A stretch of 64,000 nt of DNA from a bacterium (GCA_041690355.1 JAWLHK010000003.1:109428-173427), one strand, 5' to 3'; positions 1 through 64,000 are shown, numbered from the stretch's first letter. Notes: generated by a model from the letters alone, not told the origin. Made by a program: numbers and translations.

Positions 1-14
1 CAACAGAGTAAAGC

Positions 15-908
15 ATGAATCTGCCGCAGCCTTTGAGAATAGCAGGCCAGGCTTTCAAGGACTGGCGTGAAGACCAGGCCTCGCGTCTGGGGGCCGCCCT
101 GGCCTACTACGCCGTCTTTTCGCTGGCGCCGATGCTCATCATCGCCATCGGCGTCGCCGGGCTGATCTTCGGCGAGCGCGCCGCCCAGGGCGAACTCATG
201 GCGCAGCTCGAGGGAAACCTGGGGCCTGAGGCGGCCTCGGCTCTCGAGACCATGATCGCGAGCGCCGGGCAAGGGGGCAGCGGGCTGGTGGCCACCCTCG
301 TCGGCATCGGCATGCTGCTCTTCGGCGCATCGGGGCTGTTCGCCCAGCTTCAGGGGGCCATGAATACGATCTGGGAGGTGGGCCCGGCAGGCGGCGGCGC
401 GAAACGCTTCGTAAAGAAGCGCCTGACCTCGATGGGCATCGTTCTGTTCATCGGGCTGCTCCTGCTTGCCTTTCTCGCCTTGAGCGCCGCCCTGTCAGCC
501 ATGTCGGACCTCGTCGATCCGCCCCTGCCCGGCGGCGTCGGCTTGTGGCAGATCGTCAATCAGGTCGCATCGTTCGCAATCATGACGGCCCTCTTCGCCG
601 TGCTCTTCAAAGTGCTTCCCGACGCGCGGGTGCACTGGCGCGACGTCTGGATCGGCGCCGCGGTAACGGCGGTCCTGTTCGTGATCGGCAAGTTCCTGCT
701 CGGGCTCTACCTGGGCCGCAGCAGCATGTCGAGCGCCTACGGGGCCGCCGGATCACTGGTCGTACTGCTCGTCTGGATCTACTATTCGGCGCAGATCTTC
801 TTCTACGGCGCAGAGTATACGCAGGCGTGGGCGCGCCGGCACGGCGAAGCGATTCAGCCGCAGGAAGGGGCCGTGCACATCGAAACCGTCCGCCGCAAGG
901 CCGCTTGA
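15..908 (+). CDS. YihY/BrkB-family integral membrane protein
   Basis: 297-aa ORF with ATG at 15. N-terminal 'WREDQASRLGAALAYYAVFSLAPMLI' signature and about six hydrophobic helices, typical of the YihY family. Confidence 0.8.
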   Translation: MNLPQPLRIAGQAFKDWREDQASRLGAALAYYAVFSLAPMLIIAIGVAGLIFGERAAQGELMAQLEGNLGPEAASALETMIASAGQGGSGLVATLVGIGMLLFGASGLFAQLQGAMNTIWEVGPAGGGAKRFVKKRLTSMGIVLFIGLLLLAFLALSAALSAMSDLVDPPLPGGVGLWQIVNQVASFAIMTALFAVLFKVLPDARVHWRDVWIGAAVTAVLFVIGKFLLGLYLGRSSMSSAYGAAGSLVVLLVWIYYSAQIFFYGAEYTQAWARRHGEAIQPQEGAVHIETVRRKAA

Positions 909-912
909 GGGC

Positions 913-1626
913 TCAGCGGATCCGATCGAGAAAGGCGCGGATGCGGGCCGCGTTCTTGCCCAGATCACTCTGGCCGACCCGCGACTTCGAGCGCACGTCG
1001 ATGCGCGTGCCCCCGTCGGCGACCTGGAGCCGCACGACGATGTCGTCCCGGAAGCCGAAGAACAAGGTCGTATCCGTGGCCTCGAACCGCCCCGGAGCGT
1101 CCCTTTCGGCCGCAACGGCCGACACGACCTCCCAGCCCAGGTCGGCGGCCGCCGCGCGAACCCGGCGCATGGCACCCTCGGGAGAAAGCGGCAGAACGAC
1201 GGGGCGCAGATCGGGATAGGCCGCGCGCTGCAGGGCCGCCACCTCGGCGCCGGCCCAGGTAACCGGATTGGGCGCCGACGCGCGCAGCGCCGCGATGTCG
1301 ACGAAGGCGGGCGGGTCTTCGAGGTCGGTGCTGATGTCATGGATGCGCGGCACCGACCCTGCGGTGTGTTTGAGCTGCAGGAGATAGCCCGCCAGCCCCG
1401 CACCAACGGCGACGGCAAGAATTGCAGGCGCCCGCCTCCCGCGGCGAAGGACGAGCGAGACCAGGCCGAGCGCGGCACCCACCGCCGCGACGACGAACAC
1501 GCCGCCGAGCAGGTTAAAGGCCGTGCGGAAATGCCACCAGCCGAACCGGCTCCCCCAGGCGGCCAACAAGCCTGTCGCCACAGCGGCAAGGGTGAGCGCA
1601 AGCGACATCGCCGAGAGCCGTTTCAT
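913..1626 (-). CDS. DUF1499-family membrane protein
   Basis: 237 aa. TM helices followed by the DUF1499-like core 'IHDISTDLEDPPAF..YPDLRP..RSKSRVGQSDLGKNAARIRAFLDRI'. ATG at 1626 overlaps the stop of the upstream paralogue (ATGA). Confidence 0.7.
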   Translation of the reverse strand: MKRLSAMSLALTLAAVATGLLAAWGSRFGWWHFRTAFNLLGGVFVVAAVGAALGLVSLVLRRGRRAPAILAVAVGAGLAGYLLQLKHTAGSVPRIHDISTDLEDPPAFVDIAALRASAPNPVTWAGAEVAALQRAAYPDLRPVVLPLSPEGAMRRVRAAAADLGWEVVSAVAAERDAPGRFEATDTTLFFGFRDDIVVRLQVADGGTRIDVRSKSRVGQSDLGKNAARIRAFLDRIR

Positions 1627-2120
1627 GGTTCACCGATGCGACGGCGCAGTTCGTCAAGGTACAACAGGATACGTTTCGCGTTCGCCCCCAGATCGCTTTT
1701 CCCGACCCGGCTCTTCGAGCGCACGTCGACGCGGCTCCCCTCGCCTTCGCTGCGGACGCGCACGACCACGTCGTCCTTGAAGCGGAACAAACGGGTCGTG
1801 GCCACCGCCTCGATGCGCCCCTCGGCCTCGACCGCGGCCACAATCTGCCAACCCATGGCCTCGGCAGAACGGCGGGCCGCCGGAAAAACCACCGTGGTCG
1901 CCGCGTTCAGGTAAAGCGGCTTCAGGTCGGGATAGGCCTTCTGCTGACGGGCCGCGGTTTCCGGGCCGTCATACTCCGGCGGGTTCGGTGCGTCACCGCG
2001 GGCGGCAAGGAGTGCGACGAATTGCGGCGGATGATCCACGTCGGTCGTGATGTCGTGAATCAGGGGATAACAGTTGGCAAACACCAGCAGCCCCGGTAAG
2101 AGGTAGAGGATACGTTTCAT
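1623..2120 (-). CDS. DUF1499-family protein, paralogue with signal peptide
   Basis: Start moved to ATG 2120 (MKRILYLLPGLLVFANC). Same core as the neighbour: 'IHDITTDVDHPPQF..YPDLKP..RSKSRVGKSDLGANAKRI'. The track ORF upstream to 2507 is an Arg/Pro-rich shadow. Confidence 0.7.
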   Translation of the reverse strand: MKRILYLLPGLLVFANCYPLIHDITTDVDHPPQFVALLAARGDAPNPPEYDGPETAARQQKAYPDLKPLYLNAATTVVFPAARRSAEAMGWQIVAAVEAEGRIEAVATTRLFRFKDDVVVRVRSEGEGSRVDVRSKSRVGKSDLGANAKRILLYLDELRRRIGEP

Positions 2121-2250
2121 CGGCACTCCAGGCATTGATTGTACTCCGGCGGCGCGACGCCGCCCATCCGGATGACCTCTTTCGACCGGTCGGGGGGCGT
2201 GGTATCGTATGACATTCCGTTGGAGCCGGTCTCCGGCCAGGGGGTTTACG

Positions 2251-4416
2251 ATGCGACGGCAGCGGTGGTTCGGCATTGCAGTTCTGGCAGGGGCGATGGC
2301 CGCGTGCGACCCGACGCCGCCGGCCGAAGTCGATACGACTTTCGGAGCCCGGGGGCACGTCTGCGCCCCGTCGGAGTTTGCCTTCGACGGCGCGACCAGG
2401 GTGCCGCGCTTTGCGCGCGCCGGTGACTGCGGGCGGTTCGCCGCCTTTCTCGCCGAACACACGGTGGAACGTCTGCTGCGCAACACGGTTGGTTTCGGAG
2501 AGCCCACCTTCGGGGGCGACCGGGGCGCGGTCGAGGATTCGGCCGGGGGACCGGCAGAAGGCTCTGCGGATCAGCCCGACCGCTTCACGGGGACGAACGT
2601 CCAGGAGGTCGGCATCGACGAACCCGACACCGTCAAGACGAGCGGTGACGTCACGTTCGCCATCGCAGGCGGGCGGGTCGAAGTACTGCGCACCTGGCCG
2701 CCCGAACAGGCGGCGCGCCTGGCGACGCTCGGCGACGACTCCGGCGCCGACGGCTGGCCCATGGCCCTCATGCTGCACGGCGATCGACTGGCGGTCATCG
2801 GCCAGGCGCCGTGGGAATACGCCGTGGTCGACGACGGCGCGACCGTCGACGTGGAGATCGGCGGCAGCTCCGGAGGCGATGGTGTCGTGGCCATGACCAC
2901 GTTGATCGCCCCCCGCCCGTTTGCGCCGGCAACCCGCATCCGACTGTACGATGTGTCGGATCCTGCGCACCCGCTCCCCGTGCGCACCGTGGATCTGGAA
3001 GTCTGGTATCAGGACGCGCGGCTCATCGAGGGGCGGCTGATCGTCACCGGCGGGCGCCACCTCGGGCTTCCCGACGTCATGGCCCCCTTGACGCCCGCTT
3101 TCGAGGATGCGGCGGGCACCCCGTCGGCCGCCGAAGTCGAGCGGTTGCGCACCGCCGTGTACGAGGCGGTCGCCGCAACGCGCTATCGTGACTGGCTTCC
3201 GCTCATGCGCGACAGTCTGACCGGCGAAGAAGCCTTGATGGTCGAGCGCCCCGAAGGGCTCTGGCTGCCGAACGTGCCCGGCACCGGCGGGGTCTTCGGT
3301 ATCGTCTCGATCTCGCTCGAAGAAGATGACGAGCCGCTGCGCTCAGGCCTGCTGCTGGCCGACGGCGGCGTACTCTACGCGCGTGGGCGTTCCCTGTACT
3401 CCGCCTACACAAACCGGCAATGGTGGTGGGGTGCGGCTGCCGAACCGGCCGTATGGGATATGGGGAATCCGGACGCCGGCTGGGAGACCACCATCCAGAA
3501 ATTCACGCTCGACGACCATGGGCGTCCCGACTACGCGGGCGCCGGCACCGCACCCGGATGGATTTCGTCACCCTTTCAGATGAGCGAGCACGAAGGATAC
3601 CTCCGCGTCGCCCTCACCGACGCCGCAGCAAACCACCTCGTCGTGCTGGGCCCCCGCGAGAACGGCGATCTCGCAACCGCCGGAGCCGTCTACGGGTTCG
3701 CGCCGGACGAGACGATTTTCAGCAGCCGGTTTCTCGGCGACCGCGGCTTCGTCTCTACCTACCATCAGGCGCTGCTCTTCGACCCATTCTTCACGTTCGA
3801 CCTCTCCGATCCGCAACGGCCCCGGTTGGTGGGCGAACTTGAGATGCCCGGCTATACGGACTACCTGCATCCCGTGGCCGCCGACCACCTGCTCGGCGTC
3901 GGCATGGACGCGCCGGCGATGGGCGAGCCGGTGACGGCGGTCAACCTCCAGATCTACGACGTAACCGACCTCGCGGCGCCGGTCACGACGGCCGAGGCCG
4001 TGATCGGCGTCGAGAACGGCATGACGCTGAGCGCAGTTCAGGGATCTCACCATGCATTCACCTTCGACGCGGATCTGGGGGTCTTCGCGTTTCCCGTCTA
4101 CGGGTGGAGCGCAGACTGGAGCCGCGAAGAACAGTGGCTCTACGTTTATGCGGTCGCGCCCCCGGACGTTCTCGAGCCGCGCGGTCGCATCGGTCACGCC
4201 GCGCTTGGCGATGCATGGTATGCGGCGATCGAGCGCAGCATCATCATGCAGGGCGACGGCGAAGCGTGGATCTACGCCTTCTCTCCGGCGGGCATGACGG
4301 TTCACGCACTCGCGGATCCCGGCTCCCCGCTCGTCACCATCGTCTATCCAAGCTGGATGCCGGGCGCCGGCGAGACGAAGCCCGGGAGCGACGCCGGCGC
4401 GGCCGGCCCGAACTGA
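2251..4416 (+). CDS. Secreted lipoprotein with C-terminal beta-propeller domain (COG4880-type)
   Basis: ATG 2251 gives MRRQRWFGIAVLAGAMAAC (lipobox). The C-terminal 'YHQALLFDPFFTFDLSDPQRPRLVGELEMPGYTDYLHP' matches the characteristic motif of this family. Confidence 0.7.
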   Translation: MRRQRWFGIAVLAGAMAACDPTPPAEVDTTFGARGHVCAPSEFAFDGATRVPRFARAGDCGRFAAFLAEHTVERLLRNTVGFGEPTFGGDRGAVEDSAGGPAEGSADQPDRFTGTNVQEVGIDEPDTVKTSGDVTFAIAGGRVEVLRTWPPEQAARLATLGDDSGADGWPMALMLHGDRLAVIGQAPWEYAVVDDGATVDVEIGGSSGGDGVVAMTTLIAPRPFAPATRIRLYDVSDPAHPLPVRTVDLEVWYQDARLIEGRLIVTGGRHLGLPDVMAPLTPAFEDAAGTPSAAEVERLRTAVYEAVAATRYRDWLPLMRDSLTGEEALMVERPEGLWLPNVPGTGGVFGIVSISLEEDDEPLRSGLLLADGGVLYARGRSLYSAYTNRQWWWGAAAEPAVWDMGNPDAGWETTIQKFTLDDHGRPDYAGAGTAPGWISSPFQMSEHEGYLRVALTDAAANHLVVLGPRENGDLATAGAVYGFAPDETIFSSRFLGDRGFVSTYHQALLFDPFFTFDLSDPQRPRLVGELEMPGYTDYLHPVAADHLLGVGMDAPAMGEPVTAVNLQIYDVTDLAAPVTTAEAVIGVENGMTLSAVQGSHHAFTFDADLGVFAFPVYGWSADWSREEQWLYVYAVAPPDVLEPRGRIGHAALGDAWYAAIERSIIMQGDGEAWIYAFSPAGMTVHALADPGSPLVTIVYPSWMPGAGETKPGSDAGAAGPN

Positions 4417-4433
4417 GCGCAGGCCAGGACAGC

Positions 4434-5336
4434 TCAGGCGCCGCGCCGCCAGCGGCGGAACAGCCCACCCTCGCTGAGAAAAGCGCGAATCGTCGCGCCG
4501 ATGTCCTCGGCGTGCGTCAACGTCGGCACGTGCGCCGCTCCGGGGATGACGGCCAGGCGCCCGCGCGGCAGCAGACCGGCAATCTCTTCGGCCCAGGCCT
4601 CGGTCACGACCGGATCACGGGCGCCGCGCAGCACGAGGGTCGCCTGACAGACGTCAGGAAGCCGCTCGTCGATGGGGGTCATGGCGGCGTCGCGCAGGAG
4701 CGTGCGCCGTGAGGGCCGGAGCCGTGTCTGCAGCGAGTCGAGCATCAGGCGCATGGCCGTCGACGACGGCTCGCGCACCGAGTCGCTCACCCAGCGCCCC
4801 AACTTGCGCAGGCCCGAGTCTTCGGTCTGCGCAGAAAGGCCCTGCAGCACGAGCCGTTGGACCCGGTTCGGCTTCTCGACGGCGAGTTCGACCGCCACGC
4901 AGCACCCATGGCCGGTGGCGAAGAAGGCGGTTTTTTCGAGCGAAAGGGCCTCCATCCACTGGTCGAGCGCGTCGGCAAGCTCTTCGGTATCGAGCGGCGT
5001 TCCGAACCGGCGGCTGCGACCGAAGCCCGGCAGCTCGGGAATCCAGACGCGGTAGTCTCGCGCCAGCACCCGGCCGAGCGGCAGGAGATACCGGCCGGCG
5101 TCGAGAAGACCGTGCAGAAGGATGACCGTTGGCCGGCTGCGCACCGCCTCGCCGCCCCGCCAGGCATGAATCCGGTAGCCGCCCGCCTGCACCCAGATGC
5201 TCTCGAGCTCGACGGGGGCAGGCGGGCCCGCCTCGGCGCCACCGGCCCGGCGCGCGCCGGGTCTGTCGGCAGTGTCGCCCCGCGCGGGGGGATCGCCGGC
5301 GGCCGGGCGCACATCGTTGTTCCGCGACGCATCCAT
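4434..5336 (-). CDS. Alpha/beta-fold hydrolase
   Basis: 300 aa. 'TVILLHGLLDAGRYLLPLG..DYRVWIPELPGFGRS' and nucleophile-elbow context 'FFATGHGCCVA'. Confidence 0.75.
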   Translation of the reverse strand: MDASRNNDVRPAAGDPPARGDTADRPGARRAGGAEAGPPAPVELESIWVQAGGYRIHAWRGGEAVRSRPTVILLHGLLDAGRYLLPLGRVLARDYRVWIPELPGFGRSRRFGTPLDTEELADALDQWMEALSLEKTAFFATGHGCCVAVELAVEKPNRVQRLVLQGLSAQTEDSGLRKLGRWVSDSVREPSSTAMRLMLDSLQTRLRPSRRTLLRDAAMTPIDERLPDVCQATLVLRGARDPVVTEAWAEEIAGLLPRGRLAVIPGAAHVPTLTHAEDIGATIRAFLSEGGLFRRWRRGA

Positions 5337-5387
5337 GCCGCACCATCCTGAACGCGAAGCATGAGCGACGCAAGGGGAGCCGCCCGT

Positions 5388-6959
5388 TCAGTGGCCCCAG
5401 CGTGCCCCGCCGATCGGCGCGGCGGGCGGATGCAGGCTCGCAACCCAGGGCTTGAGAAATTCGGGGCGCTCCTTGCGAACCTGCCAGCGGTCCCAATCCC
5501 GCAGCAGGCGCTCGGCCGCAACTTCCTCGGGGATATCGAGGACGCCGTGCAGAAAACCGAAGACGAGCCGGTACTGGCGGGCCAGCGCGATTTCGTGCGT
5601 CTGGGCGGTCTCCTTCCACACCCAGTCGGAGAAGGCCAGAAAGTTCCCGAAGGGGCTCCCGGCTTTGCCCGCCGGCCCCTCACCCGCGACGACCGGCTCC
5701 ATCAGCGCCTGCATCGATTCGACGAAGTTCCCCTTGTTGTAGAAGAGATCGAAGTAACGTGCGAAGCGCTTGAGCCGCTGCAGCAACGGAAAAGGGAGCG
5801 TCTTCGACGCCAGGATCTCGTAGGGCGGATACGGGCTGTAGCGCATCTCCCACACTTCGCTGTGGCGCTCGATGGGGGTGCCGCGCAGGCGCTTGAGGAT
5901 ACCCACCTGAATTTCGCCGGGGCGCATGCGGTACAGCCGATCGAAGGAATCGGCCATCGACTCGAGGGTCTCCCCCGGCAGCCCGAGAATCAGATCCGCG
6001 TGCACGTGCACCCCGGTCTCTTCGCGCAGAAAGCGCAGGTTCTCTTCCATGCGCGCGACGTTCTGGCGCCGTGAAATCCGGTGGCTGACCTCGTCGGTCA
6101 GCGTCTGCACGCCGACTTCGAATTGCACGGCGCCGGGCGGAAAGCGGCGGATGACGTCACGCAGCTCGGTGGGCAGCCGGTCGGGAATCATTTCGAAGTG
6201 CAGCTCGAGCCCCTCGCGGTACCGCGCCAGAAGAAACTCGAGAATGGCCAGGCTGAACTTCACATTGAGGTTGAACGTCCGGTCGACGAACTTGAGGCCG
6301 CGCGCCCCCCGGTCGAGCAGCTGCTGCAGCGAGGCCAGGAAGGAATCGAGCGGAAAAGCGCGGACCGGTATTTCAAGCGACGACAGACAGAATTCGCAGC
6401 GGAACGGGCAGCCGCGCGAGGCCTCGACGTATACGATGCGCCGGGCCAGATCCTCGTCCGTATATTCCGCGTAGGGCAGCGCGAGCGCCGACACGTCGGG
6501 GAGCTGCGCCTCGATGACCTTGGGGGGCGTGCCGCCGGCGGCCAGCTCGGCCACCAGTTCGCGAAAAGCGATATCTCCCTCACCGCGCACCAGGTGATCG
6601 CAGGCCGCGAAAATCCCGGTCTCCTCATATTCATAGGAGACCTCGGGCCCGCCGATCACGATCGTAAGGTCGGGCCGCAATACCCGCAGCGTGCGCACGA
6701 TTTCGGTGGTTTCGGCAACGTTCCAGATGTAGACGCCGAAGCCCACCAGGTCAGGCTCGTCGGCCAGAATTGCCTCGACGATTTCGCCGCGAGGCTGGTG
6801 TATTGTGAACTCCCGCAGGAGGGCGCCCTCGCGGAAGGGGCCCAGGTTCGCGCGCAGGCAGCGCAGCCCGAAACTCGCATGCGAATAGCGGGCGTTGAGG
6901 GTGACGAGCAGGATGCGCGGCGGGGTATCGTCGGGGCGTGGCAGAGTCATCCCGGTCAT
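5388..6959 (-). CDS. B12-binding-domain radical SAM protein (DUF4080-type)
   Basis: 'ILLVTLNARYSHASFGLRCL' N-terminus and radical-SAM 'ASRGCPFRCEFC' (CxxxCxxC), plus a long C-terminal extension. Start set to ATG 6959 (6950 also possible). Confidence 0.8.
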   Translation of the reverse strand: MTGMTLPRPDDTPPRILLVTLNARYSHASFGLRCLRANLGPFREGALLREFTIHQPRGEIVEAILADEPDLVGFGVYIWNVAETTEIVRTLRVLRPDLTIVIGGPEVSYEYEETGIFAACDHLVRGEGDIAFRELVAELAAGGTPPKVIEAQLPDVSALALPYAEYTDEDLARRIVYVEASRGCPFRCEFCLSSLEIPVRAFPLDSFLASLQQLLDRGARGLKFVDRTFNLNVKFSLAILEFLLARYREGLELHFEMIPDRLPTELRDVIRRFPPGAVQFEVGVQTLTDEVSHRISRRQNVARMEENLRFLREETGVHVHADLILGLPGETLESMADSFDRLYRMRPGEIQVGILKRLRGTPIERHSEVWEMRYSPYPPYEILASKTLPFPLLQRLKRFARYFDLFYNKGNFVESMQALMEPVVAGEGPAGKAGSPFGNFLAFSDWVWKETAQTHEIALARQYRLVFGFLHGVLDIPEEVAAERLLRDWDRWQVRKERPEFLKPWVASLHPPAAPIGGARWGH

Positions 6960-7059
6960 TGTAGGAGACGGACCCCGGCGTCGCCAAGCCACGGGGCAGG
7001 CCCCTGGTCGCCGGGGGGCCGTCATTGCGGCGCAGATTCACGCGCACCCAGAGTGAAAC

Positions 7060-7929
7060 ATGCCCTATGATTCGCCGACCGGAACCGCCATCCGCCGCGG
7101 GTGGCACCAGGTGCTGCGCAAAGGACACGCCTACGTCGACCCCTGCGCGCTCGATCGGTGGAATCCGAAGCTCATCCGCGCCATTACGGTCGCGCTCGAC
7201 CCCGTCTACCGGTACTACTTCCGCGCCCACGCCGAAGGGATGGAAAACATCCCCAAAGGGCCCTTCATCCTCGTCGGCGTGCACGGGGGCGGCATCCTCT
7301 CGCCCGACCTCGTGCTCATGGCCAAGGCCTTCTACGAGCACACGCAGTTCACGCGGCCGCTCTTCGGGCTCGGCCACCGCATGCTGTTCGAGGCGCCGTA
7401 CTGGAACCGGTTTCTCATGCAGCTGGGGGGCGTCGAGGGGCATCGCAAGGTCGCCCGGCGCATCCTCGAGGCCGGTCACGCCTTCATGGTCTTTCCGGGG
7501 GGCGAGTGGGACGTGACACGCCCTTGGCGGGAGCGCAACCGGGTCGATTTTGCCGGCCGCACCGGCTTCGTGCGCCTCGCCGTCGAAACGGGGGTTCCGC
7601 TCCTGCCGGTCGGCGCCGTGGGGGGCCAGGGCACGTGGGTCGTCCTGAGCCGCGGCCGCCCGATCGCGCGACGCATCGGCCTCGAGAAGCTGTTCGGCGT
7701 GCACAATTTTCCCATCGTCGTCAGCCTGCCGTGGGGGCTATCGCTCGGCTACCTTCCGTTCCTCCCCCTGCCCGCGCGGCTCGGCGTCAAGTTCGGCACG
7801 CCCCTCTTCACCGAGCAGGGGCCCGAGGCGGCGGCCGACCGGGCCTACCTCGCCTGGGAGCGCGATCGTGCGCAGAAGGCCGTCGCGGATCTGGTCACCG
7901 ACCTGGCCGGCTGCCGCGGGCAGGGCTGA
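7060..7929 (+). CDS. Lysophospholipid/glycerolipid acyltransferase-family protein (PlsC-like)
   Basis: 289 aa. 'FILVGVHGGGILSPD' (H-box region) and 'FMVFPGGEWD' (FPEG-like box). Confidence 0.65.
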   Translation: MPYDSPTGTAIRRGWHQVLRKGHAYVDPCALDRWNPKLIRAITVALDPVYRYYFRAHAEGMENIPKGPFILVGVHGGGILSPDLVLMAKAFYEHTQFTRPLFGLGHRMLFEAPYWNRFLMQLGGVEGHRKVARRILEAGHAFMVFPGGEWDVTRPWRERNRVDFAGRTGFVRLAVETGVPLLPVGAVGGQGTWVVLSRGRPIARRIGLEKLFGVHNFPIVVSLPWGLSLGYLPFLPLPARLGVKFGTPLFTEQGPEAAADRAYLAWERDRAQKAVADLVTDLAGCRGQG

Positions 7930-7941
7930 CGCGCGCGGAAC

Positions 7942-8337
7942 TCAGATCAAGCCGTGAAACTTCATGATCTGGTCGCGTTCGGCCTCCCACTTCTCGCCGA
8001 AGGCGTCGACGCACATGGGGCAGCACTGATTGAAGACGAGCGTCTTCCCGCGAAAGGCCGCGATGGGTCCCTCGTAGCGCACGCGGCTCTGGTATTGCCC
8101 GAGCAGCTCGGTGCCGATCGGCGATCGGCTGTAGGCGCAGATGGTATTGTTGACCATCACGGTGTCACCCTGCACCTCGTACCGGGCCATCTCGGCCGGT
8201 TCTCCGACGTCGCGCACGGGGGCCGCGCTCCCGGCACGCAGCGCAGATGCCGAAGGGGCGGGCGCTGGATTGCAGGCGGCGAGCCCGAACAAGCCGGGCA
8301 TCAGCATGAGGGCCATGGTTTTCACAATCGATGCCAT
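7942..8337 (-). CDS. Small lipoprotein with Cys-rich C-terminus (YHS/TRASH-like pattern)
   Basis: ATG 8337 preceded by AAGGA. MASIVKTMALMLMPGLFGLAAC lipobox; C-terminal 'RYEGPIAAFRGKTLVFNQCCPMCVDAF'. Confidence 0.5.
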   Translation of the reverse strand: MASIVKTMALMLMPGLFGLAACNPAPAPSASALRAGSAAPVRDVGEPAEMARYEVQGDTVMVNNTICAYSRSPIGTELLGQYQSRVRYEGPIAAFRGKTLVFNQCCPMCVDAFGEKWEAERDQIMKFHGLI

Positions 8338-8439
8338 GATTCCTTTGTACCAGATTCCCGGGGGCTCCTGCAGCAGGCGGCGGCGCCCGTTCGCGGCTGC
8401 GGAATGTGCTACCCTGTTGTTTCCCGCCGGAGTTGCCCC

Positions 8440-8814
8440 ATGGAGACCACTGTTTCGGTTTTCGATGCCGTCGGCGGCGCCGAGACCTTTCGCCGCCTCG
8501 TCGACGCCTTTTACCGCCGCGTGGAGCAGGATGCGCGCATCCGCCACCTGTTTCCCCCCGATCTGGAACCGGGCAAGGAGCACCAGGCTCTCTTTCTCAT
8601 GCAGTACTTCGGGGGACCGACGTTCTATACGGACCAGCGCGGACATCCGCGGCTGCGCATGCGCCACTTTCCCTACGCCATCGGTCAGGTCGAACGCGAC
8701 GCCTGGGTCGGCGACATGCTCGAGGCCATCGACGAGGTCGGCATCGCCGAACCGATGCGCGCGAAGATGCGCCAGTACTTCGAGATGGCCGGCACGGCCA
8801 TGATGAACCGCTAG
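8440..8814 (+). CDS. glbO: Group II truncated haemoglobin (trHbO)
   Basis: ATG 8440. 'FDAVGGAETFRRLVDAFYRRVEQD..LFLMQYFGGPTFYTDQRGHPRLRMRHFPYAIG..RDAWV' is the canonical 2/2 globin pattern. Confidence 0.85.
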   Translation: METTVSVFDAVGGAETFRRLVDAFYRRVEQDARIRHLFPPDLEPGKEHQALFLMQYFGGPTFYTDQRGHPRLRMRHFPYAIGQVERDAWVGDMLEAIDEVGIAEPMRAKMRQYFEMAGTAMMNR

Positions 8815-8823
8815 GTTTCGCCC

Positions 8824-9660
8824 TCAGTCCGCGGGAACCAGGGCCCGCAGCAGGCGCACGTCGTCGGTCTGAATCCCCGCCGGGCGCAGCGCAAACGCCG
8901 CGTCGGCTTCGGCCAGTGTCGTCACGTCGTAAACATAGAGCAGCAGGCCCGCCTCGCGGACGGCCGCCGCACCGCGTGGGGTGACGTGCGAAAGCGGAAG
9001 CAGCACCCCATCCGCTCCCGCGCGCAGGGCATCGTCGCGCACGTCGGCCACCGTCTGCCCGCGCAGAATCCGCTGCGCCGATTCTCCGCCGGCACTCATC
9101 CGGTTCAGCAGGCCCGCCTGCGCGCTCTGTACCGCGACGGGTATCCGCGCCGGTCTGCGCGTGAGTTCTTCGGCGAGGGACTCGGCGGTGACCCGGGTCC
9201 AGTCGTCGGGCCCGCACCAGGGATAATACTTCACGTCGAGAAAGAACCGCGGCGGCCGGGGGGCATCCGCATACAGCGCCAGCACTTCGGCCAGGCTCAG
9301 AAGTTTTTCGGGGCCGCCGATGGCCAGCAGCTCGGTCCGATGCCGGCATTTCGCCAGCTGCGCCGCGGTCATTTCGCCGATGCAGCCGCGACAGTCGGTG
9401 CCGGTCTCCAGTTCGGAGTCGTGATAGAGAAAGAAAACGCCGTCGGCGCTGCGCTGGATGTCGACCTCGACGCCGTCGGCCGCCTGCCCTTCGACGGCCC
9501 AACGGATGGCCGGGAGGGAATTGGGGGGAAGGCGAACCTCCGGGCCGTTCAACCCGGCGCCCGCGTGGCCGATGACCTCCACCGGTGCTGCGGCACCGCT
9601 GGAGCATCCCGACGCGCCGATGAACAAAGCGAGGGTGTGCCGGATGAGCGCCCGACGCAT
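8824..9660 (-). CDS. Glycerophosphodiester phosphodiesterase-family protein (exported)
   Basis: 278 aa with signal peptide. 'IGHAGAG..PPNSLPAI..GVEVDIQRSADGVFFLYHDSEL' GDPD motifs. Confidence 0.8.
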   Translation of the reverse strand: MRRALIRHTLALFIGASGCSSGAAAPVEVIGHAGAGLNGPEVRLPPNSLPAIRWAVEGQAADGVEVDIQRSADGVFFLYHDSELETGTDCRGCIGEMTAAQLAKCRHRTELLAIGGPEKLLSLAEVLALYADAPRPPRFFLDVKYYPWCGPDDWTRVTAESLAEELTRRPARIPVAVQSAQAGLLNRMSAGGESAQRILRGQTVADVRDDALRAGADGVLLPLSHVTPRGAAAVREAGLLLYVYDVTTLAEADAAFALRPAGIQTDDVRLLRALVPAD

Positions 9661-9663
9661 GAT

Positions 9664-10161
9664 CTACTCCCACGTATAGCGGACGAGCACTTGAAGGATA
9701 CCCGTCAGGTCGAAGAGGTTCAGGCGGTAGTCTCCGGTCCGGTATTCCTCCCACGCGAAGCCGTAGCCAAGGGCATTCCCGAGCGTCCACCGCCCGGCGA
9801 AGCGCCAGGCGAGTCCGTACGAAAGCGTGAGTTCGTGAATGCGCTCACGATTCGAAAAGACCTCGCCCTGATACTCGGGGCGCACGAACATGAACCAGTC
9901 TCCCGTCCCCAGATCGCGCTGGTAGGCCAGGAGAAAACCGGGCGCATGCGGCAGAAGCGTGCCCGTACGGTCGATGCGCCCGCGCATCCCGAGCGAAACC
10001 ACGTTCAGCCCCTTGCGGTAGTCTCCGGTCGCCGAAAGATGCGTCCCCGAACCGGTCACGACCGGGGCGATCGTGAGCGACCAGGCCGCGTCGGCCAGAG
10101 CGGTACCGGGTGTCGCGCAGAGAAACACGGCGGCCAGGACGCCGAGAACGGCGCCCGGCAT
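9664..10161 (-). CDS. Hypothetical small outer-membrane beta-barrel-like protein
   Basis: ATG 10161. Signal peptide ending ALA-DA, then an alternating hydrophobic/aromatic strand pattern. Lies 3 nt upstream of the GDPD gene. No family recognised. Confidence 0.45.
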   Translation of the reverse strand: MPGAVLGVLAAVFLCATPGTALADAAWSLTIAPVVTGSGTHLSATGDYRKGLNVVSLGMRGRIDRTGTLLPHAPGFLLAYQRDLGTGDWFMFVRPEYQGEVFSNRERIHELTLSYGLAWRFAGRWTLGNALGYGFAWEEYRTGDYRLNLFDLTGILQVLVRYTWE

Positions 10162-10256
10162 GGGCCCTCGCCGCCGGACGGCACGAGCCGCGTTGCAGGG
10201 TACGCGCGCAGCCACTCCGTGCACGATAGCACGGCGGCCGCGCGTCCAGAAGGCCG

Positions 10257-10982
10257 TCAGCCCCCCAGCAGGGTCTCGACGAGGGCGGGCACGACTTCGG
10301 ATGCGGGGCCGTAGCGCCCCTCCGTGAAGGTGTCCGCGTTGCGCGACGGCTCCAGGTTCAGCTCGGCCGTGAGGGCGCCCACGGCCCGGGCGGCGTCGAC
10401 GAAACCAGCCGCCGGATACACGTTTCCCGAGGTGCCGATGGAGAGAAACAGGCGGGCCCGTCCCAGGGCCGCATAAATCCGATCCATCTCGAGCGGCATC
10501 TCGCCGAACCAGACGACGTGCGGCCGCAGCGTACCCGTCCGGCCGCAGCATGAGCAGCGGGAGTCCGCAGTGACCTCGTCGTCGCGGTCGAACACCTGGG
10601 CCGATATCTCGCAGCGGACTTTGCGGAGTTCGCCGTGCATGTGGATCAGACGGCGGCTCCCCGCCCGCTCGTGCAGATCATCGACGTTCTGCGTGACGAG
10701 CAGGTACTCTCCCTCCCAGGCCTGCTCGAGCCTGGCGAGCGCCGCGTGGGCTGCGTTCGGCCGAATCGCGGCATCAGTCACCAGGGCGCGGCGGCGCTCA
10801 TTGTAGAAGCGCTGAACGAGTGCGGGATTGCGGCGGAAGGCTTCCGGAGAAGCGACGTCTTCGACCCGCACCCCTTCCCACAGCCCCCCCGCCCCGCGAA
10901 ACGTCTGGATCCCCGATTCCGCCGAGATCCCGGCGCCGGTCAGGATGACGATCGATGCGTCACGCCGCAGCTTCGCGAGCAT
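10257..10982 (-). CDS. cobB: NAD-dependent protein deacylase (Sir2 family)
   Basis: ATG 10982 (MLAKLRR). '[19 protein letters not shown]', '[12 protein letters not shown]', and Zn ribbon 'C..C...CSCCG'. Confidence 0.85.
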
Positions 10983-10992
10983 GCGTCGCCCG

Positions 10993-11763
10993 TCAGGAAA
11001 ACTTCGAGAAATCGGGGGCCCGCTTCTCCATGAACGCGCCGAGCGCCTCCATGGCTTCGGGTCCGCGCAGAAGGCCGGCGAACTCCCGGAACTCGGCCTG
11101 CATGACGCGGGTAAGCTCGTCGCGGTTGGCCGCCTTGAGCAGCCGCTTCGAAATCCGCACGGCCCCGGGCGCCTTGGCCGCCAGCACCGAGGCGCGCTCG
11201 ATTGCACGCTGCTCGGCCTGCCCCGCGGCGACGACCTCGTTGACGATACCCACTTCGCGCGCCACCTCGGGGGTGAACGGCTCGCCGAAGAGCAGCAGCT
11301 CGGCGGCCTTGGCGTGCCCCATCATGCGCGGGAGCAGCAGGCTCGATCCGGCTTCGGGACAGAGGGCCAGGTTCACGAACGGCATCTGCAAGCGGGTCCC
11401 CGCGCCGGCATAGACGAGATCGCAGTGCAGCAGCATCGTCGTGCCTACGCCGATGGCGATGCCGTCGACCGCGGCGAGCAGCGGCTTCTCGAAATTCACG
11501 AGCGCGTCGAGAAAGCGGGCCACGGGGCTTTTCTCGTCGGACGGAGGATTCTGAATGAAATCGCTGATGTCGTTGCCGCTCGTGAAGCAGCCAGGGACGC
11601 CGGCCAGCACGACCGCCCGTATCTGCTCGTCGGCATCGGCGCCACGCAGGGCGGCGTCCAGGTCGGCATACATGGCCAGGGTCAGGGCGTTCTTCTTCTC
11701 GGGCCGGTGCATGCGCACCACGAGCACACGCCCATGGCGTTCGGTCTGAATCAGCTCACTCAT
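10993..11763 (-). CDS. Enoyl-CoA hydratase/isomerase-family protein
   Basis: ATG 11763 with GAGGAG 7 nt upstream. '[48 protein letters not shown]' crotonase motifs. Confidence 0.85.
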
Positions 11764-11875
11764 GCGGTCACTCCTCAAAGGAATACATTATGGCCGACGC
11801 GCCGGACAATCCCAAATACGGCGGAACGGACCGAAACCGAACGGTGCGCTGCGGTGCGGAGAAATCCCGAACATT

Positions 11876-11907
11876 GCGCCCTCTCCGCGGGAGAACGGAG
11901 AGGGCGC
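11876..11907. other. Perfect 12-bp-stem hairpin (GCGCCCTCTCCG-N8-CGGAGAGGGCGC)
   Basis: Inverted repeat read directly, in the middle of a 533-nt divergent intergenic region. No U-tract on either strand. Confidence 0.6.
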
Positions 11908-12296
11908 CCGAACAGGTCAACCAGAACAGGAGTACGGCTCCTGGTGTGCGTGCGGGGTCTGCTCGCGAAGAACCGTTCCAAAACCGTCTCGACGGCGGTC
12001 TCGCCCTTCCCTCCGGCTCGTTCCCAAGCTGAGATCATTCTTGCGCATCGCGAAACACCTGTCGGCCATGAGGCGCTTGCCGCCGAGCCCGCGCCATCCG
12101 ACACGTTACGACGTGTCGCGACCCTGAACGGGCGGGCTTGAACGCACGACTCGGATCCGCAGGGCATATTGTCCCGGGCTCGCCCGCCGGCCGCTCGTCC
12201 GCGCTGCGCCGTGGGTGCGGCCCCCGGGGCTCGTGCGCTGCGTCGGCGCCTCCTATCCTTCCAGAAGAACCGCTGCGAACCCGAGGAGTGCGTTCA

Positions 12297-12821
12297 ATGG
12301 AACCGGTCGAAATCATGCGTCATTTCTTCGAGGATGTCTGGAACAAGGGTGACATGACTGCCGCAGACGACTGCTTCGCGGGCCCGCATGTCACGCACGA
12401 CCCCGATCACGCCTGGGTCACGCGTGGCGCCGAGGGAATGAAGCGTCTCGTTTCTCTGTACCGCGCCGCCTTTCCCGATCTGCGGATCAGTGTCGAAGAC
12501 TGCCTCGAAGCAGGCGATCGGGTCGTGACCCGCTGGGTGCTGCGCGGGAAAAATACCGAGCGCTGGTTCGGCCACGCGCCCACGGGGCGCGCCGTCGAGG
12601 TTTCAGGCATTCAGATCGACCGCTTCGAAGACGGCAAATCGACCGAGACGTGGATGCAGTGGGATATGCTGGGCATGCTCATCGGCCTCGGGCACGCTTC
12701 GGAAAGCCTGCGCGAGCAGGGGAGCGAAGAAGCCGACATTTCCTTCGGCGCGACGCACAAGATGTGGTGGCAGCGCGACGAACAGGGACGCGACGAACCG
12801 CATCCCGGCCCCGAAGAATGA
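12297..12821 (+). CDS. SnoaL-like/ester-cyclase-family protein
   Basis: ATG 12297 with GAGGAG 8 nt upstream. 'MRHFFEDVWNKGDM..ADDCFA..HVTHDP' and 'W.LRGKNTERWFGHAPTGRAVEVSGIQIDRFEDGKSTETW'. Confidence 0.7.
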   Translation: MEPVEIMRHFFEDVWNKGDMTAADDCFAGPHVTHDPDHAWVTRGAEGMKRLVSLYRAAFPDLRISVEDCLEAGDRVVTRWVLRGKNTERWFGHAPTGRAVEVSGIQIDRFEDGKSTETWMQWDMLGMLIGLGHASESLREQGSEEADISFGATHKMWWQRDEQGRDEPHPGPEE

Positions 12822-12980
12822 CCTTCGCGGGCACAGCCACGGGACGTATCCGCGCGCCGGGCCTTGTTTGCAGACGGGGGTGACGACCGGGAGTGGCGTG
12901 TCGAGAGCGAACCGCGGCAGGGCGCGACCTTACTCGTCGACCTTCCCCCGACACGCCGAACACCGCGGCCCGCCGGATTG

Positions 12981-13610
12981 TTACCTTCCGACGTGCACGA
13001 CTTCGGTATGGCCCTGGCGCAACTGAAATTCGGCAACCGGCGTCCAATTGGCGTCCTCGTCGGCCAGCCGGTCCGGCAACCATGAAATACGATAGCTGCC
13101 TTCGCCCAGTGCAAGGCGGGCCGTTTCAGCCGGGCGCAGCCTGCGGGTCACCACGATTCTTTCTACACCCGGCCCGAACTGGCGGATGCGGACGCGCCCG
13201 GAATCCCGAAGGGCGGTACCCTCCAGCACAAGCGAGCCGAACCCGAGCCGGACGCCGGTGAGCTCCCCTTCCCGCACGGTGGCCTCGGTCTCGAGAAAGC
13301 TGTCGCCCGTACCCTGGGCGCGAACGCGATAGGCGCCCGGCGGCAGTACGACGAGCACGCCGTCGGTCGCAGCCGGCGCCCAGACGGCCGTCACCGGTCT
13401 CGCATATCCCGTTTCGGGCGCGGCGGCAGGAAAGATGGAGACGCGGCTCTGCACCGGCCGGTTTTCGGCATCGGAGACCGCGACCCGCATCCCCGTGACC
13501 GGAGCCGTCGGCGTAGCGCCGCAACCGCGCGTACACCCGCCTGCGAGCAGCGCCAGACTGAGCGCCGCCGCCCGAACCGCCGTTTTCCGGAACACTGCCG
13601 CCCTGCGCAT
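12981..13610 (-). CDS. Hypothetical lipoprotein (beta-sandwich, carboxypeptidase-regulatory-like pattern)
   Basis: 209 aa with 'ALSLALLAGGC' lipobox. Starts 5 nt after the stop of the giant gene. GC3-rich frame verified codon by codon. Confidence 0.55.
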   Translation of the reverse strand: MRRAAVFRKTAVRAAALSLALLAGGCTRGCGATPTAPVTGMRVAVSDAENRPVQSRVSIFPAAAPETGYARPVTAVWAPAATDGVLVVLPPGAYRVRAQGTGDSFLETEATVREGELTGVRLGFGSLVLEGTALRDSGRVRIRQFGPGVERIVVTRRLRPAETARLALGEGSYRISWLPDRLADEDANWTPVAEFQLRQGHTEVVHVGR

Positions 13611-13615
13611 ACGGT

Positions 13616-16600
13616 TCAGTCCTTCTGTACGATGACCGACATCGACGGCGGCGTGAAGGTGCCGTTGAGGCCGTCGCTGTCGCAGACGCCGTTGGCGGCG
13701 CCGTTGTCATAGGATTCGGTGCTCAGTGTACAACCCACCGTGGCGTAAAGATAGCCGTTCAGATCCTTGGCGATCGCGGCGCTCGACAGGAACTGAAAGG
13801 CACGGCACTGACCGCCCAGGGCGCCGGTGTCGCCGGAGTGGTTTGAACAACCGGCCGTCGCGATGCGTCCGACTTCAGTGAAATCGGCCGGGGCGCCGGG
13901 CACGACCGCCGTCCGGTAAATGCGCGCACCATCCTGCATGTTGTCGAACCCGACGTACAGGTAGCCCTGGTTGACCTCGAGCAGCGACACGGCGATGTTG
14001 CGCATGGATTCGAGCCCGGCGTCGGATCCGGCGGCGCTCGTCGTAAACACCCGCGACCAGGAGGCTCCCTGCGTGCACGCGCTCGAGCACTTCCACAGCT
14101 CGCCACCGGCGCTCGTCGACGTCGCGCCCGCCGTACCGACGTTGCGCACGAGAAACAGGGTGTTCTGCCACACGAACATGCGCGGATGCCCCTTGCGCCC
14201 CGGGCTGATCTTATCGAGGCTGTCGATGACCAGCGTCGTGTCGTCGGCGGTGGAGGCCGACACCGCACCGAAGCCCGCCTGCGAGAGCACGATTCCGAAA
14301 CTCGCCGCCGCCGCAGGTTCACCGTTGGAGAAGGCGAGCCCGCCGTTATTGGCGATGAAAAAGGCATCGGCCGCGACCAGCCCGCTTGCGGCCGGGACGT
14401 ACAGCATGCTGTCGATGCCGACCATGCCGGTCGTGTTGCGCTCGGGGTTGGAGATCGTGCCGCTCTTACCGAGATAGTCGATATCGCGGGCAATCAGCTC
14501 TGTCCCCGCGCCGCACGAGACCACGCCACCAGCGGCGCCGAGCGGAATCTTGGACAGGTACGGCGCCTGGGTTCCGTGGGCAGACGAGATACCCACGTAA
14601 AGATTCGCGCCGTAGGCATACACCGTCTGCGCGCTCGTGGTGTTCTGACCGCCCGTCAGGCCCCCGATGGCGCAGGCGCTCCAGTTGAGCTGGGTGTCGA
14701 CGTCCTGCGTGAAGTAGACATGGCTGACGTTATCCTTGATCGGACCGACCATGAGGATCTCATATTCGGTTCCGCCGATGTTCGGAAGGCCCGAGTTGAA
14801 ACCGACGAGACCGGTTTCCTGGTTCGGCCCCCAGGCGGTGGCGCAGCTGAGCGCCCCATCGATGCCGAACGAGGGCGCATAGGGGCACGTCGCCGGCGCG
14901 GCGGGGCCCATGAAGGTCACGCCAACCGGATTGGCCCCATCGGCCTCGAAGCGGAATGCGCCGTTGTTCACCCTGTTGGGACCGAGGTACACGCGGTTCG
15001 CGTACGTGAAGGCGAAATTGTTCGTCGTGTTGTCGGCGAAGGGATCGACGAACAGCGGCCCGTCTTCGAGGTTCGAGATCAGGCTTCCACGACCGCGGAA
15101 ACTTGCCTGGTTCTCCGGCACGCCACGCAGGCGGTTGCCCGCGACGTCGAGCGGAATGCCGGCCACAGCGTTCGAGGCATAGACGGTCACGCGGTAGAAC
15201 ACGCCCGCCTGCGCCGCCGCATGCGTGAGTAGATAGACCGACGGATTCGCCGTCTTCTCGACCGATACGATGTCGCCCAGTGAGGGTGAAATCGAGTACT
15301 TGAGCTGCGTTCCGGCCAGGGCATCGACGTCTGCCGTGCACTGGCGCGCCGCGGTGAAGCCGGAGAGACACTCGGCGCTGCCATCGACGTCGCCCTGACG
15401 CATCGGTTCGCTGAACGTCAGCCGCACCGTCGTCGGAGAGATCGAAACCGCCTCGAGCAGACGCGGCTGGGTGGTATCGACCGCCGCCGTTCCGAGCGTC
15501 GTGGTGAACGCAGGCGCTCCAACCGGTTCGTTCTCATCCTGATCGCGAACGTTGGAAACCGTGATGCGGTAGTAGGTCGAAGGCACGGTGTCGGCGCCGC
15601 ACTGGGCCGCGGTCTCCAGGTCGTAGACGTTGGTCGCCACCTGGGCGATCGTGACGGGCGCGGGCGAGAGGTTCACGCAGCCGGTCGCAGGATCTTCGGC
15701 AATCGCGTAATTCGCAGGGGCCATGGCCATCGACGGCTGCACCGGCTCGGAGTAGACGACCCGCAGGTAATAGCGGCCCCCGGTGTGAAAGGAGCTGGAG
15801 GCAAGCAGATACGGGGCCGTGGCGTTGACGATGACCTGCATCTCGGCCGCGGCCATGGCGTTTCCGGCGGCATCGAAGATGCGGTTGCCGGCCGAAACCT
15901 GGATGGCGTCGAAGTTCATGTCCTGCACGAGCAGCTGTGAGTCGGTGCGCAGCTCGACGAGCCCGTCGGTCGCCGCGCAGTCATCGGTCCCCAGGAGCAA
16001 AATGGCAGTGGCGCCGCCCGAGGCGTTGTCGTGATAGACGAAATCGCCCGGTACCAGTTCACCCCCGGCGCCGCAGGCCGGTTCTCCCGTAGCGCCCCAG
16101 ACGGGTTCGGAGAACAGGACGAAGATCCGGTCGTTGTCGACACGGCTGCTGGCCCGCACCATGACCGGCGGCGCCATGTCGCCCTCGACGACGTCGGAGC
16201 CGTTCAGACGGCTGCGTGAAGCGTCCATGCATCCGGCGCCCTGATTATCGGCGTTCAGATAGCAACCGGAGAGATCGCGCAGGCCGACCTGCCCGGCCGT
16301 CGCGGTGAGGTCGGGGCGGTTGCCCGTATCGTAGTAAAGCCCCTCGCCGAACGCGAGCCAGAGAACCTGGTCATTCTCGCCGCCGAGGCCGTCGACGGTA
16401 TCGAGCGTATCGAGGCGCACGTTCGCGTACCCGGCAATCTGCCAGAGCGTGGTCACGCCGTTGAGCTGATCGTCGCCGAGGTAGCCGGGGAAGCTCGCAT
16501 CGTCGACCGGCTTGTCGAACTGAACCCGCACATGGTCGAGAAGTCCGTTGCCGTCGATGTCGTAATAGTCTGCGCTTACGACGACCGGGCCGATGGGCCC

Positions 16601-19600
16601 GCTGTGGAACGTTCCGGTGATGGTCGCCGGCACGGGCACGTCAGCCGGCGCCGCCGCAGCATTGCCGCCCGGATCGAGGATGTCGACGCCGACGAGCTGA
16701 ATCGGATCGCCGACGGCCACCGTGTGGCTGCCCGTCTCGAAGGTGATGATGAGTCGATCGTTGGGAGAATCGACGGTACTCCACGTGACCGCGCGGATCT
16801 CTGCGCTGCCGCCGAAGACATGGCCGTTTCCAAGCTGAAAGACCGTGTTCAGATCGATGCCCGCCAGGTCGGGGGCGAGGGTGCCTTCGGAGAAGCGGAT
16901 GCGCAGCGTATCGCCTGCTCCCGCGCCCGGCTCACCCGCGACGTCGTCGTCTTCGGTCGCCGCGGCGGCATGCACGAAGGGGCCGGCCGCGTCGGATTCT
17001 GCGATGTCGAGCGCCCCGGCGTTGCCCGAGTCGCCGTACAGGCGAACCCCGCCCGTATCGGTGAGCAGGGCGGCCGAGGCGGTCAGCTCGGGCGTCTCGC
17101 CGGTATCGGGCGTCGTGGACGGATCGAACGCCAGATAAAGCACCGCGTCATCGGCCGTATCGAGGCCGCATGCCGAGGGAACGGCGGTTCCGTGAAGGAT
17201 GCGCGCGTTGAGGTGCCCGGCCACGAACCAGCGCGCCGTTACGGCCCCGCGCCCGTTCAGAACATAGCCGTCGAAGCTCGCGTCGAGGGCGGTGCGCGTG
17301 AGGGTCAGCCGGTAGACGTCGACATGGCCGTCGACCGGATCGCAGTCGAGCGTATCGGCTGCCAGCAGGCTGAAGTCGTCGGTGACCGAGAAAGCTACCG
17401 CATTGGAGGCAAGCCCCTGCCGCGTGACGACAACGTCGTGCGAACCGGGCGCAAGAGCGGTCGGAATCGTGATGACGACGGCCGAGTCGCTCCAGCCGAG
17501 CACCGTCGCGGGTAGACCGCCGACGGTGACCGAAGACGTTCCCTGGGTCGCGCCGAACTCGCTTCCGCTGACGGTCACAATGACCGCGACAGGACCGGAA
17601 CCGCGGCTGAGGGAAGCGATGAAGGGGGGCGGCACCGTATCGACGGTCATCGTGACGGCGTTGCTGAGGAGCCCGCCCGCCAGAACGGCGACGCTGTAGG
17701 TGCCGTTGGCGACCGTGGGCACGATGAAGCCAACCGACGTCGCGCTCCAGGTCGCGACCGTCGCCGGAAGCCCGGCGAAGAGCAGCTCCGACACTCCCTG
17801 CGCGGCTCCGAAGTTGGACCCGGCCAGCGTGACGATCGTTCCGCTTCCCGAGACGACCGGCGCCACGCCGTCGGCGTGCGGCTCGGCCGTGAACGTCCGG
17901 GCATTGCTCGTGCGGCCGCCCGACGAGAGGGCGACCTGCACGGCGCCCGGAGAAACGGTTGGCAGCAGCTCGACCGTGGCCGACGTCGACGTCCACGAAG
18001 TGGGCGTATGGGCAACACCGCCAAGCGTGACGGAACCGCCGGCGCCGAAGTTCGTGCCGCTCAGCGAGATGACCGTCGCGGCCGTGCCGCTCGACGGCGA
18101 GAGTGAGGCCAGGAACGGTTCGACCGCGAACGAAACGGCGGCGCTGGCCTGACCGCCGACGGTCACGACGATATCGTACACCCCCGCGGCCAAGCCCGAC
18201 GGAACCTGGAAGGTGATTTCGTCGTGCGTCCACGAAGTTGCGCCGAGCGCGGTTGCACCCAGCGTGAGGGAACCCGCCGAGGCGCCGAAGTTCGTTCCGG
18301 TCAGGGTCACGAGAGTGCCGGCCGAGCCGGTCACCGGGCTGTGCGAGACGACGACCGGGCTGACCGTAAACGACAGGGCATTGCTGGCTACGCCGGCAAT
18401 GACCGCCTGCACGGCATGGACGCCGCCCGGAGTCGTGACCGGCACGTCGAACTGCAGCAGCGTGCTCGACCAGAGGTCGGCCGCCACCGGAGTGCCGCCG
18501 ATCGTGAGAAAGCCGGCATCCTGCACGGCGCCGAAGTTGGTTCCGCTCACCGACACAGTCGTCGCCGCGCTGCCGCTCGTGGGGGTGAGGGCGTTCAGGG
18601 CCGGCGTGACGGCGAGGGACAGGGCGTTGCTCGTCCGGCCGCCCACGACGACTGATATCGCGTGCGTTCCCGCCGTCACGGAATCGGGGACGGTGAACTG
18701 AATCGCGGTCGCACTCCAGGCATCCGGCGCAATTTCGAAGCCGCCCATCACGAGCCGGCTGGCTCCCGGCGTGTCGCCCAGATTCGAGCCGGCGAGGGTA
18801 ACCACGGTTCCGCCGCTGCCGGTCGACGGCGCCGCCGAGACGAGCGACGGATCGATCGTGAACGGTACGGCGTTGCTGGCCTGTCCACCGACGAGAAGGG
18901 AAATCGTCGTCGCCCCCGCGGTCACCGCATCGGGGAGCGTGAAGTCGATGGACGTGTGATCCCACGCGTCTGCCGCGACGGCGACGCCGTTGACGTGCAG
19001 GGAGCTGGCCCCCTGCGCGGCACCGAAATTGACACCCGTGAGCGTCACGCTCGCGCCGCCGGTGCCCGTTGCGGGACTGACGGCGTCGATGCGGGGCTGC
19101 ACCGTGAAGGCGACCGGAGACGAGGCAATGGCGCCGACGGTGACGACGACCGGATGGGCGCCGGCGGCCAGCGTGGCCGGCACGGTGAATTCGATGGCCG
19201 AGGCCGACCACGAATCCGGGATGACTGCGACTCCCCCCACCGTGACGGTGCTGCTCCCTTCGACGGCACCGAAATTGGTGCCCGTGAGGGTCACCGTCGT
19301 GCCGGCCGAACCGAAGGCGGGGGCCAGAGAGACAACCGTCGGGCGCACGGCGATCGTGATCGGATCGGTGGCCTGGCCGCCGACGATAAGACGCACGTCA
19401 TGGATGCCGCCCGTGAGACTTGCGTCGACAGTGAACGTGACCGCCGTATCGAACCATTGATCGACCGTCGCCGCGGTTCCCGAGAGCGTGAGCGAACCGC
19501 TGCTGCCGAAGCTGGAGCCCGAGGCCGTTACCGTATCGCCGCCGGTCGCCACACGCGGATTCACCGTCGCCAGAACCGGCGACAGCGTGAAGAAGACGGC

Positions 19601-22600
19601 GTTGCTGGTGCGGGCGGCCGCTTCCACCGAAAGGGCGAACACGCCCGCGCCGACGCCGGCCGGAACCGTGAAGGTAATTTCCGTCGGATACCAGGCGGTG
19701 ACCGGCGCCGTTGCGGCGCCGAAGTGCACGACGCCTGCCCCCTGGACCGCGCCGAAACCGGCGCCCGTGAGCGTGACCGTCGCGCCGGCCAGGCCGTTCG
19801 CAGGCGAGAGGGAATCGATGCGCGGATTCACGCCCAGCGTGCGGGCATTGCTGGTCTCGCCGCCGACCGTGAGCCGCACGTCGTGCACGCCGGCCCCGAG
19901 TGTGGGGGGAATCGTGAAGCTCACCGCGGTGTCGCTCCAGGAATCGGCGGTCAGCTGAACGGGCCCGACGGAAAGCACACTGCTACCCTGCACGGCACCG
20001 AAGCCGCCGCCCGTAAGCGTCACCGACGCCCCACCGGCACCGGCCGCCGGCGACAGGGACGCAATGTACGGCGCGACGGTCAGCGTCAGGGCATTCGAGG
20101 TCTCACCGCCCGAGACGATATCGACCACGTGCGTTCCCCCGGCGAGGGCCGACGACAGCACGAAGGTAACCTCGGTGGCCGACCAGGAAGCGGCCGGAAC
20201 GGCCACGCCGTCGATGCGCACGACGCCGCTGCCGAAGTTCGTTCCGGTGACGCGCACGGTCGTGCCGCTCGTCGCGGCGACAGGCGCCAGAGCAAGCATC
20301 TCCGGAAGGACGCGGAAGCCGAGCGTGTTGCCCGTGCGGCCGTTCACCGTAACGGAGAGGGTCTGCAGGCCCGGCGCGGCATCGTCGGCGACCGTCCAGG
20401 TGAAGCCGGTGTGCGTCCACGTGTCGATCGCGAGCGACACCCCGCCCAGGAGCGCGACGCTCGAACCCTGTGCCGCCCCGAGGCCGGTCGCCGAGACGCC
20501 GACGGCATCACCGCCGCTCCCCTGCGCGGGCGAGACCGTCGACAGCCACGGATCGATGGTGAAGGGGACGGCGTTGCTTGCAACACCGCCGACGACGACC
20601 GCGACTTCGGTCACGGCGGCCGCGAGCGCAGGCGGTACCACGAAGGTGATCTGCGTATCGGTCCAGGTGGCCGAGGCCAACGCCGTGCCGCCGACCCGCA
20701 GCGTGCTCGCACCGTGCGAAGCGCCGAAATTACGACCGGTAACGGTGACGAGCGTGCCCGCCGTAGCGGCCGCCGGAGAAACCGAGTCGATTGCGGGCGT
20801 CACCGTAAAGGTGGCCGTCGTCACCTGGCCGCCGACGGTGACGGCGAGGCTATGCGATCCGCCCGCCAGTGAGTCAGGAAGAGTGATCGAGAAGCCATCA
20901 TGCGTCCATCCGGATGGAGCGATTGATGCGCCGCCAAGGGTGACGGAGGATGTTTCCTGCGAAAGTCCCAGGTTACTGGCCTGAACGCTCACGACCGTGC
21001 CGCCGCCTCCGCTCACCGGGGTCAGGGCGAGAATCGACGGCTGCACCGTGAGGTTCAGTCCGTTGCTGTTCTCGCCCCCCACGACGACGAAGACCGGCTG
21101 CGTACCGGCGGTTACCTCCGAGGGGAGCGTAAAACCGATGGCGGTCTGGCCCCACGCCCCCGCCGCGAGGGAAACCCCGGCCACCGAGAGCAGGCTGGCT
21201 CCCTGCCCGTCGCCGAGGTTCGTGCCCGAAAGCGACAGCGCGTTGCCGGCGGTCGCCGTGAGCGCGTCGAGCGCCGTCAGCGACGGACGCACCGCGAAGA
21301 AAACCGCGTTGCTGTCTTCGCCGCCGACTGTGACGCCGACGGCATGCGTCCCGGCCGTGACGTCGTTCGGCACCGTGAAGTCGATGCGATCGTTCTGCCA
21401 GGCATCGGCCGGCACCAGCGCATTGCCGATCCGCAGCTGCGCCGCAACCCCGCCGAAGTTCGCGCCGGTCATCGTCACGGCCGTTCCGCCTGTGCCGTTC
21501 GTGGGGGTCAGCGTCGCGATCGTCGGACCGACGACAAACGACTGCGATCCTGAAGTGCGCCCGCCGACCACGACGCGCACGGCATAGGTGCCGCCCGGGA
21601 GGTCGTTCGGGATTTCGAGCGCGATGGCCGTGTCCGACCACGACGACGTGGTCACCGGAGTCGCGCCGAAGAGGACGATGCCGCCGCTCGCGCTCGCCCC
21701 GAAGTTCGTGCCGTTCAACGTGATCGGCGTTCCGCCGGGCCCGCTTGCCGGCGACACCGAAGAGAGTACGGGGTCTACCGCGAAAGAGGCCGGATCGGCG
21801 GCCTCTCCGTCGACCGTCAGCTCGAGGCTGTGCAGGCCGCCCGCCACATCGGCGGGCACCGTAAAGACGATGGTGTCGTGGGTCCACGTCGAGGGGGTGA
21901 TCGAGCGGCCGCCGAGCGTCAACGTGCTGGTCCCCTGCGGGCCGAATCCGGTTCCGCTCAAGGTAACGACGGTGCCGGCCGAGCCCGAGGCCGGCGCGAC
22001 CGATTGCACGACCGGCCGTACCGTGAAGGTCAGCGGCGCGAGGGTCTCGACGCCGTTCACGGCGGCCGTCACCGAACGCGCGCCGCCCGGAACCGAGCCG
22101 GGGAGCGCGAACCGATATTCCACCGGCGACCACGAGGCCGGCGTCATGGCGATGCCGTCGACGTAGAGCGCGCCCGCCGAAGCCGACGGCCCGAAGCCGG
22201 TCACGCTCACCTGCACGAGGTCGCCGCCCGTCGCCGGATCGGGAACGAGCAGGCGCAGATCCGGGTGCACCGTGAACGGCAGGGCAGTGCCCGCCACGCC
22301 GCCGATCGTGACCTGCAGCGTCTGCGCGCCGGCCGCAAGCGTGGCGGGGAGCGTGAAGTCGATGTCGGTGGCGCTCCACGTATCGACGCCCAGAACCTGT
22401 CCGCCGATGGCGACGACGCCGTCACCCTGCAGGACGCCGAAGCCGCCGCCCGTCAGGTGGACGCTCGTGCCGGCCACGCCGGCGCTGACATCGGCGGCGA
22501 AGACGGGGACGATGGTGAACGGTTGCGCCACTGTCGCGAAGCCGCCGACGGTGACCGTCAGGTCGTAAAGACCGCCGCGGTCGAGCGCCGTGATCGTGTA

Positions 22601-25600
22601 GCGAATCTCCGTGTCGCTCCATGCATCGGGCGTCAGCGACAGGCCATCCAGACGAATGGCGCTCGAACCCTGCGTCGCGCCGAAGTTGCTCCCCTGCATG
22701 ACGAGGACGTCGCCGAAAGAACCGCTGGAGGCCGAAAGCGACGTCACAGTCGGAACCACGGCAAGGGTGACCGGATTCGCGCTCACCCCTTCGACGACCA
22801 GCGTCAAGGGATGCACGCCGGCCGGAATCGTGGCGGGAAGCGTGAACTCGATCCGCGTAGGGCTCCAGGTGTCGGCAGCGAGGGGAATACCGCCGAGCGC
22901 GAGGCTCGCCTGCGTCGCCGCCCCGAAGTAAAGGCCGTCGAGCGCGATCGAATCGCCGGCCGTCGCCGCACCGGGGGTCACCTGGGCGATCTCCGGCGGC
23001 GGGAATTGCGTGAGGTTCATCGCCCGCACGTTGGCCGGCTGACCGGCGACGGTCAGGAGCACATCCGCCGCGCCGAGCGGCAGGCCCGCGGGGACCTCGG
23101 CGGTAATCGCCGTGGAGAACCAGGCGTGAATGACGGCTGCACGGCCGCCGACAGTGAGTGTCGACGAGCCCTGCGCGGCGCCGAAGTGCACGCCGGTCAG
23201 CGTAAAGACGGTGCCGATGATACCCGCATCCGGCGTCAGAGCATCGACCCGCGGACGCACCGTAAAGAATTCCGCATTGCTGCTTTCGCCGTTCAGAACG
23301 ACCGTCAGCGCATGCACGCCCGCTTCCATGCCGGCCGGAATGCGGAACGTGAAGCCGGTATCGCTCCAGCTCTCGACCGGCGGCGAATACGCGCCCAGCG
23401 TGATCGACGCATCCAAGGACGACGCGCCGAAGTTGGTGCCGGTCACGGTCACGAGGGTCCCCTCGCTGCCGGACGTCGGCGTCAGCGTGGCGACGTACGG
23501 CGAAGTCGGCGTGGTGACGGCAAGCAGAAGTTCGTTCGAAGCGACGCCGCCCACCGTGGCGATGACGGCGTGACTGCCAGGCAGCAGCCCGGCCGGGATG
23601 GCGAAGGTGACCGCGTCGTCTGCCCAGGCCGTTGTCGATGCCGCAAGGCCTCCGACCGTCAACGTGCCGCCCGATCCGAGGCCGACGCCCGTTGCGACGA
23701 CCGCCTCGCCGATCATGCCCGAGACAGGTGAAAGCGCAAAGAGCGCCGGAGCTCCCGGCCCAGTCACCACGAACTCGATGCTGTTCGACGGCTGTCCGCC
23801 CGCGGTCACCGCCAGGGCATAGGTGCCCGGCGCAAGACCCGCCGGCACGTCGAACTCGATTGCTTCGGCCGACCAGCTCGCCGGCGCGATCTGGAGCGGA
23901 CCCAGGATCAGCGCGGCGGCGGCGGCACCGAAATTCGTCCCCCGCAGGGTGACGCGGGTCCCTTCCGGACCGCCCGCGGGAACGGCCTCAAGCGCGGTCG
24001 GAACCACGGTCAGGGCGCCGGCAGCCGTGTTCCCGGCCACCGTGATCGCGACCAGGGTTTCGCCCGGCTCCGCATCATCGGGCACCGTGAACTGAACCGC
24101 CGTGTTGGTCCACGAATCCGCGGCGACCGGGGTGCCTCCCAGCGTGAGCGTAGAACTCCCCTGCTCTGTCCCGAAGCGCTCGCCGAGAACGAGCACCGGC
24201 GTGCCCCCGGTGGCCACGAGGGGCCCGACAGACTGCACGGCCGGCGCCGGCGCCGTCGTAACCGTGAACGAAACGGCATTCGATGTCTGCCCGCCGACGG
24301 TGACCTCGACGAGCACGGAGCCTTGCGCGACGGAACCCGGTACGGAGAACGTGATCAGCGACTCGCTCCAGCTCGCCGGCGTCACCGTCACGCCCCCGAG
24401 GCGCACCACGCTCCCGCCCGCCGCCGGACCGAAGTTCACCCCGCCGAGCATGACGATGTCAGCCGCGACTCCGGAATTCGGCGAAATCGCATCGATGCGC
24501 GGGCGTACGGTGAAGTTCACCGTGTTGCTCGCTTCGCCGCCGGCCGTGACGCTCAACACACGGATACCTGCGGGAACCGAAGCCGGCAGCGTGAAGACGA
24601 TCTCTGCGTCGGTCCACGTCGTCGGCGTGATCGCCATGCCGCCGAGCGTGAGGCTGCCGCCGGCCGGCGAGCCGAACCGTTCGCCGCGGATGACAATCTC
24701 GGCACCGGCCGACCCGGCAACCGGAGCGAAAGAAAGAATGCGCGGCGAGGTCGCGGTCGTAACCGTGAAGGTCTGGCTATTGCTGAGTTGGCCCGCCACG
24801 TCGACCTGCACGTCGTAGGTGCCTGCAGGCAGCGCGGGAACCGTGACGGCGATGGCCGACGTCATCCACGCGAGCTCTGCGGCCGGGACGCCGCCGATCG
24901 CGACCTGGCCCGCCGCCGCGTCGCCGCCGAAGCCGGCGCCGAGCAGATTGACGACGGTACCGGCCGCGCCGCTCGCCGGATCGACCATGAACAATGCGGG
25001 CGCCGTCGACGTGATCACGTTCAGCGGCACGGCGTTCGAGAACTGCCCGTTGACCTCGAGCATGACGTCGTGCGCGCCGGCGCTCAACGTTCCGGGTACG
25101 CGCACCGTCACCGCCGTGTCGGTCCACGATTCGATGGCGGCCGAAATTCCGCCGATCCGGGCGGTACCGGAGGCGCCGAAATGGTGGCCGACGACCGAGA
25201 ACACGTCGCCCGGCCAGGCCACCGACGGCGTCAGGGCATCGATGGAAGGCTGCACGGCCAGAACCAGCGTATTGCTGGCTTCACCGGCGACCGTGACGGC
25301 AACGTCGACAAAGCCCGCCGGAATTCCATCGGGAATGCGGAAATCGATCTGCGTGGCGGTCCACGTGACCGGCGCGACGGCCAGACCGCCGACGCTGAGC
25401 AGACTGGTCGCCTGCGTGGCGCCGAACGCGGTGCCGCCCACGGCGATGCGTGTCCCGAACACGCCGCCCGCGGGCGCCAACGTGGCAATCCACGGCGACA
25501 CAGAGAAGAAGACCGGCGCGCTCGCCTCGCCGCCGACCGTGACGACGACCTCCTGCGGCCCGGCCGCAAGACCCGCCGGAATATCAAGCTCAACGGCCGT

Positions 25601-28135
25601 GCTCGACCACGAGACGGGGACGGCCGGCACGCCGCCGACCGTCACGGTGCTTGATCCCTCGGCGGCGCCGAAATGCGCGCCCGACAGGGTGATGCGCGAC
25701 CCCCACGGGCCGCGAACCTCCGAGAGAGCGGTCACGAGGGGAACCACGGCGAAGTCCAGCGCGTTCGACGCCTGGCCGTTCACGACGACACCGAGCGGGT
25801 ACCGTCCGCCGTCCGGATCGACCGGCAGCGTCCAGCCGATGGCATCGGAAGACCACAGATCGGCCGTGAGACCGAGCGTTCCGAGCCGGAGAACGTGGCC
25901 CCCCTGCGCAACGTCGAATCCGCTACCCGTCACGGCGACGGTCTGCGCCACGCTCCCCCGGGCGGGCGTGACGGCGCGCAGGTGCGGCACGAGGCCGAAC
26001 TCAACCGTATTGCCGTTCTCGGCGCCGACACGCACGAGAACCGCAATGCGGCCGGCCGTGCGCTCGGGCATGACGAAGCGGATGCGGTCGGCAGCCCACT
26101 CGATGACGTCGACGGTCGCGCCGCCGACGAGCAGCAGCGAGCTCCCCTGATCGGCGCCGAAGTTCCATCCGGTCGCCGTTACGAGGGTGCCTGCCGTTCC
26201 GGCGGCGGGCGAAAGGGAATCGATCCAGGGCGAGGTCGGCGACGTGACCGTGAACGGAACCGTACCCGAGCGCACGCCCGCCACTTCGACGGCAAGGGGA
26301 ACCGTTCCGGTGGGCAGCGCGGGCACGCGCGCGGCGATTTCGGTGTCGGTCCACGCGTCGACCGGCGCCGTCAGCGTATCAAAATACACCTCGTCGCCCG
26401 CAGCCCGCGCGCCGAACTCGAGACCACGAATGCGGACGGGCGCGCCGACCATGGCGGTCGCAGGCAGCACTTCGGTCACCGCCACGGTTCCCGGAGCCAC
26501 GACGGTCAAGGCAAGCGAATTGCTGGTCTGCCCGCCCGCTTCGAGCAGGACGTCATATTCGCCGGGTGTCAGCGCGCCCGGCGTCGTGACGCGCACCTCG
26601 GACGCACTCCACGTTTCGACCGTCGCCGGAATGCCGCCGAGAAGAACGCTGCCCTGGGCCGCGCCGAACCCGGCGCCGCGCAGCACGACCGACGTGCCGG
26701 CCGTGATGGCGGCCGGCGACAGCTGCGAGAGCGTCGGCCGGACGCGCAGAGCGGCGGGCGCGCTCGTCTGACCGTCGACGCGGAGCACGACGGGCTGCGT
26801 GCCGGCCGTCACGGCGGCGGGAAGATCGAAAACGACGCTCGTTTCGCTCCACGAAACCACGACCGCAGCGAGGCCGGCCACGGTCACGGCGCCGTTCAGT
26901 TCAGCCGGGCCAAAATGCGAGCCCACGGCAACCACGCGCGTGCCGCCGAACGCGGTGTCGGGAACGAGCATCGTAATGGCAGGCGCCGGGCGCGCATCGA
27001 CCGTAAAGGTAAGGCTGTTGCTCGTCTTTCCGGCGACCCGCACGGCGACGGATTGTGGTCCGGCAGGCGTGCCGGCGGGAATGCGGAAGGTGACGGCGGC
27101 CGCCGACCAGCTGATCGGGGCCAGGCTCGCACCACCGAACAGGAGCACAGAGCTCCCCTGCGCGGCCTGGAAGTTCAGGCCGTCGACGACGACGACCGTC
27201 CCCGTCGGGCCGTTCGCCGGGAGCAGTCGCGACACCACCGGGGCCGGGTGCTCGACGACGAACGAGGCCGGCTGCGCGACCTGGTTGCCCACGGTAAGCG
27301 AAACGTCGGCCGTGCCGACGGTGAGGCTTCCGGGGACGACGAAGGTGATCGACGTCGGAGTCCAGGCTACGATCGTGGCCGCCACGCCTCCGACGAGCAG
27401 GCGCGAGTCGCCCTGCGTACCGCCGAAACCGGTACCGGTCAGCGTCACCGGGGTTCCGGCGGGTCCGCGTTCCGGCGCGACGGTCTGAACGACCGGACGC
27501 ACCGCGAGGGCGACCCCGCCGCCCTCTTCGCCGCCGGAGGAAACCGAGACCGAGTACGAGCCGGCCGTCAGCGTCGGCTGAACCACGAAGCGGACCGCGG
27601 CATTGTCCCAGGCCTCGGTCTCCACGACGTGGCTGCCAAGACGCAGCTCGCCTGCCGTGCCGAGGTTCGTTCCCGATACGGCAACGGCCTCGCCGGCCAC
27701 CGCGGTGCTCCTGTCGATATTCCGCAAGGACGGCACGATCCGCAACGGAAGTGTATTGCTCGTCCGCGCGCCCCGGCGTACCGCCAGCGTGTACGCCCCG
27801 GCCGGAAGGGAATCCGGAATCCGGGCCGTGATGCGCGTCTGGCCCCAGCGCGTCGTCTCGAGGGGCACGTCGCCGACGACGACGGTACCTTCGCGGCCGA
27901 GACCGCGGCCGGTAATTTCCACCTCGTCTCCTCCGGTCGCCGCCTCGCGGCTGAGCGCATCCAGGCGCAGCGTCTGACCCGCAAGCGTCCCTTCAGGGTC
28001 GGTGCCGAACGCATAGGAGAAGGGATCCCAGGGATTCTCGCCGCAGCCGGCAACGCTCCCCATCACGAAGGACAACAGAACGACCCGTCCAAAGATACGC
28101 ATCCGCTTCAACCCGTTGAATTTCTGCCCGCGCAT
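13616..28135 (-). CDS. Giant (4,839 aa) cell-surface lipoprotein: 43 IPT/TIG-like Ig repeats plus a non-repeat C-terminal head
   Basis: Single uninterrupted 14,520-nt ORF with ATG at 28135. Signal peptide and lipobox 'VMGSVAGC' (Cys31). Tandem ~75-85-aa units follow, then ~1,250 aa with SbsA-Ig-like modules and a propeller-like terminus. Confidence 0.9.
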   Translation of the reverse strand: MRGQKFNGLKRMRIFGRVVLLSFVMGSVAGCGENPWDPFSYAFGTDPEGTLAGQTLRLDALSREAATGGDEVEITGRGLGREGTVVVGDVPLETTRWGQTRITARIPDSLPAGAYTLAVRRGARTSNTLPLRIVPSLRNIDRSTAVAGEAVAVSGTNLGTAGELRLGSHVVETEAWDNAAVRFVVQPTLTAGSYSVSVSSGGEEGGGVALAVRPVVQTVAPERGPAGTPVTLTGTGFGGTQGDSRLLVGGVAATIVAWTPTSITFVVPGSLTVGTADVSLTVGNQVAQPASFVVEHPAPVVSRLLPANGPTGTVVVVDGLNFQAAQGSSVLLFGGASLAPISWSAAAVTFRIPAGTPAGPQSVAVRVAGKTSNSLTFTVDARPAPAITMLVPDTAFGGTRVVAVGSHFGPAELNGAVTVAGLAAVVVSWSETSVVFDLPAAVTAGTQPVVLRVDGQTSAPAALRVRPTLSQLSPAAITAGTSVVLRGAGFGAAQGSVLLGGIPATVETWSASEVRVTTPGALTPGEYDVLLEAGGQTSNSLALTVVAPGTVAVTEVLPATAMVGAPVRIRGLEFGARAAGDEVYFDTLTAPVDAWTDTEIAARVPALPTGTVPLAVEVAGVRSGTVPFTVTSPTSPWIDSLSPAAGTAGTLVTATGWNFGADQGSSLLLVGGATVDVIEWAADRIRFVMPERTAGRIAVLVRVGAENGNTVEFGLVPHLRAVTPARGSVAQTVAVTGSGFDVAQGGHVLRLGTLGLTADLWSSDAIGWTLPVDPDGGRYPLGVVVNGQASNALDFAVVPLVTALSEVRGPWGSRITLSGAHFGAAEGSSTVTVGGVPAVPVSWSSTAVELDIPAGLAAGPQEVVVTVGGEASAPVFFSVSPWIATLAPAGGVFGTRIAVGGTAFGATQATSLLSVGGLAVAPVTWTATQIDFRIPDGIPAGFVDVAVTVAGEASNTLVLAVQPSIDALTPSVAWPGDVFSVVGHHFGASGTARIGGISAAIESWTDTAVTVRVPGTLSAGAHDVMLEVNGQFSNAVPLNVITSTAPALFMVDPASGAAGTVVNLLGAGFGGDAAAGQVAIGGVPAAELAWMTSAIAVTVPALPAGTYDVQVDVAGQLSNSQTFTVTTATSPRILSFAPVAGSAGAEIVIRGERFGSPAGGSLTLGGMAITPTTWTDAEIVFTLPASVPAGIRVLSVTAGGEASNTVNFTVRPRIDAISPNSGVAADIVMLGGVNFGPAAGGSVVRLGGVTVTPASWSESLITFSVPGSVAQGSVLVEVTVGGQTSNAVSFTVTTAPAPAVQSVGPLVATGGTPVLVLGERFGTEQGSSTLTLGGTPVAADSWTNTAVQFTVPDDAEPGETLVAITVAGNTAAGALTVVPTALEAVPAGGPEGTRVTLRGTNFGAAAAALILGPLQIAPASWSAEAIEFDVPAGLAPGTYALAVTAGGQPSNSIEFVVTGPGAPALFALSPVSGMIGEAVVATGVGLGSGGTLTVGGLAASTTAWADDAVTFAIPAGLLPGSHAVIATVGGVASNELLLAVTTPTSPYVATLTPTSGSEGTLVTVTGTNFGASSLDASITLGAYSPPVESWSDTGFTFRIPAGMEAGVHALTVVLNGESSNAEFFTVRPRVDALTPDAGIIGTVFTLTGVHFGAAQGSSTLTVGGRAAVIHAWFSTAITAEVPAGLPLGAADVLLTVAGQPANVRAMNLTQFPPPEIAQVTPGAATAGDSIALDGLYFGAATQASLALGGIPLAADTWSPTRIEFTLPATIPAGVHPLTLVVEGVSANPVTLAVVPTVTSLSASSGSFGDVLVMQGSNFGATQGSSAIRLDGLSLTPDAWSDTEIRYTITALDRGGLYDLTVTVGGFATVAQPFTIVPVFAADVSAGVAGTSVHLTGGGFGVLQGDGVVAIGGQVLGVDTWSATDIDFTLPATLAAGAQTLQVTIGGVAGTALPFTVHPDLRLLVPDPATGGDLVQVSVTGFGPSASAGALYVDGIAMTPASWSPVEYRFALPGSVPGGARSVTAAVNGVETLAPLTFTVRPVVQSVAPASGSAGTVVTLSGTGFGPQGTSTLTLGGRSITPSTWTHDTIVFTVPADVAGGLHSLELTVDGEAADPASFAVDPVLSSVSPASGPGGTPITLNGTNFGASASGGIVLFGATPVTTSSWSDTAIALEIPNDLPGGTYAVRVVVGGRTSGSQSFVVGPTIATLTPTNGTGGTAVTMTGANFGGVAAQLRIGNALVPADAWQNDRIDFTVPNDVTAGTHAVGVTVGGEDSNAVFFAVRPSLTALDALTATAGNALSLSGTNLGDGQGASLLSVAGVSLAAGAWGQTAIGFTLPSEVTAGTQPVFVVVGGENSNGLNLTVQPSILALTPVSGGGGTVVSVQASNLGLSQETSSVTLGGASIAPSGWTHDGFSITLPDSLAGGSHSLAVTVGGQVTTATFTVTPAIDSVSPAAATAGTLVTVTGRNFGASHGASTLRVGGTALASATWTDTQITFVVPPALAAAVTEVAVVVGGVASNAVPFTIDPWLSTVSPAQGSGGDAVGVSATGLGAAQGSSVALLGGVSLAIDTWTHTGFTWTVADDAAPGLQTLSVTVNGRTGNTLGFRVLPEMLALAPVAATSGTTVRVTGTNFGSGVVRIDGVAVPAASWSATEVTFVLSSALAGGTHVVDIVSGGETSNALTLTVAPYIASLSPAAGAGGASVTLTGGGFGAVQGSSVLSVGPVQLTADSWSDTAVSFTIPPTLGAGVHDVRLTVGGETSNARTLGVNPRIDSLSPANGLAGATVTLTGAGFGAVQGAGVVHFGAATAPVTAWYPTEITFTVPAGVGAGVFALSVEAAARTSNAVFFTLSPVLATVNPRVATGGDTVTASGSSFGSSGSLTLSGTAATVDQWFDTAVTFTVDASLTGGIHDVRLIVGGQATDPITIAVRPTVVSLAPAFGSAGTTVTLTGTNFGAVEGSSTVTVGGVAVIPDSWSASAIEFTVPATLAAGAHPVVVTVGAIASSPVAFTVQPRIDAVSPATGTGGASVTLTGVNFGAAQGASSLHVNGVAVAADAWDHTSIDFTLPDAVTAGATTISLLVGGQASNAVPFTIDPSLVSAAPSTGSGGTVVTLAGSNLGDTPGASRLVMGGFEIAPDAWSATAIQFTVPDSVTAGTHAISVVVGGRTSNALSLAVTPALNALTPTSGSAATTVSVSGTNFGAVQDAGFLTIGGTPVAADLWSSTLLQFDVPVTTPGGVHAVQAVIAGVASNALSFTVSPVVVSHSPVTGSAGTLVTLTGTNFGASAGSLTLGATALGATSWTHDEITFQVPSGLAAGVYDIVVTVGGQASAAVSFAVEPFLASLSPSSGTAATVISLSGTNFGAGGSVTLGGVAHTPTSWTSTSATVELLPTVSPGAVQVALSSGGRTSNARTFTAEPHADGVAPVVSGSGTIVTLAGSNFGAAQGVSELLFAGLPATVATWSATSVGFIVPTVANGTYSVAVLAGGLLSNAVTMTVDTVPPPFIASLSRGSGPVAVIVTVSGSEFGATQGTSSVTVGGLPATVLGWSDSAVVITIPTALAPGSHDVVVTRQGLASNAVAFSVTDDFSLLAADTLDCDPVDGHVDVYRLTLTRTALDASFDGYVLNGRGAVTARWFVAGHLNARILHGTAVPSACGLDTADDAVLYLAFDPSTTPDTGETPELTASAALLTDTGGVRLYGDSGNAGALDIAESDAAGPFVHAAAATEDDDVAGEPGAGAGDTLRIRFSEGTLAPDLAGIDLNTVFQLGNGHVFGGSAEIRAVTWSTVDSPNDRLIITFETGSHTVAVGDPIQLVGVDILDPGGNAAAAPADVPVPATITGTFHSGPIGPVVVSADYYDIDGNGLLDHVRVQFDKPVDDASFPGYLGDDQLNGVTTLWQIAGYANVRLDTLDTVDGLGGENDQVLWLAFGEGLYYDTGNRPDLTATAGQVGLRDLSGCYLNADNQGAGCMDASRSRLNGSDVVEGDMAPPVMVRASSRVDNDRIFVLFSEPVWGATGEPACGAGGELVPGDFVYHDNASGGATAILLLGTDDCAATDGLVELRTDSQLLVQDMNFDAIQVSAGNRIFDAAGNAMAAAEMQVIVNATAPYLLASSSFHTGGRYYLRVVYSEPVQPSMAMAPANYAIAEDPATGCVNLSPAPVTIAQVATNVYDLETAAQCGADTVPSTYYRITVSNVRDQDENEPVGAPAFTTTLGTAAVDTTQPRLLEAVSISPTTVRLTFSEPMRQGDVDGSAECLSGFTAARQCTADVDALAGTQLKYSISPSLGDIVSVEKTANPSVYLLTHAAAQAGVFYRVTVYASNAVAGIPLDVAGNRLRGVPENQASFRGRGSLISNLEDGPLFVDPFADNTTNNFAFTYANRVYLGPNRVNNGAFRFEADGANPVGVTFMGPAAPATCPYAPSFGIDGALSCATAWGPNQETGLVGFNSGLPNIGGTEYEILMVGPIKDNVSHVYFTQDVDTQLNWSACAIGGLTGGQNTTSAQTVYAYGANLYVGISSAHGTQAPYLSKIPLGAAGGVVSCGAGTELIARDIDYLGKSGTISNPERNTTGMVGIDSMLYVPAASGLVAADAFFIANNGGLAFSNGEPAAAASFGIVLSQAGFGAVSASTADDTTLVIDSLDKISPGRKGHPRMFVWQNTLFLVRNVGTAGATSTSAGGELWKCSSACTQGASWSRVFTTSAAGSDAGLESMRNIAVSLLEVNQGYLYVGFDNMQDGARIYRTAVVPGAPADFTEVGRIATAGCSNHSGDTGALGGQCRAFQFLSSAAIAKDLNGYLYATVGCTLSTESYDNGAANGVCDSDGLNGTFTPPSMSVIVQKD
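17381..27973 (-). repeat. Array of 43 diverged tandem IPT/TIG-like coding repeats (~225-255 nt each)
   Basis: Manual parse of the translation. Each unit fits 'P.I.S..P..G.aGT.VTLTGtNFGa.QGsS.v.vGG..A...sWS.T.I.F.VP..l.aG...V.V.vGG..SN...FtV'. The last unit ends '..NAVAFSVT' at 17381. No two units are identical. Confidence 0.85.
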
Positions 28136-28137
28136 GA

Positions 28138-29052
28138 CTACTCCCCTCCCGCCGGCAAGGCCGAAGCCGCCGTCGGCTCGGTCGAGGCCGCCGCAGCTGC
28201 CTCAAGCCCGCCGCTCACCGCCGCCGGATAGGTCTCCGCACCGGTCACCGCCGTAGAAAACGACGCCCCGGTTACCGGAGCGGGCGCTTCAGGTTCGGCC
28301 AACGCATCTCCCGCACCGAAGGTATGCGGGAGCGTCGCAAACCACGCCGACGTCCCGGCCGACACCGGCAGCACCACCGGGCGCGATGCCGCCGACTTCG
28401 GCAACGCACTCAGCTCGACCGCGCGCCACTGCGATCCGACCGTGAACGCGAAGCGCGCCGGCTCCGTCACCGTCGCGGGGGCAACGTCGGATGGTTCCCA
28501 GGCCAGCTGCAGGTCGATTTCATCGCGGCCGCGGCCGCAGGGCTGAATGCGCCGCACCAGCTGCGGATCGCCCGCCACAGGCTCGGTGACCGGCCTCGAG
28601 CGCCACCATTCGTAGGCGCCGAGGCCGCCGAGCGGGATGCCGTAGAGCGCCAGGATAGACAGGCCGCGGCCGACGTCGCGCCCCCGAGCCATGCCGATAC
28701 CCACCAGCCCGGCCGTGAGCCCCGCACCGGCATAGCCGCTCCACTTCAGGATCTCGTCGGTGCGCGACAGCTCGCGCCGGATGACGCGGAACCCCGTCTG
28801 GGATTCGACGAGCGAAACATTGCACAGCAGCGGGGCTTCGAGGCGCGCCTGCCAGACGCCGCCGTGCTGCCGGAGCGCCAGCCGCAGCGACTGCTCAGTC
28901 GCGGCGAGCGGAAACGCCTCGAGCGGGCGTTGCTGCATCTGGTGAAAGACCGGCGGCTGCGGAATCGCGCGCACCGGCGCGCAGGCGGTCAGGAGAAGGA
29001 GAAGCGCAACGACGGCAAGTGCGTGCCGGTGCGCAGAGTGTACCCACTGCAT
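28138..29052 (-). CDS. Hypothetical lipoprotein/membrane protein, first gene of the giant-protein operon
   Basis: ATG 29052 (MQWVHSAHRHALAVVALLLLLTAC lipobox). Two internal Gly-rich hydrophobic segments and an Ala/Pro-rich tail. Its stop lies 2 nt before the giant gene ATG. Confidence 0.55.
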   Translation of the reverse strand: MQWVHSAHRHALAVVALLLLLTACAPVRAIPQPPVFHQMQQRPLEAFPLAATEQSLRLALRQHGGVWQARLEAPLLCNVSLVESQTGFRVIRRELSRTDEILKWSGYAGAGLTAGLVGIGMARGRDVGRGLSILALYGIPLGGLGAYEWWRSRPVTEPVAGDPQLVRRIQPCGRGRDEIDLQLAWEPSDVAPATVTEPARFAFTVGSQWRAVELSALPKSAASRPVVLPVSAGTSAWFATLPHTFGAGDALAEPEAPAPVTGASFSTAVTGAETYPAAVSGGLEAAAAASTEPTAASALPAGGE

Positions 29053-29224
29053 GTCGGAGACCCGGTTTGTTGACGGGGAAACGCAGAAATGGGTACAACC
29101 GCAGAATGCGTCGAACGACGACCGCCCTGACAGTCCCAACCGCACACAGAGAGGGATGCAGCTCCCCGCTCCCTCTCCGTGGACCTACCTCTGCCTCACC
29201 CCGAAAACTCTTTGCGGACGCCCG

Positions 29225-29252
29225 TTTATCGAGCGCCCGGATGTACAGTCAA
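29225..29252 (-). promoter_or_regulatory. Candidate sigma70-type promoter for the giant-protein operon (TTGACT-N16-GATAAA)
   Basis: Read on the minus strand about 175 nt upstream of ATG 29052. The -35 lies inside the inverted repeat AGTCAA-N7-TTGACT. Purely a motif match. Confidence 0.25.
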
Positions 29253-29396
29253 GCAGGAATTGACTCGCTGCGCAAGCGTGCGTCAATCCCCCGAACCGCC
29301 GTTGGCATCGGGGCCGACCGCGGGCGGGCACCGACGCGACGATTGCCGGGTGTAGCCGGCGCGAGGCACGCCGGTGTGGCGCGAGACAAGGAAATC

Positions 29397-29807
29397 TCAG
29401 AGCGGCGCGCCCTGGGCGTCGAGCGCCGACGGAATGTACTCCGTGTGCCAGGCCGACCCGTCATATTGGAGCAGAAAGAGGTCGCAGCGGGCCGGAGCAT
29501 CCAGTGCGTGCTCCTGCAGATAGCGTGCGGCCAGCTCGGCCATGCGCCTGCGTTTGCGACCGGTGAGACTCGCGAGCGCGCCGCCGAAGCGTACCGATCG
29601 GCTGGCTCGTACCTCGACGAAGCAGACTACCCCCTCGGGCGAAACGGCGACCAGATCGATTTCGCCGTACCGGCAGCGCCACCGCGCATCCCGAACGACA
29701 TAGCCCCGCGCTTCCAGGTCGCCCCGTGCGACCCGTTCGCCCCACTCGCCGAGTCGCTGCCTGCGACCGACGGCCGACTCCCCCTGCGCGCGCTGTTTTG
29801 CCGCCAT
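29397..29807 (-). CDS. yraN: YraN-family endonuclease (UPF0102)
   Basis: 136 aa. 'GEWGERVARGDLEARGYVVRDARWRCRYGEIDLVAVSPEGVVCFVEVRA'. Confidence 0.8.
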   Translation of the reverse strand: MAAKQRAQGESAVGRRQRLGEWGERVARGDLEARGYVVRDARWRCRYGEIDLVAVSPEGVVCFVEVRASRSVRFGGALASLTGRKRRRMAELAARYLQEHALDAPARCDLFLLQYDGSAWHTEYIPSALDAQGAPL

Positions 29808-29896
29808 GGTTCATCCTGGATCATGCGCCGGCCAGACGCTGTCTGCAAGCCGGGGGCGGCGTGGTAGAATGACCTTTTTTTCACCCCGGACGGCGC

Positions 29897-30685
29897 GTGT
29901 CTTTGGAATCCTGGCTCGCCATCTACCGCGAAGAGCTTTTCCTGCTGTTCCCCCTCGCCACGACGCTGGTCAGCATGGGGGCCTTCGTGCTGTTCGCGAC
30001 CCCGATGACGTGGATCGCCTGGCGCCGCCCCGCCTGGGCAGAGCCCTACCGAATCCAGGAGCGCATCGGTGACGCCCGGCGCATCATCGGCCCGTCCATC
30101 CGCTACTGGCTGGAGAACAACCTGGCCATGACCGCGCTTACCGTTCTCGTCTGGCCGCTGCTGCGCCAGACCGGGATTCACGCCGGTCCCCTCCCCCCGT
30201 GGTACATCATCGCGCTCCAGGTGGTCTTCTTTCTCTACCTCGACGATTTTCTTTACTACTGGATGCACCGCACCCTGCATCACCCCCGCCTTTACCGCAG
30301 AGTTCACGCTGTGCACCATCGGGTCTTCATCCCCTGGGCGGTGACAGCGCACTACATGCATCCAGTGGAATTCATTCTGACGGGGACCCTGGCCCTGCTC
30401 GGCCCGGTGCTGCTCGGCGCCCACGTCGTCACGGTGTGGATCTGGATCGCCTTGCGCCAGTGGGAGGCGGCCGAGGGGCACTCGGGATACAGCTTTCCGT
30501 GGAACCCGTCGCACCTCGTGCCCGGCTACGGCGGCGTGGAGTATCACGACTTCCACCACGCCCGCTTCCGCGGCAACTACAGCGGCTTTCTCGGATACCT
30601 CGATGGCATCTTCGGCTCCTACTCGCCCGGGTACCGCGAGCGCCTGGCGGCGAAGAAGGCCGCGGCCCGGAGCGCCGCCGCGTGA
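29897..30685 (+). CDS. Fatty-acid hydroxylase/sterol desaturase-superfamily membrane protein
   Basis: GTG start at 29897. Histidine boxes 'HRTLHH', 'HAVHH' and 'HDFHH', plus TM helices. Confidence 0.8.
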   Translation: MSLESWLAIYREELFLLFPLATTLVSMGAFVLFATPMTWIAWRRPAWAEPYRIQERIGDARRIIGPSIRYWLENNLAMTALTVLVWPLLRQTGIHAGPLPPWYIIALQVVFFLYLDDFLYYWMHRTLHHPRLYRRVHAVHHRVFIPWAVTAHYMHPVEFILTGTLALLGPVLLGAHVVTVWIWIALRQWEAAEGHSGYSFPWNPSHLVPGYGGVEYHDFHHARFRGNYSGFLGYLDGIFGSYSPGYRERLAAKKAAARSAAA

Positions 30686-31644
30686 GCCCCGCATCGACGG
30701 CACCCCGCGGCCCGGCGGTCATCATCGTGAACCCCCGCAGCGACGGCGGACGCACCGGACGTCACTGGGCGAAGCTCGAACAGCGCATCATTCACGCCCT
30801 CGCCGGCGCGACGACGCCTCCGCAGGTCCGCTTCACCGCCGGCCCCGAAGATGCCGGCCGCCTGGCGCGCGAAGCCGCCCGCGACGGATTCCGGGAAGTC
30901 ATCGCCGTCGGCGGCGACGGCACGATCAACGAGGTCGTGAACGGACTGATTGAAGACGACCGCCCCGTCAATCCCGACTCGGTGCTCTCGGTCGTCATGC
31001 GCGGAACCGGTAACGACTTCCGCAAATCGCTCACCGGTTCCCGCTCGCTCGAGGCCGACCTGCGCGCGCTTGCCTCGCCGCGGGTGCGCCGTATCGACGT
31101 CGGGCGCATGGCGTTCGTCGATCACGCCGGTGCGCCGCGCCTGCGCTACTTCAACAACCTCACGAGCTTCGGCATGAGCGGCGAAGTCGATCGCCGCGTG
31201 AACGCAAGCCGAGCCGGACGCATTCTGGGCGGCAAGGGCGCGTTTCTGCTGGCCACGCTTCAAACGCTCGCCACCTACCGGAATCCCCGCGTCCTTCTGC
31301 GCTGCGACGACGAGCCGTTTTCGAACCAGGCCGTGCGTCTCGTCATCGTCGCCAACGGCTGCTATGCGGGGGGCGGCATGTGCTTCGCCCCCGGCGCCGC
31401 GCTGGAAGACGGGTGGTTCGACGTCGTCATCTTCGGCAATCTCTCGCGCGGCCAGATACTGCGCCACCTGCCCCGTATCTATCGCGGCACCCACCTCGAC
31501 CTGCCGGGCGTTCAGCACAAGCGCGCCCGGCGGATTGAAGCCCGCAGCCACGACACCGTGCTGCTCGACATCGACGGCGAGGCCCCCGGCCGGCTCCCCG
31601 TCACCATCGAAATCCTGCCGCAGATCCTGCCCGTGCGGGGTTGA
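30682..31644 (+). CDS. Lipid kinase of the DAG-kinase catalytic-domain family (YegS/LCB5-like)
   Basis: GTG 30682 overlaps the upstream TGA (GTGA). 'AVIIVNPRSDGG..' and 'VIAVGGDGTINEVVNGL'. The track ORF upstream of 30682 is an overlap shadow. Confidence 0.75.
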   Translation: MSPASTAPRGPAVIIVNPRSDGGRTGRHWAKLEQRIIHALAGATTPPQVRFTAGPEDAGRLAREAARDGFREVIAVGGDGTINEVVNGLIEDDRPVNPDSVLSVVMRGTGNDFRKSLTGSRSLEADLRALASPRVRRIDVGRMAFVDHAGAPRLRYFNNLTSFGMSGEVDRRVNASRAGRILGGKGAFLLATLQTLATYRNPRVLLRCDDEPFSNQAVRLVIVANGCYAGGGMCFAPGAALEDGWFDVVIFGNLSRGQILRHLPRIYRGTHLDLPGVQHKRARRIEARSHDTVLLDIDGEAPGRLPVTIEILPQILPVRG

Positions 31645-31701
31645 CGCCTCGGCCGGACCGCGATACCTTCGGATCAGCCCTACGCCCTCTTGGAGTTCTT
31701 C

Positions 31702-32643
31702 ATGCCGCGCCTCCGGGTCCTGCCCGCCCTCTTTCTGCTGCTCGCCGCCTGCCCCTCGAAACGCGAGGTGGCGCCCCCCACGCCGCAGGCTGCGACCCCC
31801 GAAGAAACGCGCGTCGAACGCGGACGCTATCTCGCCGAGGCCGTCACGGGTTGTCTCGACTGCCACAGCGAGCGCGACTTCGGCGAAGAGGGGGGGCCGG
31901 TCATCCCCGGAGCAGAGTATGCGGGGGGCGCCGTGTACGACGGCGAATTCATGATTCAGGGCCAGGCCATCCCCGGACGCCTGCAGCCGCCGAACATCAC
32001 GCAACACGAAGAGACGGGGATCGGGGCCTGGAGCGACACGGAGATCCTCCGTTCCGTACGCCAGGGGATCGGGCGGAACGACCAGCCCCAGTTTCCGCTC
32101 ATGCCGTACCTGAACTACCGGCAACTGACCGAAGACGACGCCAGCGCCCTGGTGGCCTTTCTGCGCACGATTCCTGCGAAGGAGAACCGCACACTCCCGC
32201 CGCACCTCATGCTCCCCGAAACGGCCCTGGCCGATATTACCGGTCTCCCCCCGGCCCCCATGGCCGTTACCGACACCCGTTCACGGGGAGAATATCTGGC
32301 CACGATCGCCGGCTGCGGCGACTGCCACACACCGCAGGTCGACGGTCGGCCGGATCGCAGCCGCTGGATGGCGGGGGGCGTGCGCATCGCCTCGCCCCGT
32401 TTCGACGTCGTCGTGCCCAACCTGACGCCCGACGCCGACACGGGGATGGGCAAGGCGACCGAAGTGGACTTCTTCCGGGCCATGCGTGAAGGAATCCCCT
32501 TCTCGCGGGGCACCCGCGGCCACGGTGAGAAGATGCATCCGCTCATGCCGTGGATCTTCTACCGGAACATGACGGATGCCGATCTGCATGCCATCTGGAT
32601 CTATCTGCAAAGCCTGCCGCCGGTGCGGATGCAGGTGGAGTGA
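31702..32643 (+). CDS. Dihaem c-type cytochrome lipoprotein
   Basis: ATG 31702 (MPRLRVLPALFLLLAAC). Two CxxCH sites: 'CLDCHSE' and 'CGDCHTP'. Confidence 0.75.
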   Translation: MPRLRVLPALFLLLAACPSKREVAPPTPQAATPEETRVERGRYLAEAVTGCLDCHSERDFGEEGGPVIPGAEYAGGAVYDGEFMIQGQAIPGRLQPPNITQHEETGIGAWSDTEILRSVRQGIGRNDQPQFPLMPYLNYRQLTEDDASALVAFLRTIPAKENRTLPPHLMLPETALADITGLPPAPMAVTDTRSRGEYLATIAGCGDCHTPQVDGRPDRSRWMAGGVRIASPRFDVVVPNLTPDADTGMGKATEVDFFRAMREGIPFSRGTRGHGEKMHPLMPWIFYRNMTDADLHAIWIYLQSLPPVRMQVE

Positions 32644-32651
32644 GGGCTTGA

Positions 32652-32679
32652 ATTCCTGATTCTCAATTCTTGATTCCTG
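32652..32679 (+). repeat. Heptamer tandem array (ATTCCTG-type, 4 units)
   Basis: ATTCCTG ATTCTCA ATTCTTG ATTCCTG, starting 9 nt after the cytochrome c stop. Confidence 0.9.
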
Positions 32680-32716
32680 AGCGGGACCGGCAGGCATCGC
32701 GGCGCAATGCAGCACA

Positions 32717-32758
32717 CTGAGCGCAAAGCGCTAAGCACTAAGCGCTAAGCGCTGAGCG
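32717..32758. repeat. Heptamer tandem array (CTAAGCG-type, 6 units)
   Basis: CTGAGCG CAAAGCG CTAAGCA CTAAGCG CTAAGCG CTGAGCG, read directly. Confidence 0.9.
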
Positions 32759-32788
32759 TGAGGACAACAGTGCCCAGGTCTTTGCTGG

Positions 32789-32834
32789 CAATCGTTACTC
32801 GTCACTCGTCACTCGTCACGTCACTCGTCACTGG
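32789..32834 (-). repeat. Heptamer tandem array (CACTCGT-type, ~6 units) overlapping the apaH 3' end
   Basis: CAATCGT TACTCGT CACTCGT CACTCGT CACG TCACTCG TCACTGG. The last units encode the apaH C-terminal ..SDE and its TGA stop. Confidence 0.9.
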
Positions 32835-33633
32835 TTCGACAGGGCACCTGGTAGACTGTGCGGTCTTCGAGGCGCACCGCCGTGAGCGCATTGCCCCAGA
32901 CGCAGCCGCTGTCGAGCGCCAGCAGATTCGGCCGCATGTGCAGCCCCAATGCCGCCCAGTGACCGCAGACGATCGTAACGCCGGCGCTCGCCCGCTGCGG
33001 CGCGTCGAACCAGGGGAGAAATCCGGCCGGACGTTCCTCGGGCCCCTCGTTGTGCGCGAACTCCATGCGCCCGTCCTTCGTGCAGAAGCGCAGCCGCGTG
33101 AAGGCGTTTGTCAGCACGCGCAGTCGCTCGATTCCCGACAGCTCTTCTCGCCAGGCGTCGGGCAGATTACCCCGCATGCCGCGCAGGTAATTGGCCCGGC
33201 CGCTCCCCTGCAACACCGTTTCGACTTCGCCGGCCAGGCGCACGGCATCGTCGGTCGTCCACTGCGGCAGCAGGCCGGCGTGCACCATGAGAAACTGCTC
33301 ATCGCGTACCACGAGCGGCCGCGCACGGAGCCACGTCAGCAGTGCGTCGCGATCGGAGGCCTCGAGCAGCGCGTCGAAGGTATCGCTGCGCTTGAGCGGC
33401 TCAACCCCCTCGGCCACAGCAAGCAGGTGCAGGTCGTGGTTGCCGAGAACGGCCGTCACGGCATCCTGGTGCTCGGTCACCCAGCGCAGTATCTCCAGGG
33501 AACCCGGGCCCCGGTTCACGAGATCGCCCGCCAGCCACAGCCGGTCGCGCGCCGGATTGAAGTCGATACGCCGAAGCAGAGCCCGGAACGGTTCCCAGCA
33601 TCCCTGGAGGTCTCCGATTGCGTAGGTAGCCAT
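32821..33633 (-). CDS. apaH: Bis(5'-nucleosyl)-tetraphosphatase, symmetrical
   Basis: 270 aa. 'MATYAIGDLQGC...RLWLAGDLVNRGPGSLE..GNHD' metallophosphatase/ApaH motifs. Confidence 0.9.
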   Translation of the reverse strand: MATYAIGDLQGCWEPFRALLRRIDFNPARDRLWLAGDLVNRGPGSLEILRWVTEHQDAVTAVLGNHDLHLLAVAEGVEPLKRSDTFDALLEASDRDALLTWLRARPLVVRDEQFLMVHAGLLPQWTTDDAVRLAGEVETVLQGSGRANYLRGMRGNLPDAWREELSGIERLRVLTNAFTRLRFCTKDGRMEFAHNEGPEERPAGFLPWFDAPQRASAGVTIVCGHWAALGLHMRPNLLALDSGCVWGNALTAVRLEDRTVYQVPCRTSDE

Positions 33634-33716
33634 GGGTAATCAGGGTAGCACTTCGTGCGGCGTGCGCCACGAAGGAGCGAGACAGCGGGGTTTCCGTCCT
33701 TCCCTCCTTCCCTTCG

Positions 33717-33744
33717 CGTTTTTCGTTTTTCGTTTTTCGATTTT
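33717..33744. repeat. Heptamer tandem array (CGTTTTT-type, 4 units)
   Basis: CGTTTTT CGTTTTT CGTTTTT CGATTTT in the apaH/yoaK divergent spacer, preceded by (TCCTTCCC)x2. Confidence 0.9.
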
Positions 33745-33815
33745 CTTGCGGGGGCCGTCCGTGCGACCATGTAGCAAGTACCGCGGCATGTTGCCGCGCT
33801 GCCACCTTCGTCTGG

Positions 33816-34502
33816 ATGCCCTACTCCCGCCATCTCCCCGCTCCGATGCCCCCCGGCGAACGGCGCTGGGTCTTTGCCGGCGCCGCCGCGCTTGCGGGAA
33901 CCGCAGGCTACGTGAACGTGCTCGTCCTGCACTTTTTTCACGTACCCGTCAGCCACATGACCGGCGCGGTGTCGCGCATCGGCATCGACTTTGCCGTGGC
34001 CGACCTTTCCGATCTATTGCTCCTGGCCGGAATTGTCTTCGGATTTCTGACCGGGGCGACCTTATCGGGACTCATCATTGGTTCCGCCGACCTGCGGCCG
34101 GGTCGCCGCTATGGCGTCGCCCTCATGCTCGAGGGGGCGCTTCTGGCCGCGGCGGCCGTGCTCATTCAGCGCGGGCACAGCCTGGGCGTGCCGCTCGCCG
34201 CCTGCGCCTGCGGGGTGCAGAATGCCATGGCGAGCAGCTACTACGGGCTCGTCATCCGCACGACCCACGTGACGGGCATCGTGACCGACATCGGCATCCT
34301 GCTCGGCCACTGGCTGCGCGAACGTCGGGTCGAACCGTGGAAGCTGTCTCTGCTCACCACACTGTTTACCGGCTTTCTGCTGGGGGGCTTCGTAGCAACC
34401 TTCGCCTTCAGCGCCTGGGGCCTGGGCGCACTGAACATCGCCGCGGGCGGATGCCTGTTCTTCGGGGCCGGCTACTTCATGTGGCGGCGGCGGGTCGAGT
34501 AG
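33816..34502 (+). CDS. YoaK/DUF1275-family membrane protein
   Basis: 228 aa. 'AGYVNVLVLHFFHVPVSHMTGAVSRIG' and six TM helices. Confidence 0.8.
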   Translation: MPYSRHLPAPMPPGERRWVFAGAAALAGTAGYVNVLVLHFFHVPVSHMTGAVSRIGIDFAVADLSDLLLLAGIVFGFLTGATLSGLIIGSADLRPGRRYGVALMLEGALLAAAAVLIQRGHSLGVPLAACACGVQNAMASSYYGLVIRTTHVTGIVTDIGILLGHWLRERRVEPWKLSLLTTLFTGFLLGGFVATFAFSAWGLGALNIAAGGCLFFGAGYFMWRRRVE

Positions 34503-34593
34503 CGCGTCACTCGTCGTCGGAGAACGCACAGAGCGCCAAGCACCTGGCGCCAACGAAACAAGGTCCCCCTGCAACAGGTCCTTTCGGATAACG

Positions 34594-34670
34594 CGTCCGT
34601 CAATCGTAAATTGTCAATCGCTTGGGTTCGTCACTCGTAACTCGTCACTCGTAACTCGTCACTTGACAGT
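34594..34670 (+). repeat. Composite heptamer-periodic element, copy A (CAATCGT-type then CGTCACT/CGTAACT-type units)
   Basis: 11 consecutive 7-nt units: CGTCCGT CAATCGT AAATTGT CAATCGC TTGGGTT CGTCACT CGTAACT CGTCACT CGTAACT CGTCACT TGACAGT. Confidence 0.9.
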
Positions 34671-34735
34671 GCGCCTTGCCCTCCGATAGGCTGAATGACC
34701 GTTCATTTAATACCCCTGTTACAGACGAGAGAAAC

Positions 34736-35830
34736 ATGGATTTCCGCCTCGACGACGAGCAGAAAGCTCTGGTCGAAAGCGTCCGGCGATTCGCGGCGAA
34801 CGACATCCGCCCGGTAGCCGGCCCCATCGATCTTGAAGAGCAGAAGCTCGATGCCAAACTCTTCGACGCCGCCGCTTCGCTCGGCCTTCCGCTCGACGCC
34901 GTCCCGGCAGAGTACGAAGGCTATCTCGAAGGGTCGTTCTCGAACCTGAATCGCATTCTGCGCGACGAAATTCTCGGCTGGGGCTGCGCCGGCATCGCGC
35001 ATCAGCTGGAAAGCGGCGTCGACCTGGCCCTGCTTCTTCTCGGCGCCGACAAGGCTGCGCAGGACCGCTGGTTTCCCGCCTTCGTGAAGGCCGGCTACGC
35101 ACGGGCCGCCGTGCTCGGCAACCGCGGCGGCATCGGGGCCCGCGAAGCAGGGGGCAAGGTCGTACTGAACGGCGCCGAAACCGCCGTTCTTCTGGCGCAA
35201 AGCGCCCCCTTCTGGCTCGTTCGCGCCACCGGCGACGCGGGCACGGTCATTGTCGTTGCCGACCGCCCCGACAAGGCAGAACTGACGCCGGTGTCGAACA
35301 CCGGATGGCGCGCCTGCGACGTCGCCGACGTCAAACTGGCCGACGTCAGCCTTGCCGGTGACAGCGTGGTCGCCCGCGGCGAAGCCGCCGACGCGCTCTG
35401 GCAGAAGTTTCTCGACGGCGCCCGCCTGAGCGTCGCCGCCCGCGGGGTCGGCATCGGCCAGGCGGCGGTGGAGTTCGCCCGACAGTATGCAGGAGAGCGC
35501 ATTCAGTTCGACCGGCCGATCGGTAAGTTTCAGGCCATCGGCCAGATGATCGAAGAAAATCAGACCGGCGTCGACGCGGCCCGCTTGCTCGTGCAGCAGC
35601 TGGCCGCCCGCCTCGACGCCGGCGAGAAGATCTCCGACGACATCCGTAAAGCCAAGAACCACGTCGCCAGGACCATCATCCGCGCCACCATCGACGCGGT
35701 GCAGGTGCTCGGCGGCTACGGCTTCGTGAGCGACTACCCCGTGGAAAAATACTTCCGCGACGCCCGCCCTGTCGAGGTCCTCTACGGCCGCGACATCCTC
35801 GACATCCTCATCGACCAGCAGATTGCGTAA
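34736..35830 (+). CDS. Acyl-CoA dehydrogenase-family protein, apparently lacking the catalytic Glu
   Basis: ATG 34736 (MDFRLDDEQKALVESV). ACAD fold motifs are present, but the C-terminal 'VEVLYGRDILDIL' replaces the usual Y/F-E-G-T box. Confidence 0.75.
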   Translation: MDFRLDDEQKALVESVRRFAANDIRPVAGPIDLEEQKLDAKLFDAAASLGLPLDAVPAEYEGYLEGSFSNLNRILRDEILGWGCAGIAHQLESGVDLALLLLGADKAAQDRWFPAFVKAGYARAAVLGNRGGIGAREAGGKVVLNGAETAVLLAQSAPFWLVRATGDAGTVIVVADRPDKAELTPVSNTGWRACDVADVKLADVSLAGDSVVARGEAADALWQKFLDGARLSVAARGVGIGQAAVEFARQYAGERIQFDRPIGKFQAIGQMIEENQTGVDAARLLVQQLAARLDAGEKISDDIRKAKNHVARTIIRATIDAVQVLGGYGFVSDYPVEKYFRDARPVEVLYGRDILDILIDQQIA

Positions 35831-35839
35831 GGTAGCGCC

Positions 35840-37075
35840 ATGAGTGAAGGAATTCTCGAACTGTCCGAAGTCGAACGCAACGTTCAGCAGATGATGCACT
35901 TCTTTGCGGAATCGGAAATGCGGCCGATCGCCGAGAAGCATGACCGCGAAGAGACGATGCCGTGGGAGCTCATGGAGAAGGCCCAGATGTTCGGTCTGAG
36001 CCAGACCGCGCTGCTCGACGCCGCGCAGGGGGGCGGGCCGAAAGAGCTCCAGCAGGCCGAAGAAGGGGGCGACACGAAGAAGAAAGAGCGCTTCACGACC
36101 CGCATCTCGGTCATCGGCGCCGAAGAAATGTCCTGGGGGTGCGCCGGGCTCAGCCTCGCGCTCACCGGCTCGGGCCTGGCCGCGACGCCGGTCGCCCAGA
36201 TGGGCACGCCCGAGCAGAAAGAGTTCTTCAAGGAGTGCATGACCGGCAAGGACGAGCACGGCCACGTGAAGATCGCCGCCATGGCCCTCAGCGAGCCGCC
36301 GACGGGGAGCGACATCTCGTCGCTGTCGACCACGGCGCGTAAGGACGGCGATCACTACGTCCTTAACGGCTCGAAGCAGTGGATCACCAACGGCAAGAGC
36401 GCGGCGGTCTATGTCGTGTGGGCGCAGACGGACAAGTCACTGGGGCGCGCTGGCGTGCGCGGGTTCGTCGTGGGGCGCGGCACGCCGGGACTCATCCCCG
36501 GCAAGAAGGAAGTGAAGCTCGGCATCCGCGCTTCGGAGACCGCCCAGGTGCACTTCGAAGATTGCCGCGTGCACAAGTCGATGATGCTCGGGGGCGAAGA
36601 GCTCGCCAAGAAGGGGCTCAAGGGCACCAAGGCCATGCTCGACTCGACGCGCCCCATCGTGGGCGCCCAGGCGGTCGGCATTGCCCGTGCGGCCTACGAG
36701 TACATTCTCGAGTACGCGAAGAACACCGAGTATCGCGGGAAGCCGCTCATCGCCTACCAGAACGTCGGCTTCCTGATCGCCGAGATGGCCATGTCGATCG
36801 AATCGAGCCGCGCGCTCGTGCGAAAATCGGCGTGGATGTCAGACCAGGGGATCGCGAACGTGACGTACGCCTCGATGGCCAAGGCGCATGCCGCCAAGAC
36901 GGCCGAGTTCGTGACCTCGAACGCGGTCTCGATTCTCGGCGAAGAAGGCTGGACGCGCAAGCATCCGGTCGAAAAGTGGTACCGCGACCAGAAGATTTAC
37001 GACATCTTCGAAGGCACGGGCCAGATTCAGCGCCGCATCATCACGCGCGAGCTGAGCGGGATCAATCCGGAATAA
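35840..37075 (+). CDS. Acyl-CoA dehydrogenase
   Basis: 411 aa. 'ALSEPPTGSDISSL', 'GSKQWITNG', and 'IYDIFEGTGQIQRRIITREL' with the catalytic Glu. Confidence 0.85.
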   Translation: MSEGILELSEVERNVQQMMHFFAESEMRPIAEKHDREETMPWELMEKAQMFGLSQTALLDAAQGGGPKELQQAEEGGDTKKKERFTTRISVIGAEEMSWGCAGLSLALTGSGLAATPVAQMGTPEQKEFFKECMTGKDEHGHVKIAAMALSEPPTGSDISSLSTTARKDGDHYVLNGSKQWITNGKSAAVYVVWAQTDKSLGRAGVRGFVVGRGTPGLIPGKKEVKLGIRASETAQVHFEDCRVHKSMMLGGEELAKKGLKGTKAMLDSTRPIVGAQAVGIARAAYEYILEYAKNTEYRGKPLIAYQNVGFLIAEMAMSIESSRALVRKSAWMSDQGIANVTYASMAKAHAAKTAEFVTSNAVSILGEEGWTRKHPVEKWYRDQKIYDIFEGTGQIQRRIITRELSGINPE

Positions 37076-37077
37076 CG

Positions 37078-37115
37078 GGAAACGGGGCCGCGGCCAAGGC
37101 AGCGGCCCCGTTTCC
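37078..37115 (+). terminator. Perfect 14-bp-stem hairpin directly after the ACAD stop
   Basis: GGAAACGGGGCCGC-N10-GCGGCCCCGTTTCC. It is followed by the ATTCCTG array rather than a U-tract. Confidence 0.5.
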
Positions 37116-37164
37116 ATTCCTGATTCCTGATTCCTGATTCCTGATTCTTGATTCCTGATTCCTG
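37116..37164 (+). repeat. Heptamer tandem array (ATTCCTG, 7 units)
   Basis: ATTCCTG x4, ATTCTTG, ATTCCTG x2, read directly. Same unit as at 32652. Confidence 0.95.
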
Positions 37165-37254
37165 AGAAGCAAGGACGGGCAAGGACGAGGGGCCGCCAGA
37201 ACAGCTGCGGACCTTCCCTGTCAGGAGTCGGATAACAGGAAGCGCGCGCCGGCG

Positions 37255-37626
37255 CTAAAGGCAGCGCCCCAGGCCGAAGACGCCGAGGATGACCACGAGA
37301 ACGAGGACGCCGAGCACCAGAAGGCCGGCGTTGGACTGCGGGTGAATTTCCGCGTCGTCTGCCCTCGCCGTCTCGGCTTCGCGCTCAAAATCGACCGATT
37401 CCTGCGCAGAACCGGCGTGCTCGCCCAGACCGAGGATGGCCTCGGCCTCTTCGACGTCCTCGGGCGCCACGGCGAGGCGTACCCGCCCGTAAACCCCGCC
37501 GAACATGCGGTGCACATTCTCGTCGAGAAGCAGCGCTTCGATCCCTTCGGCTTCAAGTCGCCCACGGGCAAGGTTCGCCTGCACGCTCGATTCGTAGGTC
37601 GCGATGGTGACAAGGTCGCCGGACAT
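37255..37626 (-). CDS. DUF2007-domain protein with C-terminal TM helix
   Basis: 123 aa. 'LVTIATYESSVQANLARGRLEAEGIEALLLDEN' followed by a hydrophobic tail. Confidence 0.65.
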   Translation of the reverse strand: MSGDLVTIATYESSVQANLARGRLEAEGIEALLLDENVHRMFGGVYGRVRLAVAPEDVEEAEAILGLGEHAGSAQESVDFEREAETARADDAEIHPQSNAGLLVLGVLVLVVILGVFGLGRCL

Positions 37627-37703
37627 GATCTCAGTCTACCAGACGGGGGGCGCCGGCACCGCAGCAGCCGCGCGGGATTGGCGGCGCAGGCCCCTTGCAG
37701 AAG

Positions 37704-38363
37704 CTATTCGGGCGTGAGACTGTCGTCGGCTTCGACGCTGCGCAGGTGCCACGCTTCGTTCAGGCCGAGAACATGCCAGTGCCTGCGGCCGTGATCGTAA
37801 CGCAGCCGGTGCAGCGCCGCGTTCTTGATGCCGAAGCTGACCACCCGCTTGAGGTTCGATTCGTCTGCCCCCACGGCCATGCGCAGCAGGTGCTGCAGCA
37901 CCATCATGTGGCCGACCACGACGACGTGCCCGCGCTCTTGGGCGAAGATCGGGCGCAACAAGCGGTCGACGCGGCGCGCGACGTCGAAATAACTCTCGCC
38001 CCCGCCGATGACCCGCCGCGGGTCACCGCTGTGCAGATCGGCGAAGACACGCGGGTGCTGCCGGCGCGCCTCTTCGAAGGTCAACCCGGTCAGCACGCCG
38101 ACATCCCGTTCGCGCAGCTCCGGCCGGACCTCGACCGGCGCCCCCGTGCGTTCGCCGATGGCCCGGGCCGTGTCGGCGGCACGCACGAGGTCGGAGCTCA
38201 GAATGCGGGTCACGCCAAGCGGGGCCAGCGCATCGCCCGTAAGCGCCGCCTGCAGGCGTCCTACCGGGCTGAGGGGAATGTCGGCCTGGCTGCCGAATCG
38301 CTTCTGAGTATTGCTGACCGACTGGCCATGGCGAATCAAGGTTACATCGAGCATGTATCGCAT
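37704..38363 (-). CDS. Histidine phosphatase-family protein (PGM/CobC-like)
   Basis: 219 aa. 'LIRHGQSVSNTQKRFGS..DIPLSPVGRLQA' RHG motif and 'VVVGHMMVL'. Confidence 0.8.
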   Translation of the reverse strand: MRYMLDVTLIRHGQSVSNTQKRFGSQADIPLSPVGRLQAALTGDALAPLGVTRILSSDLVRAADTARAIGERTGAPVEVRPELRERDVGVLTGLTFEEARRQHPRVFADLHSGDPRRVIGGGESYFDVARRVDRLLRPIFAQERGHVVVVGHMMVLQHLLRMAVGADESNLKRVVSFGIKNAALHRLRYDHGRRHWHVLGLNEAWHLRSVEADDSLTPE

Positions 38364-38422
38364 TGTTCCCGAACCAAAAAAAAATCCGCCTGCGAAACCG
38401 CAGGCGGATGCGTATTGAATAG

Positions 38423-38499
<77 letters not shown>

Positions 38500-38525
38500 T
38501 ATTCTTTACGTCTGATTTCGGTATC

Positions 38526-38601
38526 TGGTGGGCGAAACAGGGCTCGAACCTGTGACCCCCGCCTTGTAAGGGCGGTGCTCTACCAGCTGAGCTATTCGCC
38601 C
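38526..38601 (-). tRNA. tRNA-Val (anticodon TAC)
   Basis: The reverse complement GGGCGAATAGCTCAGCTGGTAGAGCACCGCCCTTACAAGGCGGGGGTCACAGGTTCGAGCCCTGTTTCGCCCACCA folds as a cloverleaf. CCA is encoded. Confidence 0.95.
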
Positions 38602-38607
38602 AGAAGT

Positions 38608-38886
38608 TCAGACCTTCTGTACGGCTTCCTTGAGCTGCTTGCCCGGTTTGAACTTCGGCTGGCGCGAAGCGGGAATCGAGATCTTTTCCCGCGTCGCCGG
38701 ATTGATCCCTTCGCGCGCCGCGCGCTGCGAGGTTTCAAAACTGCCGAAGCCGACGATCGTCACCTTGTCGCCCTTCTGCAGGGTCGCGCTCACGATCTCC
38801 GTGAACGCAGCCAGAGCTCGCTCTGCGGCGGGGCGATCGAGGTTCGCTTTTTCGGCGATGGCGGCAACCAGTTCAAGACGGTTCAA
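38608..38886 (-). CDS. hup: HU-family nucleoid-associated DNA-binding protein
   Basis: Probable TTG start at 38886 giving (M)[13 protein letters not shown]... '[40 protein letters not shown]' is a canonical HU arm. The track ORF extends to 38955. Confidence 0.85.
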
Positions 38887-38981
38887 GGATTCACCCAACG
38901 AGATTCGAAATCCGGTAAAAGAATTAACTTTATCAACCTGCGGTCGCTGTGTCAAGAGAAAACAGCCCGAGCGACCGCCGT

Positions 38982-41408
<2,427 letters not shown>

Positions 41409-41489
41409 TCATCCTCAGCTGGTAAACTGCTGTTTCTCCTGCCCCGGCGCGCCCGGAAGCGCCCTGGGAATGGCGCAGAAGCGGGATAC

Positions 41490-41519
41490 ATTATAGACAC
41501 ACCCAAACTGCGCCCGCAA
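41490..41519 (-). promoter_or_regulatory. Candidate sigma70-type lon promoter (TTGCGG-N18-TATAAT)
   Basis: Perfect TATAAT on the minus strand at 41490-41495, about 80 nt upstream of the lon ATG. The -35 is weak. Motif match only. Confidence 0.3.
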
Positions 41520-41795
41520 ACGAATCCGGCCAAAAACGACGCACCCAAGAAACGGCGCGAATCCGCTTGACAAGCGGCCCCTCACTAAGAAGGCCGCTTC
41601 GCCATGTATCTCGCACCAATATCGCAGCGCACACGACAGCAGACCGATCCAGGAGCCGCGACCGCGCATGACGGACTGTCTTCACCTGGAATCCGCCTCT
41701 TTTCCCCCAACGTTACCCCGACCCGGATCCCAGGGCAACCGGATGCGCCCGGACGGATGCTGGAACACGGAGCGGGACCACGGGTTGCCCGGCGC

Positions 41796-42053
41796 CTACC
41801 CGGCGGCCAGTAACGGCGTCAGTTTTCCGGCTCGATCGAGCGCGACCATGTCGTCGTATCCGCCGATGGGTTGATCGTTGATGAAAATCTGCGGAACCGT
41901 GCGCATCCGGGTGATCTCGACAAGGCGCATGCGTGCGTCGTGATCGCCGCTGACGTCGACCTCCTGAAAGGTTACCCCGCGAGCCTTCAGGAACTCTTTC
42001 GCTCTGGTGCAGTAGGGACAGTACGATGTAGTATAAATCTTTACGTCGGCCAT
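41796..42053 (-). CDS. grxC: Glutaredoxin (Grx3-type)
   Basis: ATG 42053. 85 aa: 'MADVKIYTTSYCPYCTRAKEFL..TVPQIFINDQPIGGYDD'. The upstream part of the track ORF is a shadow. Confidence 0.9.
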   Translation of the reverse strand: MADVKIYTTSYCPYCTRAKEFLKARGVTFQEVDVSGDHDARMRLVEITRMRTVPQIFINDQPIGGYDDMVALDRAGKLTPLLAAG

Positions 42054-42132
42054 GCGAGTTATTATACCCCTGCTCCCACGCGGCGGGAGCAAAACGGCAC
42101 CGAACACGCGCGGCGGCATTTTCAGAGACCGC

Positions 42133-43968
42133 ATGGCCCGATTCTTCTTCCTGCTTGCCCTGTTTACCGCACTGACCGCCTGCGCGGATGTCTGCCGGGC
42201 TCCGGCGCTCGCCCCCGGGCTCACCGTGTTTCCCCATCCCGACTTTCTGACGGCAGACGAGTCGGGTACAGGCCTGCGGGGCAGGATTCCGGCTCCATAC
42301 AGGCCGGCAGCCATCTTCGAAAGCGCATTCGAGCGCGTCGACGGCTTCAGCACGACCGGGCCCCTGTTCGTGAACCGCTCTTTTGCAGCCGCCTGGTTCG
42401 GGACCGTCGGGCCGCTCCGGTTCAATCTCTATGACGGTGTCAGCGGCACGCCGGTCGCAGCCGAGTCCTTCCGCAACGACGCCCGCGACATCGCGGGAAT
42501 CCTGCCGGTGCATCCCTTGAAGGCCGGGCACGACTACTGGTTCGAAATCAGCGTCTCCGGAAAGGCACCCTGCGATACCGAGGGCCCCCACGTCGTTACC
42601 GGCGAATGGCCCGGCTCGCGACGGCTCCCCACCCGTATCCGCGCACGGCTCGACAGCAACCGGCGCACCGTGCTCGTACCCTTTCGCACCCAGCAGAGCC
42701 GCAACCTTCTTGCCGATGCGGCCTCACTGCTCGACAGAAGCGCCACGCCACGGGTCTTGAACGCCCGGCCCTATGCGGCCCTGACCACGGCCGGCGAGCC
42801 GAATCCCGACCTCTTCGGCGACGCCCCGCCGCTCATCGACGGGTTGCGCTACGGTTCGCGCCCGTGGGCCCCGCTCGAGCGGATAGGCCGGGTCGTGATC
42901 GGCGAGATCGAGACGGCAGAGTTGCGTCACGACGGGGCGCTCCGGGACGACACCTTGCGGGAACATGAACGCCGGCGGCTCGGCTACATCCTGACGCTCC
43001 CGCACATGAGCGCTCGCGTCACCGGGCCGGTAAACCTCGGGGGGCGGGTTCCCCTCGTGCTCTTCAGCCACCCGTTGCGCGCCTGCAAGGAGACGATTTT
43101 CAGTATCGCCGATACGCTTTCGGGATACGGCTTCGCGGTCGCGGCCATTGATCACGTCGAACACGGCAGCCGGCGATCGGTTCAGGTCTCGGAATATGTA
43201 TGCGGCGAATCGACGCCGTGGGGATTTTTCGCCGGCGACCCCGAAACGCTCCGTGACAACCTGCGCGCTTCGGCGCTCGATCTCTACCAGCTCAAGCTCG
43301 CCTTGCAGCGGGCGCATGCGCCCCTGTTCGACTTCAACGCCGACGGCGCGGTCGATTTCGATGCCGAGCACCCCGCCGTCGTCGCCATCAGCCTCGGGAG
43401 TATCGTGGCTGCGCTGCTGGTTTCCGTCAGCCCCGACGTCGAAGTCGCCGTCTTCAATACCCTGCTCGGCAGCAGCGTGGGGATGCTCGAGACCGTGGAC
43501 GACGGCGCGGGCGACTACGCGCTGCCGCTGCCGGGCGACATCGCCACGTTGAACGTGGCACTCGTACAGACGGTCGCCGAGGCGGCCGATCCGCTCGCCT
43601 ACACCGATGCGCTGCGCGGGCGCCGGCTCGATCTCCTGCTGCAGGAAGCGGTCGACGACGCCGTCGTTCCCAACGAGTCGACCGAACGCTTCGCCCGGGC
43701 GCTGGGGGCCGTTCAGATAGAACCGGTCTATCGGCCGGTTGCCGGACTGACGCGCGCCACGGCACCCCATCGTCCCGAAGGCCGGCATCAGTCGACCCGG
43801 GCCCTGGTGCAGGTCGAGCCGGCCAACCACTCGTTTCTCCTCCTGCCGAAGGACCCGGCCATCCTGGAGCCCGCCCGGATGCAGGTCGGCTACTTTCTCT
43901 GGTCTCACTATGCACTGGGGAGAGGCGTGGTACAACCGTTTCCGTGGCCGATCGACGACGGCCCCTGA
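42133..43968 (+). CDS. Hypothetical lipoprotein, alpha/beta-hydrolase-like C-terminal half
   Basis: ATG 42133 (MARFFFLLALFTALTAC). 'VLFSHPL..GYGFAVAAIDHVEHG' and 'VVAISLGSIVA' (GxSxG-like). A distant paralogue lies at 57998-60007. Confidence 0.55.
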   Translation: MARFFFLLALFTALTACADVCRAPALAPGLTVFPHPDFLTADESGTGLRGRIPAPYRPAAIFESAFERVDGFSTTGPLFVNRSFAAAWFGTVGPLRFNLYDGVSGTPVAAESFRNDARDIAGILPVHPLKAGHDYWFEISVSGKAPCDTEGPHVVTGEWPGSRRLPTRIRARLDSNRRTVLVPFRTQQSRNLLADAASLLDRSATPRVLNARPYAALTTAGEPNPDLFGDAPPLIDGLRYGSRPWAPLERIGRVVIGEIETAELRHDGALRDDTLREHERRRLGYILTLPHMSARVTGPVNLGGRVPLVLFSHPLRACKETIFSIADTLSGYGFAVAAIDHVEHGSRRSVQVSEYVCGESTPWGFFAGDPETLRDNLRASALDLYQLKLALQRAHAPLFDFNADGAVDFDAEHPAVVAISLGSIVAALLVSVSPDVEVAVFNTLLGSSVGMLETVDDGAGDYALPLPGDIATLNVALVQTVAEAADPLAYTDALRGRRLDLLLQEAVDDAVVPNESTERFARALGAVQIEPVYRPVAGLTRATAPHRPEGRHQSTRALVQVEPANHSFLLLPKDPAILEPARMQVGYFLWSHYALGRGVVQPFPWPIDDGP

Positions 43969-44095
43969 CACGCGAAAGCAGCCGTTCTGACTTGCGTTTT
44001 CGGCCCCGGAGCGTTACAACGTAATATTCTGCCCGAAGCGTGCCTCCCGGCATTGCGGTCCTTGGGCTCCCTCTCATTCCAAAAGGGATTTTTTC

Positions 44096-45361
<1,266 letters not shown>

Positions 45362-45371
45362 CCGGTACCTG

Positions 45372-45397
45372 AACGGGCGCTCTGCGGAGCGCCCGTT
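45372..45397 (+). terminator. Hairpin terminator candidate after gltA
   Basis: AACGGGCGCTC-TGCG-GAGCGCCCGTT (11-bp stem), 10 nt after the stop. Only a short T run (TTT) follows. Confidence 0.5.
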
Positions 45398-45432
45398 TCC
45401 GCATCCGGCCCCGATTCGGCCCCCGACACGCC

Positions 45433-46272
45433 ATGCAGATCATCGATTTTGACGCCGCCGGCATCCGCCTGCAGGCCGTCGTTCGAGGCGACTCCGCCCG
45501 ACCGGCCGTCCTGTTCCTGCACGGCTTTGCCGACCAGGCGCGGTCCTGGGATTTCACGCTCGATCTTCTCGCCGATCGATATTTCGCGATTGCCCTCGAC
45601 TTCCGCGGCTTCGGCCGCTCTGCTTGGGCCCCCGACGGCGTCTATCACTTTCCCGAATATCAGCTCGACGTGAGCGCGCTCGTCCGCCACCTTAGGCTGC
45701 GCGAAATCGCGATCGTCGGTCACAGCATGGGGGGCAACGTGGCCACCCAGTGGGCTGCGCTCTATCCCGACGCCGTGCGCAGGCTCGTGCTCGTCGAAGG
45801 CTTCGGCCCCCCCGCGCGCAGCCCCGACGAGCTCCCGCGACGCACCGCCACGTGGGTCGAAGCGGTGCTCGGCGGAGAACGGCGCCACCCGCGCGTCATG
45901 GCCTCGCTCGACGAGGTCGCGGCGCGCCTGCAGGAGACCAGCGAACGCCTGACCGACGGGCGCGCACTGCACCTGGCCGAACACGCGAGCCGGAAGGTCG
46001 ACGGCGGATTTACCTGGACCTTCGATCCGGCGCACCGCCGCCCCAATCCCCTCCCCTACATGGACGACACCTTCGTTCCGTTCTGGAAAGGAGTGCGCGC
46101 CCCCGTGCTCGCCGTTCACGGCGACGCCGGGCCGTTCACCTTCGAGGCCCTGGCCGACCGCTATGCGCACATCGGCGCACTCTCGCGCCGCACCGTACCC
46201 GATGCCGGACACAACGTGCACTGGGATCAGCCCGAAGCGCTCGCGCGGATGCTCTCCGAATTCCTCGACTGA
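45433..46272 (+). CDS. Alpha/beta-fold hydrolase
   Basis: 279 aa. 'VLFLHGFADQARSWD', 'IVGHSMGGNVA' (GxSxG), and a C-terminal 'DAGHNVH'. Confidence 0.8.
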   Translation: MQIIDFDAAGIRLQAVVRGDSARPAVLFLHGFADQARSWDFTLDLLADRYFAIALDFRGFGRSAWAPDGVYHFPEYQLDVSALVRHLRLREIAIVGHSMGGNVATQWAALYPDAVRRLVLVEGFGPPARSPDELPRRTATWVEAVLGGERRHPRVMASLDEVAARLQETSERLTDGRALHLAEHASRKVDGGFTWTFDPAHRRPNPLPYMDDTFVPFWKGVRAPVLAVHGDAGPFTFEALADRYAHIGALSRRTVPDAGHNVHWDQPEALARMLSEFLD

Positions 46273-46407
46273 TCGCAGAAGCGAAGCGAGGCCCGTTGCG
46301 CCGCCGCAGATGCCGGAGAGGCGCCGCCGGGCGGGGCTGCGCATCCCGTTCGCCCGGAGCCGCATGCGGCGCAGCGCGGGAGTATGGTGACCGCGAGGGA
46401 GGTCAAC

Positions 46408-46728
46408 ATGGCAACGACAGAAGGAACCGTGTCGCCGCAGTTGGGCGACAGTCGCGAGGGCTGGGCCGAGTCGTCGCGCGTGAGGGCGGCCGCGCTGCTC
46501 GGAGTGGCGGGCGGCATGGGGCTGGGGCTTGCGGCCGGCGCCTGGCTGCAGGATCGGCGCAGCGCAAAGCGGCAATCCAGTTTTCCGCTCTCGGAACGCT
46601 CGACCGAGCAGCTCTTCGGGTATCCGATGGATCTCGGGGAGTACGACGACGAACTGAGCGACGAGCAGCTCTTCATCGTCGTCGATGAAAGTGACGACGA
46701 CTTGCGCGGCGACGGACGGGAGAGCTAG
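46408..46728 (+). CDS. Hypothetical single-pass membrane protein with acidic tail
   Basis: ATG 46408 with GGGAGG 6 nt upstream. GC3-rich frame; one Gly/Ala TM segment. No family recognised. Confidence 0.4.
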   Translation: MATTEGTVSPQLGDSREGWAESSRVRAAALLGVAGGMGLGLAAGAWLQDRRSAKRQSSFPLSERSTEQLFGYPMDLGEYDDELSDEQLFIVVDESDDDLRGDGRES

Positions 46729-46730
46729 GC

Positions 46731-47135
46731 ATGGCCCGGCACGACGCCCGGCACGCCCCGGGGGGAAGGCCGCAGGATCCGCGTTCGGTCAAACACGCCG
46801 GCTACGACGAGTGGACGGTCGCCGCCGTTGCGGCTGCCCTCGCCGTGCTCGGCATCGGCGTGCTGATCGGTGCCCTGGCCCGCAGCGCAACGATTCTCTT
46901 CGTGACGCTCGTGATCGCGGGCCTGCTGTTTCTTTCGCCCTTTCTGCGCGGCGCCATGCTCGCGTCGCAGCGGCGGCGCTCCATCGATCAGCAGTGGATC
47001 CACGGCAAGCCGCCGCAACCGAGGCGCCGCCTGCGCCGCAAGCGGCCGGTTCATGCCGAAGCGGCCCACGAACCCGCCCCGGGCGGGCGACGGCATGCCG
47101 AAGATCTGGAGCAGGAAACCGATCGCAACCGGTGA
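46731..47135 (+). CDS. Hypothetical two-TM membrane protein with Arg-rich tail
   Basis: 134 aa. GC3-rich frame, starting 2 nt after the previous stop. No family recognised. Confidence 0.4.
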   Translation: MARHDARHAPGGRPQDPRSVKHAGYDEWTVAAVAAALAVLGIGVLIGALARSATILFVTLVIAGLLFLSPFLRGAMLASQRRRSIDQQWIHGKPPQPRRRLRRKRPVHAEAAHEPAPGGRRHAEDLEQETDRNR

Positions 47136-47157
47136 GCACGCTCCGGAAACCCACGCT

Positions 47158-47649
47158 TCAGGGAGCCACGGCGTCGAAGAGCTCGACCTCGCCCCCGAGG
47201 TAAACGTGCCCGGCCGCGAGCAGCGCCTGGACGCCGGCATGCGCCGCGTCGTCGGTACCGAAAATGCGCCGGGCCTCTTTCGGCTTGAAGGGGATCCACT
47301 TATCGGTCACGCGGAGCACGCCTACGTCGCGTCCGTCGGGGGTCACGAGGGTTACGTCATCGGCAATCTGCACGTTGCATACCCGCTCGTCGGTCAGGCG
47401 CAGGACAATGGGCATCCGCGGCAATTCGGGCGCCGCCCCTTCGACCACGCGATCGTACTCCTCGCGTCCCATGAAGCCGCGCAGCCCCAGGCACCCGGCG
47501 CCGATCATGGCGAGCACGGCCGCCTCTTCGGGCCGCAGGGCGAGTTTCTTGAGAAAGACCGCGCGCGCGCGCAGCGCTTCGGCTGCTTCGCCGGTCAGAT
47601 ACCGACCCTTGCCGGCCGGCAGATCGAGAATCATCGTCGACATCGTCAT
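47158..47649 (-). CDS. Stand-alone PUA-like domain of ATP sulfurylase (PUA_2-type); no catalytic domain
   Basis: ~160 aa. '[79 protein letters not shown]' aligns by eye to sulfurylase N-domains. ATG 47649 overlaps the cysC stop; ATG 47643 has a better-spaced GGAGGA. Confidence 0.65.
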
Positions 47650-48281
47650 TCCTCCACCAATGTGCGCCGGGCTCGCAGAAGCACGTCGCGGATTTCCTGT
47701 TCCTGTTCGGGTGTCAGCGGTTCGAGCCCGGCCCGCGACGGCTCCAGGTACCCAAGCAGTTCTGCCGCGCGGATGATCTTGGTCGCCCCGAGGGCGACGG
47801 AGTCGCGACCGTCGGAGTTTACGATCACCTCGGGCGCTTCGGGGGCCTCGTAGGGATCGCTGACCCCCGTGAAGTGCGGTATTTCTCCGGCCATCGCTTT
47901 CCGGTACAGCCCCTTCACGTCGCGCGCTGAGACTGCATCGAGTCCCGCCGCTGCATAGACCTCGAGAAAGTTGCCGTCGAGGTGCATGGCGCGCACCTCG
48001 GCGCGCAGCGTGCGATAGGGGCTGATGGCCGCCGCAATGGCGATGACCTCGTTGCGGGCGAGCAGGTCGCAGACAAACCCGATTCGCAGGACATTGGTCT
48101 CGCGGTCTTCACGCGAGAAACCGAGCCCCCGGCTCAGGTGCGTACGCACGGCGTCGCCGTCGAGCACCTCGACCTTGCGTTCGCCCCGGTCGGCGAGCCG
48201 ACGCACCAGCTCGGCGCTCAAGGTGGACTTTCCGGAGCCCGACAGGCCGGTGAACCAGACGGTGAATCCCTTGCGGATCAT
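47646..48281 (-). CDS. cysC: Adenylyl-sulfate (APS) kinase
   Basis: 211 aa. '[17 protein letters not shown]', '[21 protein letters not shown]', plus a ~30-aa C-terminal extension. Confidence 0.9.
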
Positions 48282-49378
48282 CAGATATCGGCCCCCAGGT
48301 TGTCTTCGGGATCGACCTCGGCCGCTTCGGGGCCGCGCCAGTCCTGGTCCATTTCGTCGCGGGCGATCTTATTGACCTCATCCTGAAGCTCACGTAGAAT
48401 CGCCGTCTCGACGTCGTGCAGCAACGGGCTCAGCGGGTCGCGCGGCCGCAGGGCGTGGATGCGGAACTCGCGCTTGATGCGTCCGGGGCGCGCGCCGAAG
48501 ACGATCACGCGGTCGGCGAGGCGCGAGGCCTCCTGCACCGAGTGCGTCACGAGGATGATCGTCTTCTTGGTCGCCAGCCAGATTTTCTGGAGTTCGTCGT
48601 GCAGCAGGTCGCGGGTCTGGGCGTCGAGCGCGCCGAAGGGCTCGTCGAGCAGCAGGATCTCGGGCTCCATGGCGAGCGCGCGGGCCAGCGCAGCCCGCTG
48701 GCGCATGCCCCCCGAGAGTTCGTGCACGTAGCTCTCGGCAAAACTCGACAGGTGCACCATGCGCAGGTAGTGCAAGGCGCGCTCTCTGCGCTGCGGGCGG
48801 GAAACGCCGTGCAGCTTGAGGCCGAATTCCACGTTCCCCCTGACCGTGAGCCAGGGAAAAAGGGCCGCCTCCTGAAACATGACGAAGCGCTGCGTGCTCG
48901 CGCCGCGAATCGGTCTACCGTGGTGCAGGGCCTCGCCCGCGTCGGCAGTCTCCAGGCCCGCCAGAACGTTCAGCAGCGTCGTTTTTCCGCATCCGGACGG
49001 CCCGACGAAGGCGACGAACTCACCGGCGTGAATGTTCAGGGAGACGTTCTCGAGCGCGAAGGTAACCTGCCGGGGCCCGCGCGTGAAGGTCTTCGAAACG
49101 CCGCGGATGGCGAGCAGCAGCTCGGGCGCTTCGGGGCGCACGTTCTTGGAGATGCGGACGCGGGTGGGCTCTTCGGTGCGTTTGACTTCAAGTCCGGCCA
49201 GGCGGCAGAAGCGTTCGAGCTCCTCGTCGCGGAACGTGGCTTCTCTGCCGGCGACCAGCTCAAGCGTTTCGCCGTCGGCAATGCCGTCGAGCGCCGCCCG
49301 CACCTGCGGCAGCACCGACTGATCGGCGTCCAGCGCGAGCACGTGCTGAAGCGAGAGGGGGCGCTCGGCGGCGTTCAA
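48281..49378 (-). CDS. ABC-transporter ATPase (NitT/TauT-like) with N-terminal TusA/SirA-like domain lacking the Cys
   Basis: Probable TTG start at 49378, with GGGAGG 6 nt upstream, just after the JAMM stop. N-terminal ~95 aa: '[52 protein letters not shown]'. Then Walker A 'GPSGCGKTT', signature 'LSGGMRQR' and Walker B 'LLLDEP'. Confidence 0.7.
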
Positions 49379-49391
49379 CAGGCGCCTCCCG

Positions 49392-50153
49392 CTACTCGAC
49401 AATCCCCAGCTCGATCGGCTCGACCCGCACCCCCTGCGATTCGAGCCAGGCGAGCGCCCGGTCGATCTCTTCGCGGGTCGACTCGAGGCCGAGGCCGACG
49501 AGGGCGATGTCACCCGAAACGGTGGCCGAGCGGATGTTGGTCACGACGTCGAACTTGCGGGCCATCTCCCAGACCAGAGGACGCTTGATCCCTTCCCGGT
49601 CGAAGGTCAGATAGACCTTGCGGCGGATCCGATCGCCGGCGGCGCGGCGGCGCCCCTGGGTGGCCTCTTCGATTTCGAGCTGCATCCGGTCGTAATCGGC
49701 GCGCTTGGCCTCGGGGGGCTCGATGCGCGCGACCTGCGTCTCGATGCGCATGAAGCTCGATTCGTCTTCGGTCAGCACGTAGGTCTGCTGCGTGACGGCG
49801 ACCCCGTCGAGCACCTGCACGATCATCCACAGAAAGCCCGGCCAGCCCTTGGCGAAGCCGAGATCGGTGTAGGAGGGCACGTCGGGGTGGTTGGGGTGCG
49901 AGTGGTAGAACCCGAGGATCTGACGCCCGGTACCGCGCAGGCTCTTCTCGACCTGGTTGTACTGCTTCGGATCGATCTCGAAATAGTCGGTGCGCGTGCC
50001 GGCCTGCGTGTTCTCGGCGAGCACCACTTCGTCGACGACCGGATCGAGCCCCTTCCACGAGCCCAGCAGGAGGCCGCAGCCCTCGGCGGGAAAGGTCGAA
50101 GCGACGTGGCGGAAAACGGTGGCCAGGGCCTGGCCGGGAATGTGCAGCATCAT
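49392..50153 (-). CDS. JAMM/MPN+ metalloprotease (Mec-like) fused to a C-terminal NIL domain
   Basis: 253 aa. 'EGCGLLLG' and 'GFYHSHPNHPDVPSYTD' (JAMM motif). The C-terminal 'KVYLTFDREGIKRPLVWEMARKFDVVTNIRSATVSGDIALVGLGLESTREEIDRALAWLESQGVRVEPIE' matches the MetN-type NIL domain. The ATG overlaps the cysM stop. Confidence 0.8.
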   Translation of the reverse strand: MMLHIPGQALATVFRHVASTFPAEGCGLLLGSWKGLDPVVDEVVLAENTQAGTRTDYFEIDPKQYNQVEKSLRGTGRQILGFYHSHPNHPDVPSYTDLGFAKGWPGFLWMIVQVLDGVAVTQQTYVLTEDESSFMRIETQVARIEPPEAKRADYDRMQLEIEEATQGRRRAAGDRIRRKVYLTFDREGIKRPLVWEMARKFDVVTNIRSATVSGDIALVGLGLESTREEIDRALAWLESQGVRVEPIELGIVE

Positions 50154-51139
50154 CGGACGGTTTTTCCTTCTTCGAATTCCCAGGTACGGGTCGACATGTA
50201 CTTGTCACCTCGGTCGGGCATGACGGCGACGACGACCCCTTCGTCGAGGCCGCGGGCCAGCTCGAGCGCCGCCACAGCGGCCGCGCCCGAACTCTGGCCA
50301 ACGAAGATCCCCTCTTCGCGGGCCAGCCGGCGGGTCATCTCGTAGGCGGCCTCGGTCTCGACCGGAATCTTGCCGTCGAGCCGATCCTCATGATAAATGC
50401 CCGGCACGATGGAGCTCTCCATATGCTTGAGCCCTTCAAGACCGTGAAAAGGGTTGTCGGGCTCGCAAGCGAAAACCCTGACTTCCGGATTGAGCCGGCG
50501 CAGCCCCTCTCCCGTACCCATGACGGTGCCCCCCGTTCCGATCGAGGCGACGAAGTGCGTGATGCGGCCGCCCGTCTGCTCGAAGATTTCGCGCGCCGTG
50601 GCCAGGTGCGCCTTGGGGTTCGAGGGGTTGTTGTACTGATCGGGCTTGAAGTACTTCTCCGGCTCGTTGTGCAGAATCTCGCGGCTCTTCAGGATGGCGC
50701 CGTCCGATCCCTCCATGGGATCGGTGAAGATGATGCGCGCGCCGTAGTTGCTCAGAATCTTCTTGCGCTCGACGCTGACGTTGCCGGGCATGCAGAGTTC
50801 GACCGGAAATCCGAGCACGGCCCCGATGAGGGCATAGGCGATGCCCGTGTTGCCGCTGGTCGAGTCGAGCAGCACCTTACCGTCGGTGAACCGGCCGTCT
50901 GCGATGGCATCGCGCACCATCTGCAGCGCGGGACGATCCTTTACCGAGCCGCCGGGGTTCATGCCCTCGAGCTTCAGCCAGACCTCGACACGCTCGGGAA
51001 GATCGGGGGCGATATGGCGCAGACGCACGAGCGGCGTGTTGCCGACCATGCGCAGGACGGTGCCGGCGATGGCGGCGTCGACGTCGGCAAAACGGCGGCG
51101 GAATTCCATCATCGGCATGGCTCGAGCGAGCGCGTCCAT
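50150..51139 (-). CDS. cysM: CysM-type cysteine synthase (O-phosphoserine/thiocarboxylate-dependent type by similarity)
   Basis: Start set to ATG 51139, downstream of the cysO stop. 'GNTPLVRL', 'KLEGMNPGGSVKDRPA', 'DSTSGNTGIAYA', 'ACEPDNPFHGLEGLKHMESSIVPGIY', as in actinobacterial CysM. Confidence 0.8.
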   Translation of the reverse strand: MDALARAMPMMEFRRRFADVDAAIAGTVLRMVGNTPLVRLRHIAPDLPERVEVWLKLEGMNPGGSVKDRPALQMVRDAIADGRFTDGKVLLDSTSGNTGIAYALIGAVLGFPVELCMPGNVSVERKKILSNYGARIIFTDPMEGSDGAILKSREILHNEPEKYFKPDQYNNPSNPKAHLATAREIFEQTGGRITHFVASIGTGGTVMGTGEGLRRLNPEVRVFACEPDNPFHGLEGLKHMESSIVPGIYHEDRLDGKIPVETEAAYEMTRRLAREEGIFVGQSSGAAAVAALELARGLDEGVVVAVMPDRGDKYMSTRTWEFEEGKTVR

Positions 51140-51164
51140 GACTCTCCCCGGAAACCCGATTTCC

Positions 51165-51443
51165 TCAGCGACCGCCGGCAATGGCGGGAATGATGCTGAG
51201 CTCGTCGCCATCCTTGACGGCGGTCGACGTGTTCTGCAGGAAGCGGATGTCTTCGTCGTTCACGTAGATGTTCACGAACTTGCGCAGCGCGCCCTCGCCA
51301 TCCTGCAGGCGGTCACCGATGCCGGGATGCGCGGCTTCGAGGTTCTTCAGGACTTCGGCGACGGTGGCGCCTTCGACCTGGACCTCTTCCTGGTTCGAGG
51401 TCAGCTTGCGAAGGGGGGTCGGGATGCGAACGGTAACGGCCAT
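51165..51443 (-). CDS. cysO: CysO-like ThiS/MoaD-family sulfur-carrier protein ending ..AGG-R
   Basis: ATG 51443 with GGAG upstream. 92 aa: 'MAVTVRIPTPLR..FVNIYVNDEDIRF..DGDELSIIPAIAGGR'. One residue follows the diglycine. Confidence 0.85.
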   Translation of the reverse strand: MAVTVRIPTPLRKLTSNQEEVQVEGATVAEVLKNLEAAHPGIGDRLQDGEGALRKFVNIYVNDEDIRFLQNTSTAVKDGDELSIIPAIAGGR

Positions 51444-51495
51444 GGCTATCACTCCAGGACTGGTAGTAGTTAACGAAAAACGGATCGGCTTCGCC

Positions 51496-52743
51496 TCAGG
51501 TGCGGGCGGGCTCTTTGCCGATTTCGGCGTACAGCGCTTCGAATTCGGTCAGCTTCGGATTGATGACGCGGGGCTGTTTCAGGCGCCCGGTGACCGCCTC
51601 GAGGGTCTTGTAGCCGTTACCGGTCACGCTGACGACGATCGACTCGTCCTTGGGGATGCGCCCCTGCTGAATGAGCTTGATGGCGACGGCGAGCGTCGTG
51701 CCCCCGGCCGGTTCGGTGAAAATCCCCTCGGTGCGCGCGAGCAGCTGAATGGCGTCGACGATTTCGTCGTCGGTCGCCTTCTCGCCCCAGCCGCCCGTCT
51801 GCCGCACGTCCTGCATGACGTAGTAGCCGTCGGCCGGATTGCCGATGGCGATGCTCTTGGCGATCGTCTGCGGCTTGACCGGCCGGATGAGGTCGCTCCC
51901 CTCATGGATGGCGTTCACGACCGGAGCGCTGCCGGCCGCCTGGGCCGAATAGATCTTGAAGGGCTGCTCGGGGATCAGGCCGACCTGCATCATCTCGCGG
52001 AAACCCTTGGCGATCTTGGGGAGAATCGTGCCCCCGGCGGTCGGCACCACGATATGCTGCGGCACGCGCCAGCCGAGCTGCTCGGCGATCTCGAACCCGT
52101 AGGTCTTGGCCCCCTCGGTGTAAAAGGGGCGCAGATTGATGTTCACGAAGGCCCACTTGTACCGCTCGGCGATTTCGGTGCAGAGGCGGTTGACTTCGTC
52201 GTAGTTACCCTCGATGGCGACGGCGTGCGGATCGTAGATGGTCGAACCGATGACCTTGCCCTGCTCGAGGTTCGAGGGAATGAAGATGAAGCAGCGCATG
52301 CCGCTGCGGGCCGCGTGGGCGCTCACCGAGTTGGCCAGGTTGCCCGTGCTCGCGCAGGAGACGGTGTCGAAGCCGAACTCCTTGGCCTTCGAGACGGCGA
52401 CCGAGACGACGCGGTCCTTGTACGAGAAGGTCGGGTGGTTGACCGAGTCGTCCTTGATGTAGAGCTCCCTGACCCCCAGCTCGGCGGCCAGCCGGTTGGC
52501 CCGCACGAGGGGCGTCATGCCCGAGTAGTGCCCGGTGACCGGCTCGCCGTCGACGGGGAGCAGCTCGCGGTAGCGCCACAGGCTCTGCGATCGCGATTCG
52601 ACCACGCTGCGGCTGATCGCCTTCGTAATGCCGTCGTAATCGTATTGAACTTCGAGGGGACCGAAGCAGAACTCACAGACGTGCAACGGGGCCTTCGGAT
52701 ACTCCTGGCCACACTCCTTGCACTTCAAACCGGTCACGAACAT
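51496..52743 (-). CDS. Threonine synthase-family PLP enzyme (paralogue in sulfur-carrier context)
   Basis: ATG 52743 with AAGAGG upstream. N-terminal Zn-ribbon 'CKECGQEY..CEFCFGPLE' and 'FSYKDRVVSVAVSKAKEFG' with the PLP Lys. Confidence 0.8.
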   Translation of the reverse strand: MFVTGLKCKECGQEYPKAPLHVCEFCFGPLEVQYDYDGITKAISRSVVESRSQSLWRYRELLPVDGEPVTGHYSGMTPLVRANRLAAELGVRELYIKDDSVNHPTFSYKDRVVSVAVSKAKEFGFDTVSCASTGNLANSVSAHAARSGMRCFIFIPSNLEQGKVIGSTIYDPHAVAIEGNYDEVNRLCTEIAERYKWAFVNINLRPFYTEGAKTYGFEIAEQLGWRVPQHIVVPTAGGTILPKIAKGFREMMQVGLIPEQPFKIYSAQAAGSAPVVNAIHEGSDLIRPVKPQTIAKSIAIGNPADGYYVMQDVRQTGGWGEKATDDEIVDAIQLLARTEGIFTEPAGGTTLAVAIKLIQQGRIPKDESIVVSVTGNGYKTLEAVTGRLKQPRVINPKLTEFEALYAEIGKEPART

Positions 52744-52820
52744 GAAAAACCTCTTGCTGTCGCAATATCCTGCCGGTCGCGCCGGCACGGGCGGGATTCC
52801 CGCCGCTCTTCCTACTTCAA

Positions 52821-53750
52821 TTACTTGTCGATCGACAGATAGCGCTCGCCCGTGTCGCAGAGCACGGTGACCACGTTGCGTCCGGCCCCCAGCGAGGCGG
52901 CCACCTTCAGGGCGGCGTATACGTTGGCGCCCGACGAAACGCCGACAAACAGCCCTTCTTCGAGCGCGAGCCGCTTCTTCATGGCGGTCGCTTCGTCGTC
53001 GTCGACCTTCATGATATCGTCAATCAGCGCGCGATTCAGGTTGCCCGGCACGAAGCCGGCGCCGATCCCCTGGATGCCGTGCGGGCCGGCGCGCCCTTCG
53101 GAGAGCACCGGGCTGCGCAGCGGTTCGACGGCGATCAGCTTCGTCGCGTGGCCGGCCTCGCGCAGCGCTTCACCGACGCCCGAAATCGTGCCCCCCGTGC
53201 CGACGCCGGCGACGAACGCGTCGATGCTGCGCCCTTCCATCTGCGCGATGATCTCGGGACCCGTCGAACGCTTGTGGGCGGCGGGGTTGGCCGGATTCTC
53301 GAACTGCATCGGCATGAAGTAGCCGCTCTTCTGCTGCAGCTCGCGCGCCAGGCGGATAGCCCCCTCCATGCCCTCCTCGCGCGGGGTGAGCATCAGCTCT
53401 GCCCCGTAGGCTCGCAGCAGGCTGCGGCGCTCGACGCTCATGCTCTCGGGCATCGTGAGAATGAGCCGGTACTTCTTGACGGCGCAGACGAGCGCGAGCC
53501 CGATGCCGGTATTGCCGCTCGTGGGCTCGACGACGGCGTCGCCCGGCTTGAGCAGGCCGCGCTTCTCGGCGTCTTCGATCATGGCCAGGCAGATGCGATC
53601 TTTGACCGAACCGGCCGGATTGGCGCTTTCGAGTTTGACATAGACGTCGGCCGAAGCCTTGCCGACCAGATAGTTCAGCTTGACCAGGGGCGTCTGCCCG
53701 ATGGCCTGCGTGATCTCTTCGAAGCGAGCGGGGCGGCGTGTTTCGAGCAT
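52821..53750 (-). CDS. cysK: Cysteine synthase A (O-acetylserine sulfhydrylase)
   Basis: ATG 53750. '[10 protein letters not shown]', '[15 protein letters not shown]', '[12 protein letters not shown]', '[10 protein letters not shown]'. Confidence 0.9.
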
Positions 53751-53752
53751 GT

Positions 53753-54199
53753 TCAAATCTGGTAGATGAAGGAACGGTTGCGATCCCGATCGAGCATCTG
53801 CTTGAGAGGCGCGTCGAGCAGGTCGGCCAGGCTGATTGAGCCGACGGTCGACTCGACCCGGTCGTAGACGTTGTTCAGATAGCGGGTCGGGGCGTCGACA
53901 TCGGCCGGGCGCGTGTGTTGATCGTCCTGGCCGAAGTGCTTCTCGTCAAGAATGCGCAGAACGTCGAGCAGGGTGATCTCTTCGGGCGGGCGCGCGAGCC
54001 GGTATCCGCCTTCGATGCCGCGCTGCGACAGAAGGATCCCGCCGCGTTTCAACTTGAGCAGAATCTGCTCGAGAAAGCGGTGGGGAACGCGGATCTGGCC
54101 GCCGAGCTCCGAAACCGAGGCCCGCGCACCCTCTTTCACGAAGGCAAGATAATAGAGCGCCTTGAGTCCGTACTCGGTTTTTTTGCCGAAGGTCATCAT
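53753..54199 (-). CDS. Rrf2-family transcriptional regulator without cysteines (CymR-like)
   Basis: Start at ATG 54199/54196 ([19 protein letters not shown]). wHTH '[42 protein letters not shown]'. There are no Cys residues at all. Confidence 0.8.
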
Positions 54200-54292
54200 T
54201 GCCTTCAGCGTAGCATAGGCTACCAATTCACTCAACATGAAACCCGATTGTTCCGGTCATCTGGGCGGAAACACTCGGTTTTCACCCGGCGT

Positions 54293-56755
54293 TCAGGGCG
54301 GGCGGTCTGCCGCGGAACGTTCGGGCGGGGGCGTGTCCGGCTCGAAGAATCCCGCCGTCTCGGCGAGCTCCCGCAGCGCGAGCCACGGGGTGTCCTCCGC
54401 CCATCCGCGGATGCGCCAGCGGCCCCGCCGCGCCCGCGCGGTCAGGGTACCCCGCTCGTCGGTGCGGTGAATGCGGACCCCATGTACCGCAAGCCGCGCG
54501 AGCGTCTCGGGATGGGGATGGCGGAAGCGGTTCTGAAACCCGACTGAAATGAGCGCATCGCGGGGACGGACGGCCCGCAGCAGCTCAAGGGTCGAACTCG
54601 TACGCGAGCCGTGGTGTCCGGCTTTCAGGAGCGCGCAGGGGAGCGCCCCCCTTCGGATCAGCGCACGTTCGGCCTCGGCCTCGGCATCGCCGCTCAACAG
54701 CGCGCACGCCCCGGCGCCATCGACGAGCCGCAGAACGAGCGACCGGTTGTTCGGTTCGCGGTCATGGAGAAATGCGGGGTCGGGGTGCTCCACCGCGATG
54801 TGCACCCCCTGCCAGACCAGTTGCCGGCCGGCGACCCACTCCGCAACGGGAACCGCATGGGTTCGGGCCGCCGCGAAGACCGCTTCGTGGCCGCCGGCGT
54901 AGCCGTCCCGTCCGGCGACGACGAGTTCACCCACCGGTATGGCATGCAGGAGCTGCGCAGCACCGCCCACGTGGTCGAGATGCGGGTGCGTGAGAACGAG
55001 CCGGTCCAGCGTGAAGATCCGCTTGGCGCGGAAGTAGGGCTGCAACGTGCGCGTAAAGATTTCACCCGCTTTCCATCCGCCCCCCGTGTCGATGAGCATG
55101 TGGCGACCGCGGCTCGAAACGAGCACCGCATCCCCCTGCCCCACCGAGAGAACGTCGATGCGCAGATCGTCCTGCCAGGCGCGACGGCGCAGCCACTCGT
55201 GGCCCCCCGCGAGCAGCAGGGCCAGGCCGCAGGCGCCCCAGGCGAGCCGCTTCCGGCGGCGCGATCCCGTTTTCCGGGCCACGGTGGCGGCGACCAGAAG
55301 CGCGAGCAGCAGAAAGAATTCCACCGTATCGATCTGCAGGCGCAGGGCCGCGCCGGGGACCGCCGCGAACCACGCGGCAAGCCGCAGGGCGACTCCGGCG
55401 GCGGCTTCATAGAGGAACCAGGGGAGCGGTAACGCGGGCCACGCGGCGGTGACCAGGGCGTACAGGAACGTCAGCGGCGTAAGCAGGACCGAGACGTACG
55501 GAATGAGGGGCAGATTCGCCGGGACGCCGACGAGAGAAGCCTGCGCAAAGTGAAAGGTGGTGAGCGGCAGCGTCCACAGCGTCGACACCAGCGACCCGGC
55601 CAGGGCGGCGGTCAGATACCGCTTCGCATGCGCGAAACGCTTCGCCTCCAATTCCGCCGGCAGCGCGGCCGACCACGCGATGGCCGCGAACACGGCCGCG
55701 AAACTGAGCTGGAACGACGGCGAGAATACCAGCCACGGGTCGGCCGCCAGCATCAGCAGGCCGGCCCAGCCCAGGCTCGCCATGCCGCCCACGGTCGGGC
55801 CGAACATGCGCAGCACCAGCGTGACCGAGACCATCGCCAGGGCCCGCAACACCGGCGGCTGCGCGCCCGTAAGCAGTGCATAGAGCACGAGAAGCGGAAT
55901 CGCCAGCACGCCGCTCAGGCGCGCGACGGGAATGCGCTGCAGGAGCCAGGGCGAGCGCGAAAGGACGAACCGCCACCCGCCGCGCAGGAGCAGAAACAGG
56001 ATCCCGAGGTGCAGTCCGCTGATGGCCACCAGGTGCACGACGCCGGCGTCGCGCCACTGCGCGCGCACCGCGTCGGGGAGCCGATACTGCGCGCCGACGG
56101 CCAGGGCGGCGAAGAGTCCGCCGTGCGCGGGAGACAGACGCCCGGCCGCGGCGAAGATGCGCCCGCGGACCCGCGCGAGCCCCTCTGCGAGCGCTCCCGG
56201 AGGCCGCACGATCACCCAGTCCCCTTCCCGCACCCGCCCCTGCAGAAACACCCCTTCGGCATTGCGGCGCGCCACCCGATCGTACTCCCCGGCAATCCCC
56301 AGCGTGCGAAAGGGGTGCAGCCGTGCGCGGATGCGTACCGTGGCGCCGTAGGGCGGCGCGCCCTCCGCGTCCCCCTCGAAGCGCAGATCGACGCCCGTGT
56401 CGATGCGGCGCCAGTCCTGCCCCTGGCGCCAGGCCAGCAGGCCTCCTTCGGCCACGATGCCGAACGGGTATTCCCGCGGAAAGGTCGCGATGAGCACGAG
56501 CAGCTCGCGCTCTTCGCTCCCGAGCTGTTCCACCGTCGACGGCGCAGGCGCCCGCGGGGCCGCCAGAAAGCCGGCCGCGAGCCCCGAGACGAAAAAGGCG
56601 GCCGCGAGAAGCCAGCGTTGACGTCGCGGGCGCGGACGCAGCGCAAGGGCGATGAACAGCGCGATTCCCCCGGCGGCAGCCGAAACGGATTCGTCTATGG
56701 CGGAAAAGAGAATCCCGAGCGCGAAGGCGCCGAACGCACGGAGCGAGGCGGGCAT
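54293..56755 (-). CDS. comEC: DNA internalisation-related competence protein ComEC/Rec2
   Basis: 820 aa. Polytopic competence domain plus a C-terminal MBL fold: 'DVLSVGQGDAVLV..MLIDTGGG', 'LTHPHLDHVGG', 'KAGHHGS'. Confidence 0.9.
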   Translation of the reverse strand: MPASLRAFGAFALGILFSAIDESVSAAAGGIALFIALALRPRPRRQRWLLAAAFFVSGLAAGFLAAPRAPAPSTVEQLGSEERELLVLIATFPREYPFGIVAEGGLLAWRQGQDWRRIDTGVDLRFEGDAEGAPPYGATVRIRARLHPFRTLGIAGEYDRVARRNAEGVFLQGRVREGDWVIVRPPGALAEGLARVRGRIFAAAGRLSPAHGGLFAALAVGAQYRLPDAVRAQWRDAGVVHLVAISGLHLGILFLLLRGGWRFVLSRSPWLLQRIPVARLSGVLAIPLLVLYALLTGAQPPVLRALAMVSVTLVLRMFGPTVGGMASLGWAGLLMLAADPWLVFSPSFQLSFAAVFAAIAWSAALPAELEAKRFAHAKRYLTAALAGSLVSTLWTLPLTTFHFAQASLVGVPANLPLIPYVSVLLTPLTFLYALVTAAWPALPLPWFLYEAAAGVALRLAAWFAAVPGAALRLQIDTVEFFLLLALLVAATVARKTGSRRRKRLAWGACGLALLLAGGHEWLRRRAWQDDLRIDVLSVGQGDAVLVSSRGRHMLIDTGGGWKAGEIFTRTLQPYFRAKRIFTLDRLVLTHPHLDHVGGAAQLLHAIPVGELVVAGRDGYAGGHEAVFAAARTHAVPVAEWVAGRQLVWQGVHIAVEHPDPAFLHDREPNNRSLVLRLVDGAGACALLSGDAEAEAERALIRRGALPCALLKAGHHGSRTSSTLELLRAVRPRDALISVGFQNRFRHPHPETLARLAVHGVRIHRTDERGTLTARARRGRWRIRGWAEDTPWLALRELAETAGFFEPDTPPPERSAADRPP

Positions 56756-56922
56756 GCGGCGAACCTAGCACGGCATGGCGGAAAAGGACAAGAAAAAAGC
56801 GACATTCGCGTCCGTCCACGGCTCCCCTCCGCCGCGGGGCAGAGTACAATGAGGCGATCCGTAAGGCGGTGCGCACGGTAAGGCGCTGCCGCCTTCTTCA
56901 CGTACCAGCGGCGGAAATGACC

Positions 56923-57828
56923 ATGCGCTATCTCATCACAGGGGCGACGGGGTTCATCGGGAAACGGCTGCTCGGCATGCTGCGGGAGCGCGGCGACGAA
57001 ATCTACGTCCTCTCCCGCAATCCGGTGCGCGCCGGGGCCCTGCCGGGGGTGCGCGAGGCCTTCGGCTGGCCCGACCACGAGACCCCCTTCCCTGTCGCCG
57101 CGCTGCATGGGGTCGACGCGGTCATCAATCTCGCCGGCGAGCCGGTCATCGGCCGGTTTACCGAGGGGCACAAGAAGAAGGTGCTCGAGAGCCGCGTGTT
57201 CGGCACGCGGGCGCTGGTCGAGGCGATGGCGCACGTCGATCCGCGGCCGCGCGTCCTCGTGTCCAGTTCCGCCGTCGGGTACTACGGCGACCGGGGTGAC
57301 GAAACCTTGACCGAAGCGTCACCCTCGGGCCAGGGATTTCTCGCCGAGGTCTGTCGCCGCTGGGAAGACGAGGCGCGTAAGGCAGAGCCTCTCGGGGTGC
57401 GCACTGCCGTCATCCGGACGGGCATCGTGCTCGGCCGCGGCGGCGGGATGCTGAAGCAGATTCTCCCGCCGTTCCGTCTCGGGCTCGGCGGGCCGTTGGG
57501 CAACGGGCAGTTCTGGATGCCCTGGATTCACATCGATGACCTCTGCCGTCTCTACCTGCACGCGGCCACCGAGGGGCTGGCGCCGGCCTACAACGGTTCG
57601 GCGCCGCATCCGGTCACGAACCTGGTCTTCACGAAGGTGCTCGGCCACGTCGTGCGGCGCCCGACCCTGTTCCGCGTCCCCCGTCTCGCCATGCGCGCCG
57701 CCCTCGGCGAAGGTGCGGTCGATGCCGCGCTGCAGAGCGCGAAGGCCCTCCCGAACGCGGCAGAACGGGAGGGATTCCGCTTTCTCTACCCGCACCTCGA
57801 AGCGGCGTTACAGGCCGAAGCCCGTTAA
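56923..57828 (+). CDS. TIGR01777-type NAD-dependent epimerase-family protein (YfcH-like, DUF1731 C-terminus)
   Basis: 'MRYLITGATGFIGKRL' Rossmann start (ATG 56917 also possible). 'SSSAVGYYGD' and C-terminal 'RVPRLAMRAALGEGA'. Confidence 0.8.
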   Translation: MRYLITGATGFIGKRLLGMLRERGDEIYVLSRNPVRAGALPGVREAFGWPDHETPFPVAALHGVDAVINLAGEPVIGRFTEGHKKKVLESRVFGTRALVEAMAHVDPRPRVLVSSSAVGYYGDRGDETLTEASPSGQGFLAEVCRRWEDEARKAEPLGVRTAVIRTGIVLGRGGGMLKQILPPFRLGLGGPLGNGQFWMPWIHIDDLCRLYLHAATEGLAPAYNGSAPHPVTNLVFTKVLGHVVRRPTLFRVPRLAMRAALGEGAVDAALQSAKALPNAAEREGFRFLYPHLEAALQAEAR

Positions 57829-57905
57829 GAGTGACGAGTTACGAGTTACGAGTGACGAATCCGGGCAATTGACAATCTACGATTGACGATTGACGATTTG
57901 TCGGA
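57829..57905 (-). repeat. Composite heptamer-periodic element, copy B (inverted relative to copy A)
   Basis: 11 units: GAGTGAC GAGTTAC GAGTTAC GAGTGAC GAATCCG GGCAATT GACAATC TACGATT GACGATT GACGATT TGTCGGA. The reverse complement aligns with 34594-34670. Confidence 0.9.
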
Positions 57906-57935
57906 AAGGACCCGGACAACCCGTAGCGAACACTT

Positions 57936-57960
57936 CCCCTCTCCTTACGAAGGAGAGGGG
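57936..57960. terminator. Perfect 11-bp-stem hairpin between convergent genes
   Basis: CCCCTCTCCTT-ACG-AAGGAGAGGGG, 38 nt downstream of the minus-strand hydrolase stop. No U-tract. Confidence 0.4.
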
Positions 57961-57997
57961 CCGACGGCGCCAGCGCGCCGACGGGGGTGAGGTGCCC

Positions 57998-60007
57998 TTA
58001 CGGGCATGCCGTCGCCGCCGGATCCGGTACGGTGGGCATCCCGGTCTTCGCAAAGGTCTCGAGGAAGCAACTGTATTGGCGCTTGGGACCCTCGAGCTGG
58101 AACATGACTTCGTGCCCATCCTCCACCCCGTCTTCCCGGTGCTGCACGACGACGACTGTTGCGCCGTCCCGGTTCCCCTTGACCGGATAGGCCGCCTCGC
58201 CCGCGCCCACGAGCGGCAGCAGCGGCGCCAGCGGGCGGAACTCCGCCAGCTCCGCCGTCGCCGCATCGACGGATCCGCCCGCCAGATCGAGGCCGAGCGA
58301 GAGGCTCCCCGCGTTCGCGATGGGCGGGAGAATGTAGTGGTCGACGATCCCCTGAAGCATGAGCACGTGAATGCCGTTGATCTGCCGGTTGTAGGCCGGC
58401 GCGTCCGAAGGATCACCGGCCCACTGTACGAGGCTCACCGCCGGGTCGTGCCGGTGCAGCGTGCGCTGATAGCTCGGGTACTTGAGCATCAGGTCGGCGA
58501 AGGCGCGCACGTCGAGCGGCTTCTTCTTGTAGATGATGTTCTCGAGCCAGCTTGCCCCCGAACCGCTGAGGATAGCCGCGCCGTACGCCGGCTCCATCGC
58601 GAGCACGGGCTGCGCTATCGTGGCCCCCATCGAGTGCCCCATGAGCGCCAGCCGGTCGGCATCGAAGCGGATCTCCCCGGCGGGCGCATCCGGACAATCG
58701 GAGGTATCGATGCGCAGGGCCGGCAGGATGTGGGCCAGCAGCCCGATTTCCAGCGCCGACTGGCGCACGTTGTCGCGCATCGCCCGCGGGTTGAGAAAGT
58801 TGAACATGAGCACCTGCTCGTCGCCGCCGGTCACGTTGCGCCGCCCGCCGTGGGGACCATCGACGCTCACGCCCGCGAAGCCGGCCCGGGCCAGTTCCTG
58901 CGCCGGCCCGGTTCCCGGAACGAGCACGTTACCCTCGGCGTCGCGTACGCCGCGGTCGACCAGGGGACGCTCGCCGCCGCCCCCCGTGCGGATGAAGACC
59001 GCCGTGGGATACCCCTCGGCCGGCATGGCGGCGCGGGGAACCGTGACGACGAGGTTCGCCTCTTCGTATCCCTGAAGAACCGGCTTCCCGCTGGAATCGG
59101 TCTGCCAGTCGCCGCCGCTGTCGGTAAACGGCGGGATACCGGCCTGGTACACCGGCATCTGGATGGTCGTGTCGTAGACGCAGAATTCCGCAAAGGTCTC
59201 CCGCTTCGTGAACGCCTGCTCGGGCGCGGGGCGCGGCAGCGCCAGCGCGGCGTCGCGGAATGTGGCCAGCTGCGCCGTCGGGTCGTCGGTGGTGAACACC
59301 GCGAGCCCCGCGATGGAGTCCGCCGGAACTCCCGCTTCGGCAAGGGCGCGCAGGGCATCCCGGTATTCCGCCGCCGTTTCGGGAGCGAGACCGCCGGGCG
59401 TCCGGCCGCGTGCCAGATCGCGCATCGAGCGCGAGACGCCGAGCGGGTTCCCCCTGGCGTCACCGAGCGCGCGCAGCACCACGGTGGCGTAGCGCACGGC
59501 CGGCCGCAGCGGAACCCCCTGCAGCGGGAGCACGGAAAGAAGATTTTCGGCGCCGAACGGTCCCCCATCGGCCGTGAAGCTGACGTCGACCGGATACCGC
59601 TGCAGGTAATCGGGGGAATCCTCGGAGATGCCGATGAGGAACACCGGCATATCGGCATCCGTACTCGTGAAGACGTCCGGGAGTTGCTTCAGGTCCGGCG
59701 TCCCCGTGAGCGAAAAGAAGACGGCCGAGGCGACGCCGAATCCGCGCGCGTCCTTGCGAATGACGTCGAGGGTCGTCTCGAGAAAGGCTACCTTGTCGGG
59801 GTTGGGGAATCCGCTCAGGTCGACGCCGCCGCTTTCCGTTCGCAGGTCGTCGCTGGGGAACGGCGCAGCGTAGAAACTGCTGCTGCGCGTGAAGTCCATG
59901 CGCACCTGTACGCCGGGCACTTCACGTGGCTCGGGGTCTTCGGTGCAGGCGGCGACAAAGAACAGGAGGGCAGCGAGCGGCGTGGCGCTGAATCGTCGGG
60001 AAAGCAT
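57998..60007 (-). CDS. Hypothetical lipoprotein, alpha/beta-hydrolase-like
   Basis: ATG 60007 with AAGGAA upstream (MLSRRFSATPLAALLFFVAAC). 'LALMGHSMGATIA' nucleophile elbow. The N-terminal half resembles the 42133 ORF. Confidence 0.6.
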   Translation of the reverse strand: MLSRRFSATPLAALLFFVAACTEDPEPREVPGVQVRMDFTRSSSFYAAPFPSDDLRTESGGVDLSGFPNPDKVAFLETTLDVIRKDARGFGVASAVFFSLTGTPDLKQLPDVFTSTDADMPVFLIGISEDSPDYLQRYPVDVSFTADGGPFGAENLLSVLPLQGVPLRPAVRYATVVLRALGDARGNPLGVSRSMRDLARGRTPGGLAPETAAEYRDALRALAEAGVPADSIAGLAVFTTDDPTAQLATFRDAALALPRPAPEQAFTKRETFAEFCVYDTTIQMPVYQAGIPPFTDSGGDWQTDSSGKPVLQGYEEANLVVTVPRAAMPAEGYPTAVFIRTGGGGERPLVDRGVRDAEGNVLVPGTGPAQELARAGFAGVSVDGPHGGRRNVTGGDEQVLMFNFLNPRAMRDNVRQSALEIGLLAHILPALRIDTSDCPDAPAGEIRFDADRLALMGHSMGATIAQPVLAMEPAYGAAILSGSGASWLENIIYKKKPLDVRAFADLMLKYPSYQRTLHRHDPAVSLVQWAGDPSDAPAYNRQINGIHVLMLQGIVDHYILPPIANAGSLSLGLDLAGGSVDAATAELAEFRPLAPLLPLVGAGEAAYPVKGNRDGATVVVVQHREDGVEDGHEVMFQLEGPKRQYSCFLETFAKTGMPTVPDPAATACP

Positions 60008-60120
60008 GCGGTTTTCCTTTTCAGCGGTCATCATACCAGTTTGCCCCGGGAATCCCGTACCATCGCTCTCCCCCGATACCGGTTCTGCTTCCGCTTCGGG
60101 CTATCGATGATCACCCGGGT

Positions 60121-60307
60121 CCGTTCGCGCTGAGCTCGTCGAAGCGCCAGCAGATCCGTCAGCACATACTCGAGAGCCTGTTTCCCTTGCGGCAGTGCCC
60201 CAGCACATCCGTCAGCACGTGCTCGAGAGCCGGGACACCGTTCGCGCTGAGCTCGTCGAAGCGCCAGCAGATCAGTCAGCACGTACTCGAGAGCCTGTTT
60301 GCCCTGG
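60121..60307 (+). repeat. 69-nt imperfect direct repeat, two full copies plus an internal half copy
   Basis: 60121-60189 and 60238-60307 differ at ~4 positions (CCGTTCGCGCTGAGCTCGTCGAAGCGCCAGCAGATC[C/A]GTCAGCAC[A/G]TACTCGAGAGCCTGTTT..). 60201-60234 repeats the 3' half. Confidence 0.9.
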
Positions 60308-60374
60308 GGCTCTGAGCACCGGGTGCACCCGCACCCCCCTTGTCCGCCTGCGGAAAGCGTGCTATCCGAATCGG

Positions 60375-60674
60375 ATGTCCTATCTCTACATCCTCCTCTG
60401 TGGCGACGGCTCGCTGTATACGGGACAGACCGATGCGCTGACCATTCGTAAAGCACAGCACAAGCTTTTCCACGGCTGCGAGTACACACGGCGGCGCCAA
60501 CCCGTGAGACTCGTCTATCAGCAAGCGTTCCCCACCCGAGAGAAGGCGCTGGTCATGGAGCGCAGAGTGAAGAAGTGGACCCGAGCAAAAAAAGAAGCAC
60601 TCATCCGGGGCGATTGGGACGCGCTCCGAGCGGCGGCCAGACGCGGTGCCCGGCAAGGGCCCGCAGGTTCGTGA
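60375..60674 (+). CDS. GIY-YIG nuclease-family protein (UPF0213-like, ~99 aa)
   Basis: ATG 60375. 'MSYLYILLCGDGSLYTGQTDAL..R..QH' GIY-YIG core and 'ERRVKKWTRAKKEALI'. The same frame is open back to 60111 (GTG 60195), but that start is atypical. Confidence 0.8.
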   Translation: MSYLYILLCGDGSLYTGQTDALTIRKAQHKLFHGCEYTRRRQPVRLVYQQAFPTREKALVMERRVKKWTRAKKEALIRGDWDALRAAARRGARQGPAGS

Positions 60675-60918
60675 ACCGATGTGCACCCGGCCTTTGAACC
60701 CGGTACCCACGCGGTGCTGGCCCTTCGAGACGCCGGCATGATACTCCCACTTGCCTGGGGCGCCGATGGCAATCCGAATTGGCGGAAGTCCGGCTCCTCA
60801 GGGCGTACGGTCGCCAGCAGATCCGTTTCCAGAATTAATGCCCATTGGACATCGGGCATTCCCGCCGATATGATCCCGGAGCGCCCTCGGTTGCCGGGCG
60901 TGAAGCGAAGGAGAGGAG

Positions 60919-62241
60919 ATGAAGCGCGTGGCCCTCGGATTTCTCGTGCTCGCCGTATCGGCGGCAATCCTGGCGTTCGCCTTGCGCCCCGCCGACAAGG
61001 CGCTGGCGCCGAAGGCAGACCAGGACGCCTGGTTTGCCGCGGTCAATGCGGAACTGAAGAGCCGAGACGTCGGCGGACCGGTCATCCTCATCGATCTCGA
61101 TCGTGTCGACCGCAATCTGGAGGCCATCCGCGCGCACATCGCGCCGCCGCGCCACTACCGCATCGTCGACAAGTCGCTTCCTTCCCTTCCCCTGATCCGC
61201 TACGTCATGGAGAAGACGGGCACGCGGCGCATCATGAGCTTTCACGAGCCGCACCTCTCCCTGCTCTTCCGCGAACTCCCGCCGGACACCGATTTCCTCC
61301 TGGGCAAGCCGATGCCGGTCGCGGCCGCCCGCGCCTTCTACGCGAATCTGGCCACCGCGGCCCGCAGCGACGCCTCGGCGCGCGTGCAGTGGCTCATCGA
61401 TACGCCGCAGCGGATGGCGGAATACCGCGCGCTTGCCGAAGAACTCGGCCAGCAGTTCCGCGTGAACCTCGAGATCGACGTCGGCCTCCATCGTGGCGGC
61501 GCCCGGAACGTCGAGGAGCTCGAGGCCCTTCTCGCGGGAATCGCGAAGTCGCCCGAGCGCCTGCGCTTCAGCGGAACCATGGGCTACGACGGCCACCTCA
61601 CGCACGTCCCCGTTCTCGTCGGCGCGAAGGAAGAGGCCGTGCAGAAGGCGTTCGAAGATCTCGTATCCGCCTACCGGCAGTTCGTGGAATACGGCACGGA
61701 ACGGTATCCCGACTGGTTCACCGGCGCCGTCACCCTGAACGGCGCGGGGAGCCGCACCTATCGTCTCTATACCGCGGCGCATCCGCTCAACGACCTGGCC
61801 ATGGGGTCCTGCGTGGTCAAGCCGGCCGCCTTCGACGATTACACGCTCGCAAAGCATGTGCCGGCCATGTTCATCGCCGCGCCGGTGCTCAAGGAGATCC
61901 CCGGCTTCGGTGTTCCCTTTCTCGAGCCGGTGGCCGGGCTGGCCGCGTGGTGGAACCCGAACTGGCGGCGCACCTTCTATGTCTACGGCGGCGCGTGGAG
62001 CGAATCGGTCGTCTGGCCCGCGGGCGCGCAACCGAATTCCCTCACGACGAGCGCCCCGAACGAGAATCTCTTCCCCAACCAGAACATGCTGAACGGCTCC
62101 AACGCGCTGCCGCTCACGGTGGGAGACTTCGTCTTCTACCATCCGAAGCAGGGGGATGCGATGCTGCAGTTCGCCAGCATCCTCGTCCTGCGCGGCGGGA
62201 AGATCGTCGACCGGTGGGAACCGTTCCCGCGCGGGCTGTAG
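60919..62241 (+). CDS. Fold-type III PLP enzyme (alanine racemase N-domain, DSD1/D-threonine-aldolase-like) with N-terminal signal/anchor
   Basis: 440 aa. Hydrophobic N-terminus 'VALGFLVLAVSAAILAFAL'. 'VILIDLDRVDRNL', 'VDKSLPS' (candidate PLP Lys), 'LEIDVGLHRGG'. Confidence 0.65.
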   Translation: MKRVALGFLVLAVSAAILAFALRPADKALAPKADQDAWFAAVNAELKSRDVGGPVILIDLDRVDRNLEAIRAHIAPPRHYRIVDKSLPSLPLIRYVMEKTGTRRIMSFHEPHLSLLFRELPPDTDFLLGKPMPVAAARAFYANLATAARSDASARVQWLIDTPQRMAEYRALAEELGQQFRVNLEIDVGLHRGGARNVEELEALLAGIAKSPERLRFSGTMGYDGHLTHVPVLVGAKEEAVQKAFEDLVSAYRQFVEYGTERYPDWFTGAVTLNGAGSRTYRLYTAAHPLNDLAMGSCVVKPAAFDDYTLAKHVPAMFIAAPVLKEIPGFGVPFLEPVAGLAAWWNPNWRRTFYVYGGAWSESVVWPAGAQPNSLTTSAPNENLFPNQNMLNGSNALPLTVGDFVFYHPKQGDAMLQFASILVLRGGKIVDRWEPFPRGL

Positions 62242-62315
62242 GCTTCGCTGCGCCCGCCGCGCTGCCCGGCCCCCGCCCCATTGACGGCGCCCCGCCGACG
62301 CCTTAGCATTGGGGG

Positions 62316-63794
62316 ATGCCGGTCAACGCACGCCTTCTGTTTGCCGCCTTTCTGCTCCTCGGCGTCCTTTGGCCGGGCGGATGCTACCGGATCGCCCCGA
62401 GCCGCGGCGGCGGGCAGACCGACGCGCCGCCTGAACGGGCCCCGGACGCCGCCGCCATCGTGGTTCCCGAAGGGCTGCGCGTTCGCGTGGGTGCGACAGG
62501 GCTCACCTTTCCGACCGCCGTGGTGACCGACGAGCAGGATCGCGTCTATATAGTCGAGGCGGGTTATTCCTACGGCGAGACGTGGACCACCCCCCGCGTT
62601 CTGCGCGTCGAGGGCGACGGACGCCTCACGCCTGTCGCCGCCGGAAGTCCGGATAACGCACCATGGACCGGCGCCAGCGTTCATGATGGCGGCCTGCTCG
62701 TCTCTGCCGGAGGCAACCCGGGTAAGATTCTGCACGTGGGCTTCGACCGGCGCATCCGCATTCTTGTCGACGGCCTGCCCAGTCTCGGCGATCATTTCAC
62801 GGCCCGCCCGATTCCCGCCGCAGACGGCTACATTTACTTCGGGCAGGGGACGATTACGAATTCCGGCGTCGTCGGGTTGGATAATTATGATTACGGCTGG
62901 CTGAAACGCCATCCCAAACTACATGACATCGCCTGCCGCGACATCCCGCTTCGCGACGTGAACTACCGGACGCCGAATCCCCTCAGCGAAGATCCCGACG
63001 ACGAAGCTGTCACGGGACCCTTTCTTCCTTTCGGCCAGGCCGCCGTGACCGGGCAGACTGCCGCCGGCCGGCTGCCATGCAGCGGCAGCGTCATGCGCTT
63101 TCGCTACCCCGACGGCCCCCTGGAGCTCGTGGCCTGGGGCTTTCGCAACCCCTTCGGGCTCGCCTTCGCCGCCGACGGCACGCTCTTCATCACCGACAAC
63201 GGCTACGATGTGCGGGGCAGCCGGCCGATCTGGGGAGCCGGAGACTATCTCTGGGCTGTGGACGTGCGCCGCGCTCCTGTCTGGTTCGGGTGGCCCGATT
63301 TCGCCGGGGGCGTGGCGGTAAACTCCTCCGCCTACTCCGCGCCGGATCATCCGCCGCCAAAGTTGCTGCTCGCTGCCCCCCCGGCGGCGCCGCCGAAGCC
63401 GGTCGTCACTTTCGCCGTCCACTCGTCGAGCAACGGGCTCGACGTCTCACCCGGCGGTCCATTCGGAGATCCGGGGGCCGTCTTCGTCGCCCAGTTCGGC
63501 GACCTGGCCCCCGCGGTCGGCAAGGTGCTTTCGCCGGTCGGATTCAAGGTCGTGCGCGTCACCCCCGCCGACGGCACCATCGTCGACTTCATGCTGAACA
63601 AGGGTAAACAGCCCGCACCCGCCTCGTGGCTCGAGACCGACGGGCTCGAGCGTCCGGTCGACGTCAGGTTCAGCCGCGATGGGCGGCGGCTCTACGTCGT
63701 CGACTTCGGCATCGTGCAGGTTGAGGGAAAGACGCCGATCCCGCACCCGGGTAGCGGCGTACTCTGGATCGTCGAGGCGGCGGAGGACCCATGA
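62316..63794 (+). CDS. Glucose/sorbosone dehydrogenase-like beta-propeller lipoprotein
   Basis: 492 aa. 'FLLLGVLWPGGC' lipobox and 'WGFRNPFGLAFAADGTLFITDNGYD'. Confidence 0.75.
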   Translation: MPVNARLLFAAFLLLGVLWPGGCYRIAPSRGGGQTDAPPERAPDAAAIVVPEGLRVRVGATGLTFPTAVVTDEQDRVYIVEAGYSYGETWTTPRVLRVEGDGRLTPVAAGSPDNAPWTGASVHDGGLLVSAGGNPGKILHVGFDRRIRILVDGLPSLGDHFTARPIPAADGYIYFGQGTITNSGVVGLDNYDYGWLKRHPKLHDIACRDIPLRDVNYRTPNPLSEDPDDEAVTGPFLPFGQAAVTGQTAAGRLPCSGSVMRFRYPDGPLELVAWGFRNPFGLAFAADGTLFITDNGYDVRGSRPIWGAGDYLWAVDVRRAPVWFGWPDFAGGVAVNSSAYSAPDHPPPKLLLAAPPAAPPKPVVTFAVHSSSNGLDVSPGGPFGDPGAVFVAQFGDLAPAVGKVLSPVGFKVVRVTPADGTIVDFMLNKGKQPAPASWLETDGLERPVDVRFSRDGRRLYVVDFGIVQVEGKTPIPHPGSGVLWIVEAAEDP

Positions 63795-64000
63795 AGAAGA
63801 CCGGCGTGCTTGCGTCTTTGATGCTTATCGTCGCGCTTACGGCCTGCCCCTCGCGAACGAACACAGAGCTCGTTCGCGAAATTCCCCCCATGCAGACCGA
63901 ACAGCTTGAGCTTGGGCGCACCGTCTTCATGGAGAACTGCCACCGCTGCCACCCCTGGGGCGGGAGCGGGGTCGGCTTCTCGCTGCTGCGCCCGCTCCCC
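63791..64000 (+). CDS. c-type cytochrome lipoprotein (5' partial, runs off the window)
   Basis: Not in the ORF track. ATG 63791 overlaps the upstream TGA (ATGA). Encodes MKKTGVLASLMLIVALTAC... and 'CHRCH' (CxxCH). Open to position 64000. Confidence 0.7.
   Translation, partial: MKKTGVLASLMLIVALTACPSRTNTELVREIPPMQTEQLELGRTVFMENCHRCHPWGGSGVGFSLLRPLP

Follow-up and report, generated by a model that had tools for sequence, protein, structure and literature searches.

In Bacillus subtilis, CymR and CysK form a regulatory pair, and a HcyS/HcyD/HcyF/MetY system has reportedly been described in Wolinella succinogenes by Krishnamoorthy and Begley in 2011. The mycobacterial E1 enzyme MoeZR is shared, a precedent for one E1 serving several carriers (PMC3227635). 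A MetM/MetO/Mec/MoeZ route has been shown experimentally in Streptomyces, according to Table 2 of PMC13759103 and passages in PMC12172450 (Hasebe 2024), and a passage in the latter describes a cyanobacterial homologue that displays no MetM behaviour in vivo. In addition, a NIL/ferredoxin protein belongs to the DUF39 homocysteine pathway (PMC5764234). Here we compare with these systems a cluster of nine genes in a bacterial genome, located within a window of 64,000 nucleotides (the whole stretch of DNA analysed). The cluster is best read as combining the CysM/CysO/Mec route to cysteine with the MetM/MetO route to homocysteine on one carrier ending in Gly-Gly-Arg. Judging from the sequence, it would very probably constitute one operon that makes cysteine and homocysteine, from which methionine is formed, with sulfur bound to a single ThiS-family carrier.

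All nine open reading frames lie on the minus strand at 47158-54199, co-oriented and tightly packed, in agreement with an earlier note on this DNA as to coordinates, common orientation and close packing. Read from the DNA, the cysM/JAMM and cysC/PUA_2 junctions are ATGA overlaps, the ABC/cysC junction is a TGATG with a one-base overlap, and the Rrf2/cysK junction is either a 2-nt gap or a 4-nt overlap. The JAMM and ABC genes are spaced by 13 nt, with GGGAGG preceding the TTG start at 49378, and the other intergenic gaps measure 25, 52 and 77 nt, the cysM start being set at the first ATG past the carrier stop codon. A conserved promoter-like element, TTGAC-N17-TATGCT, is found immediately upstream of the Rrf2 gene. 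From this spacing only, we infer that the nine genes may share one polycistronic mRNA. Profile searches found no E1, Sat catalytic domain, permease or binding protein within the operon, as the earlier note had reported; the domain calls made there all hold too, the TusA-like one with sequence and fold evidence that stays below threshold.

The first gene (53753..54199) encodes a CymR-like Rrf2-family regulator (PF02082, 94.6 bits; TIGR00738, 90 bits) whose sequence contains no Cys; against the CymR equivalog NF047409 it scores 48 bits, far under the cut-off of 195, and it is assigned to the Rrf2 superfamily only. It is followed by CysK, an O-acetylserine sulfhydrylase (52821..53756; TIGR01139, 432.7 bits, cut-off 351) that is 57% identical to a second copy at C11:73837-74781. 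CysK would provide a parallel route using sulfide, and it may pair with the Rrf2 regulator, the two probably forming a CymR/CysK-type sensor that controls the operon.

The third gene (51496..52743) encodes a ThrC-family PLP enzyme in which a profile search identified a PALP domain and an N-terminal zinc ribbon of the NinF type. This protein is a candidate MetM, that is, a carrier-thiocarboxylate-dependent homocysteine synthase. Its paralogue in the same genome, the hom-linked ThrC (C11:118335-119381), is 34% identical to it; identity is 44-72% with ThrC-like genes adjoining ThiS/NIL/ThiF in unrelated contigs, and the protein groups together with those of other carrier operons. No model for MetM appeared among its Pfam and NCBIfam matches. 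We note that the MetM/MetO route was not named in the earlier note. The carrier itself (51165..51443; PF02597, 71 bits) is a ThiS/MoaD-family protein of the CysO/MetO kind, and also matches SAMP1 at 64 bits; its tail, AGG plus one Arg, is kept as ...IIPAIAGGR in all six orthologues. The only other ThiS-family genes in the genome are thiS, with thiG/thiE, and moaD, with moaE. Adjoining the carrier gene is that of a CysM-type cysteine synthase (50150..51139), which at 375.7 bits falls slightly below the TIGR01138 cut-off of 394.2. Since the genome encodes elsewhere a homocysteine synthase of the MetY type (732 bits), besides a second enzyme of the trans-sulfuration type, the MetM-like route is not the only possible one.

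The Mec-like JAMM metalloprotease (49392..50153; PF14464, 63 bits) is fused to a NIL domain (PF09383, 43.9 bits) and retains the H-x-H-x7-S-x2-D motif, which reads HSHPNHPDVPSYTD. An AF2 model of the fusion (pLDDT 93.9) comprises the JAMM domain at residues 1-142, a helix at 148-171 and NIL at 175-246, with PfJAMM1-SAMP2 as its top fold match. The closest NIL relatives that we looked up all adjoin ThrC-like, ThiS, ThiF or JAMM genes (six of six), and half of the six are carrier-GG-NIL fusions. NIL occurs fused to JAMM or encoded on its own, and other phyla have it fused behind the Gly-Gly of the carrier. NIL is a recurring partner of the carrier module, probably as a binding domain for methionine or homocysteine, or as a dock for the carrier. 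We tentatively suggest that ubiquitin-like sulfur carriers could have in NIL a third, dedicated partner, which in the JAMM fusion would gate carrier maturation and amino-acid release; that such gating follows the level of methionine or homocysteine is put forward just as tentatively. If gating of this kind operates, the thiocarboxylate route would include its own sensor of the end product, with the protease as target.

Downstream of the protease, a NitT/TauT-family ABC ATPase (48281..49378; PF00005, 115 bits) carries an N-terminal Cys-less TusA-like domain. The ATPase also matches SaoA (236 bits) and TauB (220 bits), both under cut-off. The N-terminal extension shows the signature of in-frame coding (GC3 0.8-0.93), and its domain, at residues ~10-80, scores 17 bits against Pfam TusA, with a cut-off of 28.6. 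In a single-sequence AF2 model (pLDDT 63; core 70-77) it displays a beta-alpha-beta-alpha-beta-beta order, and the top PDB fold matches are E. coli TusA and YeeD (3lvk_B, 1dcj, 8j4c; TusA E 2.6e-3); the assignment as TusA-like is thus weakly supported. The CPxP cysteine is replaced by Leu, VLPQV being found there in all three orthologues. The gene is at this slot in three of the seven lineages, six of the seven being informative there, and the orthologues in L051 and L052 are 361-362 aa long. A single orphan permease of the TauC/SsuC/NrtB type is located far from the operon (C2:96492-97295). It and the ATPase both have Sao/Tau/Ssu/Nrt families as their best matches, and, among the five genomes of the phylum, both occur only in this one; a limited test found no substrate-binding protein for the ABC system in the genome. 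The TusA-like::ABC ATPase probably powers this lone TauC-like permease, taking up a sulfur compound.

The operon ends with CysC, an APS kinase (47646..48281; PF01583, 194 bits; TIGR00455, 198 bits, cut-off 139), and a stand-alone PUA_2 domain (47158..47649; PF14306, 90.5 bits, profile positions 11-158 of 159). Aligned with the complete Sat genes found after JAMM in the sister family, PUA_2 corresponds to their N-terminal domain and stops exactly at the domain boundary, with no Sat catalytic motifs (QTRNP/HRAH); a profile search for the Sat catalytic domain PF01747 gave no match anywhere in the genome. Sat, immediately following JAMM, is confined to three genomes, those without CysD, and CysD to the two without Sat. 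The stand-alone PUA_2 thus appears to be a domain-exact remnant of a Sat gene displaced by CysDN. With the takeover by CysDN, the catalytic part of that gene would have been lost, the N-terminal PUA_2 being retained and probably surviving as a partner of CysC.

The earlier note had described the operon as missing core enzymes, but E1 and CysDN are ordinary genes on other contigs. The sole ThiF-family E1 of the genome, and its only ThiF match over cut-off, is a rhodanese::ThiF protein of 388 aa (C6:84138-85304; NF006444, 580 bits, cut-off 449; PF00581 and PF00899). Its rhodanese looks active (YCAGGVRS loop), and the protein has two Cys pairs. The gene starts 15 nt past that of a NirA-type sulfite reductase (pair C6:82423-85304), an adjacency that recurs in three of three sister-family genomes; in the sister genome G004 (a 430-contig assembly, 97% complete) the operon is present and the E1 was undetected. 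CysD (462 bits) and CysN (556 bits) are encoded at C7:~138954-141217, and an APS-reductase-type CysH (273 bits) at C21:17100-17783. This CysH looks APS-specific, so that CysC has no obvious role in the operon, a point against our reading of the locus. The genome search that had been proposed therefore located moeZ/thiF-rhodanese, cysDN and one permease, and failed to locate the Sat catalytic domain; the other alternative raised in the same note, that missing parts are encoded elsewhere, is borne out for E1, CysD/CysN and this permease. With E1 and CysDN found, a non-canonical activating component is not needed, and what is unusual after the genome search is only the three accessory parts, NIL, PUA_2 and TusA-like::ABC.

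These parts belong to a conserved neighbourhood. Six other contigs (L010, L016, L018, L019, L051 and L052), followed as far as each reaches, have the same order, ComEC-Rrf2-CysK-ThrC-like-ThiS-CysM-JAMM-NIL-CysC-PUA_2, with protein identities of 55-86% for all genes but PUA_2 (33-43%) and dN/dS of 0.05-0.3 for the core genes. The earlier note had envisaged that the fused or split genes might not be co-conserved with the carrier module; instead, JAMM-NIL and the PUA_2 remnant travel with it, and two further lineages have the TusA-like::ABC gene where it stands here. In L010, L016 and L018 the ABC gene is missing and the carrier module is complete. From these comparisons, the accessory parts appear conserved rather than accidental.

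On the basis of known families, the carrier would be made as ...Gly-Gly-Arg and its Arg trimmed by the JAMM protease, after which the rhodanese::ThiF E1 would adenylate it, leading to the thiocarboxylate; the same E1 may also serve ThiS and MoaD, as MoeZR does in mycobacteria. CysM would then use the carrier thiocarboxylate with O-phosphoserine, and the ThrC-like enzyme would use it with O-phosphohomoserine, as MetM does, before the JAMM protease frees the amino acid and regenerates the carrier. Sulfate would be activated by CysDN and reduced by the APS-reductase-type CysH and the NirA-type sulfite reductase, all encoded elsewhere.

The main idea of the earlier note was a variant sulfur relay whose activating step falls to a non-canonical component. 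Spelled out for this operon, one of its own products, for instance the TusA-like::ABC ATPase as ATP-dependent activator, would load the carrier, and the PUA_2 protein and CysC would be a novel sulfate-activating unit. The operon itself indeed lacks an E1 and a Sat catalytic domain, and the ATPase fusion stands directly after the carrier genes in three lineages. This reading is already largely refuted by the complete rhodanese::ThiF E1 and the CysDN encoded elsewhere. Moreover, three lineages have the carrier module without the ABC gene, the TusA-like domain is devoid of the persulfide cysteine, and the ATPase, a typical nucleotide-binding domain of the NitT/TauT family, shares 55-63% identity with ordinary transporter ATPases. 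Non-canonical activation is therefore unsupported and highly improbable, as is the sulfate-activating unit, PUA_2 alone having none of the Sat catalytic motifs.

It is also rather improbable that the ThrC-like protein is a second threonine synthase or another beta/gamma-replacement enzyme, with the carrier serving CysM only, and equally so that the operon is then of the plain M. tuberculosis CysO/CysM/Mec type. The protein does pass the TIGR00260 thrC cut-off (280 bits vs 167), its nearest solved relatives are threonine synthases, a MetY-type enzyme is available, and the cyanobacterial homologue, in the passage cited above, is not MetM-like in vivo. However, the hom-thrC operon already supplies a canonical ThrC, the paralogue is always immediately upstream of the carrier gene, and in other phyla (L046, L048, L049) ThrC-like genes occur with ThiS/NIL/ThiF yet without any CysM; the orthologous arrangement is, in Table 2 of PMC13759103, the established MetM/MetO route. 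A further view, unlikely in our estimation, takes the PUA_2 ORF for a Sat pseudogene in decay, and perhaps the ABC gene for a functionless passenger ATPase, both open only since stop codons are rare at 67% G+C. In its favour, PUA_2 evolves far faster than its neighbours (33-43% identity vs 59-85%; dN 0.57-0.63) and varies between 104 and 163 aa in length, this genome has many long chance ORFs, and the ABC gene is missing from three related operons. Against this, the domain boundary at which the PUA_2 remnants end is common to all four, as is a strongly conserved core of ~30 aa, their dN/dS (0.37-0.59) is below 1, and PUA_2 is ATGA-coupled to cysC and still scores 90 bits against PF14306; the ABC protein, for its part, is 72-77% identical across three lineages, and its N-terminal domain 52-55%.

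Read as a two-product carrier operon, the locus resembles several described systems in part. As in B. subtilis CymR-CysK, an Rrf2 protein without cluster-binding cysteines opens a cysteine operon, immediately ahead of CysK; its score against the CymR model (48 bits, cut-off 195) sets it apart, and its pairing with CysK is putative. The NIL fold (PF09383) and its methionine/homocysteine link are shared with the C-terminal NIL (C2) of MetN and with the DUF39-pathway NIL/ferredoxin, whereas NIL here is on a JAMM protease or stand-alone, not on an ABC ATPase or ferredoxin, and has small stand-alone or carrier-fused NIL proteins as nearest relatives. As in the Wolinella HcyS system, a C-terminal extension of the carrier would be removed by a JAMM-type protease and the E1 is linked genomically to sulfite reductase, but the putative homocysteine-forming enzyme is ThrC-like rather than MetY, which is encoded far away. 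In line with M. tuberculosis CysO/CysM/Mec, a carrier, a CysM-type enzyme and a JAMM hydrolase are encoded in one operon, and, as with MoeZR (PMC3227635), the E1 is encoded away from it and would be shared with MoaD; unlike MoeZ, this E1 has its rhodanese at the N-terminus, not the C-terminus, and adjoins sulfite reductase. The carrier, unlike CysO, has an extra C-terminal Arg and so would need trimming, and the operon further includes Rrf2, CysK, MetM-like, NIL, CysC and PUA_2 genes. Finally, as in S. albulus MetM/MetO, a ThrC-family enzyme adjoins a ThiS-family carrier, alongside a JAMM hydrolase and a rhodanese-containing ThiF E1. The S. albulus metM has a SAM riboswitch, which this operon lacks, and the JAMM protease here, unlike that set, carries NIL; the carrier is also flanked by CysM, which suggests that one carrier probably serves both amino acids.

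Nine minus-strand open reading frames run head to tail across positions 47158-54199 of the window, and domain assignment with Pfam and NCBIfam bore out both this layout and all the domains that the earlier note had named, the TusA-like label with moderate support only. In order, they encode a cysteine-free Rrf2 protein, CysK, an enzyme of the ThrC family bearing a zinc ribbon at its N-terminus, a ThiS-family carrier, an enzyme of CysM type, a JAMM protease with a fused NIL domain, a NitT/TauT-type ABC ATPase with an N-terminal extension of ~95 residues, CysC and a stand-alone PUA_2 domain. Two junctions are ATGA overlaps and one is a TGATG overlap, with gaps of 2-77 nt elsewhere, and the TTG start of the ABC gene follows a GGGAGG box after six bases (CGCCTG). 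Upstream of the Rrf2 gene lies a promoter-like element (TTGAG/TTGAC, 17 nt, TATGCT; 54200-54260, minus strand) that is kept in three relatives' loci (L016, L018 and L019); since it ends ~15 nt before the Rrf2 start, the leader would be very short. Consensus scans for promoters and terminators yielded site numbers not above those in shuffled sequence, and an Rfam scan of 45500-57500 returned no family matches, SAM riboswitches included. The 77-nt spacer between cysK and the ThrC-like gene (52744-52820, minus strand) contains a pair of short, GC-rich hairpins, GGCGGGAATCCCGCC and GCCGGCGCGACCGGC, with no T run, which could represent a processing or attenuation site dividing the cysteine half from the homocysteine half.

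The phylum to which the window's genome (G000) belongs is represented by only five species among the 199,900 genomes searched, and its metabolism is therefore little known. Comparison of gene order among relatives, as the earlier note had proposed, found the neighbourhood kept in a second genome of the same family (G004) and in five metagenome contigs, as far as these contigs extend, in the order epimerase, ComEC, Rrf2, CysK, ThrC-like, ThiS, CysM, JAMM, NIL, CysC and PUA_2. Protein identity across these relatives is 55-86% for all genes but the PUA_2 remnant, and every carrier of the clade has the tail AGGR. Outside this lineage, one locus (L048:1830-2442) holds two ThiS-family genes in tandem, which share 52% and 63% identity with the carrier in the window and lie between one ThrC-like and one NIL gene.

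From the window, the putative operon had been seen as a thiocarboxylate pathway with missing core enzymes, in which either a non-canonical component carries out the activating step or the absent parts are encoded elsewhere. A search of all 42 contigs of the genome (4.64 Mb, estimated 100% complete) showed the latter to be correct, locating an E1, CysD and CysN, and one orphan permease; with a rhodanese::ThiF E1 and CysDN both encoded elsewhere, a non-canonical activating step is unsupported. The E1 is the product of the single ThiF-family gene above cut-off; 388 aa long, it has a rhodanese domain (loop YCAGGVRS) at its N-terminus and, at its C-terminus, a ThiF domain bearing two Cys pairs. Its start lies 15 nt beyond a NirA-type sulfite reductase gene, an adjacency also found in three genomes of a sister family. 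Because the genome has just two further ThiS-family genes, thiS (accompanied by thiG and thiE) and moaD (accompanied by moaE), this single E1 must serve three carriers, reminiscent of mycobacterial MoeZR, for which the sharing of an E1 between carriers has been shown (PMC3227635). In G004, despite the same carrier operon, no relative of this E1 was detected at E <= 1e-20; that assembly consists of 430 contigs, and the absence may reflect an assembly gap or a different E1.

Sat-type ATP sulfurylase is encoded nowhere in the genome. CysD, CysN (with no fused kinase) and CysH are all present, and CysH (contig C21:17100-17783; L008:9601-10284) carries a Cys-Cys pair (114-115), a CxxC motif (197-200) and ECGLH. 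This signature is usually associated with APS-specific, iron-sulfur reductases, so that PAPS from the operon's CysC may lie off the assimilation route. An operon that appears incomplete is here completed by scattered genes, which urges caution in inferring absence from one window.

In the sister family, whose three genomes bear Sat, the full Sat gene lies directly 3' of JAMM. Sat and CysD show perfect complementarity over the five phylum genomes, the two families differing in their sulfate-activation enzyme (Sat versus CysDN). All four PUA_2 remnants end at the PUA_2 boundary and have in common a conserved core of ~30 residues; they have evolved 2-5 times faster than the adjacent genes, and their dN/dS values are 0.37-0.59. 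Judged from these comparisons, the PUA_2 gene is a domain-exact remnant of Sat, retained once CysDN took over, and records the replacement of one enzyme by the other with a single domain retained. The remnant is probably still functional; a role for its product as a partner of CysC is a guess.

The N-terminal extension of the ABC ATPase has the in-frame codon signature of true coding sequence. Its match to TusA is sub-threshold in Pfam (17 bits), its single-sequence model has a core pLDDT of 70-77 and the element order beta-alpha-beta-alpha-beta-beta, and the best matches in a PDB fold search were E. coli TusA and YeeD, with weak E-values. A Leu takes the place of the CPxP cysteine, and a TusA-like assignment is only moderately supported. 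A search with the ABC part identified two full-length orthologues bearing the same extension (L051 and L052), located between NIL and CysC as in the window; the gene is missing from L010 (the operon of G004), L016 and L018. The three TusA-like domains are 52-55% identical, and all lack the CPxP cysteine. They also have an invariant cysteine in the second helix, FC[RTL][LR]AGL (window 49130-49378, minus strand; L051:10001-10290; L052:1732-2020), which may be a reactive cysteine in a displaced position or may have just a structural role.

No close paralogue of this ATPase exists in G000, the best being 35% identical. Of seven BPD_transp_1 permease matches in the genome, one (contig C2:96492-97295) has no nearby ATPase; its best families (SaoP, NrtB, TauC and SsuC, all below cut-off) parallel those of the operon ATPase (SaoA, TauB, NrtD and SsuB), and among the phylum's five genomes each of the two proteins occurs in G000 only. 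The operon ATPase most likely energises this lone TauC-like permease. The permease has neither an ATPase nor a binding-protein gene nearby; it overlaps the 5' end of an ORF of 514 aa on the same strand (C2:95072-97295 for the two) that by eye resembles a pyridine-nucleotide-disulfide oxidoreductase (GSGPAG dinucleotide-binding motif). A phmmer search of all G000 ORFs, with a NasS/NrtA-like query alone, gave no candidate paralogue as binding protein. On contig C7 (93248-95214) we noted by eye a pair of NasT-like (ANTAR response regulator) and NasS-like (NrtA-like) genes, with Rieske-like small ORFs near; this NasS-like protein, the sole NrtA-like protein of G000, probably has a regulatory role in the cytoplasm.

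JAMM and NIL form one fused protein in the window, L010, L016, L017 and L052; in L018 and L051, NIL has its own, overlapping gene. A confident model of the fusion (pLDDT 93.9) places JAMM at residues 1-142 and NIL at 175-246, with a long helix (148-171) between them. With the NIL part (84 residues) as query, a full HMMER search retrieved 384 cluster representatives, mostly free NIL proteins of 80-110 aa or tandem ones of ~180 aa, few being of MetN length, and all six relatives that we looked up lie alongside ThrC-like, ThiS, ThiF or JAMM genes. Furthermore, three unrelated metagenome or genome contigs encode carrier, Gly-Gly and NIL in one reading frame (L050:17-520, L049:7752-8327 and L043:262-978), with ThiF and JAMM genes adjoining; in such proteins carrier activation requires cleavage of NIL after Gly-Gly. 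The ORF in L043 appears to be chimeric, carrying a ThrC-like fragment ahead of the carrier. Two kinds of fusion, JAMM::NIL and carrier::NIL, thus tie NIL to the carrier machinery, a link by such fusions for which we found no description in the literature searched. JAMM::NIL adds a second, independent tie for this uncharacterised domain and narrows the site of its action.

Canonical ThrC is encoded in a hom-thrC operon on contig C11. The operon's ThrC-like enzyme is only 34% identical to it, as against 44-72% to ThrC-like genes near ThiS, NIL, ThiF and JAMM in unrelated contigs, and is a paralogue. According to Table 2 of PMC13759103 and to PMC12172450, in a route established in Streptomyces albulus, MetM converts O-phosphohomoserine and MetO thiocarboxylate to homocysteine, together with Mec and MoeZ. 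The ThrC-like gene with ThiS in a NIL, ThiF and JAMM context has the MetM/MetO gene signature, a match at the level of gene content. Since the carrier gene has the CysM gene as its other neighbour, the arrangement is most simply read as one carrier that would feed both a cysteine branch of CysM/CysO/Mec type and a homocysteine branch of MetM/MetO type, a clean example of a single carrier positioned for both syntheses. G000 also encodes a homocysteine synthase of MetY type and another CysK, and the carrier route would therefore run parallel to a sulfide route rather than being the sole one. The system is a variant of known thiocarboxylate pathways, distinguished from them by the JAMM::NIL fusion, the Sat remnant and the TusA-like ABC ATPase.
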